A DNA stretch of 64,000 bases. Source: Octopus sinensis (taxonomy: Eukaryota). Shown one piece after another: positions 1 through 64,000 of the stretch. The translations under genes were made by a program, and so were the position numbers. Below the pieces are notes generated by a model. It was given only the letters and a program-made list of their open reading frames with translations. It was not told where the DNA came from and did no database searches. The DNA lies in assembly GCF_006345805.1 (NCBI RefSeq), contig NC_043008.1, positions 23,746,001-23,810,000 of the forward strand, given 5' to 3'. Positions within the stretch are counted from its first letter, which is position 1. Each line of letters begins with the position of its first letter.

Positions 1-680
1 ATGGTGGGTGCAACGCAAGATCGTCGGAAGGGACTTGGATTTGGCGCAGATCGGTTCAAACCGCTTGCAAGTATGATGTCAAACCAATGCAGATCTGTTG
101 TTAGTAACAGCGTCAAAAGAAAGGAATCAGAGAGAAGAGAGCTATTGAGAGGTCGCTGCAGATTTACCAGAGATTTTTTCACATCCCGATGGGAAGAAAC
201 CGGATATCATAATATGGTATGAAAAAATGTAGTTAATCTAGCGGAGTTAACGGTTCCTCATGAAGATAACATGGACGCCTCTCGCGCTCGAATGATTGAC
301 CGTTATAAAAACTTTCTGGAGGAATATGAAGACGCAGGTTGGAATGTGAAGTATTTTCCAATCGAAGTTGGATGTAGAGGATTCGTTGAGCAAATTGTGA
401 GGCGATTGTTGTTATCGTAAAGCAAATACCACTATGAGTGGAAAAGACAAACCACTGAGTTTGGTTTAAAAGAGACGATGAGTAATGGCTAGAAGAATAT
501 TGAGCGAAACCTGATAACCAGTTGATCTCGCAAGTGGGGCCTCAATTTAGTGAGGGGGACAGGTGTGCAATGATTCCCTCGAGAGGTAGGGCCCAAAGCG
601 GCGTGCATTCTCTCCTGATGACTCCATAAACTTGCTGGTTTCCAGTATGCAGAGCTTTCGACTGGTAGCACTTTGCAAGT
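1..680 (+). mobile_element. 3' end of HERO-like non-LTR retrotransposon (RLE endonuclease, decayed)
   Basis: Manual translation ~200-390 gives PDIIIW..LAELTVPHEDNMDASRAR..RY..GWNVKYFPIEVGCRGFV, the PD..ELTVP..PIEVGCRGF signature of HERO-type restriction-like endonucleases. Confidence 0.8.
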
Positions 681-708
681 GTTGTTTGTAAAGATATCTA
701 AAAATATA

Positions 709-1973
709 TTGGATTGGCATCTAAGTTCCCGCCCTTGTTTTAAATTTTAGAATCTATTGCGTTTTTAAATTTTGGAATCTATTTTTTTCGAGAATTCTAT
801 TTCTGAGTCATTTTGGAATTTTTTTTCTAGTTAATTTTAGTTAATATTTATTTATTTCCAGATTATTATAATGGAATGTCAAGTTAATAAAAACGAGCAT
901 TTTCGACACCTTCTTTTTGCCTTTAATCAAGGTTCTAAGGCCGCAAAAGCTGCTCGCGACATTAGTGCTGTGTATGGAAAGGGTGCCATAGCTGAAAGAA
1001 CCGCTCGTGATTGGTATGCCAAGTTCAAAAATGGAAATTTTGATCTCAAAGACACACTTCATTCTGGCCGTTCAGTCGAGCAATTAAAGCAACTTTTGCA
1101 CGAAATTCTCGTCAAACGACACGTCAGAGAAAATGGAATGTTCCCACACTGCTATAGAGAAGTATCTTCACTCGATGGGAAAGGTTCAGAAGCATGGAGC
1201 ATGGGTTCCGCATGCTTTAAGTGACAACAACAAAAATCAACGATCCACAATCTCCGCTGGTTTGCTCGGTCGTAACCATTCAACTCATCGACACAAGCAA
1301 CGATTTCTTTACCGAATCGTCATTGGCGACGGAAAATGGTGCATGCACATCAATATAAAGCAGCGTAAGGAATGGCTTAGCCCCGGTAAACAAGCTACAC
1401 CGCGCGTGAAGCAAGATCTTCGTCCGCGTAAAACGATGTTGTACGTATGATGGGACTGGGAAGGGATTATTTATTACGAATTGCTTGAACGGAACCAAAC
1501 AGTCAACGCGGAACTCTATGTTCAACAGATGGAACGACTCAACACGGCTATTCAAGAGAAAAGACCTAATCTCGGCAGCATGGAGTTCTTCTGCTGCACG
1601 ACAACGCCCGTCTTCATATCGCCAATATAACCAAGGAAGGCATTCAAACGCATACCTGGGAAGTGCTGCCACACTCGCCGTACTCTCCTGATTTGGCATC
1701 AACGGATTTCCACCTCTTTCGATCTCTTCAAATGCTATGCACGGAGTTTCGTTCAATACTGATAAAGTATTGAGAGCTTGGTTGGATCAATTTTTCGTGT
1801 CGAAATCGGGTGATTTCTACCAACGAGGTATTGAAAATCGTGTTGAACGTTGGGAAGAAGTTGTAAACAACAAGGGTGAATACATTATTAATTAATTAGT
1901 TTTTATTTGTTTTAGTAAACCTTTTAAAAGATTTAACTTTTAAAAAACGACTGGTACTTAGTTGCCAACACAA
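709..1973 (+). mobile_element. mariner (DD34D) DNA transposon, full length, decayed
   Basis: Imperfect TIRs ttggattggcatctaagt (709) / acttagttgccaacacaa (ending 1973), TA on both sides (707-708, 1974-1975), ~1265 bp. Confidence 0.92.
871..1895 (+). pseudogene. mariner transposase, frameshifted
   Basis: WVPHAL, IVIGDGKW, LLHDNARLH and YSPDLASTDFHLF motifs spread over several frames. Confidence 0.92.
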
Positions 1974-2175
1974 TACATACATACACATATATACATATAT
2001 ATATATACAAAATTTAGAGGACTGATCACTAAAAGTGGACAGCCTGTATGCTAGATATAGACGTTAAAATTGCCATTTTCCACGAAGAAAGTGTTCTCAA
2101 GAAAAAATTCAGCAAAAAACCAAAGTGTAAAAATAAGCAAGACAAATGAAAGTATACGAAATAAAAAACGATTAC

Positions 2176-2250
2176 CTATGTATTAATTAGTTTCACTTGT
2201 TAATATTTACGCATATGGATACGTAAATATCTGCAAGATCATCAGCATAG
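2176..2250 (-). ncRNA. type I hammerhead ribozyme motif (Penelope pLTR-type)
   Basis: Minus strand: ctatg-CTGATGA-stem II (cttg..atatttacg/cgtaaatat..caag)-GAAA-ctaatta-ATA-catag; stem I ctatg/catag; one mismatch in stem III. Confidence 0.65.
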
Positions 2251-2527
2251 TCTGTCGTTTACAAAACACAATTTCCAGAACTAAATACAGAACGCTCAAC
2301 CGACATCCAGCATGCATAGAGTTCCACAAATTATATTTATGTGTAACTTTCGAATGCCTTCACTTTGGCGCGATGAAATCGGAAATTACTCTGCAATTAA
2401 TAAACTACATCAGTCAATTTATCGGCTAGAGAACATTTTTTAAATTTAAAATTAAATAAGGGTAGAAATTGATATTAATCAATTAAAACCAGTGGTCTAG
2501 CATATTTTTAAAAAACCCGAAGATTAA

Positions 2528-2588
<61 letters not shown>

Positions 2589-2951
2589 CGTACATATATA
2601 TATATGGATAGCTGGGATCTCTGCACTGTTCCAAAGGTTCCAGTCGTCCTGTCTAGTGTGAAGAACATGTACTGCAATAGTCTGTGATTCAAGGGCTCAC
2701 GGCAATGCAACACCTTGCTAAAAGATCTGGGGCATCTAGATGGAGTAGGGGTAAATGTTTTAAAAGAACAACTTGATCTCCCTCTGCCCAACGTTCCAAA
2801 TGAACCTACATCATGGCAGGAAATTAAAAAGAGGGTAGCCTTGCCAAACTCCCTCATTCACGAAAAACCAAACGAAGAAAAGAATCCAATAAATGAATAA
2901 ATTGGAGATCAAGATTGCCCTGTGGTGTTAATACTGCTTTTGTCCTTATTA

Positions 2952-2992
<41 letters not shown>

Positions 2993-4069
2993 CAACATTT
3001 GCGTTAGTGTATGTATGTGTATATATTTCTATATTCATGTTGTGGGGATAGCTGTTATGATAACCAATCTTCTATCTTTTCCGTTGTAGATATATCGTTC
3101 CTACATCATCAACCCTATTAATGCATTTACTTTGATGTTTCAACTTATATAACCTTTTCGTTGTATTTTTGTTTTGTAACGTTGTTTTATAATAACGCAA
3201 TCTTTGACTTCTTGAAAAAATATACCATGCCGTTTATAGAATTGTTATTGTGATCAAATACTTTCTTTCACATACAACAATTTTTCCGTTTCATTTCATA
3301 GAGCAATATCTTCCATATTTTTGTTTTAGCCAATCACACTACCCACTGAAGTGGCTGACACGTTGTAACAAATTTAGCTTGGATTTTTATTGATTGCGGA
3401 AGTAACGCGCTCACCTCCTAAGTACCTCATTTTCAAATGTCATGCAGCAAGAAAACCTAGAAGTGTCCTTATGCTATAAAGTAATGAAAAACTAGAAAGA
3501 AAACAGCAAATGCCAATCTGTAAAATGCTAATAATAAGCTGATATCAACATGAACAAATACTAGTTTCATTGCTAATAATTCTGTTGTGGTTCTTGTGAT
3601 TATAATCATCATCATCATCATTATTATTATTGTTGTTGTTTCCTTTCCGTATTTTGCCGCCGCGGTGAGACGACGTTGAAGTGTTCTCTCCAGCACACTC
3701 TGAGGAGCAAGTGCAACGCCTCACGGGTCTGTCACGAATTTAGGCTTGGCTAAAGAAAACCAAAGTACTGGGTCAAAGTGTCAAGCGCTCCACAATTACT
3801 ATCATCAACTACGAGCTGAAGGTAGTCCATGAAGTCACCTATCTCTGCTCTACCATCACTGATAACCTCTCCTTGGGCCCTAAGATTAGCAGAAGAGTTG
3901 GAAGAACATCCTTCAGATTTGGGAGGCTGACAAAGAAAACTGACCACAACCATCAAGGTTGATTCTGTAAGGAAGGATGCCAAAAGACCTCCTGCATGGG
4001 AACAAGAGCACAAGGACAACCTCAACTTCGTTTCAAAGACGACTGTAAGAGAAATCTGAAGTCAATATA

Positions 4070-5683
4070 CAGTTGCGGCCAAAATGTTCAGAACGGCATT
4101 GTCTTCGTCAGAAAAGTAAGTATAAGTTTTTACCAAAGTTGTTTTATATTCTATAATTTTTACAGACAATAAATACAATGTTATTTGTTATTGTCTGAGA
4201 TTGTGGTGTAATTTGAGTGGATAATACAAAAGTTATGGATGATTTAGTGATTTACTGCAAAACCCATGGCGGTTAAAATGATCAGAACGGTTGAAAAAAT
4301 AACAAAATAATCAAAAATGACAGAGAATACTGGAATTATTTAATATTTAGTGTGAAGCCCTTTAGCTTCAATCACACTTTGACATCTTCGACTGCATGAG
4401 GAAATTAAATTTTCAATTTCTTGCTGGGTGATCTTATTCCATTCTTCCTGAAGGGCATTCCATAATTGCTCAGTTGTTTTAGGATTTCTGGCTTTCGAAC
4501 GTTTTCCTAGAATATTCCACACATTTTCAAAAGGATTGAGATCTGGGCTTTTAGCAGGCCAATCTATAACAATAACCTTTTCAGCCTTGAGGAAGTTCAT
4601 GACCACCTTAGCCTTGTGACATGGGTCATTGTCCTGCATGAATATGGGTGGTCGCTTAGTTGAATTTCTCAGCACAGGCAAGACATGATCTTTTACAAGT
4701 TGTTTATAAACTCCTGCATTTACCTTTCCATGTAATCGTACCAAAGGGCCCACACCATCTCCAGATATCATCCCCCAAACCATGACACTTCCTCCATCGA
4801 ATTTAATACTAGTCTTAAGGCATTTAGGCGACAATTTTTCACCTACTTTTCACCTACTTTTCCCATCTGAGCCAAACTTATATTCATCACTGAAATGCAC
4901 CGTTTGCCATTTTTCTTGAGACCATAACACATGTTCGGTTGCAACGGTAAGACGACACTTTTTATTCTTGGAGCTGATCAGTGGCTTCCCTGCAGGTGCT
5001 CTTGCTTGTAGGTCATGTTCAACGAAACGACGAGACACAGTTTTTCGAGATAAAGTTTTCTTCTGTGCAATGCTCATTTCCTGAGAAACAGCAGCAGCAG
5101 TTTTAAATCTGTCCTTTTTAACCAACTTTACCATAGCACGATCTTTTCTCTTGGTCGTTTTTCTTGGTCTACCTGTAGACTTTCTTGCTTCACACGAACC
5201 ACAATCATCGTAGACTTTAAGAATTCTGTGAACAACACTTTTTGACTTGTTCACAATATTTGCAATAGACCCAATACTTAAATTATCTTTCTTTCGAAGC
5301 TTAATAATCTGCTGACGAATTGGTAACGGAGTAAGTGGCATTATATTAACAAAGTACACTGCAGATATTCTTACTGATGTTTAGTAAACGAACCGTCACG
5401 TAAACAAATTCAAAACATTAGAGTTCGCCGGTTAAATATACTAAAACACGAAGTAAAAGCAACCGTTCTGATCATTTTGGCCGCCATGGGTTTTGCAGTA
5501 AATCACTAAATCATCCATAGCTTTTGTATTATCCTCTCAAATTACACCAAAATCTCAGACAATAACAAATAATATTGTATTTATTGTCTGTGAAAATTAT
5601 AGAATATAAAACAACTTTGATAAAAAATTATACCTACTTTTCTGACGAAAACAATGCCGTTATGAACATTTTGGCCGCAACTG
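4070..5683 (-). mobile_element. Tc1 (DD34E) transposon with ~224-bp IR/DR-type TIRs
   Basis: TA-cagttgcggcc...ggccgcaactg-TA; TIRs ~4070-4293 and ~5460-5683, each with two copies of gcgg(c/t)(c/t)aaaatg(a/t)tcagaacgg-like sequence. Confidence 0.95.
4340..5341 (-). pseudogene. Tc1 transposase, broken near 4840-4860
   Basis: GRPRKTT, HFSDE, MQDND..SPDLNPFE (34 residues between D and E); break coincides with tandem cacctactttt duplication. Confidence 0.93.
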
Positions 5684-5815
5684 TATCTTGACGCCCTGAG
5701 ATAGTTGGATGTCGCAAGTGATCGTCCACGCTGAAAACGAGTTCAATGAAAGGGGATGAGTGATAGGAAGAGAAACTGGAACTTGCTCGCTCGAAAAAAG
5801 AAAAAAGTCAGTATC

Positions 5816-6042
5816 TATTTCTTTACTACCCACAAGGGGCTAAACACAGAGAGGACAAACAAGGACAGACAAACAGATTAAGTCGATTATATCGACCCCA
5901 GTGCGTAACTGGTACTTATTTAATCGACCCCGAAAGGATGAACGGCAAAGTCGACCTCGGCGGAATTTGAACTCAGAACCTAACGGCAGACGAAATACGG
6001 CTACGCATTTCGCCCGGCGTGCTAACGTTTCTGCCAGCTCGC
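5816..6042 (-). mobile_element. tRNA-derived SINE with 13-bp TSD
   Basis: TSD aaaagtcagtatc at 5803-5815 and 6043-6055; A-box-like tggcagaaacgttag, B-box gttcaaattcc; tail ttagccccttgtgggtagtaaagaaat. Confidence 0.9.
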
Positions 6043-6239
6043 AAAAGTCAGTATCGCCGGCATCAAGCTTCTTCAAATGCAGTTGCTGCATGCAAAACTG
6101 CCACCCCCGTGTGGGTCTGTGTAGACACAGCAGACACTGCACCACCACCTGCACCTGGCACAAAACTCTTCAGATGCAGTATCAGGATCTGAAACAGACG
6201 GATTCCTATTTGCCAACTATTTTATTCACACACAACTGA

Positions 6240-9090
6240 TGAGACTATTGGAAAAAATTCCAAACGATAATCTTAGATGCCAAGAACCTCTTTAAGTATC
6301 CTAGTTGTCCCTAGTAAAATAGTTTTCTGGAGCTGCACTAAACTAGGTTTTTTTTTACCCATTTCGTCTGTCTACCTGTTCAAATCTTTAGAGAGAGTTC
6401 CTAGTGCACTTATAACTCCAAGGGTACATTTTACGCGATGTTCCATAGCCTCTGTAATTCAAGGGTTGGATCTTGATATTTTCCTACTTTCTTTATGCCT
6501 CTCATATTGACTTTCTCTTCAAAGTCAATTACTGTCACATACTATTCTCTTTGTCTACTACTATTATATCTGACCTTCTAGCTTCTATTCTGTCAGTCTG
6601 AATGTTAAAATCCGACAATATTTCTTACTTTCTTGTCCTTAGCACTTATTTATATGGTAAAATCCTAGCTTTCCATACAACTTCCAGTGGATCACTCTTC
6701 CTAAATTGTCATGTCTTGTATTCTTTTCTTACCACCGTACTATATTCAGTAACTATGAGTAACACTCTTCTTTGATTTACATAAACTACATTGGGAATCT
6801 ACCTGATTTTTATCTATCTTGGCTTGTAGCCAATTAGTTCTCAATGCTTGTATCCAATTAGTCCTCAATGCGGCTACTAACAAATTTTCTGTCTCTATTT
6901 TGAGCCTTCTTTTCTGAAACCACAACCATGTCACACGATCACTATTTTATACCACTAACATTCGAAATCTACCATGAAGAGCCTTCTCTTACCAGTCAAA
7001 TAATCTTGCTTCTATTTTCTGATTTTTAACTTCATTTGTCTTTTTGGTTTCCCAATCTTCTACTGTTACTCTAACGGCTCTTACGAAAATGTCGTTACTA
7101 TCACCTACATAGGAAGCTATGTATACTCTAGCTAACTCCACACAGTCTTTTACTGCTATAAATACTCTACTGTCTCCCTTTCTACGTAAGTACAATCTTG
7201 ATACACCTGCTCTTGGACGAATTCTTTCCTAGTTCTTCTGTCTAGATTTGCTAATTCAGATTTTCTTCAATGTACAAAAGCTGCTGTATATCTAAGTAAC
7301 GATACTGCCTAAGTATTTACAGTTTTCAGTAGGTTTGGACAATTTAGGTTCAACTTCAATAACTTCCACAGCCTTCTAATGTACTTCTCAGTTTTTGCTT
7401 TCATTACTATAGTTAATTCTCTGTCAGATTCTAATATTCCTAGACATTTATACCTTTGTCCTTTCAGTGATCTTAATGCCTAGCCATCTGGTGATTGAAT
7501 ACCTTCAATGCCGACTACCTCTCCCTTGTTTATAACTAATTTTGCACGCTTATCTGTGCCAAATTCCAGACATATGTCTTTGCTGAAGAATTTTCCTTCT
7601 ATTAAGGAATGTAGCTCATTTTTAGTCTTACTACAAAGACTTCCTGGAAAATTCCTCTGGATATTAACTCACCCTACGGCTCTATCTACCTATCATTTCT
7701 TTATGCGATAGTTAATTAACTCTCTTACGTCGTTTAGCAATACTGTCGATTCTCAAACATTCACTTATCGATGTGTGTGGAATCATGTCATAGGCTTTCT
7801 TATAACCTATCCATGCTATTGTTGACATTTTCTTTCTAGATTTCACTTCATTTGGGACTGCTTTGTTTATGTATAATAGTTTGTGCATTCCTCTAGCCTT
7901 CTTCCTGCAACATTTATGTTCTTCTGACAGCACACTCTGGCTGCCAAGAGTGCTCATAAATGCTTTCTGAGAGCATTCTTATCAACAGGTTTTGCAAGTG
8001 ATTGGTCTATAATTACTGGCTATATTGGCCTTGCTTTTGTCTTTCATAACGTGTACAGTCCTCCATCTAGTCATATAATTAGGTACAACTCCACCGTTCA
8101 GTCAATCCGGAAGTTCTCTCAGTCTCCTGTATAGTTACTAAATTTCTTTAACTAGTACTGTTGAAGTAAATCATGTCCCGGGACCTTCCAACTGGACATT
8201 CTTGCTAAAACTTCCCTCATTAATTCATTAGTTACTTCTCTTACTTTCTTTAACCATGCTGCATCTCCGTTATCAATGCAGAACTTAACTTTCTAGTTTC
8301 TTGTGCATTAGGGTTCTTATTTTGAATAGTTTCTTCAACTCCATGTATTTGGCGATAAAATATTCTCTGGTCTGTCTCAATCAATGTTTTGTTGATACTG
8401 GTCTATACTTTAGTGATATCTGGAAGGCTTACTTGCTATTGCTATGATAAGCTCTTTCAACTCCTCCATGGCTATCCCAAATCCTTTCTCCCTGATTTAG
8501 TATTTTTTTTCAAAAGAATATCTAAATCTTGTGTTTCCTAACTTTTCCTGATTCCAAGCTTTTATTCTATTGAGATCTTGTCTTAAAGTCTTCACTTTAT
8601 TTTCTAATCTTTTTTTCCACATATGCTCCTTCTTTTCTTTCCTTGAGGAATACCTAGTCTGCTAATAACTACTTTTAACTACTAACCCCTCTAACATAAA
8701 TCAATAAGTTAGTGTCACCTATAATTTTATTATCAATCCTACTGATAACAGAATATACTTTCCTTGTTACATATGAAAATTTTCTTCTATTAACACCTTT
8801 TAATGTTGATAATCCTTTCTTTATTTCTTCTCTATTCATTATGTCCTTCAACCCATTTAAAATCTTCTGACCTTCCTCACTTAAATCGCTGGTTTCAGTT
8901 TTCTCTTCCTGATTGTAGTTCTATTATTTTTCCTTATAGGCTCCTCTTTAGCTTGCACTGTAGCACTTCGGTATCTTGTTTCATCCTGGTTTGTCTTGCT
9001 TGGCTGTTTTACTTCTTGGTCTTTCTTTTCCAATTCCCTTGTGATCTATTCTACCTCCTATTCTGTCATTCAATCATTTCTCCAGTTCTG
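6240..9090 (-). mobile_element. R4/Dong-type RLE LINE, heavily decayed
   Basis: Fragments [36 protein letters not shown]-terminal RILKEVLGI*. Confidence 0.8.
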
Positions 9091-9097
9091 CCATTAT

Positions 9098-9138
9098 ACT
9101 CCTCCTCCTCCTCCTCCTCCTCCTCCTCCTCCTCCTCC

Positions 9139-9193
<55 letters not shown>

Positions 9194-9199
9194 TATTAT
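9098..9199 (+). repeat. compound microsatellite (CTC)n(ATC)n(ATT)n
   Basis: Direct reading. Confidence 0.95.
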
Positions 9200-9960
9200 A
9201 TGCTTGACTTTTGCTTTGCATTTGTACAAGTTGACTCCAAGTCACACCCAGAGACCTCAAGAGAGAACAATTAGAAGTTCAAATCGGTGTTATGCATAGG
9301 ATGTCATATTTTGTTTTGCACATAGTATTGTTCAAGAGAACGTTTAAGAACGCATATGAAAATTATAAGTTTGTTTTACATTTGAGATTACATAGACAGT
9401 ATTTTATATAGGATATGGTCAGTTCCCATGAGTACTATCTTTTGAATTTCTGCCATTTTGGAGTTTCCTGGTATCTTATCTAGGTAGGAATCAGCCCCTT
9501 ATGCTATCATTCCTAGGGCACTTATGACAACAGGTATTGTTTTAGTCTTGAGGTTCCACATTTTGCAAATTTCTATTTCAAGTTCTTTATACTTGCTCAG
9601 TTTTTGGTAGGTCTTGACAAATAAGTTTATATCGATTGGGACAGTCAGATCAATGAGGAGACACGATTTTTGTCTAGTCTTTCGATATAATGTCTGGCCT
9701 ATTCGCATCTATCTTTCTGTCAGTTTGAATGGTAATGTTCAAGAGGAGTGAGATGTGATCATATTCAAGTACTGGAGGTGGTTTGTGTTCCTGCCAGTTT
9801 TTATCAGGTTTTTGCAAATTACACAGTGTATATACTGTGCTGCTCTATCATGCTTGTTGAGATACTCTGCAGGCACAATAAGACCGCACATGGAGACAAC
9901 ATGATCAATGGTTTCATTTGGTTGTTGACATACACGACATGTCGGTCTACTGTCGTTCTG
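9200..9960 (-). mobile_element. 5'-truncated R4/Dong LINE (RLE domain and 3' UTR)
   Basis: LLIDLTVPIDIN..KLSKYKELEIEI..IPVVISALG; 3' UTR homologous to copies at 13918, 19318 and 31079. Confidence 0.88.
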
Positions 9961-10054
9961 TAATATATATTACAACATATATGTTGTTTTGTTCGTAATT
10001 TGTGGATATCTTTATAAATTTTATTTGCTTCTGAAGTAGGTATTTTTGTAGTCC

Positions 10055-10085
<31 letters not shown>

Positions 10086-10640
10086 GAGTGAGAGAGCAGT
10101 TCATGCCATCAAAGTGACACTGGGGTAAAATATACGAAGCCCAATATACCCATCATGACTACCCGTCTGATAAGAGTACACCAGGCACATGCATCACAAC
10201 CATATGTGCGCGACATGGTGATCTCATATCAAGATAAACAGCACATGACCTTGCAGGTGGGGCCCAGTTAGAATTTTCTTCAGGTTGAGTAGCCCATCCC
10301 GCTCAAACGGTCCCTGAATAAGAGTTGTTTAAGGATGTTGAAAAAAACCACCCATGTTTCCAGAGATGAATTATTCAAACCCCAAAGAATCCTTCTCAAC
10401 ACATGGCTATGATGCTCCCCCACTACTTCTGCTCGTGATCAGAGATGCACATATCGTTAGCCACTAAGGGACATGCTCAACTGGTTAAGGTCAAACAACT
10501 GACAAGCAAATCTGTGGTATTGAGCAGAATATTTGCTGTAGCCCATCTTTTATACCAAGACAAAACAATGTACATGATAACACTTCCAATCAGTCAAGAT
10601 CAGAAGCCATGAGAGCCACTGTGTGGTACTGCATCAGGGC
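10086..10640 (-). mobile_element. ~555-bp non-coding interspersed element in (TAA)n, copy 1
   Basis: gagtgagagagcag...ggtactgcatcag flanked by (TTA)n; near-identical copies at 30500 and 54439; strand inferred by analogy with neighbouring LINEs. Confidence 0.88.
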
Positions 10641-10691
10641 TATTATTATTATTATTATTATTATTATATTATTATTATTATTATTATTATT

Positions 10692-11335
10692 GCTTTACTT
10701 CTCGGAGTGCTCAGTTTTGTTTGCTCTGGTTGACTGTGCGGAGAACGAACAGTAGCCAGTTGTCAGAAGTCCCACAGGGTCTCTTTCCGCAAATTATAAG
10801 CTTTGATACTTGTTTGTTAATTATCGTGGGAGACATTCAACATCCAAGTACCATTCTCAAAATCCTAGCTGTTTCCAGCAGAGCAGTTTTGGGGGCATGA
10901 TTCCGATTGCTCTGACATATTTCTCGAACTTGGTTGTTAGTACTCCGAGAGCTCCTACAACTACTGTAATAACAGAAACTCTCCTTATAATCCACATTCT
11001 TAAAAATTCGTCTTATTGTAGTCTGTAATTTTCCATCTTTTCTAGTTTTTTGTCACTTGTGCGTGCATCTCTAGATATTGCAATACCTATGATCTTGGTT
11101 TCTTTTTTTGCCCTATCTACCACAACATCTGGTCTCCGAGCCTCGATTAAGGAATCACATTGGATTGTATTCTATATTCCTTGTTCTCGGTGACTCCTTC
11201 TAGTTCATATTCGTACCATTTCTGTGCTCTGCCCAAGCCGTACTTTTCACATAGCCTCCGATGAGAAAACTTAGTTACGTTATCGAGCCTCCTTTTGTAG
11301 TACTTTTGGGCCAGCTTGCTACACTCACAATCACC
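10692..11335 (-). mobile_element. 3' fragment of a further R4/Dong-type family
   Basis: CECSKLAQKYYKRRLDNV, RRPDVVV, VVVGALG on minus strand; abuts (TTA)n. Confidence 0.75.
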
Positions 11336-13793
11336 CTAGAAAATGCCTCTTGAAATTCTTACATCCCCAGCATTGAGAGATTCATTGTCACTGTTCAAAG
11401 TCAGTGTTCTTTTTACAGAGGGGAAATTTTGCAGAGTAGGTGCTATTTTATAAATTTCCAGACATTTTTTAATCCAGCTATGTGGTAGTCTATCAAAAGC
11501 TTTTTATAGTATATCCAGGTTATCGAAAAATTCTTGTGTTGTTTGTGACAACCTTCCAAAGTCATCGTATTGATGAGTAGTTGATCTTTACAAGCATAGG
11601 ACCCACGTTTACATTATTTTTGCTCATTAGGGAAGATGCCACTTTCTATAAAAACTATAGGTTTTCTCAGTCAAGCCAGATATTAGTTTTTTATACATTC
11701 TTGTTAAGCAAGTAAACACCGTTGTAAAGTTTTGTTAGCAGTTTACGACTCTCTTGAATTCAGCCAGAAGCCAGGAATTTTTCTTTCCCTGGAGACTTCC
11801 ATTTGCTTGACTTCCTGAGAGCAGATTTTACATTCTCTACCTTGATACCCTCCCACTTTTTCTCTTCAAAGGAATCTAAGTGAGTGTTTACTCTTTCAAT
11901 CTCTTTTTACTCTTTTTATTGTGTGTGTTTTACTTCTGCCCAAATTTTATTCCAAAATTCCTGCACTTCTTTTGATGGGACAGACTTTACTGTAACAGGT
12001 ATTTTCTCTATCTTTCTGCAAACGTTTTGGGATTATTTTTGAACATGTCTTTGAAGAATCTAGCGTGCTTTTCACACCGTGTTATGCGAGCAGCTTTAGC
12101 ACATAACTCTTCCTTGATAGTTTCTATGGTAGTATCAATGTCAAGTATAGCTTTCATATACCTTTTCTTTAATTTTCGGATTTTCGTTGGTTTGATATTC
12201 TTGTCAAACTTAATGTCTTTAAAACATTCTATGTCAGACCTAAGTAACTGAATTTCGTGTTGAATACGCTCTTGTCAAATAGGTTTTTTTGTGTGATACA
12301 TAGTACAGGTGATTGAGATCTGTAATATCAACATCATTAGCTGAAATTATATCCTTAAGTTCAAGGCGGATTTTACCAATTACTTTCATGTTTTGTTTAG
12401 AGTTGCGAATTTTTGGAAGAGTTCCACGTTCATTCATACTGCTTTCTTTAATTTTCAGCCATTCAACCATGATTTGATTTTGTAGATCATCTAGTTCAAT
12501 TGGGTCAATTTCTGTGTGACTTTTTTCATCTATTTGATTTTCATTTCCCTTAGTGTTTATGGTTGGTTCAGAGAGTATTTCACTTTGCTTATCAGTTACG
12601 TTGACTCCATTTTCATCAGACCTAGGTTAGTCTTTAATTATTTCCTCAGTAGTATCTTCTTTAGCTTCGTTCCTTGTATCCCTTACAGGTTGTTTAATTT
12701 GGTCAATATCTAATTCAGTTAGTAATTTCTTTTTCATAATGTTTCTTCGGACGTTGACAAGTTTGTTACTATCTATATAGGATCTTACTTCAGTGTGTTT
12801 CCCTCTCCAGTTTAGGTGGGTTTGTTCAGTATTAGATTTATTTGTGGGGAAATACATGACACGATAGGTCTTAAGAACTACTTCATTTTCGTCGGTTGAC
12901 TATTTTTCATTCTTTTTCTTTTGGTCATTTGATGACAAGCGTGGATGGTCATCTGTTGGAATATTACGGTAGTCGAGTAGTACCAGCTCCTATGTTTCGG
13001 GAAGATTTGAACCAGTAGCTGATTTTTCGCACCCAGTCTGGTTCCTCACTTGGGTGCGCGGCTCTCGTTGAAACGGGGGACAGCTGATTCAGTGTGTATT
13101 TTGCTTTGTTATCATTGAGGCATGACATTACGGGAAGGATCTGTCTGTTTAAGGTTAACTTTTTGAGACAAACCTGCCTCCGAGTTCGCTGAATGAAAAC
13201 ATTGTTTTCTAAGGTTAAAGATGTGTATTTGTGTGTATTTCTTTGTTGGCAGGGTCATCTCCGGGCATAATTTCTTCGTGGTGTTTTTAAACTTATGAGT
13301 TGTTCACCCTGTGTGTGTTAGTTCGAAGAAAATTGCTTTGTTATTGCTTTGTTTCGTTTGTGAAACGTGCTTTCATATGTATGTGTGTCCTGTAAATTTC
13401 ACGTAGTTGTGTAAACATTGGGGTGTATGTGTAGTCCTATGGGTATTGGAATGTATATTTGATTGTATAGATATTCGAGTGTATACGTAATTAATCAATT
13501 TACGTAATTACTGTTTTGTTCCACTTACATTTCATAATTTGCAGACTTTCCAATGTTGGTTTCACGTGTCTTTCGCACATGCTTTACTAAGACACCGTGC
13601 ATGGGAGGAGTGGTGCTTTGTATAGCAATAAAATTTCATTTTTTATGGTTATTTTCGTTAAAAGGCTGCCTCCTTCAAGTCTTCTACAAGTTCCTTTTTT
13701 CCCATTCCACAGATGTTGTTAGTTTAGATTTTCTTTTTGAATAAAGAGCCCAGTGTAGCACATCCATGTTGTTATTCAGTACGGAACTGAATC
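11336..13793 (-). mobile_element. 5' half of R4/Dong LINE, decayed
   Basis: Homologous to 15900-17700 (LPKIRNSKQNMK, RRNIMKKKLLTELDID, SKWKSPG). Confidence 0.85.
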
Positions 13794-13818
13794 TATTATT
13801 ATTATTATTATTATTATT

Positions 13819-13917
<99 letters not shown>
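13794..13917 (+). repeat. (ATT)n(ATC)n(ATT)n microsatellite between LINE copies
   Basis: Direct reading. Confidence 0.95.
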
Positions 13918-16900
13918 AATGTTTGGCTTTTGCTTTATATTTGAACAAGTTGGCTCCGAATCTCACCCAAAGACCTCAAGAGAGAACAGGTTGGAAGTTC
14001 ACGTTTTTGTTATGCCTAGAGTGCCATATATTTAGGGTTTTTTTGGCGTTGTACTAGTGAATGTCTAAAAAAAATGTTTGTTTTAAACCTTGAGGTTACA
14101 TAGAAAGTATTTTGCGTAGGATATGAGCAGTTCCCATGAGCACTATCTTTTGAATTTCTGCCATTTTGGGGTTTCCTGGTATCTGAGTTAGGTAGCAATC
14201 AGCCCCTTTCGCTATCATTCTCAGGGCACCTATGACAACAGGTATTGTTTTAGTCTTGAGGTTCCACATTTTGCTGATTTCTATTTCAAGCTCTTTATAT
14301 TTGCTCAGTTTTTGGTAGGTCTTGACAGATACGTTTATATCGATTGGGACAGTCATATCAATGAGGAGACATGTTCTATGTCAGAAGTCTTTCAATATGA
14401 TGTCTGGCCTATTTGCATCTATCTTTCTGTCAGTTTGAATGGTGAAGTTCCAGAGGAGTGAGATGTGGTCATTTTCAAGCACTGGAGGTGGATTGTGTTC
14501 CCACCAGTTTTTTTCATGGGTCAAATCCAGGCTTTTGCAAATTACCCAGTGAATATATTGTGCAGCTCTATGATGCCTGTTGAGATACTCTGTAGGCGCT
14601 AGAAGACTGCACTTGGAGACAACATGATCAATGGTTTCATTTTGTTGTTGACATACACGACATGTTGGGCTACTGCCGTTCTTTAATATGTTGGTCTGGT
14701 AGTTTATTGTTGGCAGGCATTGATCTTGAGCCGCTATGATAAATCCCTCTGTTTCAGATTTTAAGCCAAAGGCCATTAGCCATTGATGGGTCAGGGCTTT
14801 GTCAATATCTGCATTATTCGCTCTCTGGTTATTTTCCATAGAGAGGTTTTTCTTGCCATTTATCATTCAGAATATCTAAGGCTGCAGTTTTAGCACGGGT
14901 TTTCATGCGCTTAGCTTTTTCTGTGCCTGTTTCTTGTATGCCTATCTCTAATTCCGAAATTTGTTGTATTCGGAATTCACTTAGATATTCCTTAGCCTGT
15001 TTTGTTACTGAGTATGATGCTTTCTTGTTTTCATGTTTTGAGACAAGTTTTAACATCCAGTCCTCAGAGTTTTTCAGGTAGGTGTCTAGGCCAATTGTAG
15101 CAATCTTCATTGTTATTGCCAGTTGTAAGAGTCCACGGCCTCCCTCTTTTCTTGGCAGATAAAGTCGTTCTGTATCTACCTTAGGGTGGTGCATTCTATG
15201 CATTGTCAACAGTTTTCGTATTTTTCTGTCAAGATTACATATTGCAGTAATTGACCAGTTAACGATATTGAAACTGTAAGTCACGACTGGTATGGCTAAT
15301 GCATTGATCGCTTCGATCCTGTTTCTCGCATTCAGCTCTGTCTTGAGTATTGCTCTTACTCTGCGATAACATTCTTTCCTGATTCTTTCCTTTATCTCTG
15401 AATGCCTTATTCCGCCCCCTTCAATTACCCCTAGGTACTTGTAGCTCTCCGCTGGGTCTAATTCTTTTATGACATTCTGCTGGTCAAGGTTAACGTTAGA
15501 TGTTTCTGTCATTTTCCCTTTGATAAAGGTAGCTTTTGCACACTTATCGAGGCCAAATTGCATTCTGATGTCATCACTGAATTGTTTGACAATTGCTAGT
15601 AAGCCCTTGAGATGTTGGTCATTTTTTGAAAAGAGCTTTAAATCATCCATGTAAATGAGATGATTTATATTTTTATCAAACATATATATCCGTACTGCGC
15701 GTCATTGAGCAGTTTTGAGAGATGTATTAAGGCTAAACAAAAGAGGAGTGGTAATAGTGAGTCACCCTGGAAAATGCCACATGAAATTTTTACATCACCA
15801 GCATTTAGAGATTCATTGTCACCGTTCAAAGTTAGTGTGGTTCTCCATGATCTCATACTTACAGACAAAAAGACTTTTTATAGTCTATAGTCTATCCAGG
15901 CTATTGATAAGTTTTTGTGTCGTTTGTGACAATCTTCTAAGATCGTCTTATTGATGAGTAGTTGATCTTTACAACCGTAGGATCCATGTTTACATTCTTT
16001 CTGTTCATTAGGGAATATGCTGCTGTCTGTTAAAAAAACCATAGGTATATTCCGTCAGGACAGATGTTAGCGTTTTATACATAGTTGTTAAGCAGGTTAT
16101 GGGTCTATAATTTTTTGGTTAATTTGTTTCTTCACTTTTTGGAAGCAGGAATGTTAACCCATTAACTAGCCAAGGAGGCATCCTACTACGGTGTTGCAAA
16201 ACATCATTGTACAGTTCTGTTAGCAGTTCATGGCTCTCTGGGAAGGCATTCAACCAGAAGTTAGGAATTTTATCCTTTCCTGGAGACTTCCATTTGCTTG
16301 ACCTCCTGAGAGCAGATGTTATATCTTCTACCTTGACACCATCCCACTTTTGCTCCTCTAAGGGGTCCAGTTCTGTAGATATTCTGTCAATCCAGGGGGC
16401 CTTTTCGTTGTGTGCTTTTTCTTCTGCCCAAGTTTTATTCCAAAATCCAAGCACTTTTTTTGATGGTACAGACTTTACAGTAACCGGTGTTTTTCCTATC
16501 TTCCTGTAAAAATTTTTGGGGTTATTTTTTAACATGATGTTCTCCTTGAAGAATCTAACACGCTTTTCATACCTCGCTATGCGGGCAGCTTTATCAGTTA
16601 CCTTTTGCTTGATGGTTTTTATGGTGGCATCAATATCAAGTATAGTTTTCATATATTTTTTCATTAATTTTTGTGTTTTTGTAGGTTTGGTAGTCTTCTG
16701 AACCTTAAGGTTCTTCAAATATTCAATGTCAGATCTAAATAGTTTAATATGTTGTTGCAAACGCTCTTGCCAAGAAGGCTTTTTGTGGGAATGTTGCCGT
16801 TTTCTAATCTGTTCACCACATAGGATCGTTGAGATTTTCGCGGATGCATTGTATAGGTGGTTGAGATCTATGATATCAACATCATTAGCTGAAATTATAT

Positions 16901-17888
16901 CCTTTAGTGCAAGCCGGATTTTGCCAATTATTTTCATGTTTTGGTTAGAGTTGCGGATTTTATGGAATGTATCGCATTCATCCATCCTGGTTTCTTTAAT
17001 TTTCAGCCATTCAATCATGATTTGATTTTTTAGCTCATGTAGTTCTGTTGGGTCAATATTTGTGTGACTTTCTTCATCTATTTGATGTTCATCTGTCTTA
17101 GTGTTTATGATTCGTTCATTTATGCTAACTCTTTCAATCCTTACTTCGTTTTTATCAGCCCTGGGCTGGTCTATAATTATTTCCTCTGTATTATCTTCTT
17201 TAGCTGCAGCTTCGTTCACTTATCTGTTACTGCTTGTCTAGTTTGATCAATCTCTACTTCAGTCAGTATTTTTTTATAATGTTTCTTCTGACGTTGGCAA
17301 GTTTGTTACTATCTATGTAGGGTCTTACTTCAGGGTGTTTCTGTCTCCAGTTTGTACAGTGTTAGATTTATCTGTGGGGAAATATATGGCATAGTAGAAG
17401 GCCGCAAGAACTTCTTTATTATCTTTCCTGGACCATTTTTCCTTCTTTTTCTTTTGATTATTTGGAGACGAGCATGGATGGCCATCTGTAGGAATATTCC
17501 GGTTGTGGGGTACGTCCAGCTCCTGTGTGTCGGGAAGATTTGATCCAGTAGCTGATTTTTCAATCGGAATTTGTTCAATTTTCGGGTACGTGGTCTTTTG
17601 TAATCCGCTCGATGACCATTGCGGTTTGTAATTTGTTTTGTTGACATTGAAGCATGACGAGCTTCGACACTTACATTAGGAGACGGATCTGTCAGTTTAA
17701 GGTTCTCTGCACGTAAACATTATTCGTAGTGCAGCTTCTTAAGGCTAGCAGATCTGTATTCGTCTGTATTTTTTTTGTTGATAGATTTATCTCCGAACAT
17801 ATTTTTTTTTTTAACTTATGAAAGGTTCACTCTGCCTATTAGTTCGAAAAATTGAGAATAAAATACGGAAAAAAAGGATCTGTCAGTT
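13918..17888 (-). mobile_element. near full-length R4/Dong LINE (RT, CCHC, RLE), frameshifted
   Basis: GIFQGDSL, HLIYMDDLKL, CRVCQQQNETIDHVVSKC, RPDIILKDF..IDMTVP; small internal deletion near 15880 relative to the 19318 copy. Confidence 0.95.
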
Positions 17889-19264
17889 ATTATTGTTATT
17901 ATTACTATCACCATCACTATCATCATTATCATCACCATCACCATCATCATCATCATCATCAATGATATTGTTTTATGTGTAGTCACAGCAGTAGCTTATT
18001 ATTATTATTTCTATCACCACCACCATCACCACCACTACTACCATTGTTTGAGGGAATAATTGGTAAAGAGGTCATGTTCTATAGATAGATGTTCTATAGA
18101 TGTTCTATAAATAGATTCAGCAGATGGTGGAGAGGTCAGCCAAAGAGACAAAGGACATTTTAGGTCAGGAGAGGTCAAACTTGTTGTACCAGCGCTGCCT
18201 TGAAAAGCAATTCAGCTTGTTATATTTGTATTTAATGGTAGGAAGAGAAAAAAACTATATATATATACACCCACGCACATATGTATATGTATATGTATAC
18301 TCACACACACACATATATTATCTGATAATCACGTCGATGATTTTTTAAATTTCTGAATTCAATTATGTTGTTGCAATAAAAGTTATGTTTACGTATTTGG
18401 GTAATATATTAAAGTTTTTAAGTATTCTTGAGATGTTCGTTTGTCTGTCCAGTTGGAGAATACAATAAGAATGTTTACATTTTCGAATGCTCAGGGAGAG
18501 TCAAAAAGAGAAGAAAACAAGTTGTGGCTAGTAAAGTTCTAAGATTTACTAAATATGGTCTTTTGTATGACTGCACAGAGAGAAATGATAGTGTTCTTAG
18601 AATAAAAAGGAGGATGATATTTACATTTTCTAGTATTCAGGGGGAGAGGAAAGGATACGTTGTCGCACATTAGTTGTAGATATTAAAGATTTTTTTTTTG
18701 TATTTTAAGCTGACCGTTTGTGTGATCGATAGCTGTAGGTATGTAAGTTTCCTAATTTACAGGGTTTTAGATATTCCAGTCTTTGGGAAAAGTAGGAGGA
18801 AAAGCGGGTTCACCTTGTTGGGTTTCAGAATTTCTGAATTTCTTTTTCTTTTATTTTTAAAAGTTTTACTGTGATTTACAGTTTTTGTAGTTGTGCAGCA
18901 TGTGTATATTAGCAGGTGCTTACTTCCATAGTTTTTATCGTGCATTTAATTGTGTTGTTACAATAAAAGGCAATTTTACATATTCTGATAGTTAAGGTAG
19001 AAGCGACGACAAAATGTTCACACAAAATATTGGAGATATTTATGTTTCTAATTTTTTTTGTTAGGTGTTCGTTTGTATGTCCAAAGCTGTAGATATGTAA
19101 GTTCCTTAACTTATTTTGAGGGAAATTCAAATTACCACAGAAAACAGTAGATCTTCCAGTTTTTTCCAGTTGTTTTTTCAGTTGTCCTGCTGGGTTAGCT
19201 GCTGACAGGTCAGAGCGGCGAAAAACACGTCCAGCCTCCGTCACGTCCAGCCTTATTATTATTA

Positions 19265-19317
<53 letters not shown>

Positions 19318-19320
<3 letters not shown>

Positions 19321-22300
19321 TATGTTTGACTTTTGCTTTATATTTGTACAAGTTGGCTCCAAGTCTCAACCAGAGACCTCAAGAGACAACAGGGTTGGAA
19401 GTTCATGTTGTTGTTATGCCTAGTGTGCCATATATTTGGGGGGTGGGGATGTTGTACTAATGAATGTCTAAAAAAAAACGTTTTTTTTTTTAAACCGAAA
19501 ATTATGTTTGTTTTAAACCTTGATATTACATAGAGAGTATTTTGCGTAGGATATGAGCAGTTCCCATGAGCACTATCTTTTGAACTTCTGCCATTTTGGG
19601 GTTTCCTGGTATCTGAGTTAGGTAGCTATCAGCCCTTTTGCTATCATTCCCAGGGCACCTATGACAACAGGTATTGTTTTAGTCTTCAGCTTCCACATTT
19701 TGCTGATTTCTATTTCAAGATCTTTATATTTGCTCAGTTTTTGGTAGGTCTTGACAGATATGTTTATATCGATTGGGACAGTCATATCAATGAGGAGGCA
19801 TGTTCTTTGTTTGAAGTCGTTCAATATGATGTCTGGCCTATTTGCATCTATCTTCCTGTCAGTTTGAATGGTGAAGTTCCAGAGGAGTGAGATGTGGTCA
19901 TTTTCAAGCACTGGGGGTGGTTTGTGTTCCCACCAGTTTTTTTCATGGGGCAAATCCAGGTTTTTACAGATTACCCAGTGAATATATTGTGCAGCTCTAT
20001 CGTGCCTGTTGAGATACTCTGTAGGCGCTAGAAGACTGCACTTGGAGACCACATGGTCAATGGTTTCATTTTGTTGCTTGCATACACGACACGTTGGACT
20101 GCTTCTGATCTTTAATATGTTGGCCTGGTAGTTTATTGTTGGTAGGCATTGATCTTGAGCTGCTATGATAACCCCTCTGTTTCAGATTTTAAGCCAGAGG
20201 CCATTAGCCATTGATGGGTCAGGGCTTTGTTCATATCTGCATTATTCGCTCTCTTTGGGTATTTGCCATAGAGAGGTTTTTCTTGCCATTTATTATTCAG
20301 AATATCTAAGGCCGCAGTTTTGGCACGGGTTTTCATGCGCCTAGCTTTTTCTGTGCTTGTTTCTTATATATCTATCTCTAATTCCGAAATTGGTTGTATT
20401 CGGAATTCACTTAGATATTCCTTTGCCTGTTTTGTGACTGAGTATGATGCTTTCTTGTTTTCATGTTTTGAGACAAGTTTTAACATCCAGTCCTCAGAGT
20501 TTTTCAGGTAGGTGTCTAGGCCAATTGTAGCAATCTTCATTGTTATTGCCAGTTGCAAAAGACCACGGCCTCCCTCTTTTCTTGGCAGATAGAGTCGTTC
20601 TGTATCTGCCTTAGGGTGGTGCATTCTATGCATTGTCGACAGTTTCCTTATTTTTCTGTCGAGCTGACATATTTCAGTAATTGACCAGTTAACAATATTG
20701 AAACTGTAAGTCACGACTGGTATAGCTAATGCATTGATCGCTTCGATCCTGTTTCTTGCATTCAGCTCTGTCTTGAGTATTGCTCTCACTCTTCGATAGC
20801 ATTCTCTCCTGATCCTTTCCTTCATCTCTGAATGCCTTATTCCGTTCCCTTCAATTACCCCTAGGTACTTGTAGCTCTCCGCTGGGTCTAGTTCTTTTAT
20901 TACATTCTGTTGGTCAAGGTTAACGTTAGATGTTTCTGTCATTTTTCCTTTGATAAAGGTAGCCTTTGCACATTTATCGAGGCCGAATTGCATTCTGATG
21001 TCGTCACTGAATTGTTTGACTATCGCTAGTAAGCCCTTGAGTTGTTGATCATTTTTTGCAAAAAGCTTTAAATCATCCATGTAAACGAGATGATTAATAT
21101 TTTTATCAAACATTTTATACCCGTACTGCGCGTCATTGAGCAGCTTTGAGAGAGGTATTAAGGATAAACAAAAGAGGAGTGGTGACAGTGAGTCACCCTG
21201 GAAAATGCCGCACGAAATTTTTACATCACCAGCATTTAGGGATTCACTGTCACTGTTCAGAGTTAGTGTGGTTCTCCATGATCTCATACTTACAGTCAGG
21301 AAGTTTCGCAGAGTTGGTGCTATCTTATACATTTCAAGGCATTTCCTAATCCAGCTATGTGGTAGGCTATCAAAAGCCTTTTTATAGTCTATCCAGGCTA
21401 TTGATAAGTTTTTGTGTCGTTTGTGACAATCTTCTAAGATCATCTTATTGATGAGTAGTTGGTCTTTACAGCCGTAGGATCCACGTTTACATCCTTTCTG
21501 TTCATTAGGGAATATGCTGCTGTCTGTTAAAAAACTATAGGTATATTCCGTCAGGACAGATGTTAGTGTTTTGTACATAGTTGTTAAGCAGGTTATGGGT
21601 CTATAGTTCTTTGGTTCATTTGTTTCTTCACTTTTTGGAAGCAGGAATGTTAACCCATTAACTAGCCAAGGAGGCATCCTACTACGGTGTTGCAAAACAT
21701 CATTGTACAGTTCTGTTAGCAGTTCATGGCTCTCTGGGAAGGCATTCAGCCAGAAGTTAGGAATCTTATCCTTTCCTGGAGACTTCCATTTGCTTGACCT
21801 CCTGAGAGCAGATGTTATATCTTCTACCTTGACACCCTCCCAATTTTGCTCTTCTAAGGGTCCAGTTCTGTAGATATCCTGTCAATCCAGGGGGCCTTTT
21901 CGCTGTGTGTTTTTTCTACTGCCCAGATTTTATTCCAAAATCTCTGCACTTCTTCTTTTGATGGTACAGACCCTGCAGTAAACGCTGTTTTTCCTATCTT
22001 CCTGTAAAAATTCTTGATGCTATTTTTGAACATGTTGTTGTCCTTGAAAAATCTAACACGCTTTTCATACCTCGCTATGCGGGCAGCTTTGGCAGATACC
22101 TTTTGTTTGATGGTTTCTATGGTGGCATCAATATCAAGTATAGTTTTCATATTGTATTTTTCAGTAATTTTTGGGTTTTTGTAGGTTTGGTAGTCCTGTG
22201 AGCCTTAAGGTTTTTCAAATATTCAATGTCAGATCTAAATATTTTAATTTGTTGTTGCAGACGCTCTTGCCAAGAAGGCTTTTTGTGGGACTGTTGCCGT

Positions 22301-22911
22301 TTTCTAATCTTTACACCACATAGGATCGTTGAGATTTTCGCGGATGCATAGTATAGGTGGTTGAGGTTTGTGATATCAACATCATTAACTGAAATTATAT
22401 CCTTAAGTGCAAGCCGGATTTTACCAATTATTTTCATGTTTTGGTTAGAGTTGCGGATTTTAGGAAGTGTATCACGCTCATCCATCCTGGTTTCTTTAAT
22501 TTTCAGCCATTCAATCATGATTTGATTTTTTAGCTCATGTAGTTCTGTTGGGTCAATATTTGTGTGACTTTCTTTATCTATTTGATGCTCATCTGTCTTA
22601 GTGTTTATGATTGGTTCAGGGAGTATTTCACTTTGCCTATTACTTATACTAACTCTTTTAATCCTCTCTTCGTTTTTATCCGCCCTGGGCTGGTCTATAA
22701 TCATTTCCTCTGTATTATCTTCTCTAGCTGCAGCTTCGTTCATTTTATCCGATATTGCTTGTCTAACCTGATCAATCTCTACTTCAGTCAGTAATTTCTT
22801 TTTTATAATGTTTCTTCTAACATTGGCAAGCTTGTTACTGTCTATGTAGGGTCTTACTTCAGGGTGTTTCTGTCTCCAATTTAAGTATGCTTGTACAGTG
22901 CTAGACTTATC

Positions 22912-22912
<1 letters not shown>
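19318..22912 (-). mobile_element. R4/Dong LINE, slightly 5'-truncated, best preserved copy
   Basis: 443-aa ORF 20364-21695 with YRPITCL, WIDYKKAFDS, QGDSLSP, YMDD; RLE ORF 19618-20052; (TTA)n on both sides. Confidence 0.96.
20364..21695 (-). pseudogene. reverse transcriptase segment of the R4/Dong ORF
   Basis: RT motifs in one frame; flanking parts frameshifted. Confidence 0.92.
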
Positions 22913-22972
<60 letters not shown>

Positions 22973-22997
22973 GTTGTTGTTGTTGTTGTTGTTGTTT

Positions 22998-25340
22998 ACT
23001 AGTTTTAGTTTTATAGCGTGCTTTCACTTCACTACCGAGCGCAGCTCTGTGTGTCCTGGGTATGTGCTGTGATTTGTTGTGATGCTCTTATGCTTACTGT
23101 ATTGAAAGTGTTCTGCGTAGGAAGTGTGCAGTGCCTAGTAGTGCAATTTTCTGTATGTTATATGTGTTTGTGAGTCATGGTGATTTTGTTATATATTTGT
23201 CTGAATATTTTTTTATCATGCCTAATGCATCTACTATGATAGGAATTGTTTCTGTTTTTAGATTCCACATTCTAGTTACCTCTATTTCCAGGTCTTTGTA
23301 TTTTGAAAGTTTCTCCATTTCTTTTAGAGACACATTGTCATCTGCCGGTATTGATACATCAATTAGAAATAAAGTTTTCTTCATGATCTCTGACAACTAT
23401 ATCTGGTCTGTTGGCCTTAATTTCTCTATCTGTGTTTATTGGCATATCCCAGAGTTGCTTTCTCGTTTTCTGTGACCTTTTTTGGTGTGTGCCTATACCA
23501 TATTTTTCTGTTGTTATTCCATAATGTTGGCATAGCTTCCAGTGTATGAAGGTCCCAACTCTGTCGTGTCTGTGAATATATTCCTTTTTAGCCAGACAGA
23601 GATAATATGATTTATTGTTTCTTGTCCATCTCCACATATTCTGCAGTTACTTATTATATTTCATTTCATTACATGTTTTTGGTAATTTCTGGTGGGGAGG
23701 CTTTGGTCTTTTGCTGCAATTAAGAATCCTTCTTTCTCTGCTTTGAGTCCTGAGCTTCTCAACATTGCTGGGATTTTTCTTTGTCTCGTTGTTTTGCATT
23801 TAGTTTAGTCCAGTATTTGCCATGAAGGGGCTTTTCTTGCCATCGTTTTATCATGGCCCGTTGCTGTTCTAGTTTTAGTTTGGAGTTCATTTGCTGTATT
23901 TTCTTCTTCTTCTTCTTCTTCTTCTTCTTCTTCTTCTTCTTCTTCTTCTTCTTCTTCTTCTTCTTCTTCTTCTTCTTCTTCTTCTTCTTCTTCTTCTTCT
24001 TCTTCTTCATTTTTGTTAGGTGGTATGATTTCTTGTTTGTATTTATCAGCTTCGATAAATACTGAGAACAATTTTTTGCTTTGCTCGTGTTTTGCTGCTA
24101 TTTGTATCAGTTTTCCTTGCTTCTGAAGTAGGTATTTTTGCAGTCCTATGGTGGTTATTTTATAATAGTTTTCCAGCTTTATAAGGCCTCTACCACCTTC
24201 TATACGTTGAATATATACCCTTTTTACGTCAGATTTTGGGTGATGCATCCTAGATCCTGTCATTATTTTTCTTGTTTTCCTATCTATTTTGGTTAGTTCA
24301 TTTAGCGTCCAGTTAAGGATATTGTAGCTGTAACTTATAACTGGGACGGCTAAAGTGTTAATACCTATTATCTTGTTTTTAGTATTGAGCTCTGTTTTTA
24401 GTATTGATCTAACTCGTCTATAGTATTCTTTCTTTATTTTCTCTTTCATTTGTGTGTGTTGTGTCTTATCTAGTTCATGGATTCCTAAATATTTGTAAGT
24501 TTGGCTTTGGTCTAATTCTCTTATTTCATTGGCTTTATCTAGTGTGATGTTGCTACTCTTAACTAGTTTTCGTCTTTTCAGGGTTACTTTGGCGCATTTT
24601 CTAATCCAAATTTCATATCTATTTCATTGATAAATCCATGAACTGTCTTTAGTAGTGTTTCCAGCTCTTTGTCATTTGTAGCGTATAGTTTTATGTCATC
24701 CATATATAAAAGGTGGCTGATCGTTTTGCCGTAACATTTATATCCGCAACCAGTTCTATTTAGCATATCAGATAGAGGTGACAGTGCCAAGCAGAAAAGA
24801 AGTGGAGAGAGCGTATCTCCCCGGAATATTCCTCTTCTAATGGGGATGGCTTTGGTTTTCACGAGTCTCTCTTTTGTTTGGAGTTGTAGCACTGTCTGCC
24901 ATTTATTCATAGAGTGTCCTATGTATTTTATAATTGTTGGTACTACTTTGTTAATGGCTAGTGTTTCGAGGATCCACGTGTGGGGGATGCTACCAAACGC
25001 CTTTTTGTAGTCGATCCAGGCCATACTGAGGCCTTTCTTCTTTCTGTGGCTGTCTTCAGTTATGGCTTTATTGATCATTAGTTGATCTTTACAGCCATAT
25101 GAGCCTTTGCGGCATCCTTTCTGTTCTTCTGGAAACAGGTTGTTTTCGTCCAGGTGCTTGTTCAATCTTTGTGATATTACTGCAGTAAATGCTTTGTACA
25201 TTGTAGGGAGACGGGTTATAGGTCTGTAGTTTTCTGGTTTTGCTGTCTCATTGGATTTGGGAATTAAGATGGTTTTCTCCTTTGTGAGCCATTCAGGCAT
25301 TGTCTCTGGCTCTGCCAGTATGTTGTTAAAGTTTTTGCTA
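22998..25340 (-). mobile_element. R4/Dong-type LINE of another family, 3' two-thirds
   Basis: HLLYMDDIKL, WQEKPLHGKY, NRPDIVVRD, LIDVSIP; (GAA)n inside the ORF. Confidence 0.92.
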
Positions 25341-28337
25341 TATTGTCGTGGCGTTACTTATATTCCTTCTGGGGTAGTGGCGCACATTGGCTGGTAATAT
25401 GCTATACAGCTTCACCATTTCGTCCACAGATCCTGCACTTATCACTTTCTGATGTGTTGTCTACTCTGTATTTTATGTAGTTTGTTCTTAGTGCTTGCTC
25501 TTAGGCAGCAGAGATTAGAGCCTCCGTTTCCGGTTTTAAATTACTTTTAGTCATCCACAGCCATATTTTTTCTCTGTCTGTGTTATCTTCAACATCCCTA
25601 TGAAATAATCCAAGCATTTTTTGTTTACTCGCCTGTTTTCAGTTTCATTCGTTTTCAATTGCTTTTACAGTGCTTTATCTTTGCAATCTTTCATCCTACA
25701 CAAGCCTGACCTTCAGCGATTCTGTGATATTTTTTACATACCATGCTATGTTGTTTTCTTCTGCTTTAATGCTGTGTTCGCATCCAGTAAGTCTTCTTCC
25801 CCTTATTAGTCTTGGTACATATTGTCTGTCTCTGTCACTTTTTGGGTGGAGTGACCCATATCTAGTTAGCAACTTCCTTGTCTTTCTGTCTAAGCTGTTT
25901 AGTTCGTCTACTGTCCATGCGATTACTCCTGCTCCATAGTGAAACGTCTAAGTAGTGAAACCGTCCATGTGTTGATAGCTTCCATCTTATTTCGTCCGTT
26001 TAATTTCGACTTAAAGATCAGTCTCAGTCTGCGCAAGTACTCCACCTTGAATTTTTCTGTCGTTTCTTTCTCCATCAATTCATCCATTTCCAAAATCCCC
26101 AAGTACTCTTCTTTCTGCTTCATAACCTTCCCCGACGGTATCGTTAGCACGTTCATACATTGAATTTTGCTTCTCTTCAAGATTAATACAACATACTTTC
26201 TCAGTCCGAAATCCATTATGATATCAGCGCTGAAAGTATACACCATATCAACGAAGGAACTGACTTGGGATTTATCTTTACCATAAAGGTTGAGGTCATC
26301 CATGATTAACAAATGGTTGACTTTTTGTTGGTGGCTTTTGAATACATAACCAGCTTTTGCTTTCCTCATAATCAGTGTTAGTGGTATCAAGCACAGTAAA
26401 AAGATCAGTGGGAACAGGCAGTGTCCTTGGAAGACGTCCATCCTGATCTCTACCGTCCCTAAACTTCTTCCATATGTTGTTAGGTCCGTCCTGCAAATAT
26501 GCCATAATTTTTCCAAGCAATCGCTCAACATACGGTGCAATACCAAGTAGGTTCATACATTCCATTATCCAAGAGTGAGGAATCATATCGTACGCCTTAC
26601 GATAGTCGATCCATGACATGGCTAAATTACTTTTCCTCCTCTTGCAGTGTCTAACTACAGTTTTATATACCAGGAGTTGATCCTTGGTACCTCTGCACTT
26701 ACGCTTGCAACCCTTCTGTTCTGGCAGGACTCTGTTTGTTTTTCCAGATGCTCGTGCATTGACTCTGCGAGTATTCCAGTCAATAATTTCCACAAAAGTG
26801 GCAAACAGGTTATTGGCCTATATTTGTCTATCTTTTTCGATGTTTTACAGGCACAGCACTGTCCTACCAATGTCAACCATTCTGGTGTTACTAGGTCGGC
26901 ATTCAATAAGGTGTTGATTTGTGCAGCTATTCGTGCATGACATCCACCAAATCTTTTGATCCAGTAGCCTTGAAATCCACCTGGTCCTGTGGACTTCCAC
27001 TTGCTCATTTTTTTTTTTTTTTTGCTGATTTTCTTCACTTCCCTGACTGAAAAGGCTATTTCTGCCTTATTTGGACAGGCTACTGTTTGTTTCAGTTCCT
27101 GCAACCATTCACCATCTTTCTTGTGTTCCTTGTCTTTACTCCAGATGTCACTCCAAACACTTTTGACTTTCATTGTTATCTGGTATCAACGTTTCATCTG
27201 TACACTTTCCATTTATTTCTTTGTAGAATCTCATCTGATCTACTCTGAATAACCTATTCGGCTAGTAACACTTCATTCTTTGGTCGTATCTTACCATCTT
27301 TGGTTTCTTTTCAACGAGGAGCTATTTCAGTTCCTTCGTTTTCAGCGCCCTGCATTTCTGCTCGCTTTTAAGCACCCCTTTCTCTTTTCGGTGTAACACA
27401 GAAATGTCCTTCGAGAGCATATCTAACCCAGCCTGTATTCCTTTATTCGCCATGGGTCTTTTCTTTTGTCACTCCCATTATATTTCTTTTTCTTCACATC
27501 AATACCCGCATTTTCGGCTGCAACAATACTTGCTGCCTTGATAAAAATATTTGTTTCTCTGATGTTTGTTCTGATATATTTCAGAATATCATTGACATTT
27601 TTTGTTTCTTGGTTCAATTTCCGCCGGTCAACCTTTTTAAGGTTGCAGATAATGTCGCTATCGTTCTCCTGTAGTTTTGCCTTTATTCTGTCGTAGATTG
27701 CCTTTTGTTCATCTGTGATGTCGCTGTTAGTTTTATTGTCTTGTTTTAGATCATCTATATGTCTCTCATCAAGTAAACTACTACTGTTCCTTTCCTGTGC
27801 TATGAGATTATTTTTATCACTAATAACTGTATTTTCATCGTTATCTCTGCTGCTACTTTCCCAAACCCTTCTTTTGATGGCTTCGAGCTCTACTTTTGTG
27901 AGCCAACGTTTTTTACTTATTGCTCTAGTTTGATCACATAGTCTCTGTTCCGTGAGTTGAAACAAACCCTTTTCCCTCCAATGATCATACATACGTTGTC
28001 GATAGCCCATAATTTGAGCACCATTTTCATCTACCGGGTGCTAACACTCCATGACCACAGCATTAATTTGCTTGCTCCATATACGCCGAGTGTGGTGGTC
28101 CCTTTCTGGATATCGACAGGCTGGAGCTGGACCAGAATCGCTGAGCCTGCCTAATGCCACACTGTCCCCATTAATGGCTTCAGTTTCATTACCACCGTAA
28201 TTTACAATATTTTGTTTCTTCATTGTCACTCATTTGAGGTAGCGATTATCAAGTCGCGCAAATACCAGTGTTTTTATTGTGATACAATCACTAGATGTAT
28301 CATTAGTCTGGACATGGGGAGACTCCACCTGCTCCTT

Positions 28338-28340
<3 letters not shown>
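25341..28340 (-). mobile_element. R4/Dong-type LINE of a further family, 5' end present, 3' end lost
   Basis: [52 protein letters not shown]; begins at the (TTA)n tract at 28340. Confidence 0.9.
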
Positions 28341-28397
<57 letters not shown>

Positions 28398-28510
28398 TAT
28401 TATTATTATTATTATCATTATTATTATTATTATTATTAATATTATTATTATTATTATTATTGTTGTTGTTGTTGTTATTATCATCACCATCATCATCATC
28501 TTCATCATAG
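28340..28510 (+). repeat. (TTA)n/(TTG)n/(ATC)n microsatellite
   Basis: Direct reading. Confidence 0.95.
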
Positions 28511-28974
28511 ATATCACTGGTATCATTGTTTGGGACTCAGATTCCTGTGCTATCAGAATAGTAGAAGTTGTAGTATTTGTAGTATTAGCAGCTGCAGCAT
28601 TATCCTTATTTTTATCTTTATCCTTATAACCATCATCACCACTACTACTGCTATTATCATTATTACTATTTCCATTTAAAAGATTTTATTAAATGTTCTT
28701 TATTTTCAACATTTGTCTTGTACTTGAGATAATCATAAATATGTAGTTGTTGAAATAAATAGTTGGGGGGAATAGCAGCTTGGTGAATTGATCAAATTCT
28801 ATAGGTCTATAAATACATTCGGCAGTTGGTGGTGAGGCCACACATAGAGACAAAGGAATCTTCGCATCTTTTGGGTTAGTAGAGGTCAAATGTGTTTACT
28901 ACTACCAGCGACCACTGAGAGCGCTGTCTTTGACCTTGAGAAGAAGCAATTCAACCTGTTTTATTTGTAATTAC

Positions 28975-30050
28975 TGTTAATCTCACAACCCGGCTCGTTC
29001 CCCTGCTCCCGCCCACGCTCCGAACTTCCCGTTACCTCTCCAATACCACCCTCCTCATCGGCACCCATCATCGACCCTATCATGTCACCGACTCCTTCAC
29101 CTGCACTTCTATCAATGTTATGTACTGCATCTTCTGCTCTCTCTGCCCTTCTCTATACATCGGGCAAACGGGACGCCGCTTGGCTGACCGGTTTGCGGAA
29201 CACCTCCGAGACATCCGACTCGGCAATGACACCCCGGTCTCGCACCATTTCCGCTATACCGGTCACTCTTTGAAACACCTGTCTGTGTTCAGATTGTTCT
29301 TGCAAAGGGGCCATTCAGACTCCCGTTTTCGCCGTAACAGGGATTAATCTTCACTCTTCGAACCTTTGCACAACGTGGGCTCAACTCTCCTCCCCTCTTC
29401 ATCTAACCCTCCTCCTCTCTCCTCTCTCTCTCTCACACCTACTTCCTCCCACCCAACTCTCCTCTCTTGCTCCGACTCCTACTTCTCTTCACACCTAATC
29501 TCCTCTCTTCTCTTCACTCTTACCCATCTTCTTCCTTCCCCCTATCACTTCATAGTCACCCCTCTCTCGTAACCCCACCCCTACACAATCCAACTCACAG
29601 CCTAACCCACATACCCCACTTCTACCTCCACCTCAGCCTAACCCACACCCCACTCTTGCTTTCCCCACTCCCGCCTCCCCCACATCCCAACACCACAACA
29701 CACCACACACCACCACACTATACACCACCATACCACGCGACACCACATCAGTTCACACAACTACGCACCAACTACCACTGACCACTTCTCAGTCCTACAC
29801 CATCATCCACACACCTACACATACACACACACACGCACATGTCAAGGTCATCAGCCCTCTTCCACACGCACACACATGCTCTCTTATATACACGCACCTT
29901 CGTTTTGGGATCACCACTACGTTATTATCTCCCCTTTTTCTTAGCTCTCCTGTGTGACCCTCTGTCTGGCATTCGCCATGATAGATCGCTAGCCACTAAA
30001 CATTCTTTATTTTCTCTTGTTTCTTTCTGTGTTCCTTTCTGTGGAAGAAC
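28975..30050 (+). mobile_element. Penelope-like element 3' fragment (GIY-YIG and 3' UTR)
   Basis: SFTCTSINVMYCIFCSLCPSLYIGQTGRRLADRFAEH at ~29090-29210. Confidence 0.85.
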
Positions 30051-30114
30051 GTCAGATTCTAATACTCCTAGATACTTATAACTATCTCCTCCTTTCAGTG
30101 ATTTTAATGTCTGG

Positions 30115-30166
<52 letters not shown>

Positions 30167-30188
30167 ATCATCATCATCATCATCATCA

Positions 30189-30223
<35 letters not shown>

Positions 30224-30225
30224 TA

Positions 30226-30460
30226 AGACGTCGCACAGTATCCAATATCATGATGTTGTTGATTGAAGATATCGTGTCTACTGGGGGCTTGTACTATCTG
30301 TCAAGTCGTAACAAGGTCCTCAAACAGACAATACTTTACGCAATATGCGTGCAGTTCCACGTAATGCCGATTTTTGCAAAACACCTAAATTGTAAGGTAT
30401 TTCTAAAACTTCCAGATGTTTCTGTAGGTTGGGTGATATTGAGCCCAATGCACCCATGAA
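30226..30460 (-). mobile_element. short 3' fragment of RLE LINE
   Basis: GALGSI..LQKSALRGTARILRKVLSV*, between (TTA)n tracts. Confidence 0.75.
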
Positions 30461-30462
30461 AA

Positions 30463-30499
<37 letters not shown>

Positions 30500-31054
30500 G
30501 AGTGAGAGAGCAGTGCATGCCATCAAAGTGACACTGGGTTAAAATATACGAAGCCCAATATACCCATCATGACTACCCGTCTGATAAGTGTACACCAGGC
30601 ACATGCATCACAACCAAATGTCCGCAACATGGTGATCTCATATCAAGATAAACAGCACATGACCTTGTAGGTGGGGCCCTATTAGAATTTTCTTCTGGTT
30701 AAGTAGCCCATCCTACTCAAAAGGTTCCTGAATAAAGGTTGTTTAAGGATGGTAAACAAAATATTAAAGTTTCTAGAGGTGAGTTATTCAAACTCCAAAT
30801 AATTCCTCTCAACACATGGCTTTTATGCTCCTCCATTACTTCTGCTCGTGATCAGAGATTCCCGTATCGTCAACTACTAAGGGACATGTTCAACTGATTA
30901 AAGTCAAGCAACTGACGAGAAAATTTGTGGTATTGAGTAGAATATTTGCTGAAGAGCATCTTTTATATCAAGGCAAAACAAGTACATGATAACACTTCCA
31001 AACATTGAAGAGAAAAAAAACCATGAGATCTACTGCCTGGTACTGCATCAGGAC
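30500..31054 (-). mobile_element. ~555-bp (TAA)n-associated element, copy 2 (more diverged)
   Basis: End-to-end homology with 10086-10640; (TTA)n both sides. Confidence 0.88.
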
Positions 31055-31078
31055 ATTTATTATTATTATTATTATTAT

Positions 31079-32709
31079 TCTATGTTTGACTTTTGCTTTA
31101 TATTTGTACAAGTTGGCTCCAAGTCTCACCCAGAGACCTCAAGAGACAACAGGGTTGGAAGTTCATGTTGTTGTTATGCCTAGTGTGCCATATATTTGGG
31201 GGGTGGGGATGTTGTACTAATGAATGTCTAAAAAAAAAGTTTATTTTTTTTATTTTTTTATTTTTTTTTTTAACCGAAAATTATGGTTGTTTTAAACCTT
31301 GAGGTTACATAGAGAGTATTTTGCGTAGGATATGAGCAGTTCCCATGAGCACTATCTTTTGAACTTCTGCCATTTTTGGGTTTCCTGGTATCTGAGTTAG
31401 GTAGCTATCAGCCCCTTTTGCTATCATTCCCAGGGCACCTATGACAACAGGTATTGTTTTAGTCTTCAGCTTCCACATTTTGCTGATTTCTATTTCAAGA
31501 TCTTTATATTTGCTCAGTTTTTGGTAGGTCCTGACAGATACGTTTATATCGATTGGGACAGTCATATCAATGAGGAGGCATGTTCTTTGTTTGAAGTCTT
31601 TCAATATGATGTCTGGCCTATTTGCATCTATCTTCCTGTCAGTTTGAATGTTGAAGTTCCAGAGGAGTGAGATGTGGTCATTTTCAAGCACTGGGGGTGG
31701 TTTGTGTTCCCACCAGTTTTTTTTCATGGGGCAAATCCAGGTTTTTACAGATTACCCAGTGAATATATTGTGTAGCTCTATCGTGCCTGTTGAGATACTC
31801 TGTAGGCGCTAGAAGACTGCACTTGGAGACCACATGGTCAATGGTTTCATTTTGTTGCTTGCATACACGACACGTTGGACTGCTTCTGATCTTTAATATG
31901 TTGGCCTGGTAGTTTCTTGTTGGTAGGCATTGATCTTGAGCTGCTATGATAAACCCCTCTGTTTCAGATTTTAAGCCAGAGGCCATTAGCCATTGATGGG
32001 TCAGGGCTTTGTCGATATCTGCATTATTCGCTCTCTTTGGGTATTTGCCATAGAGAGGTTTTTCTTGCCATTTATTATTCAGAATATCTAAGGCCGCAGT
32101 TTTGGCACGGGTTTTCATGCGCCTAGCTTTTTCTGTGCTTGTTTATTGTATGTCTATCTCTAATTCCGAAATTGGTTGTATTCGGAATTCACTTAGATAT
32201 TCCTTTGCCTGTTTTGTGACTGAGTATGATGCTTTCTTGTTTTCATGTTTTGAGACAAGTTTTAACATCCAGTCCTCAGAGTTTTTCAGGTAGGTGTCTA
32301 GGCCAATTGTAGCAATCTTCATTGTTATTGCCATTGCAAAAGACCACGGCCTCCCTCTTTTCTTGGCAGATAGAGTCGTTCTGTATCTGCCTTAGGGTGG
32401 TGCATTCTATGCATTGTCAACAGTTTCCTTATTTTTCTGTCGAGCTGACATATTTCAGTAATTGACCAGTTAACAATATTGAAACTGTAAGTCACGACTG
32501 GTATAGCTAATGCATTGATTGCTTCGATCCTGTTTCTTGCATTCAGCTCTGTCTTGAGTATTGCTCTCACTCTTCGATAGCATTCTCTCCTGATCCTTTC
32601 CTTCATCTCTGAATGCCTTATTCCGTTCCCTTCAATTACCCCTAGGTACTTGTAGCTCTCCGCTGGGTCTAGTTCTTTTATGACATTCTGTTGGTCAAGG
32701 TTAACGTTA

Positions 32710-32710
<1 letters not shown>
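31079..32710 (-). mobile_element. 5'-truncated R4/Dong LINE, nearly identical to 19318-20928
   Basis: Same 3' UTR, RLE and CCHC sequence; (TTA)n both sides. Confidence 0.95.
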
Positions 32711-32769
<59 letters not shown>

Positions 32770-32772
<3 letters not shown>

Positions 32773-33407
32773 TAGTTTTATTTTTATTTTTATAGCGTGC
32801 TTTCACTTCACTACCGAGCGCAGCTCTGTGTGCCTTGGGTATGTGCTGTGATTTGTTGTGATGCTCTGATGGTTATTGTATGGAAAGTGTTCTGCGTAGG
32901 ATGTGTGCAGTGCCTAGTTGTGCAATTTTCTGTATGTTATATGTGTTTGTAAGTCCTGGTGTTTTTGTTATGTATTTGTCTGAATATTTTTTTATCATGC
33001 CTAATGCACCTACTATGATAGGAATTGTTTCTGTTTTCAGATTCCACATTCTAGTTACCTCTATTTCCAGGTCTTTGTATTTTGAGAGTTTCTCCATTTC
33101 TTTTAGAGACACGTTGTCATCTGCCGGTACTGATACATCAATTAGAAAGCATTTTTTTTCTTCATGGTCTCTGACAACTATATCTGGTCTGTTGGCCTTA
33201 ATTTCTCTATCTGTGTGTATCGGCATATCCCAGAGTATGGTTGCTTTCTCGTTTTCTGTGACCTTTTCTGGTGTGTGCCTATACCATCTTTTTTCTGTTG
33301 TTATTCCATAATGTTGGCATAGCTTCCAATGTATGTAAGTTCCAACTCTGTCATGTCTGTGAATATATTCCTTCTTAGCCAGGACTGGGCAGCTAGAGAT
33401 AATATGA

Positions 33408-33410
<3 letters not shown>
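32770..33410 (-). mobile_element. 5'-truncated copy of the 22998 LINE family
   Basis: NRPDIVVRDHEEKKCFLIDVSVP; 3' UTR matches 22998-23100. Confidence 0.92.
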
Positions 33411-33476
<66 letters not shown>

Positions 33477-33482
33477 CAAGTG

Positions 33483-33790
33483 AAGGCGCATGGCTCAATG
33501 GTTAGAGCGTCGAGCTTACGATCGTGAGGTTGTGAGCTCGAATCCCGGTCTGGGCTGCGTGTTGTGTTCTTGAGCAAAGCACTTTGTTTCACGTTGCTCC
33601 AGTTCACTCAGCTGTAGAAATGAGTTGCGACGTCACAGGTGCCAAGCTGTATCGACCTTTGTCTTTCCCTTGGATAAACACTGTTGGCGTGGAGAGGGGA
33701 GGCTGGTATGCATGGGCGACTGCTGGTCTTCCATAAACAACCTTGCCTGGACTTGTGTCTAGGAAGGTAACTTTCTAGGTGCAATCCCAT
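33483..33790 (+). mobile_element. tRNA-headed SINE with CORE-like central region
   Basis: A box tggctcaatggttagagcg, B box gctcgaatccc, then tgtgttcttgagcaaagcacttt. Confidence 0.85.
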
Positions 33791-34399
33791 TATTATCATC
33801 ATCATCATCATCATCATCGTTTTCAATGTACTAGAAACACGTACTCAAAAGCGGTCCGTAAGTTTATTTTTGGTTTGTTTATTTAGAGAATTTTATCATT
33901 AGTTTTGATATGTTTCATTTCTAAGCTAACCAGAACACCATCACACTGTTTGATTTCTTTTTCGTTTTTTTTTCTGTTCCATTTTGTTTAGTAAAATTTG
34001 GGAAATACTACTTCCATGTATTTTCTTTTGAAGCAAATATTAAATGAAAACGAACGGAAAACGGAAGCAATTAGTAACTCAAAGTTTACCTTTAACTCTA
34101 TAGACGAAGAATTTACTCTTCTCATACACTATCACCAAAGTGACAAGTGGTAGTTGCAGCAGCAACAACAAATGTAACCGCAACATACTAAAAGAAAAGA
34201 TGAGCAACCACATGTCACTACCACCATCAAATAGTGACAAGATCAACGATACTATTACTACTCACTCTAACGACACCTTCAGTACATCACTGGAACATGA
34301 AGTCAGAAGTATCTGCATATTATAACTTTCGTGTACATTCTCTGATTCGATTTTTCCAGCGCCTTTTTTTCTCTCTTTTTGTTTTTTGCAGCGGTAGTT

Positions 34400-35290
34400 C
34401 AAGAGAAGCTTAGACTGAAGCAGAATGCCGGGCACCAAGAGTGTGGTCAGGCGTCCACAGCCCTATCCCAGATGGGCAATCTTGTCAGTGTAAATTCCAC
34501 TTTCGCGTACTACAGATATCTCGTAGATCCAGGATGTCGATGAAAATCAGTTAGCTGATCTATTCTGGAGGGCTTCCGCGCCAGAGCGCATGGATAATTC
34601 CCAGAAATCTCTGTCCTTGCAGTGCTATCAAGGAAAATTGCCGCTTCAGGATAAGCTCTACAAACACGGATATGTTGTCAGCCTTAACCTGCTCCAGATT
34701 CGCCAACGCTGCTGACTTGAGTGCCCAAACATAACTGACTTGAGCTGTTATAACGAACACCTGTTGTATGCAGGACTGATCTGACTATTAGCTGAATTGA
34801 TTATCTCACCTCTTTCCTTCGGGAATAACAGGCAATCTTCGTCTGCCTTGTGCTCCAGCGAAAGTGGATGCGTAATGGATAAGATGGAAATGACTGAAGA
34901 CACGTTTCTCTTTGGCCAGCCTCCATTAACTCTTTCAAGTTTCACTTGAAATGGAAAGCGACGGTGAAGAGTGAAGTCGAAAATGAAGTGCTGCCTCCCA
35001 GAAAATTCGCTGAATGGTGGATTACGAATAGCAAGGATGGTTCGAGCCGTACTGGTTTGCTCTGAGTATGTGCTTGTAGACTGAGAGAGGAAAATGGATA
35101 ACTCTAGTCAGAGTGACCATCGTTTTGTGGAATCTCCTTGAGCACAGTCGAAGGTTTCTACCCTTTTAGGGAATTATCTTATGGAATTTTTCATTTTTTT
35201 TTAGTTATTTTACTGTTTACACGTATATGTAATCAATTGTATCGTCTTATATCTTTCAAGACCGTTCTTATGATTGAAACAAAAAGACAT
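34400..35290 (+). mobile_element. L1/Tx1-clade ORF2 C-terminal remnant
   Basis: CYQGKLPLQDKLYKHG..TCSR (zf-RVT-like) near 34620-34700, FKFHLKWK near 34935. Confidence 0.55.
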
Positions 35291-36155
35291 TATTAAGTAT
35301 ATCTCATTATATTGTACTTTGAATTTAGTGATTTTTAGTCAACGTCGCCAAAAAATGAAAAGGTTATTAATAATAAATGTTTCTAATTTTGGTCCAAGGC
35401 CAACAAATTTAGGGGGAAGTGCTTAATCTATTACATTGGATTCTAGTACTCGACTGGTACTTTATACATCCCTAGAGCATGAAATGAATAGTGTGTGCCG
35501 GGGTCAGTGGAATCATCTGAGACCATCCTCCTAAAATTGATAGAAAAAAATGCTTTGTGGTATTTACTTGCTCCGACATTTCATATTCTAAATTATGCCC
35601 GAATAACAAACTTAAGGGTGGTGAGCTGTTACAGCTCAGAACTGTTAGAGCGCCAAACAAAATGTCTTGCAGTATCTATTAAGGCTAATTATGACGACTT
35701 TGAGAAATACGCCTCTCGAGGCCGACCCGGGATAGGCGTAGAGGCAGTGTTGTTTCGGATTGGCCTCAGCCTATAGATATAGCCGATCTTTCTGGGTCAG
35801 GACAATAAGCTGGTGGTCCTAAACGTGAACAGTAACGAAGTTGAATCTTTTAAACCAGTTAGTACATATCCGGCTGAGCGGGTGGCCAGATTACTTCAGC
35901 CATCTGGAGATTTGCTCTTTAGTGCTGTGGAGACTTGGAAGAACACTGTATTGGATGCACCTCACGATTGTGTGGAGTTAGCTGATAAGAACAGGAAGTA
36001 TACATGCCTAGAAATACAGCCCAATAATTTCTAACTGGTTGACAGGTACAGATTCAATTTATTTCTCCAATGCTCCAATGTAGGCGCAAACAACATCATG
36101 TCATCCATTTCTTTTCTAGATTGAGTATTCTTCAGATAATGATAGCATATGTGGC

Positions 36156-38940
36156 TTTTATATCCTGTGGTGTATATATAATATAACGAAGCAAGAAGAA
36201 AGTATATATACGACACACTACCATTATTAATTACACGAGACTCAGCACTCTCTACCAACGACTCACAGCAAACTGCTTACCAACCCGAACTCCAATCACT
36301 CACAGTTCTTCACTTTATAACAATGAGTCAGTCCACCTTTAGTCACTTCGGGGGAGACGGATCGGAGTCCTTTCACAACATCTCCCCTTTTTAGAATTAG
36401 TCCCCTCTCACTTCTCGTCTTTTGAGAATTGAACTCCGCTCCGAGTTTTAATATCTCTTATGCTTAGAGTTCGATTACAGTGTTTCCGTTCTTTTCCGTT
36501 TTCTGGTGATAGAACGTGTAGTTTCAAATCTTTTGGTGTTGATACCTCAAACGTGTCGTACAATACTTCCACGGGTATTTTATTTCTCGTAACTGTTTTT
36601 TCCATTAATCATTTTTTAAAGTTTTGTATTTTGTGTTCGATATTTTTTACTTTTACCAGGAATATCATTCTTCCACTTTGTTTAATAATTAAAAAACTTT
36701 TTTTTATCTAATTTGAAAAATTTTGAAATATTTTTGTTGTTTGCCTATCTTTTTAAATTTTCACTTGATATCAACTTATCAAAGACGGATCTGAGCTTTC
36801 TAACAAGCATCAAAGTTGCGGGTGACATTCCCGACAGTGTATTCGGACTAGGTGCTACACGGTACACTCTTAGAAATTATTGAAGTGCAAAATCGTCCAT
36901 CACTTCATTGTTCGCTTTTATCAATGCCCCCTTGAAAGTGACAGCAAAACGTTCCGCTTGTCAAATGACCTAGGATGATAGGGCGGAGTGGTTTACATGT
37001 TCGGTGACGAACATTTTACTAAATTTTCTTAACTTGTCTGGCGTAAATTGAGTTCCATCATCGGAGACAGTGGTATCCAGAATACCATACCTGGCGAACA
37101 ATTCGTGTAAAAAAACTCATTGTAACCGCAGATGTCGGTTATTTACATGTATGCACTTCCAGCCACTTTGAAAAACTGTCCACCACACAAGGTAATTTGA
37201 AGCCTTAAGTGAACCCTTAAGGGGACACTTTTCTTCACTCAAAGTAAAGCCGTAATCCCTAATATTTTCGAATACATATTTTACGTGCTATACGTGAATC
37301 CCTGGATTCACTTTTAATGAGTATATCATCCAGATATGAAATTGTGAATTTAGTCCGCTAACATTGCATCTATAATCTGTTGAAAAGGCGTTGGTGCAAC
37401 TTTTAAGCCATATGGTAACCTGTTGTATTTATACAATTTTTTATGTTTGTTAATTGTTAGATATTTAGAGCATTCGTTCTCTACTCTAATTTGTAGGTAC
37501 ACGTCAGAGAGATCCAATTTAGAAAATATCTTGCCGCCGTTTAATTTCGCAAAAATATCATCTGGAGATGGCGGATAGTGGCACGTTTTAAGACATTCGT
37601 TTAAACCAGTGGAGAAATCAGCACACACTCTGATTTTATTATTCTTTTCTTATCGTACACATTTGGTGATGCCCATTGACTACATTCCACTTTTTGGATA
37701 ACTTCAATTTTTTTCTAGTCTCTCTCTAAGTTTATCTGTTCTAACACTGCGAATGGTACAGTTCGTTTTTGTTTAAACACTGGTATATAGTTTTCTTTAA
37801 TTTGAAACCGCGCCTTAGTTTTTGTACACAGACCTAATTTATCAGACAGGACTTTAAATATTTTCTTTTCAATTCGTTTGACGACATATTTTTGCTGGAT
37901 GAAAAACAATTCACATTATTACAGAAAAGATTTATGGGGAGGTCCCATAGGTTAAATAATTCCATCTAATCAGTACTGAATAAATTTGTGGTATTATTTA
38001 ACACAAAAACTTTAGCTTTTAAGTTTTTTCACGAAATGTAATATTACTTATCAATTCGCCCTTGAAATATATTTTTTTCGTGAAACACCACAGGCAATTT
38101 TCGAAGTTTTATCTAATTTAGGTCTCTTGATCTTTTTCCATGTGTCTATGTTAATTATTAAGATGTCACTGCCTGAATCCAATTGTAACTTTACATACAC
38201 AAATTTTCTTTGAGGCTTGCTCGTATTTTTTCTTACCGATAATCCGTTTACGCGTTTTTTTCTTTTAAACTCCCTATTGGTTCTGCCCTACAGCGCGACA
38301 TTTTATGGCCTATTTTACCACATTTGAAGCATTTCATATTTTTTTACACGCGTAACAATTAAATTAATTTAACAATTAAGAAAAAAAAATTAGGGTTAGA
38401 GTTAGGGTTAGGGTGAGGTTTAGGGTTAGTGACAGGATGTTGTCTCGGTTTTAGACGCAGCAAATGATTTTAGCTCAATTAGAGGCAATTGATTGGTTAA
38501 AATTCGAAAAATTAAATTATATTAAACAAACGAATTACAATTTTATCAAGAAAGCCAAGAGAAAAAAATGTTTTATTTTGACACATTCTACCAGTATACG
38601 AAGTTTTAAAGTGTTTAGTTAACTAGAAATTGTGTGCCGTTCAAAAGGAAAAGATCCACTTTTTCTTTGGTTTCGTACCATAAAAAAATTTAAACGTCCA
38701 ACGCAAGCTTTGAACAACTCGTCGCCACTTTTATATCCTTGTTGGATGTATAATCAAACGAAGCAGGGTGGAGGGAAGAAAGTATATACACGACACACTG
38801 CCATTACTATTACACACGTATCAACGCTCTGTGTCAGTGACTCATAGCGAACTGCTAACCAACCGAAACTCCATCCCTCACAGTTTTTCAACAGTGTGTC
38901 AGTCCACCTTTAGTCACTTGGTCGGAATCCTTCCACAACA
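36156..38940 (-). mobile_element. Gypsy LTR retrotransposon, internally deleted
   Basis: LTRs 36156-36380 and 38729-38940; PBS tggcgacgagtt (rc of ~38716-38727); PPT aaaaaggggaga (rc of 36381-36392); TSD gtggc/gaggc; gag CFKCGKIGH, protease LDSGSD, RT CADFSTGLN..FSKLDLSD..YLDD, integrase VSDDGTQF. Confidence 0.92.
38390..38429 (+). repeat. short degenerate (TTAGGG)n tract inside an insertion in the Gypsy element
   Basis: ttagggttagagttagggttagggtgaggtttagggttag. Confidence 0.85.
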
Positions 38941-39129
38941 GAGGCCCACATTATAAAGTGATCGGCTAAATAAACTATAATCAATACGGCCAACTTAAAT
39001 ACGCTGCATAGACAGAAACCGATTATTGAAAATTGGAAACCGGTTACTAAAAATTCAAAGTTTAGAAAACTAGCTAAGAAGTAATTGCCGTACGAGCATC
39101 ATTTTCACATGTCAGATTTATTCAGTGGC

Positions 39130-40000
39130 CTCTTGTAGGTGAGATACTGTCATGCTCCACACCAAATAGACCCAAACCAACCAGCTGCTCACGCAATGCA
39201 TCATGAAAAGAATGGGTACAAGTCATGTCATAGGTGGAACTATGATCACTTTCGATCATTCGAAGGCTTTCCATGGAATTGACCATCAATACTTGGTGGC
39301 TGTCCTCGTGGTGTCTGGTTTCTTCAGAAGCTGGATCGCTGTAATGTGCATAGATATTTGCTCGGTGATGAGAGTAAATGACCGACTATCGGAATAAGTA
39401 TTCTGCGTTAAGTTCACTAGCTTTGCCTTTTCTTTCTACTTCTGGACGTTCTGACCCTAGAGTCACAACGGAAGAAGGCGGAGATTTTGAGGGGGCATTC
39501 CGTGAGAGCTAGAATGCAGAAGATCCGTGTTTGCTTATGTGGACGACATCTTAGTAATAGTGCTAGACATCATGCAAATGAAGGTGATCGACACTACTTT
39601 AATGGGATATGAGGCAGTGACATGAGCAAAAATTAATCAAGGTGAAGGTCGAGCCTGCAGTATTGCACCCGGAGAGGCAGGTCTATGCCAGCTAACATCA
39701 TCACTTGGTGCTAGACGGTCGATAACGATAAGTGCCTAGTCTCAAGCATAGCCTGACTTTCAAGTATAGATATACTATGCTTGGAAGTCAAGCGGTGTGT
39801 CGAATACTTACTTGGCTTCCGTCATCTACTGCCACCTGACCCTAGTGACTTTATGATTGAACAGAATGGAAAGTTTGCTCTTACACTTTCTAGAGAGGGG
39901 ACGTGTTCTGCTGGTTAGATTGTCCATTTGCTGTCAACATCCGTTGCATGAAGACCTAGACATGCAGAGGCTAATTGATGTGCAAACACGCGTTGAAGAT
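39130..40000 (+). mobile_element. L1/Tx1-clade RT remnant
   Basis: FDHSKAFHGIDHQYL (compare LDQSKAFDRVDH) and AYVDD near 39533-39547. Confidence 0.7.
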
Positions 40001-42228
40001 ACGATATATCTAACATTTCTTTGGCAGTGAGCGGATGTGATCGCCTTTTGTTATTGAAATGAAAGTGGCCGATAGAATTGATAAAGTGTAGGACAAATAC
40101 CAACTTACAGCCTGAGTTGAAAGATATTTCACAGTTTAGGGTTGTTAAAATAAATACGAATCCACTAAGGCCAACGTCCAATGAAAAGGTGTGAAAATCA
40201 TTGTTACTACTATTGCATTGGTGACAGTCGGCAGTAGGAAGACTGTATTTCAGATAATTTAGTAATGATTCTGTACATTATGGGTTCAAATTCCATTCTG
40301 GGTTCAACTTTATCATCTCCCTTAGGAGGCGATAAACTATCTATCAGTATTCCGATAGAATGAATAGACTATACTTCTCCGGAAATATCTGACGCCGTAC
40401 CATTCTGGTAAATATTGATTCTTACTGCACTGAATCAAATGGAATAAGTCAATCATTAGTTTTCTGTAGACTCTAATTAATTTTGTAGTCTCGACATTCA
40501 CACATTTTTATTTTATAGCGAATACTTTATTCATTGGCGGAGGCACCACTGAATACATTCAGATTATTAAAACTCAAAGTGGAAACTTTGCCTCAGTAAC
40601 TACAGTAGTTTATAAAATAAATTGCAATATTATTATTGTGACATTGGGTTAATTCACCTTCTAAGTTCTTTAAGACCGTCTTCTTGGTAGATGGACTGAA
40701 CTATATGTATTTTGTATCCCCCTCTCTCCGATGAATCTATAGATAAACTTTTTTGTTACAGCCGACAATAAGGTACGAACCGCAGTAAATTTATTCAGTA
40801 GCATTTCTTCTTATAGTATTGCCAATTGCGCCTCTCCATAATTTTAGTAGTGATTCCGAAACCTGCTATCTTTTGGCGAGGGGATCCAAAGAAGAAAGAG
40901 AGAAATGGGTAGTTGATTATAACAACTTAACACTTATTTTACATATTTTATCAAATACTAAAAGATAAAAGTCTAAGATGATTTCGATAGGACTTGAACT
41001 GAGAAAGCCGCAACTAAACAACACAGGGCATTCTGACGGCTGTTCATCCTATCTTGCCAACTCATGGTGTTTCATAGTTTATAAGTATTACATGCATAAC
41101 CAATGCTTCTAAACTTTACTTCATATAACTTACAGTTTGAAAAGTAAGTTAATAAAAGAATCAGAAAAGAAAATAATTTTTTCTTTGTTTTAACCTGAAG
41201 TCTGAATATTATTTCCTCAGGCTTCCAACCACCAGGAAACCAGTTGAACTTTCTAGACTTATCTGTCATCGTCTTCCGGAATGGAACATGTCACCATAAT
41301 GCTTTTGTTGCCCTTGTAGCCTTAGTTTTTGTTGTTGATGATGTTACTCTGTTTTTGCACTCACTGCTGCAGAGGCAGATTTTTTTGTCTTCTGTTGTAG
41401 CTGCTTTTGTTGTTAGTTTATTTATTGTTAATATCACATTCATTTGTCGTGTTGTTTTGCAGTTGTTGGGTTTTGCTGTTGCTACATTTGTTCTGGATTT
41501 TAGTTATTTTGCAATTCGTTGCCACTTGAATTGTTTTCTTAATGTTATTATTGGGAATTGTAATATTATTATCATTATTATTATTATTAAAAATGTTTTC
41601 CAGCAATCCTTTTGCATTCTAGTGTGGGTGAGTTAATTCCATATGACTTATTAAATATGTATAAATATTTAAAAATATACTTTTCCATATACGCAGTTCT
41701 TCTTTGAGTTGCATTCTCGGATGTCTTTCGAGAACTAGCCACGCACACACACACATACACGCACGCACACATACGCATGCTGGAAAAGAGTTCTGGGGCT
41801 AAAACAACAGTAAAATCGTACTTCAGAGGACTGCCACAATCTGTTGGCATATAAACATTACAAAAAATTTACTATTTTTTGGAAAATATTTATCCAGTGC
41901 CGAATAGAACAATTTAGAAATGCTGGAAAGAATTTGCTTTCCAAAGGGATTTATATACCAATTGACATTACTGTTTATATTGGCGTTAGAATTTCTGTTC
42001 ATTTCTGTAGTTCTAGTGGACTGCTTTTCATAGCAGTTATTTCCTTTATCCGAGTGCGGCCTATTAATATTTCAGTTATTGTCTGAGTTACATATCTTAT
42101 GCGGCCCTAATTCCTTAAAATCACTAATAATCTTCATATTATCAGGTATTCCATGGTTACTTTCCAATTGTTCGAACTTCCTATCCTTATCGCTCACTTT
42201 TGTCTTTTTTATCGCGATTATTGTTATT

Positions 42229-43600
42229 GTCCATCGAGTTCATTCCCGTTCGTAGTACAAGTGACTATAAGGCCATCATTCCTATATAATCATGTATATA
42301 TAGAAAGAAATTCTAGATGCAAGTTGTGCAAAATGGAAGTTCCTATTAACATGCATAGTTCTGCACCGTCGTACGTATCCATCGGCACACCGAATAAAGA
42401 ATCTTCACTCTTTGTGACACAGGTGGAATCGTCGAAAAAATGTAGAGATTTTCTGGCATACAAGATAATATCGATGGACTCAAGGAGAATCTTATCACTT
42501 TCTTTCAAAGAATGGGCTTATAAAATCACTATAGATACGAACCTAACTAGCGTAAACTTCTTAGACATTTCCTTAGATTTACAATTAGATAAATTTAAAC
42601 CCTACCGTGAACCTAACGAAAAGCTATGCTATATCAACAAAGAGTCCAACCACCGACCTGTAATTCTTAATAATATAGTTGGCAATATAGGAAGGCGCAT
42701 ATCATCAAGATCATCGAACGAGACATCGTTTCGAAATGCCGCGCCTACTATAATGAAGTATTAAGAAACAGTGGATTCTCGAAGATCCAATATAGCCATA
42801 ACGAAAATAACCTTAATAAACCACGCAAGACTAGAACCAGGAAAGTTCTGTGGTTTAATTCAACTTTCAATATCGCCATAGAAGGTAATATAGGTAAAAG
42901 ATTCTTAAACCTAAGAGAACGCTTAAGGCGAGCTATTCTTGTAAGAACTTCACCTTTTTAATCAACCAGCATAGCACAAAGACTATTAGTAAAGCCAACA
43001 ATGCTGAAATAAATAACCAGCCTAAATTGCAACAGCAAAGACCAAAGTTAGTGTCTCTTAGAAGGAAATTGTCTAGTAAAAGGAATTGCCTTTTGGGCTA
43101 ACATTCAAATGAACAATGCAGGTACGTATAAAACATACACAGGTGCTACGGAAAATTCCTTCAAAACCAGACTATATTCTCATAGAAATTCCTTCAGATA
43201 TCCAGAGAATAGAACCGTAACGAGTCTGGCCAAACATATATGGCAGTTAAGGGAGGGAGAGTCTTCTTTTAAAATTTACTAGTCTACTCTGGAAAAAGCA
43301 GTCCCATACAGACACAGAGAGCACAGATTTTCAATGAGGCGTGATTTATGCTTGAGCGAGAAATTCTTTATCCTCTTTCAGGAGAAAAGCGTCTTAAATG
43401 AGAGATCAGAACTCTTGAACTGCTGTAGACACGCTTCCAAATATAAGTTGACAAAAAAATCCATACGAGTAAGAAACATTGGTCATTGGGTTTTGTAAGT
43501 TCGCTCAAATCTACCTACATCTATCAACTCATATAATTTTATTTTAATATAGTTTATTTCACCAACAAACAGACCCACGAAAAACCCTTCAACTATCTAG
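42229..43600 (+). mobile_element. Naiad-type Penelope-like element, 5'-truncated, RT palm inverted
   Basis: VPMDTYDGAELC..LYRNDGL on minus; VNFLDISLDL, YINKESNH, CLLEGNCL, YTGATENSFKTR, LCLSEK, LNERSELLNCCRH on plus. Confidence 0.88.
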
Positions 43601-44095
43601 AAACTATCTAATTATTTCATACTTCTAGATGCATTCCACCGGCAACTACACTGAATTTTATCAGTGGCCTACTGAATCTATTAATTATAATTTAAACGTA
43701 TGTTCAGAATAGAAAACCCATCATTTGTCCATTGTCCATGTAATTATTTAAAAAATATAGCCAAAGTTTTCCTTATTATTACTATTCATATATTTAATGG
43801 GTTTCGTTGCATTATTTTATTGTTGTAGTTAGACTTGCAAAGTTTAAAAACCTCTACTGATTTATATTACGTAAAATAATGCATTTTTATCCTAATTTTA
43901 TAATTTTAATTTAAACTTCATTTTGATTCCACTTATTCTAAAGTTTAGTAACCCACACATTTTCTCTCCCAATTGCAAGCCTTTTTCGTTAACGAATGCA
44001 TTAATCCTTTATTTATCTGCTTGAATATATATTCAACACGCCAGACACATACCAATACATATAAAGATGTTCTGTGTGTATGTATATATGCATGT

Positions 44096-44139
<44 letters not shown>

Positions 44140-44146
<7 letters not shown>

Positions 44147-45039
44147 TGTAGTTGTGTGAGTGTCTGTCCCCTTCGATTTAGATTCCTAACTACTCCCACA
44201 TTTTGCGGTGCAGTTTAACCAAATTCGGGTATCTTATAGTTGTGATTCATGTCGAGCCTGTCTGGGTATTAGCGCGCGTCTACGATGAGTCTACGATTTT
44301 AAAAATAATTTAACATCATTTTTTATTCCATTTTAATGCATATTTTTTCGTGTGTCGATGGCGGCGGAGTTGGCGTCCACGCTCGCACCGGCACCTGTGT
44401 TGCTTCTCCCCCTTCTTTCCTCCCTCGTGAAGCTGTGGGGAAGGGAGTGTAAGGAAATGAACGTCGTAATACGTTGTCAAGGAGACCAGCGTTCTTTTAG
44501 AACAACGACTTCATGGCTTGAAGTCGCCAAAACAGAAATCGCTAAAAAAGCTGAAACAGATCCACAAAAACGGCAATTACCGCCACACAGGGCAGGTTTC
44601 CTGTGCAAACAATTTGCACAACCGAATGTTTTAGTTGTTGCACAAATCTTTATATATAAAAGTAAGGTTGTGTGTCTGTCTCCCACGATTTAGATTCCTA
44701 ACTACTCCCACATTTTGCAGTGTAACCAAAACCGGGTATCTTATAGTCGTGATTCATATCGAGCCCTTCTGGGTATTAGCGCGCGTCTACGATGAGTCTA
44801 CGATTTAAAAAATAATTACCATAATTTTTTATTCCATTTTAATGCATTTTTCGCTATTATATAAGGGAAGTAACTCTCTAAAAATGTCTACGATGAGTCA
44901 ACGATTTAAAAAAAAAATTACCATCATTTTTTATTCCATTTTTAATGCATTTTTTGCTATTTTTTGGCTATAACTCACTAAAAATGCTTATATAGTTATT
45001 TCCCTTACAAACCCGAGCAACGCCGGGCGATACTGCTAG
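44140..45039 (+). mobile_element. non-autonomous Helitron, composite with duplicated 5' end
   Basis: 3' hairpin cccgagcaacgccggg then CTAG|T at 45036-45040; internal A|TCtttatatataaa start at 44647 repeating the ~44140-44345 block. Confidence 0.85.
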
Positions 45040-45305
45040 TATATATATATATATATATATATAATTCTAATGTGCTGAATCTTCACCCTAGGTGTAGGTT
45101 CCTTGTGTGTATAATTTTACACTATCTTATAATTAATATATAGTCTTTTTGACAAATATTTTGCACGTTGGACCACTGGAAATGTAAATTTTGATTAAAT
45201 ATTTTAAATTTAATCAGATTCCATTTCCCTTTTGATATGATATGATATGATATATATATATATATATATATATATATCTTTTATCTATATATATATATAT
45301 ATATA

Positions 45306-45685
45306 CTAGCAGTATCGCCCGGCGTTGCTCGGGTTTGTAAGGGAAATAACTATAAAGCATTTTAGAGAGTTATAGCCAAAAAATAGCTAAAAAATGGAAA
45401 AAAAATTATGGTAAATTTTTTTGAGAGTTAAAAAGGTCGAGTTGCGTCCCCTAGACAGTGTGTGGTTTGTGTTTCTGATTGTCGACCCCATGTCGAATTT
45501 ATCGATTTTTTTCAGAACTGGGGGAACTTTTCAAAATTTTCGCTGCGTTAGTTTTGAATTATGACATTGGGCTATGTGTGTGTCTAGTTTCATCAGAATC
45601 GGTTGAAAGCCGTGGTCAGGGTGAGGGTACAACCTAACAGACACACAGATACGCAGACAGACAAACTGCCGTTGATATATATAGA
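45306..45685 (-). mobile_element. non-autonomous Helitron
   Basis: Same 3' hairpin and CTAG on minus strand; 5' TCTATATAT end at ~45685. Confidence 0.85.
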
Positions 45686-45714
45686 GAGATATATGTGTGT
45701 GTGTGTGTGTGTAT

Positions 45715-46148
45715 ATGGCTTGACTGCCGACTGCCAACATCTCTTATGTCCACCCTCTATGTTCCTGCTCCAAGGCTTTCATTCTATACACGTCAGCTCA
45801 ATTTGATTCGTCCTCATTAGTTGAAAGACACCTGTTGTTATATTCCCGTTGTTTGTATTAGTAATTGTGTAACATGTTCTCCGATTTTTGTTTTTGTAGT
45901 ACACATTCGCTTACTTTCTTACAGAAAATCTAATGCTTTAGCTTAGACATTCTGGAGGCAACCAGATTCGAACATTCTCAAATGTAAAAGCCAAAACTCT
46001 AAGGACCGTCCGGAAACTTGACTGATGGATGAAGGCCACCAATGACCCATCTTTTTTTCCTGTTCGTGTATTTGTTGTTTTTTCTGTCCGCCTTTGTATT
46101 GTCTATCTTTCCGGATGTTTTATTGTCCTCTATTGCGTTTTTGTTCCA
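45715..46148 (+). repeat. interspersed repeat, probable Penelope 3' UTR/pLTR remnant
   Basis: Homologous in opposite orientation to ~51000-51400 (gaaagacacctgttgttat, aatgaccc). Confidence 0.6.
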
Positions 46149-46150
46149 TA

Positions 46151-46182
<32 letters not shown>

Positions 46183-46259
46183 GAAAAGGGTGAAAAAACT
46201 ACAGAAGGCTTGTTTTATAAGGTTAAAGAATATATTTAAGTCGTTATGTTAGAAAAATG

Positions 46260-49200
46260 TTAGAAAATTGTGTGTATAGTAACATAGTGTTTGGAGAAAT
46301 AACCGGTTTCGTGTAAACTTTTCAAATTTCTTTACCTACATCGTGTCATGTCTTCGTTATGAAGTGCAAAGAAGAGTTCCAGACAGGGGGAGGTAATCAG
46401 GGGTTTCTTCCGGTATAAGGGAGATAATCGCTTTATATTTTTTCCCTTTTTTTCAATTAGATGAGTTTCTCTGTATAAGAATGTTAGGATGGTTTAAGTT
46501 CAGGCTTATATTTTTCAATGAAGAATGTTTCCTTGTTTAATCTGTGTTGGTATTCCAATAGCACATTGATACAATGGAAAGATTAAAAATTGTGGTAGTA
46601 GTTGCTTTTCGCATTTCTCAATATGCTCACTAAAGGGTATCATTCTGTATTCTGGGAATGCAATCTGTTGTCGATGCAGAGTGCATCTGCGTCTGAGTGA
46701 TAATCCCGTGGACCCTACGAAGCTTTGGTGGCAGCCCGAGCATCTTATGACATAAATTATGTTTTCAGAAGCACAAGTAAAATTAGATCTGATCTTGAAT
46801 TTTTGTCCCTCTTTGAAAAGGAATTCTGATCCTTCTAGAAGGTTTGGGTATCTACCACATTTTTTTACTTTTGCATCCGTAGTTTCAGAAAACAATTTTG
46901 CCTTTGTGAGAATCTTTTTTGGTGATTTAGGTTGTTTGTATCTTTTAATGATTTTATGTATGTTTAGAATTTCCTTTAATTTGGGGTCCTTATGAAGTAT
47001 TGGTAAGTTCTGGGTGAGGATGGTGAAGGTTTCTTTGTTTCTGGGGTTGTATGTGGATATGTAAGGCAGTATTTTCGGGGAAAGTGTGTTGTTGTTTTGA
47101 ACTTTTCTCAAAGTTTCTATGTCGATTTCTGTCGCACGTCTGATCCCATCCTCTATGAGTTGAACTGGGTAGTGTCTGTCAATTAGGGTGTTTTTGAGTT
47201 CTTGTAGTCTTTGAGTTTTTGAGTTCCTGGTATTTTGTTCTGACACTATTGTGCATATCCTTCTTGCAAGGTTGAAAGGGATGTTTGTTTTTGTGTGTCT
47301 TGGGTGGCATGAATCAAAAAGTAGGTATTGTTTGGCCTCTGTGGTTTTGTAGACTATGTCTGTTTCTATTTTTAGGTTAATTTTTTAATCAGTATATCTA
47401 AGAATGGAAGCTCTTTTTGGTTGTACTCCATTGTGAACTGTATATTTGGGTTGATGCTGTTCAATAGGTTTTTGAAGTTTAGGAGTTTATCTGTGTTTTC
47501 ATTCCAGAGTATAAAACAGTCGTCCAGGAATCTTTTCCAATTCTCTTTTATGTATTGAGAAAGGGGGTTTCCAAAGGTTGATAAAGATTCCTGGTATATA
47601 ATTATTTCCAGGTAGCCCATTGTTAGGTTCGCCATGGCTGGTGCTGCCCTTGTATCCATAGCAATTCCGGATTTTTGACGGTAAAACGTATTGTCAAACA
47701 TGAAGTGATTATTTTGTAGGATGAATTTAACCGATTTAGTAATGAATTCTTTACTGATCCTTTTTGGTATTTCTTCCGGAAATTGGTCCAGCCAGAACTG
47801 TATTGCCTCTAGTCCATAATTATGAGGTATACTGGTATGTAAATTAACTACATCAAATGAAACAATGATTGTTTCTTCCTTGACTTTTTTTGGAAGGTGG
47901 TTTAACATATCTAAGTCATCTCTGATATGACTATCGATGTGTTTAAGGAAGGGTTTCAGGAGGATGTCCATAAATAGACTTAATCTGTGTGTTTCACAGG
48001 CTGGGCCAGCTACAATGGGTCGTAGTTTTAGGTCCCCCGGGTTAGGTGTGTGCATGTATGTCTTTGGTGATTTTTTAAATGGTTTCATTTATAATTTGGC
48101 TTTTGTGTATTTTTGGCAGAACATAGAAGAGGCTAGGGTTACATTTAAAGTTTGTTAGAAAATCAATCTCTTTGGTTGTCAGTTCCTTTCCATGGGTTTT
48201 AATTAGTGAGGACAGAGTTTTCATTATTTTTTGCGGGGTGTAGTTGGTGATTTTTTCATAATGTTGATTGTCATCTAGCAAGGAAATTACTAGATTTCTA
48301 TAGTATAATGTATCCATTATTACAACTGCATTTCCTTTGTCTGCTTTCTTAATGGTTATATCTTCATCATTTTGAAGTTCTATCAGTTCTTTCCATTGTG
48401 CAGTGCTAAAATTTGAGTTAACTGTCTGTTTATGTATAGTATGGTAGGGAAAGTTCTCAATGTGGCTGCAGAACTCGTCAAGATCTTTATTTCTTCCTCT
48501 GTGGGGGATGTGTTCACTTTTGTTTTTGGCTAGTGAGTCATCTTCAGTATTGAAACTGGTTGATGCTTCTGCTAGTCTTAATTTTCTGCAGAATTCTGTT
48601 ATATTGTCCTTGACTTCATTTTGGTTGGCTCTGCGTGGAGTTGGCGTGAATTTGAGGCCTTTTGAGAAGATGTCAATTTTTATGTTAGAGAGAGGTTTGG
48701 TTGAAAGGTTGATTATCTTTGGTTTTTCCTTATTACTAGGTTCCAGCCTGTGTCCTGGTGTCTCTGGTCTCGGGCTACAAAATGTTGGGTGCAATTTTGT
48801 TTGTATGAGTTGTCTGTGAGTTTGTGTGAGATTGGTTCGGAGGAACGGTGGTATTGTTGCCTCAGATTGTTATCTGTGTGTGGGTATCTATGGGTGTTTT
48901 CGTTAGTGATGTGTGTAAAATTTCTGTATGTGATATATTTTTGTTTCGAATTACTTGTATGTGGGATGTTGCTTGACTTAGTGTTATTTTGTGTTTGTCT
49001 TGTGTTCGATGGGGACCAGTAATTCTGGGTCATGGGGTAGCAGTTACTTGTGTGTGGTGTGTTTCTTATTCTAGTGTTATTTTGTGCTGTTATGGGGTGG
49101 TCAGGCCTGGTATTGAGATGTTGCTGGCGTGTTCTGTTCTTGGTGTAATCTGTTTCATAAATGCGTTGTCTCTTAGCTTGTTCCCTGTTAAGTCTTGCGT

Positions 49201-50140
49201 GGTTCAAAAATGCTGGTTGTAGATGATTTCTATTTCTAGTGTATGGAGGATAATGTTGTTGATTAAGTGGTCGAAATTGGGGGTGGTTTGTGCTTTGTTC
49301 AGTTTTTGTTTGTTATTTCTTGTTATTTTCTTTAGAAAAGGATTATCTGTACCTAATTCATTTTTAAAAATTGATGCATATCTTTGGAAGAAATCGTTGC
49401 TTTTTCCCCAGCGTAGGAGAGAATTTCTTCCTTCCTTTTCACAGATTTCTTTCCAATGATTCATGGTATTTTCGAGGGGTTGTCCCTCGGTTTGTTTCTT
49501 TATTTCACTATGCATCTCCTCGTCGATGCTTTTATATTTTTCTTCATTAGTGGAGGCCCTAAGTCTTAGTAATTCTATTTCTGATTTTAGATTGAATAGA
49601 GCTGACCTTTCCCTAATAGTTCTCTGTCCGTCAGGTTCGTTGGGTATTGTTTTGATCTGGAATTTGCGTGTGAGGATAATTGGTGTTGAGTTCATTCATC
49701 CCTCGTATATATCTGCTTTATTGGAATTTTTTATCATGTTCCAGAAAGCGAGTTTCCTATTGTGGAGGTTTGTATTCCAAATGTTTTCTATTTTTCTTTT
49801 TGTTAGATTGATTTGTGTACGTATGATGTCCTGGTGTGTTTCATTTGCTGTGCGCTGGTCGTTGTTCGGCTTGTTTGTGAATGCCGACTTTAGTGTAGTG
49901 CATAGATTGTTCAAATCTTTACTAATTTGTTCTTGTTTTAAAATGAAATCGTTGAAGTTGTCGTGGATAAGTGGTTGTTGTTCATTGTGTGGTTTGTTAA
50001 TGAATATTGAGTTGAGGGTTGTGCATAAAAGTTGTAAATCATTACTAACCTGGTCAGTGTAGTGAGTTGTCTCTTCACTGTTTTTCCTTTCCCGGGCGAG
50101 TAGATTTGAGTCCTCGATTTTTTTATTTAAGGTAATAAGT
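46260..50140 (-). mobile_element. Penelope-like element (RT and GIY-YIG), near full length, frameshifted
   Basis: KGLKFTPTP, KKADKGNAVVIMD, LPKIHKS, LRPIVAGP, SFDVVNL, RFLDD, LPFLDI, NIIYVIRCSGCHQSFVGST. Confidence 0.95.
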
Positions 50141-50573
50141 TGTGCATAACCAACTTTAATCTTTTTACATATTTCAATTCACGATTGCATCACTGTACAT
50201 AAATCCCCTACTAAACAAGGTTTTTGAAACTTGTCTCTGTCTGTGCACATATATAATCTCCACCCATTACCGACAGCTGAACAGTTATCTCCCTTACCCA
50301 CAACAATAACAATAATGACAACCAATTACCTCCCTTTATTTATCTTCTTGTGAAGACATTCACTCGTTAATTTCATCACACACAACATGGACCAAATTTC
50401 TTCTTAAGTAAAAAATATATATTCAAATAAGTAAAACATAATATTATGAATAGCGATAGCGAAACCGGTCGATATATTAAAAAGTATATTAAAACTATGT
50501 GTAAGTGTGCGTATTTTCCTTTTTTAATTTCTTATATATACATATATATATATATATATAGATAGATAGATAG

Positions 50574-50907
50574 ATATCCAGTTAAATGAAGAAAAGAAAA
50601 TGGAGAATAGGAAGTTAGCAATTTTTTATTATTAACAAATTGGTCATCCTTACTTCTTACAGCTGTTTCAATTAATGCTCAATATGCGGACCTATCAGAC
50701 AGATCCGCATATAACATCTCAAGATACATCTTTTTCTCTGATGAAATTATGCTAATGTCACATGAATACAAATTTAATGTACAAATTTGTAATAAAATTA
50801 TTCAGAATTTTTTGAAACAACTGTAAGTAGTAAGGATGACCAATTTATTAATGATAAATAATTAACTTCCTACTCTCCCATTTCCTTTTTTCCATTTAAC
50901 CGGATAT
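50574..50907. repeat. fold-back element with ~95-bp inverted arms and hammerhead motifs
   Basis: Arms 50574-50671 / ~50812-50907; CTGATGA 50738-50744, GAAAC-aact-GTA 50814-50825; mirror GAAAC-agct-GTA on minus 50658-50669. Confidence 0.8.
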
Positions 50908-50999
50908 AAACTATATACTTAATATATAACTATTGTCTTAAGAGAATTTCAATGTTCAACAATAGGTATTGAAACACTATTTCCACGGATATAAATCAT

Positions 51000-51591
51000 C
51001 CAGATGCACGATACAGAAAACAAGGACGGGTCATTCGGAGTTTTCTTGCTTCAGTTGAGTTCCAGGTTATCTTTGTAATTTCAGCTGGTTATACTCGACA
51101 TTGCTCCAATCTGGCCAGCTCCAAAGAAAAACTAAGCTAAGAGCACTAGATTCCTTGGAAGAAAGCAGCAAATGTATACGAAAGCAAGGACGGAAAAACG
51201 AAGAAATTGTACACAAATACAAATGCAAATAAAGGACATAACAACAGGTGTCTTTCGACTAAGGACGAATTAAATCAAGCTGTTGTATCTGGAAGTGAAG
51301 CCTTACGGCAGCGACTTAAGAGATGACAGGTATAGGGAGGAATATAGGTGTTGCACGGATGGTACTCGAACCAAGAAAGGAAGGTCAGGCTTGGCCAAAC
51401 ACCGGTCACGTGGAGAGAGAAGAGAGAGAGAGAGAGAGGTAGAGGAAGAGGGATAGAAAAATTAGGGATGGACGAGAAAAAGGGAAAAGGGACAGAGTGA
51501 AGTGAAAGAGGAGGGAAGGTGAAGATGAAGAGAGAGCCAGGAAATGTGAGAGAGGGGAACGAAAGAAAGAAGTGTGGAAAGAACGAATTAT

Positions 51592-51666
<75 letters not shown>

Positions 51667-51830
51667 CGAGTAAGCGCATAAATGTGAACCAAGAGAGGAA
51701 AAATAATACCTGCATACCGGAGGTAGAGTAATATGCCTTCTTATTAAAGCTGCAAAAATATCACAAAACTATCACGATAATCTGCTACTCAGAGTTTCAC
51801 ATTCCTGTTGGTCTAGCAATTGTGATCGAG
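51000..51830 (-). repeat. probable Penelope 3' UTR/pLTR remnant with degenerate hammerhead-like motifs
   Basis: Homology to 45715-46148; minus-strand aca-ggaa-tgt-GAAA-ctc-t-gag-TA near 51785-51820. Confidence 0.55.
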
Positions 51831-52468
51831 AATGGAATAAAAATTTCGACTGTACATATAATATATATTTTGTTATGGTTAAAATTGACACATTTGAATT
51901 TGATTGGTTGATTTCACTAACGGTCTTTCAGAAGTATGCAAGTTGAGACAGTAAATATAAAATTGAAAATTAAAATACATAGATATAGTGTTGTATAAAA
52001 TCGAAGAAAACCTTGAGTTGAATCAAAAAGAAATTTTGAGTAAAAAAGAAATCATGCATGCCCAGATTAATTAATGGTAAATAAATGAATAATTAATGAA
52101 TCGAAAGGTAAGTTTGTTTTATAAATTCTAAACCAATGGATTGAGAAAGTTGCTAGATTTTAAGAATACATTAACGGATGTCTTTTTTATATATGCAAGC
52201 ATACACGCACATACATAGAAATGTACACGTATATGTGCATATATTCACATAAATACAGACGCATATTAGTACATAAACACATGCATATGCATATAAATAT
52301 ACTTATACCTACACATAAGTGTACACACACATACACACACACGCAAACACATACACGCAAACACACACGTACACACACGCACAACACACTTATATATATA
52401 TATCAGAAGAAAATGAAAATGAAGATTGGAAAGTTAATAATTGTTTACTATTTACAGCAAATTAAACG

Positions 52469-52566
52469 TCTTCACTTACAACTGTTTCAATTAATACTCA
52501 GTAAATATTAAGTAAATACTAAATTTATATTTATATGATCTGAGTATATCATCTTCAGATGGAAAG
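52469..52566 (-). ncRNA. hammerhead ribozyme motif (Penelope pLTR-type)
   Basis: CTGAAGA (rc of 52552-52558), stem atactcag/ctgagtat, GAAAC-agtt-GTA; stem I weak. Confidence 0.55.
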
Positions 52567-53523
52567 AATATACTCTTGGATGTTTTATAGGTGCTCATGG
52601 ATTCATTATAGCAGACTGAATTATACGGTTTATGATTTGTAATGTTATATGTTAGAGGCGAGGGGTTTACATGTTCATTGGAGATAGATAGTGTAGGTAA
52701 ATAGAATTAGAACAATAAATGAATAAATTATAGAGATTATAGAGGACATTTAAATATAAAAAAGACAAGTTTATGGTTAATAAAAAATGGAATATTCATT
52801 TATAAAGTATGAATAAAGTTATAAAAATCTATATATATGCAAGTACGCACGTATACATATACACACATACATATATGTATCCGTACGTCCATATATATAC
52901 ACAGAGACACTCGCATATACCGACATATATACATACATTCACACGTACACGCATACTCGTTCATACACGAATATACGTATATATACGCATGCACAAATAC
53001 ATGAATACACATGCTCACTCACATATACATGTATGTATATATATATGTGTGTTTACTCTTCTTACCATCACCCCTAACAAGAACTTATATATATATGTAT
53101 ATATATATACATACGTACATACATACATAAATACATAGACAGACATACATACACATACAGATACACATACATACACATGCACGTATCTATGTAGATTCAT
53201 ATATACTTAAACACATAATCAAACATATTTTCATTTACGTACGAATATATACATATATGCACAAATAGTTCCATGAATAAGTTTGTGTTTACACACACGT
53301 ATATACATTATACGCGTCTAATAAAAACCCACTGATAAATATTCACATCTATAAATATATATATATATACATAAACACGCACAATACCGTTAGTTAAGGA
53401 AGGAGGACGAAAGAGTGAAGAAAGGAAGAGAGAAGGAAAAATCCTTTTCGATTTTGGCAGTAAATCGAAAAATCCTTTTCGATTTGGGTCAGTAACCAGC
53501 CAGGAATCACAGAGAGAGAGAGG

Positions 53524-53569
<46 letters not shown>

Positions 53570-53849
53570 GACAGAGGGAAAAGAAGAAAGTGATGAGATG
53601 TAATAGAGTAACCGTGTATAAATCATATGCCCGTATGCGCATACATATACATAGACATACATATACATATATGTACGTGTATGTATATATATAAAAGTAT
53701 GTGTGTGTATATATATATATGTGTGTGTGTATATGTATATATATATATATACACATATACATTCACACAACTATGTGTCTGACGTGTTGAATACAAATGT
53801 AAACATTGTTAAAAGAAGGAAAGCAGTATGCAATTTTGGGGGTATAACT

Positions 53850-54410
53850 TATTAGGCCATTAAAATTAAATTGAAAATAAATTTATCATAAATCAAAAGT
53901 AATATTCTAGAAGAGCAGCACCATATAGACATGGACCGTATAGACTTCCAATGATGTGCAACTTATGCCTAACTGAGAAATTGTTCATTTTCTTTCAAGA
54001 CAAATTTGCTTTGAACCAGAAATTAGAACTTTTGAATTCTTGCAGGTACACTTCAAAGTATAGAATGTCTAACGAGAAAATCCTGTACAGATAACAAAGA
54101 ATTGGCATTTGAATTTGATAATTTCACTTAAATCGATATCACCTTGTATAGAAATCATTTCAGCTCTTTGCATTTCGAGAAACTTTCGACTATATATAAA
54201 CTATATTAGCCACCCACCAAAGACCCTAAAAAACAAAACCTCTATAATGCGCTTGAATGTATCCCTTCGAAAACTACGCGAAAATCTTTTTATATATCTT
54301 ATTTCGCCTACAAAACTTTTCAAGGATGATAATTTTAAGAGCACACGCCAAAGGAACATCTTTGTCCATATAAGTTTAAAGATATCGAAAGTCTGCAAGT
54401 GTTTAGTAAG
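53850..54410 (+). mobile_element. Naiad-type Penelope 3' fragment
   Basis: CNLCLTEKLFI..LNQKLELLNSCRY; homologous to 43270-43500. Confidence 0.8.
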
Positions 54411-54438
54411 TTATTTAATTATTATTATTATTATTATT

Positions 54439-54989
54439 GAGTGAGAGAGCAGTGCATGCCATCAAAGTGACACTGGGGTAAAATATACGAAGCCCAATAT
54501 ACCCATCATGACTACCCGTCTGATAAAGGTACACCAGGCACATGCATCACAACCATATGTGCGCGACATGGTGATCTCATATCAAGATAAACAGCACATG
54601 ACCTTGCAGGTGGGGCCCAGTTAGAATTTTCTTCAGATTGAGTAGCCCATCCCGCTCAAACGGTCCCTGAATAAGGGTTGTTTAAGGATGTTGAAAGAAC
54701 CACCCATGTTTCTAGAGGTGAACTATTCAAACCCCAAAGAATCCCTCTCAACACATGGCTATGATGCTCCCCCACTACTTCTGCTCGTGATCAGAGATGC
54801 ACATATTGTCAGCCACGAAGGGACATGCTCAACTGGTTAAGGTCAAACAACTGACAAGCAAATCTGTGGTATTGAGCAGAATATTTGCTGTAGCCCATCT
54901 TTTATACCAAGACAAAACAATGTACATGATAACACTTGCAATCAGTTAAGATCAGAAGCCATGAGAGCCACTGCCTGGTACTGCATCAG
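54439..54989 (-). mobile_element. ~555-bp (TAA)n-associated element, copy 3
   Basis: End-to-end homology with 10086-10640; (TTA)n both sides. Confidence 0.9.
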
Positions 54990-55086
<97 letters not shown>

Positions 55087-55115
55087 TTGTTGCTGTTGTT
55101 ATTATTGTTATCATT

Positions 55116-55505
55116 AAGTGAAAATGTTGCGCATGCCATCAGAGTGACATTGAGGCAGTTAGAATTTTCTTCAGGTCGAGTAGCTCATCCCGCTAAATGG
55201 TTCTTGAATAATTGTTGTTTAAGGATGTTGAACGAAACACTCACATGTCAAGAGTTGAATTATTCAAACCTCAAAGAATTCTTCTGAACGCATGACTATG
55301 ATGCTCCTCCACTACTTCTGCTCGTGATCAGAGATGCACATATCGTCAGCCACTAAGGGACATGTTCAAATAGTTAAAGTTAAACAAATGCTATTGAGCA
55401 GAATATTTGCTATAGCCCATCTTTTATACCAAGACAAAACATGTACATGATAACAGTTCCAGTCAGTGAAGATCAAAAGCCTGAGAGCAACTGCCTGGTA
55501 CTGCA
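55116..55505 (-). mobile_element. internally deleted copy 4 of the ~555-bp element
   Basis: Retains both ends; lacks the segment between gtgaca(c/t)t and cagttagaattttc. Confidence 0.82.
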
Positions 55506-55765
55506 ATTATTCTTAACATTGATATGTATTTTTAAAGTGTTTTGAAAACAGTCTTTGATATTAATATTAATATTTTATATTTATTAAAATTTATTTATAC
55601 TCTCACATTCAATAGTTAAATGTATTTTTTCGTTACATTGTCTTATTGTCGCAGTGTGTACCTCATCTTATCAAAGAAACATATATACAAGAAATTTTTA
55701 TATTCAAACTGCATAAACTATTGTAGTTAGTATTCAACTTTAATTTTGATATATAATTTTGAAAA

Positions 55766-57806
55766 TAGGCGCAGGAGTGGTTGTGTGGTAAGTAGCTTGC
55801 TTACTTCCCATGAGTCTTTGGTGTCAGTGTACGCATGCGTCATTGTGTTGTGCACTATAGAAGATAGTTGGCGGCGTTTAACCAGCGAAAAAGTAGCTGC
55901 TGTAAGGTAAGGCTTTTGTCTCTTGGATCCAGTGGGGGTTGTTGTCTGTGGTTATATTTTTACAAACGAGAAGTCCTTACTAGATTCAGGACTTTGGTCT
56001 GCTTGCAGTTCAGCAATATTGTTCACATTAAGTGAAAGTTATTTCTCATTGTGGGAAGTATAGTTTGGGGGCGTATCCTGCCACCAAAAGTTGTTCACTG
56101 TTTGTGAATAGTGTGTGCTTTTACAGCAACGTTTACCAATAATTAGAAAGCTGTATTTCAAGTGGAGCAGTCCAGGTTGTAATCGGAGTACCATAGGGCT
56201 TGGTGTACCTGAATGCCCTGAAGATTTTTTTTATATCTCTGGGGGTGTCCAATATGCAACGGTGTGGTTGCTTTCTGACACCCCAGTAGAGGCTCACAGT
56301 TTTGAGAGCTAGCCCTTTGAGGGTAGAGAAATTTTGTTTCTTCCCACTTATTATGGGAAAAAAATTGACGAGTTCCTGGGTCTGTGGTTTGACACCCAGA
56401 ATTGAACCCGAGTGGATAGAGAATACTATCCGTCGGGGTCTGGGTGGAAACGGAGCCAGGCTTCTCAATGTGAAAATTCTTCCTGCGGCTGATTGGGTTG
56501 GGTCAAAGCTGTTTTGACCCTGTGGATCCAATCAGCCATGAATCTGGTTATGCTAGATTTTTTGAAAATGGCCGGGTGCAGGTACCCGGTGATTCTTGAA
56601 GGTCGCCCCGCACCAGGTGTCATCGATGCCTGGAGCCTGGCCTTATAAAGGAAAACTGGCCTCAGGAACAAAACAAAGTCCTGGAGAATTTAATTGAGAC
56701 CTCTGTAGAAGAAGGATCGAAGGAGGTCGAGGAGGCGGAGGACTCCTCAAAGAAGGGCCGCAAGAGGAAGAAGGTGAGCAATAATGGGTGCTCACCAAAG
56801 GATCCTAGGGATCAGGGAGGGGAGGCGAGGCGAATCTCCCGGTCACGGAGGAGACGCACCCTCCCTCAATTGAGAAGAAAAAAGAGGAAGAGGAACGGGA
56901 CATTGCCGGCAGTTGGTGACATAGCACCGGACTGTCCCGGAACCTTGCCGGTAGGGGTTGTGCCGTCGGCAATGGAAGAGGCACCATTGGAGGTAATTGT
57001 GCCGCCAATGGTAGAATTGACTACCTCGAACCGGAGGAAGACGAACTATTGGTCTTTTTCTACAGAGGTGGAGAGGTAGAAGAGGTGGTGGAAAAGCATC
57101 ATAAGGGAGTACCTTTCACCTTCACACAGGATCCAGAATGGCCTGTGTAGATAGCTGTGGAGGTCATAACGTTGCCCGTGATGCGTAGGCTGGAGGGACT
57201 TAATGAGGAATATCGCTAGTGGCCGGGCGACGCCGACTCGGAGCCCGTCTTGGTCTTGAATGAGGCGTGGGTGATGGCGGAGTATACGGGCACAAGCGAT
57301 GTTGGGGAGTAATAGTGACAAAAGGTTGAAAAACCTCAGTGTTATAATGTTTATTGTATAATGTTAAATGTTTATTGTATTTTATTGTGTTTAAGAGGCT
57401 TAACGCCCCAATTTTTAAATGGACTATTAAGTCCAATAATTGTAAACTGAAGTAAGAGGTTCAATATCTCGTATTGTCTTTTTTTTTGTGAAAAAAAAGA
57501 GAGAAGAGAATAATGTTTTAGAGAAGCAAAATATGGGCGGGCATTTTTTGTCTTCTCCCATTAATATCATCCTTTTTTCATCCCTCACCTCATTAATGCT
57601 TTTCTCCGGCCCGCAAGCTACTCTGTGTCATGCCTTCATGGCAAAATCTTTGAAATAAAGTAGCTTGCTTACAAACCACGTGGTTTCGGGTTCAGTTCCA
57701 CTGTGTGGCACGTTGGGCAAGTGTCTTCTACTATAGCCTCGGGCCAACCAAAGCCTTGTGAGTGGATTTTGAAGACGGAAACTGAAAGAAGCCCGTTGTA
57801 TTTACG

Positions 57807-57846
<40 letters not shown>

Positions 57847-58070
57847 GTGTGTGTGTGTGTGTGTGTGTTCGTGTGTCTGTGTTTGTCACCCCAACATCAC
57901 TTGACAACCGATGTTGGTGTTTACGTCCTCGTAACTTAGCGGTTCGGCATAAGAATCCGATAGAATAACTACTAAGCTTACAAAGAATAAGTCCTAGAAT
58001 TGATTTGCTCGACTGAAGGCGATGCTTCAGCATGGCCGCAGTCAAATGTCTGAAACAAGTAAAAGAATCA
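55766..58070 (+). mobile_element. tRNA-derived SINE split by a 1.85-kb insertion
   Basis: Head aggcgcaggagtggttgtgtggtaag at ~55766 resumes at 57673 with B-box-like gggttcagttcc and gttgggcaagtgtctt; internal (TA)n(TG)n; tail gaaacaagtaaaaga. Confidence 0.88.
55805..57657 (+). mobile_element. ORF1-only (Gag-like) retroposon with 15-bp TSD
   Basis: TSD aagtagcttgcttac at 55790-55804 and 57658-57672; decayed ORF1 with GVQYATVWL and YPVILEGR..CHRC; AATAAA at the 3' junction; no RT. Confidence 0.75.
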
Positions 58071-58764
58071 AAAGAGAGTAATTAATTTATTTTCAATTTA
58101 ATTTTGCATAGTCTGCTAATTTATATCCCCCAAATTGCATACTGCTATCCTTCTTTTAACAATTTTTACATTTCTTTTCAATACGCCAAACACATAGTTT
58201 GTGTATGTATGTATGTATGTATGTATGTATGTATGTATGTATGTATGTATGTATGTATGTATGTATCCATATGTGTGTGTGTGTGTGTGTGAACTTACTG
58301 TTAACAAAAGTTGGGATGCGTGGCATTCAGTTACTCATTAAATGAAAAATGCATCAAATACTTAAAAGCGTACACGTAGGACAGACACAGAAGGACCCTA
58401 ATTCTCTATCAGTTATCCACCAAAATACTAATAATCAGTTCCATGCCTTTAACGATTAGACTGAGAACTTCGTATATCGGCGGCACCCGCAAAGTTTGCG
58501 AAGAGTTAGGGCTCGAGCAGGCAAAACAATACAGGTTGGACGTACGAAAGTAAACAAATGTAATTTGAAACAATAGACGAAGACGGAATAAATACAGCCT
58601 TTCGACCAAACACGAGAGTGGTGGGTAACGCGTAGAAATCTTCAATGGATATTAATATAGAAATAGCAAAAGAGAAAATGTTGGCCGGCAAGCTAAGCGT
58701 CCGGTGGCGAAAAGGCAGAGATAAAAGGAAAGGCGAATGAGAGAGAGAGGAGAGAGAGAGAGAG

Positions 58765-58806
<42 letters not shown>

Positions 58807-59049
58807 AGCAGAGTGAAAAGGGAAGGTGGGAAGGAAGGGAAAAAGTCTAAAGTTAAGCGTGAGAAGACGAGAGAGAGAGAGGGAGAGAGGAAATTGGGAT
58901 GTTAGAAAAGGAATATGAGGACGTGAGAGAAACAAAGAAACAAGGTAGAGTCGCAAAAATATATAAAAACTTACTGTTAACATAAGTCGGGAAGTATGTA
59001 CATGTATGTCTACGTATGCACACATGTCATATGTATATACACGTGATTA

Positions 59050-59658
59050 CTATATTACTATATTACATCTCAAGGGAACATCAGTGGAAAGCACAGGTAG
59101 GAATTATTGGTTCAAATTTTTTGGGGCATTTGTAGTACACAGGATCTGCCCTGAAATGAACGGAGTAAAAGATAGAATAAAGGGAATAATATGAGTTAGG
59201 ATGGGAACCAAGTATGACAAAAATGAGTCTGGTGCTTTATTCCATGAGGACAGTTATCACGAGTTCATCGAGGCCGCTGGAGAGAACGTATTATATCACA
59301 GATGTCGGCTGATAGATCGTCCATCTCGCTTATTACGAAGATCTGATGGACAGAATAGACTATATCTAAAATTGTGGAAAAAGTGTCAAAAAAAAAAAAG
59401 AAAAAACAGTTAGCGAAATGTATTTTTGAAATTCTGTGAAATTTATGTTTTGTAAATTTTGTGAATTCAGTAGTAATTTTTGTGAAAACCATTATGGAAA
59501 AAGGCTAACGAAATGTAACCACCCGATTTCGGGGATCTTTTCATGACTCATTATTTTAAAAATTTTCTTCGTCTTATTTCATCCTCTTTTACTATTTTTA
59601 AGTTCCCCGACTGTATCGCCCCCATCTATATTTAGTCCTTTATGTATAATAAAGAAAT
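59050..59658 (+). mobile_element. probable 3' fragment of a related ORF1-only element
   Basis: KGII*VRMGTKYD resembles KGVIQVKLENGTFD of the 59677 element; tail tttagtcctttatgtataataaagaaat. Confidence 0.5.
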
Positions 59659-59676
59659 CATTCGAAATTTGTCCTT

Positions 59677-61265
59677 CGTGGTGTGCAATTGGTTATTGTT
59701 TGAGCTTTGCGTTTTGTTTTGTTGTTGGATTGTGTGTTGCAGAAGTTGTTATTGTTGAAAGTACTATTGTAGTTTAATTTTGAAAATTATTTTGTAGCTA
59801 CCCTTGCGGATATGTAAACAACGAGTTACGCACAGGCTGGAGGCAAAAGCCTGTCGGCCGACATGTTGCAGCTCAAAGAAGTATTAATCGAGAAGGAAGG
59901 TTTGAAAAAATATTTCGAAAATTTCAAGGAGGGAGATTGCTTGCGAATCACACCGCCTGAGGAAGACGCAGAAAAAGCGAGGAAAAAAATCATTGTATAT
60001 AGAACGTGGAGTGTGGCCAACAAGAAAATAGAAGTGGCAGAAACAGACGACAATGAGGAATGTCTAACGGAAATTAAAAACAGAACGACCTTCTACGCAA
60101 GAGGAAGGAAGTTCGCCACCGTGGAGGTGCGGTTTGAAAGTGAGGAGGAGACCAAGAAACCCGCTACCACGATATTAAGAACAGCTAGGTGGATATTTCT
60201 TCCGACCTATTGTGGAAAAATGAAGGTGAAAATAGGAAAGGTGCTACAGGAGATGGAGGTAGAGAGACTTGTAGCAGCTATAATCTACAATTGTAAGGAG
60301 GAGGTGGACATACTCAAGGTTGAAAAATCGAGAGACGTCAACTGGTGGGGTTATGGTATGGAAGCACTGATACATATAACCCTGCCAGATCTACACAACA
60401 TTACAGAAGAGTTGGTGCTCCCCGACGAAACCCGACCGAGAGTCGTGGTGGAGGGGAGACCACCAGTATGTTATAACTGTAAAAGAAGGGGACATATGCA
60501 AGCAAGGTGTCCCCTAGGAAAAGTGCAGGCAGAAGAGGAGGAAATGTGCAGCGACGCAGCGAGAGAGGATGAAGAAGAAAAAGAGGAAGAGGAAAGAGTA
60601 GATGAAACAACGGCAGACAGAAAGAGAACAAGGGTGGAGTCACCACCAAAAAGCCCAAAGAAAAGTAAAGTAGAAAATGAAGGAAGAAAGACAACAGCAA
60701 GTGAAAAAAGTACAGAGATTCGAACGCAGGAACTGAAGACAGTAACAATGAGTGAAGAAGGTAAAGTTAAAAAAGAGAAATGCGAGGAATGGATGAGGAA
60801 CGCGTTGGAGAGAATGCATTATGTAAAACAAACAGGATGACCTACGGGAGAGAATATAAGAAGGATAACATTTTATGAAAAAAATATGGCGATTGAAAAA
60901 AGATTTACAAAAACAAAAGGAGTGATACAAGTGAAATTAGAAAACGGCACGTTCGATCCAAGCGCTAGAGCGGTGTTAACAGAAAAAGAAAAAATAGACA
61001 AATTGGTAGAGACTTTTCAAGAGAAGAATAAAATAAGTAAAATAAATATTCGCTATGATAGCCTGCCCAACGTGATTGGGATGGAGGATGTCATCGAATC
61101 TGATAGATAAGTGGAACAGTTACAAAATGTATAAGCCATTCCATTTCCCATTACACATAACTCATTTCATATTCATTATTTGTTTTATGTACCCCAAATT
61201 TTGCATTGTTTTGTATGTAAATTGTAATGTCCTTTCTCTATATTAACCCGTCATGGGTAATAAAA
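59677..61265 (+). mobile_element. ORF1-only retroposon (~1.6 kb) between 22-bp direct repeats
   Basis: aaatcattcgaaatttgtcctt at 59655-59676 and 61266-61287; single ORF; tail aacccgtcatgggtaataaaaaaat. Confidence 0.8.
59812..61110 (+). pseudogene. L1/Tx1-type Gag-like ORF1 with CCHC zinc knuckle (~430 codons, two premature stops)
   Basis: ATG 59812, TAA 59815, ORF 59863-60840, in-frame continuation to 61110; SYAQA, RGRKFATVEVRF, VVVEGRPPVCYNCKRRGHMQARC. Confidence 0.82.
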
Positions 61266-61269
61266 AAAT

Positions 61270-62430
61270 CATTCGAAATTTGTCCTTTTTTGGATTCGGA
61301 CGTGGTCATTTAAGGACGGTAGGTTGCGTAGCTTCTTGTTTTACGCGTGTTTGAACACCTTGTTTCTTCTGCGCAAGCGAGTCCGTTGTCATTGTCCCCC
61401 TTGCTTGAGGGTGGGGGAAGCGTGTGATTGAAAAATAAACTGTGACGAAATTAGCTTTTCCGACATGGGTTAGTCGGAGGGTGAGCTAGTGAAGTACATA
61501 AATAGTATGGAGGAGGGATTGAGGAAGAGAGAAGCAAATGGAAAGAAGAGTTTTGCGGATGTAACCGAAACAAAAAGTCGAAATCCAGCAGTTATAAAAG
61601 TGTAGAAATATGATGCTAAGGGAGGGGCATGAAATAAGACTGACCCCTCCCGGCGAAGTAGTTCACTACGTAGAAAAGAAAAAGTGATATTTAAAACGTT
61701 CATCAAAAAGGGAAAATCCATTAACGTAGCAGAGAGGAAAGAGATTAAGAAGTGTTTGGCACCTATCTGATCGGATATAATACACCTGGCCAGGGGTGCC
61801 AAATTTGCCACCGTGGTTGTGCGTTTTTCCACAGAAGAGAAAGCCAGGCAACAGTCCGTAGCCTCAGTATCAACAGACGAAATAATCCTCCTACCCTCTT
61901 ACGTTGGAAGGCGTGCCTACAGAGTGAGGGTGGAGGAGATACCACCAGAGGTGGAGGAGATACCACCAGAGGTGTAGGTTGCCTGGCTGATAGCAGCGAT
62001 AGTGTTGGGCCTGGAGGAGAAAGTGATAGTCCTCCAGGCCGTGAGAGAGTACCGGCGAGAAACCCGATAGGGTAGCGCCTGGAAATGGTGATCCAAGCAG
62101 CCCCAGGGACCGTGGACAATACTGTGGATACCATGAAGAAAGTTGAGGGTAATGGTGGCGAGCAGGAGGCCGAAGTGATTCAAGTGTGGCCAGATTGGCC
62201 ACATAAGAGCCGAATACCTTCCCCTCCTGCAAAAGTACGAAAAGTAACCTCGGTGGAGAACGCACCTTGACTCGAGACGCCAAAGGTGGAAGAAGACTGA
62301 GGCAAGGAACTGGGTGAACAGGTGGAAACAACAGAGAAATAGACGGAGACGACCAAAAGGAAAAACAGAAAGAAAAAGAGAAAGAACCTCACAGGTGATG
62401 ATGATCCCCAACCCGATCTATCCCTACACC
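61270..62430 (+). mobile_element. 5' UTR and decayed Gag-like ORF1 of a related element
   Basis: KSFADV, LARGAKFATVVVRFSTEE, VRVEEIPPEV; 21-bp tandem duplication at ~61930-61974. Confidence 0.7.
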
Positions 62431-62439
62431 ACTCTGCCC

Positions 62440-64000
62440 CATTCTCGGGCTGAGAATCTTCCAAGGGAAGGTGTGCCAGAAGAAAGTAATTCAACAACGC
62501 GGGTTGATAAACCATAAGACGTGTGGCCAGAACCCCCCTCCCCCCGAAAATAACCATAGCGAGGTTCCTTCCACAGTTGAATTGGAACAGTCAAAAAGAC
62601 TGATAGGCGCGAAGAGGACAAAGGTTAAGTGGCCGAAAGCAAATGACGCAGCGAGTTATAAAAAATTTGACGACGAGGTAGCAAGAATGACCAAATTCAA
62701 AGGCGACGACGAACAAAATCTCGAAAACCTGGCTAATACAATCTACCAGGAAGGAGAGAAAAGATTTGGACTGGAAACAACAGGGAAGGTAGAATCAACG
62801 ACAAAGAGAGGACAATCGAGGAGAGAAAGACGGATAACAAAGATTCGAGAAGAGAAGAAAAAACTCAGAACGAAATGGAGGGATGCAAAGGAGAAGGAAA
62901 GAGAAGGACTAAAGCAGCTATATGAAGAGATAAAAAAGAGGCATCGAGATCTGCTAAGAAAACAAAGAAGGAGGAGCAGAAGAAAGAAGAGAGAAAAAAA
63001 CTATCGTAGATTTGTGAACAATCCCTATCAATATGCGAAACATCTATTTACTGAAAGTAAAAGCGGAAAATTGGATTGCACGAAAGAAGAGCTCGAACAA
63101 CATCTGAAAGAGACATACAGCGACTCTGACAGAAATGAAGTACTCCCAGAAGTGCACGGACTGAAGAAATCACCTGACCCAAAAGTACCATTTGATTTGA
63201 GCGACATCAAATGGAAAGAAATGGATGAGTTCAAAAGGAAAGCAAGAGCAAAAAGTGCACCAGGGAACGATGAAGTGAGCTACAAGGTATACAAATATTG
63301 CCCGAAATTACGATTGCAGCTGTTTGCACTGATAAGAGAAATGTGGAAGAAGAAAGATGTAGCGGAGCGTTGGTGTATAGCCGAAGGTATCTATCTACCT
63401 AAAGAAAAAGAGGCAAAAACACTAGGCCAATTTAGACCGATTTCACTTCTATATGCAGACAGGAAAATCATGTTCGGAATAATTGCTAGACGAATCATAA
63501 GAATCGTACAGCATAACGGATACTTTAATGAAGCGATTCAAAAAGCAGGAATCCCCGGAATCCCTGGGTGCATAGAACACGCATTTTCCATCTGGGAAGC
63601 CATCACTTGTGCAAAACAAATGAAGAAAAACCTGTATATTGTTTGACTAGATCTTGCCAATGATTATGGATCTGTTCCGCACGCAATAATATAAACAGCG
63701 ATGGACTTCTTTTGGATTCCAAAAGATGTTCAACGAATGCTCATGTCGTACTACGACAACCTGAGGATGAGATTTACAGCAGGAAAGTTCACAACGGTGT
63801 GGCAACGGCTTGAAATAGGTATTGCAGCCGGATGCACTATATCAGTCATCTTATTCGTGCTAGTCATGGAAATGCTACTCAGATCTACAAACTGTGAGAA
63901 AGCTGTTACAAAGACACCATTAAGGGCTTTTATGGACGACGTAACTATATTATCGGAAAGTAGAGAAGCAGCAGAGGGAACGTTAGAGCGGTTGAACGAA
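62440..64000 (+). mobile_element. HERO-like RLE LINE, 5' part with RT, runs off the window
   Basis: GLRIFQGKVC zinc-finger remnant, KVKWPKAND, KARAKSAPGND, FRPISLL, QKAGIPGIPGCIEH, LDLANDYGSVPH, GIAAGCTIS, AFMDD; in-frame stops. Confidence 0.9.

Follow-up and report, generated by a model that had tools for sequence, protein, structure and literature searches.

A decayed ORF1-only retroposon at a fixed SINE position in Octopus sinensis, likely mobilised by a site-specific L1/Tx1-like LINE

An insert within a SINE and the family to which it belongs

The window, a 64,000-nucleotide stretch of Octopus sinensis DNA, contains a tRNA-like SINE that is split by an 1853-bp insert (Table 1). The insert is bounded by two exact copies of AAGTAGCTTGCTTAC, and the SINE parts flanking it on both sides belong to one SINE in equal orientation. 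A preliminary description of this DNA had reported the split SINE with its exact 15-bp target-site duplication, and the coordinates, read directly, agree. A decayed ORF1, also proposed there, is recovered by blastx as pieces in three frames, and the insert gives no match to LINE ORF2 at E ≤ 1e-3, in keeping with the earlier claim that it lacks reverse transcriptase (RT). The hairpin and the AATAAA that had been noted at the 3′ end are both present. The insertion point would lie between putative A and B boxes of the SINE, as placed by eye; ARAGORN made no tRNA call in the split SINE or in one intact SINE copy, and Rfam at gathering scores returned zero families between positions 55000 and 64000. 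Among the matches listed from contigs of four sequencing runs, exact pieces of the window copy were found for X1, X3, and X6 and pieces of the left flank for X7; none of the listed contigs bridges either junction of the insert.

Table 1. Features of the insert and of the SINE that carries it (positions in the window)
Feature	Coordinates	Strand	Basis
Target SINE head (5′ part) up to the insertion point	55768..55804	+	Same head precedes full-length and 5′-truncated copies elsewhere
Left copy of the 15-bp target-site duplication	55790..55804	+	Read directly; single occurrence in uninterrupted SINE
Insert: dead member of an ORF1-only retroposon family, with an internal deletion	55805..57657	+	81-90% identity and common 3′ end with genomic copies
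5′ untranslated region	55805..56231	+	Corresponds to positions 1-572 of reference copy L018; one of two 145-bp repeat units kept
ORF1 remnant with stops, spread over three frames	56224..57300	+	Natural ORFs of L070/L071 matched by blastx, E 1e-15 to 1e-52
Breakpoint of internal 312-bp deletion	56231..56232	+	Reference positions 573-884 missing; ORF1 start codon and ~60 codons gone
Ruined CCHC zinc knuckle CHRCLEPGLIKENW, H and last C replaced	56618..56659	+	Window translation compared with relatives
3′ untranslated region; last ~40 bases are the tail common to an autonomous LINE	57301..57657	+	Tail identity profile
4-bp stem-loop TGCC-TTCAT-GGCA	57631..57643	+	Covariation in aligned 3′ ends
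AATAAA at the 3′ end, last two A within the duplication	57654..57659	+	Little or no variation across 55 aligned 3′ ends
Right copy of the 15-bp target-site duplication	57658..57672	+	Read directly
Rest of target SINE: body, internal microsatellite, tail	57658..58075 (3′ limit approximate)	+	Compared by eye with SINE parts elsewhere

The insert is not a single-copy sequence. From 2704 first-look candidates, 40 of which were scored, 30 loci of 81-88% identity were fetched as a first sample; overall, genomic copies are 81-90% identical to the window insert. The modal length of ~1.85 kb that had been predicted from the window did not hold: 11 of the 18 other copies with both ends measure 2220-2320 bp. 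The window copy is an incomplete element that lacks 312 bp including the ORF1 start, together with one 145-bp 5′ repeat unit; the reference copy reads ATGGCAAAAAAT... near position 705, within the stretch that is missing from the window copy. Copies of the family are 2.1-2.3 kb long and consist of a 5′ UTR, a single ORF of ~410 codons, and a 3′ UTR, with ORF1 abutting the 3′ UTR at the same joint throughout the length class. As had been expected, ORF2 was absent from every same-family copy checked. Internal deletions are frequent (the window copy, L004, L006, and L025), every family copy examined is decayed, and 5′ UTRs have been swapped between close relatives. A second subfamily of ~2190 bp has the identical build. 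Assignment of the element itself to the SINE class is ruled out by its 2.2-kb size, its ORF, and the absence of a tRNA-like head of its own (ARAGORN).

A second RT-less family lies nearby at 59675-61268 and is represented by at least five near-full copies of 85-88% identity. Direct blastp of the window frames against the 59818 ORF found nothing at E ≤ 0.01; the L051 ORF links both, matching a window frame at E 2e-25 and the 59818 ORF at E 2e-17. The junction word of the neighbouring stack was considered as a genome-wide target and dropped, as it occurs twice, both times within the window. A restriction-like-endonuclease LINE occupies the window from 62405 onward.

The SINE target and the independence of the insertions

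The uninterrupted SINE word TGGTAAGTAGCTTGCTTACCAACCAC, with a single 15-mer in it, is present 32,260 times in the genome, whereas its reversed control is absent; this makes the 15-bp repeat a true duplication of the target rather than a product of chance. A 26-mer of the occupied-site junction was found 309 times (control, 0), so that roughly one exact SINE site in 100 holds an element. Of the 28 copies in the first sample that have a 3′ end, 27 run directly into the SINE from AAGTAGC on, and of 36 exact 3′ ends of the family at least 31 are followed by the same SINE word; the site that element 3′ ends abut reads ...GTAGCTTGCTTAC. The SINE is the specific target of the family, not an incidental landing place.

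Both flanks are common to nearly all copies, as they would be if the unit that multiplied were the whole composite of SINE head, insert, and SINE rest, spread by retroposition from the SINE tail or by segmental duplication, with an inherited duplication and an illusory site specificity. Two pairs of copies, L007/L016 and L008/L011, have small insert and flank distances and do look like segmental duplicates, and five 5′-truncated copies (L012, L014, L017, L022, and L030) carry the SINE rest downstream without a SINE head upstream. None of their missing 5′ parts was found within 8 kb upstream, but these five also show no convincing duplication around the unit of copy plus SINE rest. Against spread as a composite, copies truncated at the 5′ end to ~140, 150, 340, 710, and 1600 nt (L046, L034, L044, L060, and L002, respectively) retain the SINE head. 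The 3′ junction does not vary from copy to copy, but the 5′ junction does. L028, which lies off-target, took no part of the SINE with it and is bounded by a 13-17-bp duplication of its own. Distances between flanks do not track those between inserts (Mantel r 0.005; 831 of 2000 permutations were as high), and the flanks are more diverged (0.182) than the inserts (0.130). The tandem copies L007, L008, L011, and L026 have only 13-19 nt of target between them, and unrelated elements, including a 5.4-kb LINE, end at the same base. Single loci point in the same direction: L002 and L020 share a private variant across both duplication copies, L003 has another SINE subfamily on both flanks, and in L048 the duplicated target spans ~100 bp and its two copies have private variants in common. 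Taken together, these results support independent insertion of the copies and largely refute multiplication of the whole composite, which we consider improbable in the extreme.

An unselected sample of 30 occupied SINE sites was used to survey what else inserts there. ORF1-only elements of many divergent subfamilies, with ORF1 directly before the 3′ UTR, were present at 19 of the 30, and the 3′ end of a 5.4-kb LINE encoding ORF1, an APE endonuclease, and RT at five. This L069-type LINE is the sole autonomous family among the 30 junctions, where ORF1-only elements outnumber it 19 to 5; no element of the restriction-like-endonuclease (REL) type was found at the SINE site in these junctions.

The ORF1 protein and the LINE at the same site

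The ORFs of the ORF1-only elements are homologous to the LINE ORF1 (blastp E 1e-10; blastx down to 2e-13; small databases) and collinear with it in alignment A2, in which the motif pairs picked out in the preliminary description (GVQYATVWL with GRKFATVEV; VILEGR..CHRC with its partner) are also aligned. Identity between the sampled LINE ORF1 and the ORF1-only proteins is 27-30%. At this distance the half-elements are not recent deletion products of the sampled LINE, and another helper may exist.

Ka/Ks, computed on frames that are open stretches chosen from decayed copies and with Ks saturated in many pairs, stays under 1 in each of the 19 pairs, out of 20, for which it could be computed, ranging from 0.10 to 0.37 between subfamilies and from 0.26 to 0.69 among closer copies. 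ORF1 evolved under purifying selection between subfamilies. Selection on ORF1 and the divergent ORF1-only subfamilies at 19 of 30 sites together uphold the suggestion, originally drawn from the two RT-less families in the window, of an old, diversified class and not a one-off deletion.

The relatives contain a CX2CX4HX4C knuckle, read as CHRCLE(S/P)GHIKKNC. Pfam zf-CCHC scores 17.4 bits in the ORF1-only relatives, below the cut-off of 20.8, and 25.3 bits in the LINE ORF1; no other Pfam domain was detected in the ORF1-only proteins, including their conserved C-terminal part (LVFFYRGGE...DPEWPPQ...). A structural model of the L071 ORF with a mean pLDDT of 60.6 (72-87 for residues 21-100; four of five models were below 45) contains two predicted beta-alpha-beta-beta-alpha-beta units. 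Its best Foldseek matches in the PDB are all tandem-RRM proteins, at the weak values of E 4e-4 to 4e-3 and TM 0.19-0.29. A type of LINE ORF1p with an RRM and a CCHC knuckle was reportedly described by Khazina and Weichenrieder in 2009.

Two copies of the LINE, L069 and locus B, are ~5.4-5.5 kb in length and contain ORF1, an APE endonuclease, and RT. The L069-type proteins match Pfam zf-CCHC (E 1.5e-5), Exo_endo_phos (E 1.2e-12), RVT_1 (E 1e-25), and zf-RVT (E 3e-9), with the APE domain in front and zf-RVT behind in ORF2, a layout by which an R2-type assignment of the LINE was ruled out. Among solved structures the best relative of the LINE ORF2, in a comparison that included no Tx1 reference, is human L1 ORF2p (E 2e-33), with R2 at 3e-17; the closest named relatives are cephalopod proteins whose names give no clade. 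The N-terminal APE, the RT, the C-terminal zinc-binding domain, and insertion at a fixed sequence fit a target-specific LINE of the L1/Tx1 group.

Locus B is flanked within the SINE by AAGTGGCTTGCTTAC and AAGTAGCTTGCTTAC, and L069, locus B, L033, L041, L044, L047, and L059 all end at the same SINE base. LINE loci A and B are 84% alike, an age similar to that of the ORF1-only family. DNA similarity between the ORF1-only family and the LINE is limited to the tail. The window insert is 0.75-0.82 identical to ORF2-type tails in the last 43 columns as against 0.33-0.44 before them, and the overall tail identity is 0.78 as against 0.31. In the stem-loop within this tail 93.6% of 220 cells are paired, with compensatory changes in two pairs and a covariation score that none of 500 shuffles reached; seven of the nine compensatory cells come from one subfamily, and RNAalifold on 55 3′ ends predicted two of the four stem pairs at a negligible folding energy of -0.17 kcal/mol.

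Probable mobilisation in trans and comparison with known systems

We conclude with good confidence that the insert at 55805-57657 is what remains, after an internal deletion, of a dead copy of a ~2.2-kb ORF1-only, RT-less retroposon, lying with a 15-bp duplication at the one SINE position that nearly all of its family occupies, and likely copied in by the endonuclease and RT of the L1/Tx1-like LINE that inserts at the same site and shares its ~40-base tail. The shared site, the shared tail, and the similar age point to a HAL1-like non-autonomous retroposon that is likely mobilised in trans by this site-specific LINE, and the common insertion spot is likely explained by the borrowed cutting-and-copying enzyme of the full LINE at that spot. 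By this mechanism the APE endonuclease of the LINE would nick the SINE bottom strand at ...GGT/AAG..., and its RT would recognise the stem-loop and AATAAA of the shared tail on ORF1-only RNA, using the nick for priming. The duplication would arise from a second nick, 15 bases further downstream. The ORF1 protein, with two predicted RRM-like domains and its zinc knuckle, may act in cis by coating the RNA that encodes it. With each insertion the target would be rebuilt on both sides, so that later copies could stack head to tail.

Other origins were weighed against mobilisation by the sampled LINE. An ORF1+ORF2 LINE with the same tail does exist at the same site, and, given the frequency of internal deletions, each copy might have begun as a full LINE and lost ORF2 in a separate deletion, or might stem from an early-polyadenylated transcript of a full-length LINE, with no self-standing family. 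The single length class with its uniform ORF1-to-3′-UTR joint, the second subfamily of the same build, the distance of the ORF1-only proteins from the LINE ORF1 with DNA similarity only in the tail, and the divergence of ORF1-only subfamilies under selection make this highly improbable. Nor is it at all likely that one or a few host genes, domesticated from a LINE ORF1, gave rise to the copies as processed retrocopies, their mRNA being taken up by the LINE machinery as any other would be. The purifying selection seen in the ORF, the defined 5′ end, and the 3′ AATAAA would fit such an origin, but there are many subfamilies each with its own copies, 5′ UTRs are swapped among close relatives, the tail is the LINE's own putative recognition tail, and the copies use the LINE's specific site. 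An origin as a site-specific ORF1-only retroposon served by another helper, either an L1/Tx1-like lineage outside the sample or a LINE with a restriction-like endonuclease, of which the one from 62405 onward is an example, is unlikely, although less so. It is favoured by the distance of the sampled LINE ORF1, by the finding of one autonomous family only at 30 junctions, and by the existence of other site-specific elements of the R2 type, to go by extracts of PMC4640811 and PMC5035012. The sampled LINE, however, has both the exact site and the tail, the 15-bp duplication and shared tail require no second enzyme, and the REL type is absent from the SINE site in the 30 junctions.

If mobilisation by the site-specific LINE holds, these elements would be a natural system for studying the role of ORF1p in an RNA that borrows ORF2p (cis preference), the minimum tail length for RT recognition, and how a LINE endonuclease reads a 15-bp word. 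A broader reading, on which we are close to evenly divided and lean slightly against, is that the elements form a guild of protein-coding half-LINEs parasitic on one site-specific LINE, in which many ORF1-only lineages with a long-selected RNA-binding gene outnumber the enzyme-bearing partner ~4:1 and inherit its aim at one 15-bp word of the commonest SINE in the genome. Were this so, ORF1p would act strictly in cis on its own RNA, target choice and copying would come from a borrowed ORF2p that reads only the ~40-base tail, and the SINE would be a harmless landing pad, rebuilt with each insertion, hence the stacked copies; RNAs could also carry a target-derived leader that may help in joining the 5′ end. 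The elements also matter for annotation, in which a SINE-insert-SINE composite may be taken for a new long repeat, and a head-to-tail stack for tandem genes or another such repeat.

The closest parallel is HAL1, a non-autonomous LINE derivative that encodes only ORF1p, arose several times, and amplified as such (PMC5753468). The octopus elements likewise have a homologue of LINE ORF1, lack ORF2 and RT family-wide, and exist in many copies with common ends and target duplications. HAL1 is a mammalian L1 derivative without a fixed target, whereas here the host is a cephalopod, the protein has predicted RRM-like domains and a CCHC knuckle, the 15-bp SINE target is strict, and ORF1-only elements outnumber the autonomous partner in the sample. 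They work like HAL1 elements and are not filed as members of HAL1.

Site specificity is paralleled in Tx1-clade LINEs, which target other transposons and whose non-autonomous partners have the same targets; Tx1-Mar with SINEU in crocodilians and Tx1L in Tx1D are APE-type LINEs at fixed places inside transposons, and independent insertion of the target-sharing partners was argued from truncated copies (PMC4494074). In those systems the partner is a short, gene-less, snRNA-headed SINE, and DNA transposons serve as targets; the octopus LINE has protein-coding half-LINEs of 2.2 kb as its putative partners, with a SINE as target.

The rDNA-specific LINEs R2 and R1 have a precise 3′ junction, variable 5′ junctions with 5′ truncations, and stacking at a repeated target, all of which the octopus insertions resemble; co-transcription of R2 is mentioned in PMC4494074. 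R2 has a restriction-like endonuclease and a single ORF, whereas the putative helper here has an APE domain and inserts into a dispersed SINE instead of tandem RNA genes.

Searches of full-text literature and passages of octopus repeat papers turned up no account of cephalopod ORF1-only elements or SINE-targeting LINEs. Mammals are known to have LINE derivatives with ORF1 alone, and vertebrates to have target-specific LINEs of the Tx1 type whose SINE partners use the same target; the octopus elements combine both in a mollusc, at hundreds of occupied sites.

The window copy and its family

The retroposon splits a tRNA-like SINE, and its limits (listed below) agree with the preliminary description, which had claimed a 1853-bp insert with an exact 15-bp target duplication and a TGCC-TTCAT-GGCA hairpin plus AATAAA at its end: both copies of AAGTAGCTTGCTTAC and both tail signals were read. 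The intact SINE word with a single 15-mer, TGGTAAGTAGCTTGCTTACCAACCAC, has 32,260 genomic occurrences and none in a reversed control, so the repeat reflects target duplication rather than chance. Frame translation revealed no long open frame within the insert. Blastx against the natural ORFs of relatives recovered ORF1 pieces in three frames (56224-57300) and no match to a LINE ORF2 within the insert, bearing out the earlier claim of a decayed ORF1 without RT. The zinc knuckle is destroyed in translation (CHRCLEPGLIKENW), and ARAGORN called no tRNA in the split SINE or in an intact SINE copy, giving no confirmation of the position between A and B boxes stated in the preliminary description.

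Features of the insert and of the neighbouring ORF1-only element (window coordinates)
Feature	Position	Strand	Basis or remark
SINE head	from ~55768, left of insert	+	direct reading
Left target duplication copy, AAGTAGCTTGCTTAC	55790-55804	+	direct reading
Insert, 1853 bp	55805-57657	+	between the two duplication copies
Hairpin TGCC-TTCAT-GGCA	57631-57643	+	direct reading
AATAAA	57654-57659	+	direct reading
Right target duplication copy, AAGTAGCTTGCTTAC	57658-57672	+	direct reading
SINE rest, including internal microsatellite	to ~58075, right of insert	+	continuation of split SINE
Second ORF1-only family, ~1.5 kb	59675-61268		at least 5 near-full genomic copies, 85-88% identical
Intact 340-codon frame of second family	59818-60840

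A same-genome DNA search with the insert gave 91 matches among the 40 scored of 2704 first-look candidates, and 30 loci were fetched. Other copies are 81-88% identical to the insert, and none of the fetched loci extends past its last base. Comparison with L018, a natural full copy of 2278 bp, shows a 312-bp deletion of positions 573-884 in the window copy (breakpoint at 56231/56232), and the start codon (ATGGCAAAAAAT...) and ~60 codons lie within the lost piece. Its 5' UTR has just one 145-bp unit where most copies have two in tandem (query 216-360; window 56020-56164); L007, L010, L013, and L021 likewise have a single unit. Eleven of the 18 other copies with both ends measure 2220-2320 bp, placing the modal length at ~2.2-2.3 kb and not at the ~1.85 kb anticipated by the preliminary description. 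Four with a single repeat unit measure 2063-2162 bp, two are internally deleted (1901 and 1950 bp), and one of 2691 bp contains a later SINE insertion. The window copy is an ordinary dead, internally deleted member, and the interest lies in the family, site-specific half-LINEs inside a SINE, rather than in the single copy. The family's own 3' 22-mer occurs exactly 36 times; at ~8% decay per base, this would correspond very roughly to a hundred to a few hundred copies.

The SINE site, its occupants and a candidate helper

The SINE is the target of this family. SINE sequence from AAGTAGC lies directly 3' of the copy in 27 of 28 loci with a placeable 3' end (window copy counted), L028 being the sole exception. 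Among the 36 exact occurrences of the family 3' end, at least 31 run on into GTAGCTTG when up to two mismatches are allowed (20 have none, 10 have one, and 1 has two), and one of the 32 scored does not. The 26-mer of the occupied site, AATAAAGTAGCTTGCTTACCAACCAC, occurs 309 times in the genome (157 forward, 152 reverse) and 0 times in the control; counted by exact words, ~1 in 100 SINE sites is filled.

The first 30 of these 309 exact junctions in genome order, not chosen by family, served as an unselected sample. All 30 3' ends close with ...CTCTTTGTAATGCCTTTATGGCAAAT...GAAATAAA, and upstream lie many families, some matching the reference copy at 68-86% identity and others not alignable to it. 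By blastx, ORF1-like coding sequence stands directly before the 3' UTR, the ORF1-only build, at 19 junctions, and a LINE ORF2 C-terminus at five (L033, L041, L044, L047, and L059). The other six gave no blastx protein match (two ~150-nt stubs, L038, L048, L055, and L056); L038 matches the family's UTRs at the DNA level. A second ORF1-only subfamily is represented by L070 and L071, both ~2190 bp with the SINE head upstream and one ORF each of ~410 codons starting MAMKNNKLLEWEI.... These results support the earlier proposal of an old, diversified RT-less class carrying only ORF1. Between the full-length L070 and L071 (reverse strand), identity is 90% from the ORF onward to the 3' end, but their 5' UTRs are unrelated, suggesting that the 5' UTR was replaced.

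Upstream extension of L041 and L059 yielded two elements of ~5.4-5.5 kb, mutually 84% identical, each with a 5' UTR, ORF1, and ORF2. In the autonomous copy L069, Pfam identified zf-CCHC in ORF1 (E 1.5e-5) and Exo_endo_phos (E 1.2e-12), RVT_1 (E 1e-25), and zf-RVT (E 3e-9) in ORF2. A second autonomous copy, locus B, is flanked on the left by the SINE head with AAGTGGCTTGCTTAC and on the right by AAGTAGCTTGCTTAC and the SINE rest; L069 has the SINE head upstream with a variable 5' joint. A LINE encoding APE and RT is located at the same base, with the same tail, as the half-elements. Identity between ORF1-only and ORF2-type ends is 0.78 over the final 43 alignment columns (270 pairs), compared with 0.81 among ORF1-only subfamilies themselves and 0.31 between the two types in the 45 columns upstream of the tail. 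The tail is common to the ORF1-only elements and this LINE, fitting the 'common tail' pattern reported for LINE and SINE partners (PMC4494074), and the ~5.4-5.5-kb L069-type LINE is likely to be the helper of the half-elements. Among solved structures, its RT is closest to human L1 ORF2p (E 2e-33, versus 3e-17 for R2), and the closest named proteins to its ORF2 come from other cephalopods and bear no clade names. Octopus repeats are reported to include L1-Tx1 and Dong-R4 LINEs (PMC13282606, PMC8967140).

The 4-bp stem of the tail hairpin is paired in 93.6% of 220 cells from 55 aligned 3' ends, and sliding one partner by 1-3 columns leaves only 19-69% paired. Two stem pairs exhibit compensatory changes (C-G to U-A in seven sequences; U-A to C-G and to G-C once each), and the covariation score was reached by none of 500 shuffles. 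All seven U-A cells fall within one subfamily, so the compensatory events are few, and the folding energy is negligible. The stem-loop is probably real and may form part of the tail that the RT would read. A hairpin with other stems, also complementary, immediately precedes AATAAAG in the neighbouring lineage: its 3' ends (L075-L091; window 61240-61268; L031:2480-2505, in the DNA right of the window) carry a 4-bp hairpin directly before ATAATAAAG, with stems that differ yet remain complementary (AGGC/GCCT, ACCC/GGGT, GTCC/GGAC). This suggests that a stem-loop plus AATAAAG tail is common to the whole group.

The ORF1-only proteins are collinear with the ORF1 proteins encoded by the SINE-site LINE and by the window's neighbours (protein alignment A2), with blastp identities of 27-31% (E 1e-10 to 2e-17, small database). 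Nei-Gojobori Ka/Ks values, calculated for 20 pairs of natural open stretches, were 0.10-0.69 in 19 (0.10-0.37 between subfamilies, 0.26-0.69 among closer copies) and not computable in one with saturated Ks, the frames being open parts of decayed copies in local alignments with Ks >1 in many pairs. Since dead sequence would drift to 1, values below 1 show that selection maintained ORF1 during the divergence of the subfamilies. For the L071 ORF (265 residues, 18-row alignment), AlphaFold2 gave one model with a mean pLDDT of 60.6 (72-87 over residues 21-100) and four others below 45. In the former, two beta-alpha-beta-beta-alpha-beta units are predicted before the knuckle, and its best Foldseek matches in the PDB are without exception tandem-RRM proteins (La, SFPQ/NONO, DND1, U2AF65, HuR, and hnRNP A1; E 4e-4 to 4e-3, TM 0.19-0.29). 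We regard an RRM-like fold as a lead, not proof.

Independent insertion and neighbouring elements

The whole SINE-retroposon composite might have multiplied as one, in place of independent insertions into pre-existing SINE copies; the evidence favours independent insertions. The SINE head lies directly upstream of 5'-truncated copies of varied length (L002 ~1600 nt, L060 ~710, L044 ~340, L034 ~150, L046 ~140), and the 3' junction is constant whereas 5' junctions vary, comprising direct joints, 3-25 extra bases, small element-start repeats, or a second diverged target word. Both duplication copies carry the same private base change in L002 and in L020, L003 has a different SINE subfamily on both sides of the insert, and head-to-tail copies in L007, L008, L011, and L026 are separated by only 13-19 nt of target. 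L028, which is 5'-truncated, lies outside any SINE with its own 13-17-bp duplication, and the insert alone is therefore the mobile unit. At L048:1171-1530, a ~100-bp SINE target duplication surrounds a ~210-nt 5'-truncated 3' end of the autonomous LINE, and the SINE parts on the two sides have private variants in common. Over 25 loci, pairwise distances of inserts and flanking SINEs show no correlation (Mantel r 0.005, a value reached in 831 of 2000 permutations), divergence is greater in flanks (0.182) than in inserts (0.130), and only L007/L016 and L008/L011 resemble segmental duplicates by distance.

Less readily accommodated are five 5'-truncated copies (L012, L014, L017, L022, and L030) that are followed by the SINE rest yet lack a SINE head on their 5' side. 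Their missing 5' parts were not found within 8 kb, nor was a duplication around copy plus SINE rest; either loss of target sequence during integration or a later rearrangement could account for them. Taken together, the elements constitute an RT-less, protein-coding retroposon family with fixed ends and a fixed target, duplicated over 15 bp, that inserted in independent events. In L010, L015, L026, and L069, a second, diverged 15-bp target word lies between SINE head and element start (e.g., AAGTAACCTGCATAC), which looks like the product of a source RNA that started within the target duplication at its own insertion site.

Other copies of the 59675-61268 family occupy a different repeated target, ...CCGGTGATTGTCACGTGC..., and more distant relatives ...GGCATTCGAACGTGCGA...; this lineage also looks target-specific. 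A 3' stub, the second ORF1-only element, and a third element follow one another head to tail in a stack that spans window 59540-64000 and L031:1-2530. The same ~20-nt word separates its members, and ATCATTCGAAATTTGTCC occurs only twice genome-wide, both times in the stack; the arrangement looks as though elements had inserted one after another into a single rebuilt target. An RT-bearing long ORF (Pfam RVT_1, E 1.5e-7) runs from window 62405-64000 into L031:1-1494; by eye it has a C-terminal CCHC and RPD...E...K restriction-like endonuclease motif and no APE, and it probably represents an R2/R4/Dong-type LINE inserted within the third stack element. Just right of the window, L031:2530-8000 contains a further LINE, whose ORF1 (3015-3524) is of the same type and which has, by eye, an APE-type endonuclease start at ~4000 resembling the ORF2 start of the SINE-site LINE.

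Proposed mechanism and relation to known systems

We propose that the LINE's endonuclease would pick the target site and that the ~40-base tail of the half-element RNA would recruit the LINE's RT, while the half-element's own ORF1p may serve its own RNA in cis. Rebuilding of the target at insertion would make stacking possible. For Tx1-type elements, the target is held to be set by the endonuclease (PMC4494074).

The portions of the literature consulted, octopus repeat papers included, contain no description of such a system. HAL1 of mammals is a known ORF1-only kind (PMC5753468), and Tx1-Mar with SINEU is a target-specific LINE whose non-autonomous partner shares its target inside another transposon (PMC4494074). 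The octopus elements resemble HAL1 in being ORF1-only, and Tx1-Mar/SINEU in pairing a target-specific LINE with a target-sharing partner. They join both features, with a coding half-LINE as the partner, a SINE as the target, a cephalopod as the host, and a diverse set of half-elements that outnumbers the likely helper.

What the first reader, a model, noticed from the sequence alone, without database searches (positions are those of the whole stretch)
59655..61287. Self-contained ORF1-only retroposon ('half-LINE') with Gag knuckle and no RT
Seen: a 1.6-kb unit bounded by a perfect 22-bp direct repeat, holding a short 5' UTR, one ~430-codon CCHC ORF1 with a C-terminal extension, a 3' UTR and an A-rich tail; no endonuclease or RT. 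Known: HAL1 elements are ORF1-only non-autonomous L1 derivatives. Inference: this is a HAL1-analogous family that moved as a unit using an L1/Tx1 partner's ORF2; I do not know of such a family described in cephalopods.
Basis: partly seen in the sequence, partly recalled or inferred. Interest (0 to 1): 0.8.

Follow-up and report, generated by a model that had tools for sequence, protein, structure and literature searches.

The report
Octopus half-LINEs targeting hammerhead ribozymes
This is a decayed copy of a large, old family of octopus jumping genes that keep only their RNA-packaging protein, likely borrow the copying enzyme of related Tx1-type LINEs, and, like one of those LINEs, often sit just upstream of hammerhead-ribozyme-like motifs, a landing site our literature searches did not find described.

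Summary
The unit has an exact 22-bp target duplication, one 432-codon ORF1 (two stops here) predicted to hold two RRM-like domains, a CCHC knuckle and a C-terminal domain, a hairpin-AATAAA tail, and no ORF2. It belongs to a deep ORF1-only lineage: 0 of 117 examined copies continue into an endonuclease, ORF1 is under purifying selection (dN/dS mostly 0.05-0.3 between subfamilies), and 18 uninterrupted ORFs were seen, many in head-to-tail arrays. Homologous ORF1s sit in APE-RT-zf-RVT (L1/Tx1-type) elements of the same genome, which share the tail layout; one ORF2 family has nearly this copy's tail. Corrections: the C-terminal extension is likely ancestral, not added; the A-tail is short; the 22-bp repeat occurs a third time, marking a four-element array; the RT just downstream is an unrelated nested RLE-type element. 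New: 23 of 56 terminal junctions of relatives lie 24-46 nt upstream of a same-strand type I hammerhead-like core (background 9 of 1181; antisense 0 of 56), across nine divergent motif families, and an ORF2-coding family uses the same sites. The window copy itself uses another target. Repbase and Dfam could not be checked.

The parts
59617..59654 (+). 3' tail (pyrimidine box, decayed hairpin, AATAAAG) of a preceding related element 'A'
   Evidence: 84% identity over 45 nt to the unit's own 3' end plus repeat (D2); same layout as tails; body of A not identified (no ORF1 profile hit)
59655..59676 (+). left target-site duplication (22 bp)
59677..59811 (+). 5' UTR, T/G-rich; first ~65 nt differ from the closest relatives
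59812..61110 (+). ORF1, 432 codons, broken in this copy by stops at codons 2 and 343
59959..60465 (+). two predicted RRM-like (beta-alpha-beta-beta-alpha-beta) domains
   Evidence: AlphaFold model of relative L253 (56% identical); Foldseek top hits IMP3 RRM12, SFPQ/NONO, E 3e-5 to 1e-4; VIA best Z 8.5 nucleolin RRM; mapped by alignment A1
60466..60513 (+). single CCHC zinc knuckle
   Evidence: Pfam PF00098, 21.7 bits, cut-off 20.8
60781..61107 (+). C-terminal domain after a charged linker: helix plus ferredoxin-like fold (predicted); likely homologous to the C-terminal domain of autonomous ORF1s
   Evidence: hhalign probability 65%, E 6e-5, reversed control 1.3%
61111..61265 (+). 3' UTR ending in TGTCC box, ACCC-GTCAT-GGGT hairpin (61246-61258) and AATAAA (61259-61264)
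   Evidence: near-identical tail on an ORF2-coding family
61266..61287 (+). right target-site duplication (22 bp)
61288..62435 (+). 5' part of element 'C', a decayed member of a second ORF1-only family (ORF1 about 31% identical); its 3' end and the third repeat copy lie beyond the window
62436..64000 (+). unrelated RLE-type (Hero-like, label recalled) RT element nested inside element C; not the unit's ORF2
   Evidence: 20-22% identity to the Tx1-type RT; left boundary approximate

Best explanation
The unit is a decayed copy of an old lineage of ORF1-only non-LTR retroposons derived from L1/Tx1-type LINEs, which likely make their own RNA-packaging ORF1 protein and are likely copied in trans by a partner's ORF2 through target-primed reverse transcription. 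Shown: ORF1-only anatomy, individual 9-22-bp target duplications, a pyrimidine box-hairpin-AATAAAG tail laid out as in ORF2-coding relatives, purifying selection on ORF1, arrays with an array-specific duplication at every junction, and strong enrichment just upstream of same-strand type I hammerhead-like motifs of retrozyme-like repeats, shared with ORF2 family 'P'. Inferred: ORF1p coats the element's RNA; ORF2p docks on the 3' tail; the site is chosen by the borrowed ORF2 recognising the conserved hammerhead core (or something bound at it) and nicking an A/T-rich spot some 15-40 nt upstream, since the duplicated sequences themselves differ between target families. The window copy carries another tail, nearly that of ORF2 family 'Q', and was likely inserted by that family at a site starting AAATCATTCG, last of a stack of related elements.
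For: Copies: 62 matches, 341 candidates, 40 scored; C-terminal domain search 1043 candidates, 150 scored. No ORF2: 0 of 117 (the single APE hit, L316, is antisense). 18 distinct uninterrupted ORFs of 420 aa or more in 60 loci. dN/dS core 0.05-0.25 between subfamilies where dS is measurable. Tree: a 100/97 branch separates 20 ORF1-only rows, with the window copy, from all 9 autonomous rows. Partner ORF1s 36-38% identical, followed by Exo_endo_phos, RVT_1, zf-RVT. Hairpin before AATAAA in 38 of 45 distinct ORF1-only tails, with compensating stems, versus 89 of 1228 background. ORF2 upstream of a window-like tail in 13 of 25 loci. Hammerhead core after 23 of 56 terminal junctions, 0 antisense, background 9 of 1181; family P 14 of 24. 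Stem I pairs 36 of 45 in nine families against 29.3 when arms are shuffled, 8 of 10000. One target is a 353-bp tandem repeat with 7531 candidates; 16 of 20 fetched loci are empty sites.
Against: No partner was shown to act; families U2/V share targets with P but not its hairpin sequence, and only 6 of 23 ORF2 tails pass the GC-hairpin rule. Rfam found no hammerhead at two target sites, and isolated targets fold no better than shuffles (z -1.1 to +1.0). Six of P's 14 hits are near-identical, probably duplicated, loci. 33 of 56 terminal junctions are not at hammerheads, and family Q has 1 of 25. The window copy's own target has no such motif in view. Autonomous elements were sampled by similarity to a few queries, so an autonomous member inside the unit's clade could be missed. 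Among the closest copies the C-terminal domain has dN/dS 0.7-1.0.
Confidence: 0.8

Rival explanations
1. Flank-guided targeting: transcripts read through the short tail into the flank, the flanking hammerhead cuts them about 60-85 nt downstream, and the trimmed 3' end pairs with the nicked target, so a copy re-inserts at sites like its own flank.
For: Strict same-strand, upstream placement (23 versus 0); elements end 1-3 nt after AATAAAG without a long poly(A); each array repeats its own duplication; one subfamily uses several unrelated targets; R1Bm needs downstream target sequence in its RNA (passage in PMC7265360).
Against: Strand bias also follows from any asymmetric DNA recognition; Tx1 target choice is usually ascribed to the endonuclease (passage in PMC4494074); no RNA ends could be read; many junctions lack a ribozyme.
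Confidence: 0.2
2. Positional targeting through ORF1p: the retained ORF1 protein tethers the particle to a transcription factor at promoters of abundant small repeats and transposons, as TRE5-A ORF1p binds TFIIIB; this would be why ORF1 is kept.
For: Variable distance (24-46 nt) and variable duplicated sequence; other ORF1-only families sit just upstream of Tc1/mariner-like transposase starts (L074, L082, labels by eye); precedent in PMC5911963 passages.
Against: P's ORF1 (L197) is far from the unit's clade in the tree yet uses the same sites; no binding data.
Confidence: 0.15
3. The copies are recurrent internal deletions or 3'-truncated relics of autonomous elements, or a domesticated gene family spread by segmental duplication.
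For: ORF1-only structure has probably arisen more than once (C-family rows fall among autonomous rows); arrays can grow by unequal crossing-over.
Against: Own conserved 3' UTR and tail, distinct duplications at dispersed sites, saturated dS with low dN between ORF1-only subfamilies, no autonomous row in the clade.
Confidence: 0.04

Closest known systems
HAL1 (half-L1) of mammals
   Same: Non-autonomous L1-group derivative that encodes only ORF1p, with several origins (passages in PMC5753468; PMC5786205).
   Different: ORF1 is type I (RRM + CCHC; definition in PMC5203782 passages), not Transposase_22; target-preferring; hairpin-AATAAAG tail rather than long poly(A); independent origin in octopods.
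HeT-A and other ORF1-only telomeric Jockey elements of Drosophila; Ag-Sponge (CR1)
   Same: ORF1-only, head-to-tail arrays with autonomous partners, ORF1-only lineages that give rise to new ORF1-only families (passages in 10.1101/2025.06.09.658640).
   Different: Not telomeric; dispersed insertions with target duplications; L1/Tx1 ancestry.
Target-specific Tx1 families (Tx1L in Tx1D, Tx1-Mar in Mariner-N4, Kibi in (TC)n, Keno in U2) and SINEU
   Same: Insertion into other repeats; partner inferred from shared target (PMC4494074 passages and section 15). Family T here sits in (CT)n like Kibi.
   Different: Hammerhead or retrozyme targets and ORF1-coding dependants are not among those listed in the passages seen.
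Non-LTR retrozymes of animals
   Same: The target: 150-450-bp tandem repeat with a type I hammerhead whose short helix III is capped by a palindromic loop (PMC7229834 passages).
   Different: Here it is the landing site, not the element; cleavage untested.

Membership tests
ORF1-only non-autonomous LINE (HAL1/HeT-A/Ag-Sponge kind) | Single ORF homologous to ORF1 of an autonomous LINE | tested here: met
   36-38% identity over ~210-230 aa to ORF1 of APE-RT elements
ORF1-only non-autonomous LINE (HAL1/HeT-A/Ag-Sponge kind) | No ORF2 in family members | tested here: met
   0 of 117 copies (some loci overlap)
ORF1-only non-autonomous LINE (HAL1/HeT-A/Ag-Sponge kind) | Moves as a unit (dispersed copies, own target duplications, conserved 3' end) | tested here: met
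ORF1-only non-autonomous LINE (HAL1/HeT-A/Ag-Sponge kind) | ORF1 under purifying selection | tested here: met
ORF1-only non-autonomous LINE (HAL1/HeT-A/Ag-Sponge kind) | Mobilisation in trans by partner ORF2 | not testable with these tools
   inferred from shared tails and shared targets
HAL1 proper | Mammalian L1 type II ORF1p (Transposase_22) | tested here: not met
   Pfam gives only zf-CCHC; model shows two RRMs before a knuckle
L1/Tx1 group (partners) | ORF2 with APE, RT and C-terminal zf-RVT; type I ORF1 | tested here: met
   best solved relative is L1 ORF2p, E 3.5e-31
Tx1 clade strictly | RT phylogeny with named Tx1 references | not tested
   no named references among the 120 listed homologues; Tx1 label rests on type I ORF1, target preference and recall
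Type I hammerhead ribozyme (target) | CUGANGA...GAAA core, stems I and II, NUH site | tested here: met
   26 parsed motifs; stem II 3 bp in 23 of 26; stem I covaries across nine families; U3-A8 core variants seen
Type I hammerhead ribozyme (target) | Rfam hammerhead model match | tested here: inconclusive
   none at two targets; one sub-threshold hit away from a junction
Type I hammerhead ribozyme (target) | Self-cleavage | not testable with these tools
   needs in vitro transcription
Non-LTR retrozyme (target) | Short high-copy tandem repeat, one hammerhead per monomer | tested here: met
   353-bp period in L280, 7531 candidates; shown for one target family only

The most novel reading that the evidence does not exclude
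Octopus Tx1-type LINEs and their ORF1-only dependants parasitise retrozymes and use the host repeat's hammerhead as part of their own cycle: read-through RNA is self-cleaved in the flank, and the resulting 3' end guides re-insertion upstream of hammerheads of many unrelated sequences. That would be a ribozyme-assisted, RNA-guided mode of LINE targeting in a three-tier system (LINE, half-LINE, retrozyme).
Probability: 0.2. Interest if true: 0.9.

Novelty: new variant of a known kind. Interest (0 to 1): 0.68.

Why it matters
ORF1-only LINEs were listed for the L1, Jockey and CR1 clades (PMC5786205 passage); this adds a large, long-lived and probably recently active set from Tx1-type elements in octopods, with intact young copies and candidate partners in one genome. 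That makes two open questions testable: why a non-autonomous element keeps ORF1, and how an APE-type LINE picks targets that share a structural motif rather than a cleavage sequence. A hammerhead-adjacent target would be a new safe-haven class. These ORFs are also annotated as host 'CCHC-type domain' genes in octopus proteomes.

Tried and rejected
The RT at 62405 onward as the unit's ORF2: rejected (RLE-type, nested in element C). The 22-bp repeat as a shared 5' end or LTR: rejected, other copies have other duplications and the 16-mer is unique to this array. C-terminal extension as a gained domain: not supported; a profile of ORF1-only domains found no autonomous hit at E<0.01 and E 0.03 in a small set, a first profile-profile run with off-frame rows gave 1.5%, the hand-cleaned 11-row run gave 65%. 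Fold search of that domain: no specific match (best Z 4.8; Foldseek E>0.02). One origin of all ORF1-only rows: neither shown nor rejected (AU p 0.052). Expression: no RNA holder on record; runs guessed as RNA give patchy contigs, not used as evidence. Link of the hammerhead targets to a Penelope ORF: none seen with one candidate query. Literature: ten searches showed no paper on ORF1-only Tx1 elements or hammerhead-targeting LINEs in their listings; the 2026 O. vulgaris repeat paper has no occurrence of ORF1, hammerhead or ribozyme in its main text. Bao and Jurka 2010 was not held; supplements, Repbase and Dfam were not seen and may already hold these families. Three look-ups of earlier scan findings returned nothing.

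Full report
Observation. The sequence shows an exact 22-bp direct repeat at 59655-59676 and 61266-61287 (two matches, 0.01 expected). Between them lie a ~135-nt leader, a 432-codon frame (59812-61110) with stops at codons 2 and 343, one CCHC knuckle above the Pfam cut-off and a ~155-nt trailer ending in a TGTCC box, a 4-bp hairpin and AATAAA with only a few A. There is no endonuclease or RT inside. The two stops are single C-to-T differences from other copies, as expected from decay. Homologues named by sources come from Octopus species and Argonauta, so the host is inferred to be an octopus.

Local setting. The 16-mer core of the repeat occurs exactly three times in the genome, all here. The order is: tail of a related element A, repeat, the unit, repeat, element C, repeat, element D. 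C is a decayed member of another ORF1-only family (relatives L074, L082, L089 end in a tail without ORF2) with an RLE-type RT element nested in it. D has a homologous ORF1 followed by APE and a broken ORF2. The third repeat matches over 19 bp with one mismatch, while the unit's pair shares 3 further bases with C's start; I infer that C inserted first and the unit last.

Family. A DNA search gave 62 matches from 40 scored of 341 candidates; five other copies align over 1470 nt or more at 74-88%, and several have their own 11-18-bp duplications. A protein search with the C-terminal domain gave 1043 candidates, 150 scored. I examined 90 loci drawn from that list (30 returned, 60 fetched): 117 domain copies had at least 420 nt downstream, none was followed by a same-strand APE, 95 had a tail by rule, and most of the 22 others showed a degenerate tail or a later insertion by eye (some loci overlap). 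A young family has ~440-aa uninterrupted ORFs in 1.7-kb head-to-tail units, each array with its own junction duplication; 18 distinct uninterrupted ORFs of 420 aa or more were found in 60 loci. Duplications at unit distance run from about 9 to 22 bp. Pairwise NG86 among 12 copies gave core dN/dS of 0.05-0.25 between subfamilies where dS was measurable, with dS saturated in many pairs; the closest copies gave 0.26-0.35 (core) and 0.7-1.0 (C-terminal domain), consistent with post-insertion decay.

Protein. An AlphaFold model of an intact relative (L253; mean pLDDT 72) shows two beta-alpha-beta-beta-alpha-beta domains, the knuckle, a disordered linker and a third such domain. The first two match tandem RRM proteins. 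The third has only generic ferredoxin-like matches. This is a type I ORF1p (PMC5203782 passages). Autonomous ORF1s carry a similar segment before ORF2; sequence support for homology is moderate (65%, E 6e-5, 61 columns, 11 hand-picked autonomous rows; weaker).

Ancestry. Autonomous elements with ORF1 36-38% identical to the unit's and ORF2 of APE, RT and zf-RVT are abundant. On the ORF1 core, a tree of 33 rows (thinned from 88 by removing unclassified, short, heavily broken and 22 named near-redundant or long-branch rows) puts 20 ORF1-only rows, including the window copy, on one side of a 100/97 branch and all 9 autonomous rows on the other, with 4 ORF1-only rows beside or among them; a single origin of all ORF1-only rows is not rejected (AU p 0.052; 88-row tree). 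O. bimaculoides proteins P0001, P0009 and P0011 end in the ORF1-only type of C-terminal domain, which suggests the lineage predates that split; their DNA context could not be read.

Partners. All families end in a pyrimidine box, a hairpin and AATAAAG. A GC hairpin was found in 38 of 45 distinct ORF1-only tails, with stems such as AGGC/GCCT, GCCC/GGGT and ACCC/GGGT, against 89 of 1228 background sites; only 6 of 23 ORF2 tails passed, as P's stem is A/T-rich. The window's exact tail occurs on one other, 5'-truncated insertion, also followed by AAATCATTCG; 13 of 25 relatives of that insertion have ORF2 upstream (family Q). The young family's tail resembles a Q subfamily's.

Targets. The unit's closest relatives insert at ...cgac|AACCGGTGATTGTC, a few bases before CTGATGA. 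This lies in a 353-bp tandem repeat with 7531 candidates; 16 of 20 fetched loci are empty. In the set chosen by protein and not by target, 89 distinct junctions remained after dropping five loci whose matched AATAAA was not the element end; of 56 terminal junctions 23 have a same-strand hammerhead-like core starting 24-46 nt after AATAAA, none an antisense core within 150 nt; background is 9 of 1181. The motifs fall into nine divergent families with covarying stem I, a stem II, a palindromic loop III and a UC site, matching the description of invertebrate type I hammerheads in non-LTR retrozymes (PMC7229834 passages). ORF2 family P uses the same sites in 14 of 24 tails, six of them near-identical loci; family Q in 1 of 25. 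Rfam did not recognise two targets and short folds were unremarkable, so the ribozyme call rests on core, stems and covariation; activity is untested. The window copy is not at such a site as far as can be seen.

Mechanism. Shown: anatomy, selection, duplications, shared tail layout, shared targets. Inferred: ORF1p packages its own RNA (Kojima proposes multimerisation with partner proteins; PMC5786205 passage), a partner ORF2p binds the tail and primes at a nick chosen relative to the hammerhead core. Rivals are RNA-flank guidance with ribozyme trimming and ORF1p tethering.

Novelty. The kind is known (HAL1, HeT-A, Ag-Sponge), and Tx1 families are known to target other repeats (PMC4494074, passages and section 15). 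An ORF1-only Tx1-type radiation and a hammerhead-adjacent target did not appear in ten searches (listings only) or in the papers read as passages: PMC5753468, PMC10294476, PMC7229834, PMC4494074, PMC5786205, PMC5911963, PMC7265360, PMC5203782, two preprints (10.64898/2026.07.22.740005, 10.1101/2025.06.09.658640), and PMC13282606 (first third plus term search). Repbase, Dfam, supplements and most subscription papers were out of reach. Verdict: new variant of a known kind, interest 0.68.

Noticed in passing
window 56000-57400 (+): A further, heavily decayed and distant ORF1 homologue with knuckle remnant and a hairpin-like 3' end (weak profile hit, E 0.04).
   Followed up: partly
L074 and L082, 3' flanks: Element-C-type ORF1-only copies sit just upstream of Tc1-like and mariner-like transposase starts; L074 has two copies in tandem with a duplication resembling the window's (AATTCGTAATTTGG). 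Labels by eye.
   Followed up: partly
L129-L133: Young autonomous family T in (CT)n microsatellites, in tandem at L129/L130, like Kibi.
   Followed up: partly
L244, L246, L247, L250, L256, L257, L261, L309 3' flanks: The young ORF1-only family often inserts into an unidentified ~45-bp tandem repeat containing hairpins and CTCTGACCACACAG; remnants of that target travel at the 5' end of copies inserted elsewhere (L245, L258, L260).
   Followed up: no
L049/L085: An ORF1-only copy and an ORF2-coding 3' end flank the same hammerhead-type repeat in inverted orientation; L255 shows a similar inverted pair.
   Followed up: no
window 8000-32700 (-): Several RT-coding LINE fragments of other types, including a 505-aa ORF at 20364-21881 with RVT_1.
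   Followed up: no
L205:6625-7755: 376-aa ORF that looks like a Penelope-type RT by eye; no Pfam RT hit.
   Followed up: partly
P0101, P0110, P0134, P0031: More distant RRM-CCHC ORF1 homologues in unnamed assemblies; related ORF2s of 43-49% identity also occur there, so the lineage may reach beyond octopods.
   Followed up: no
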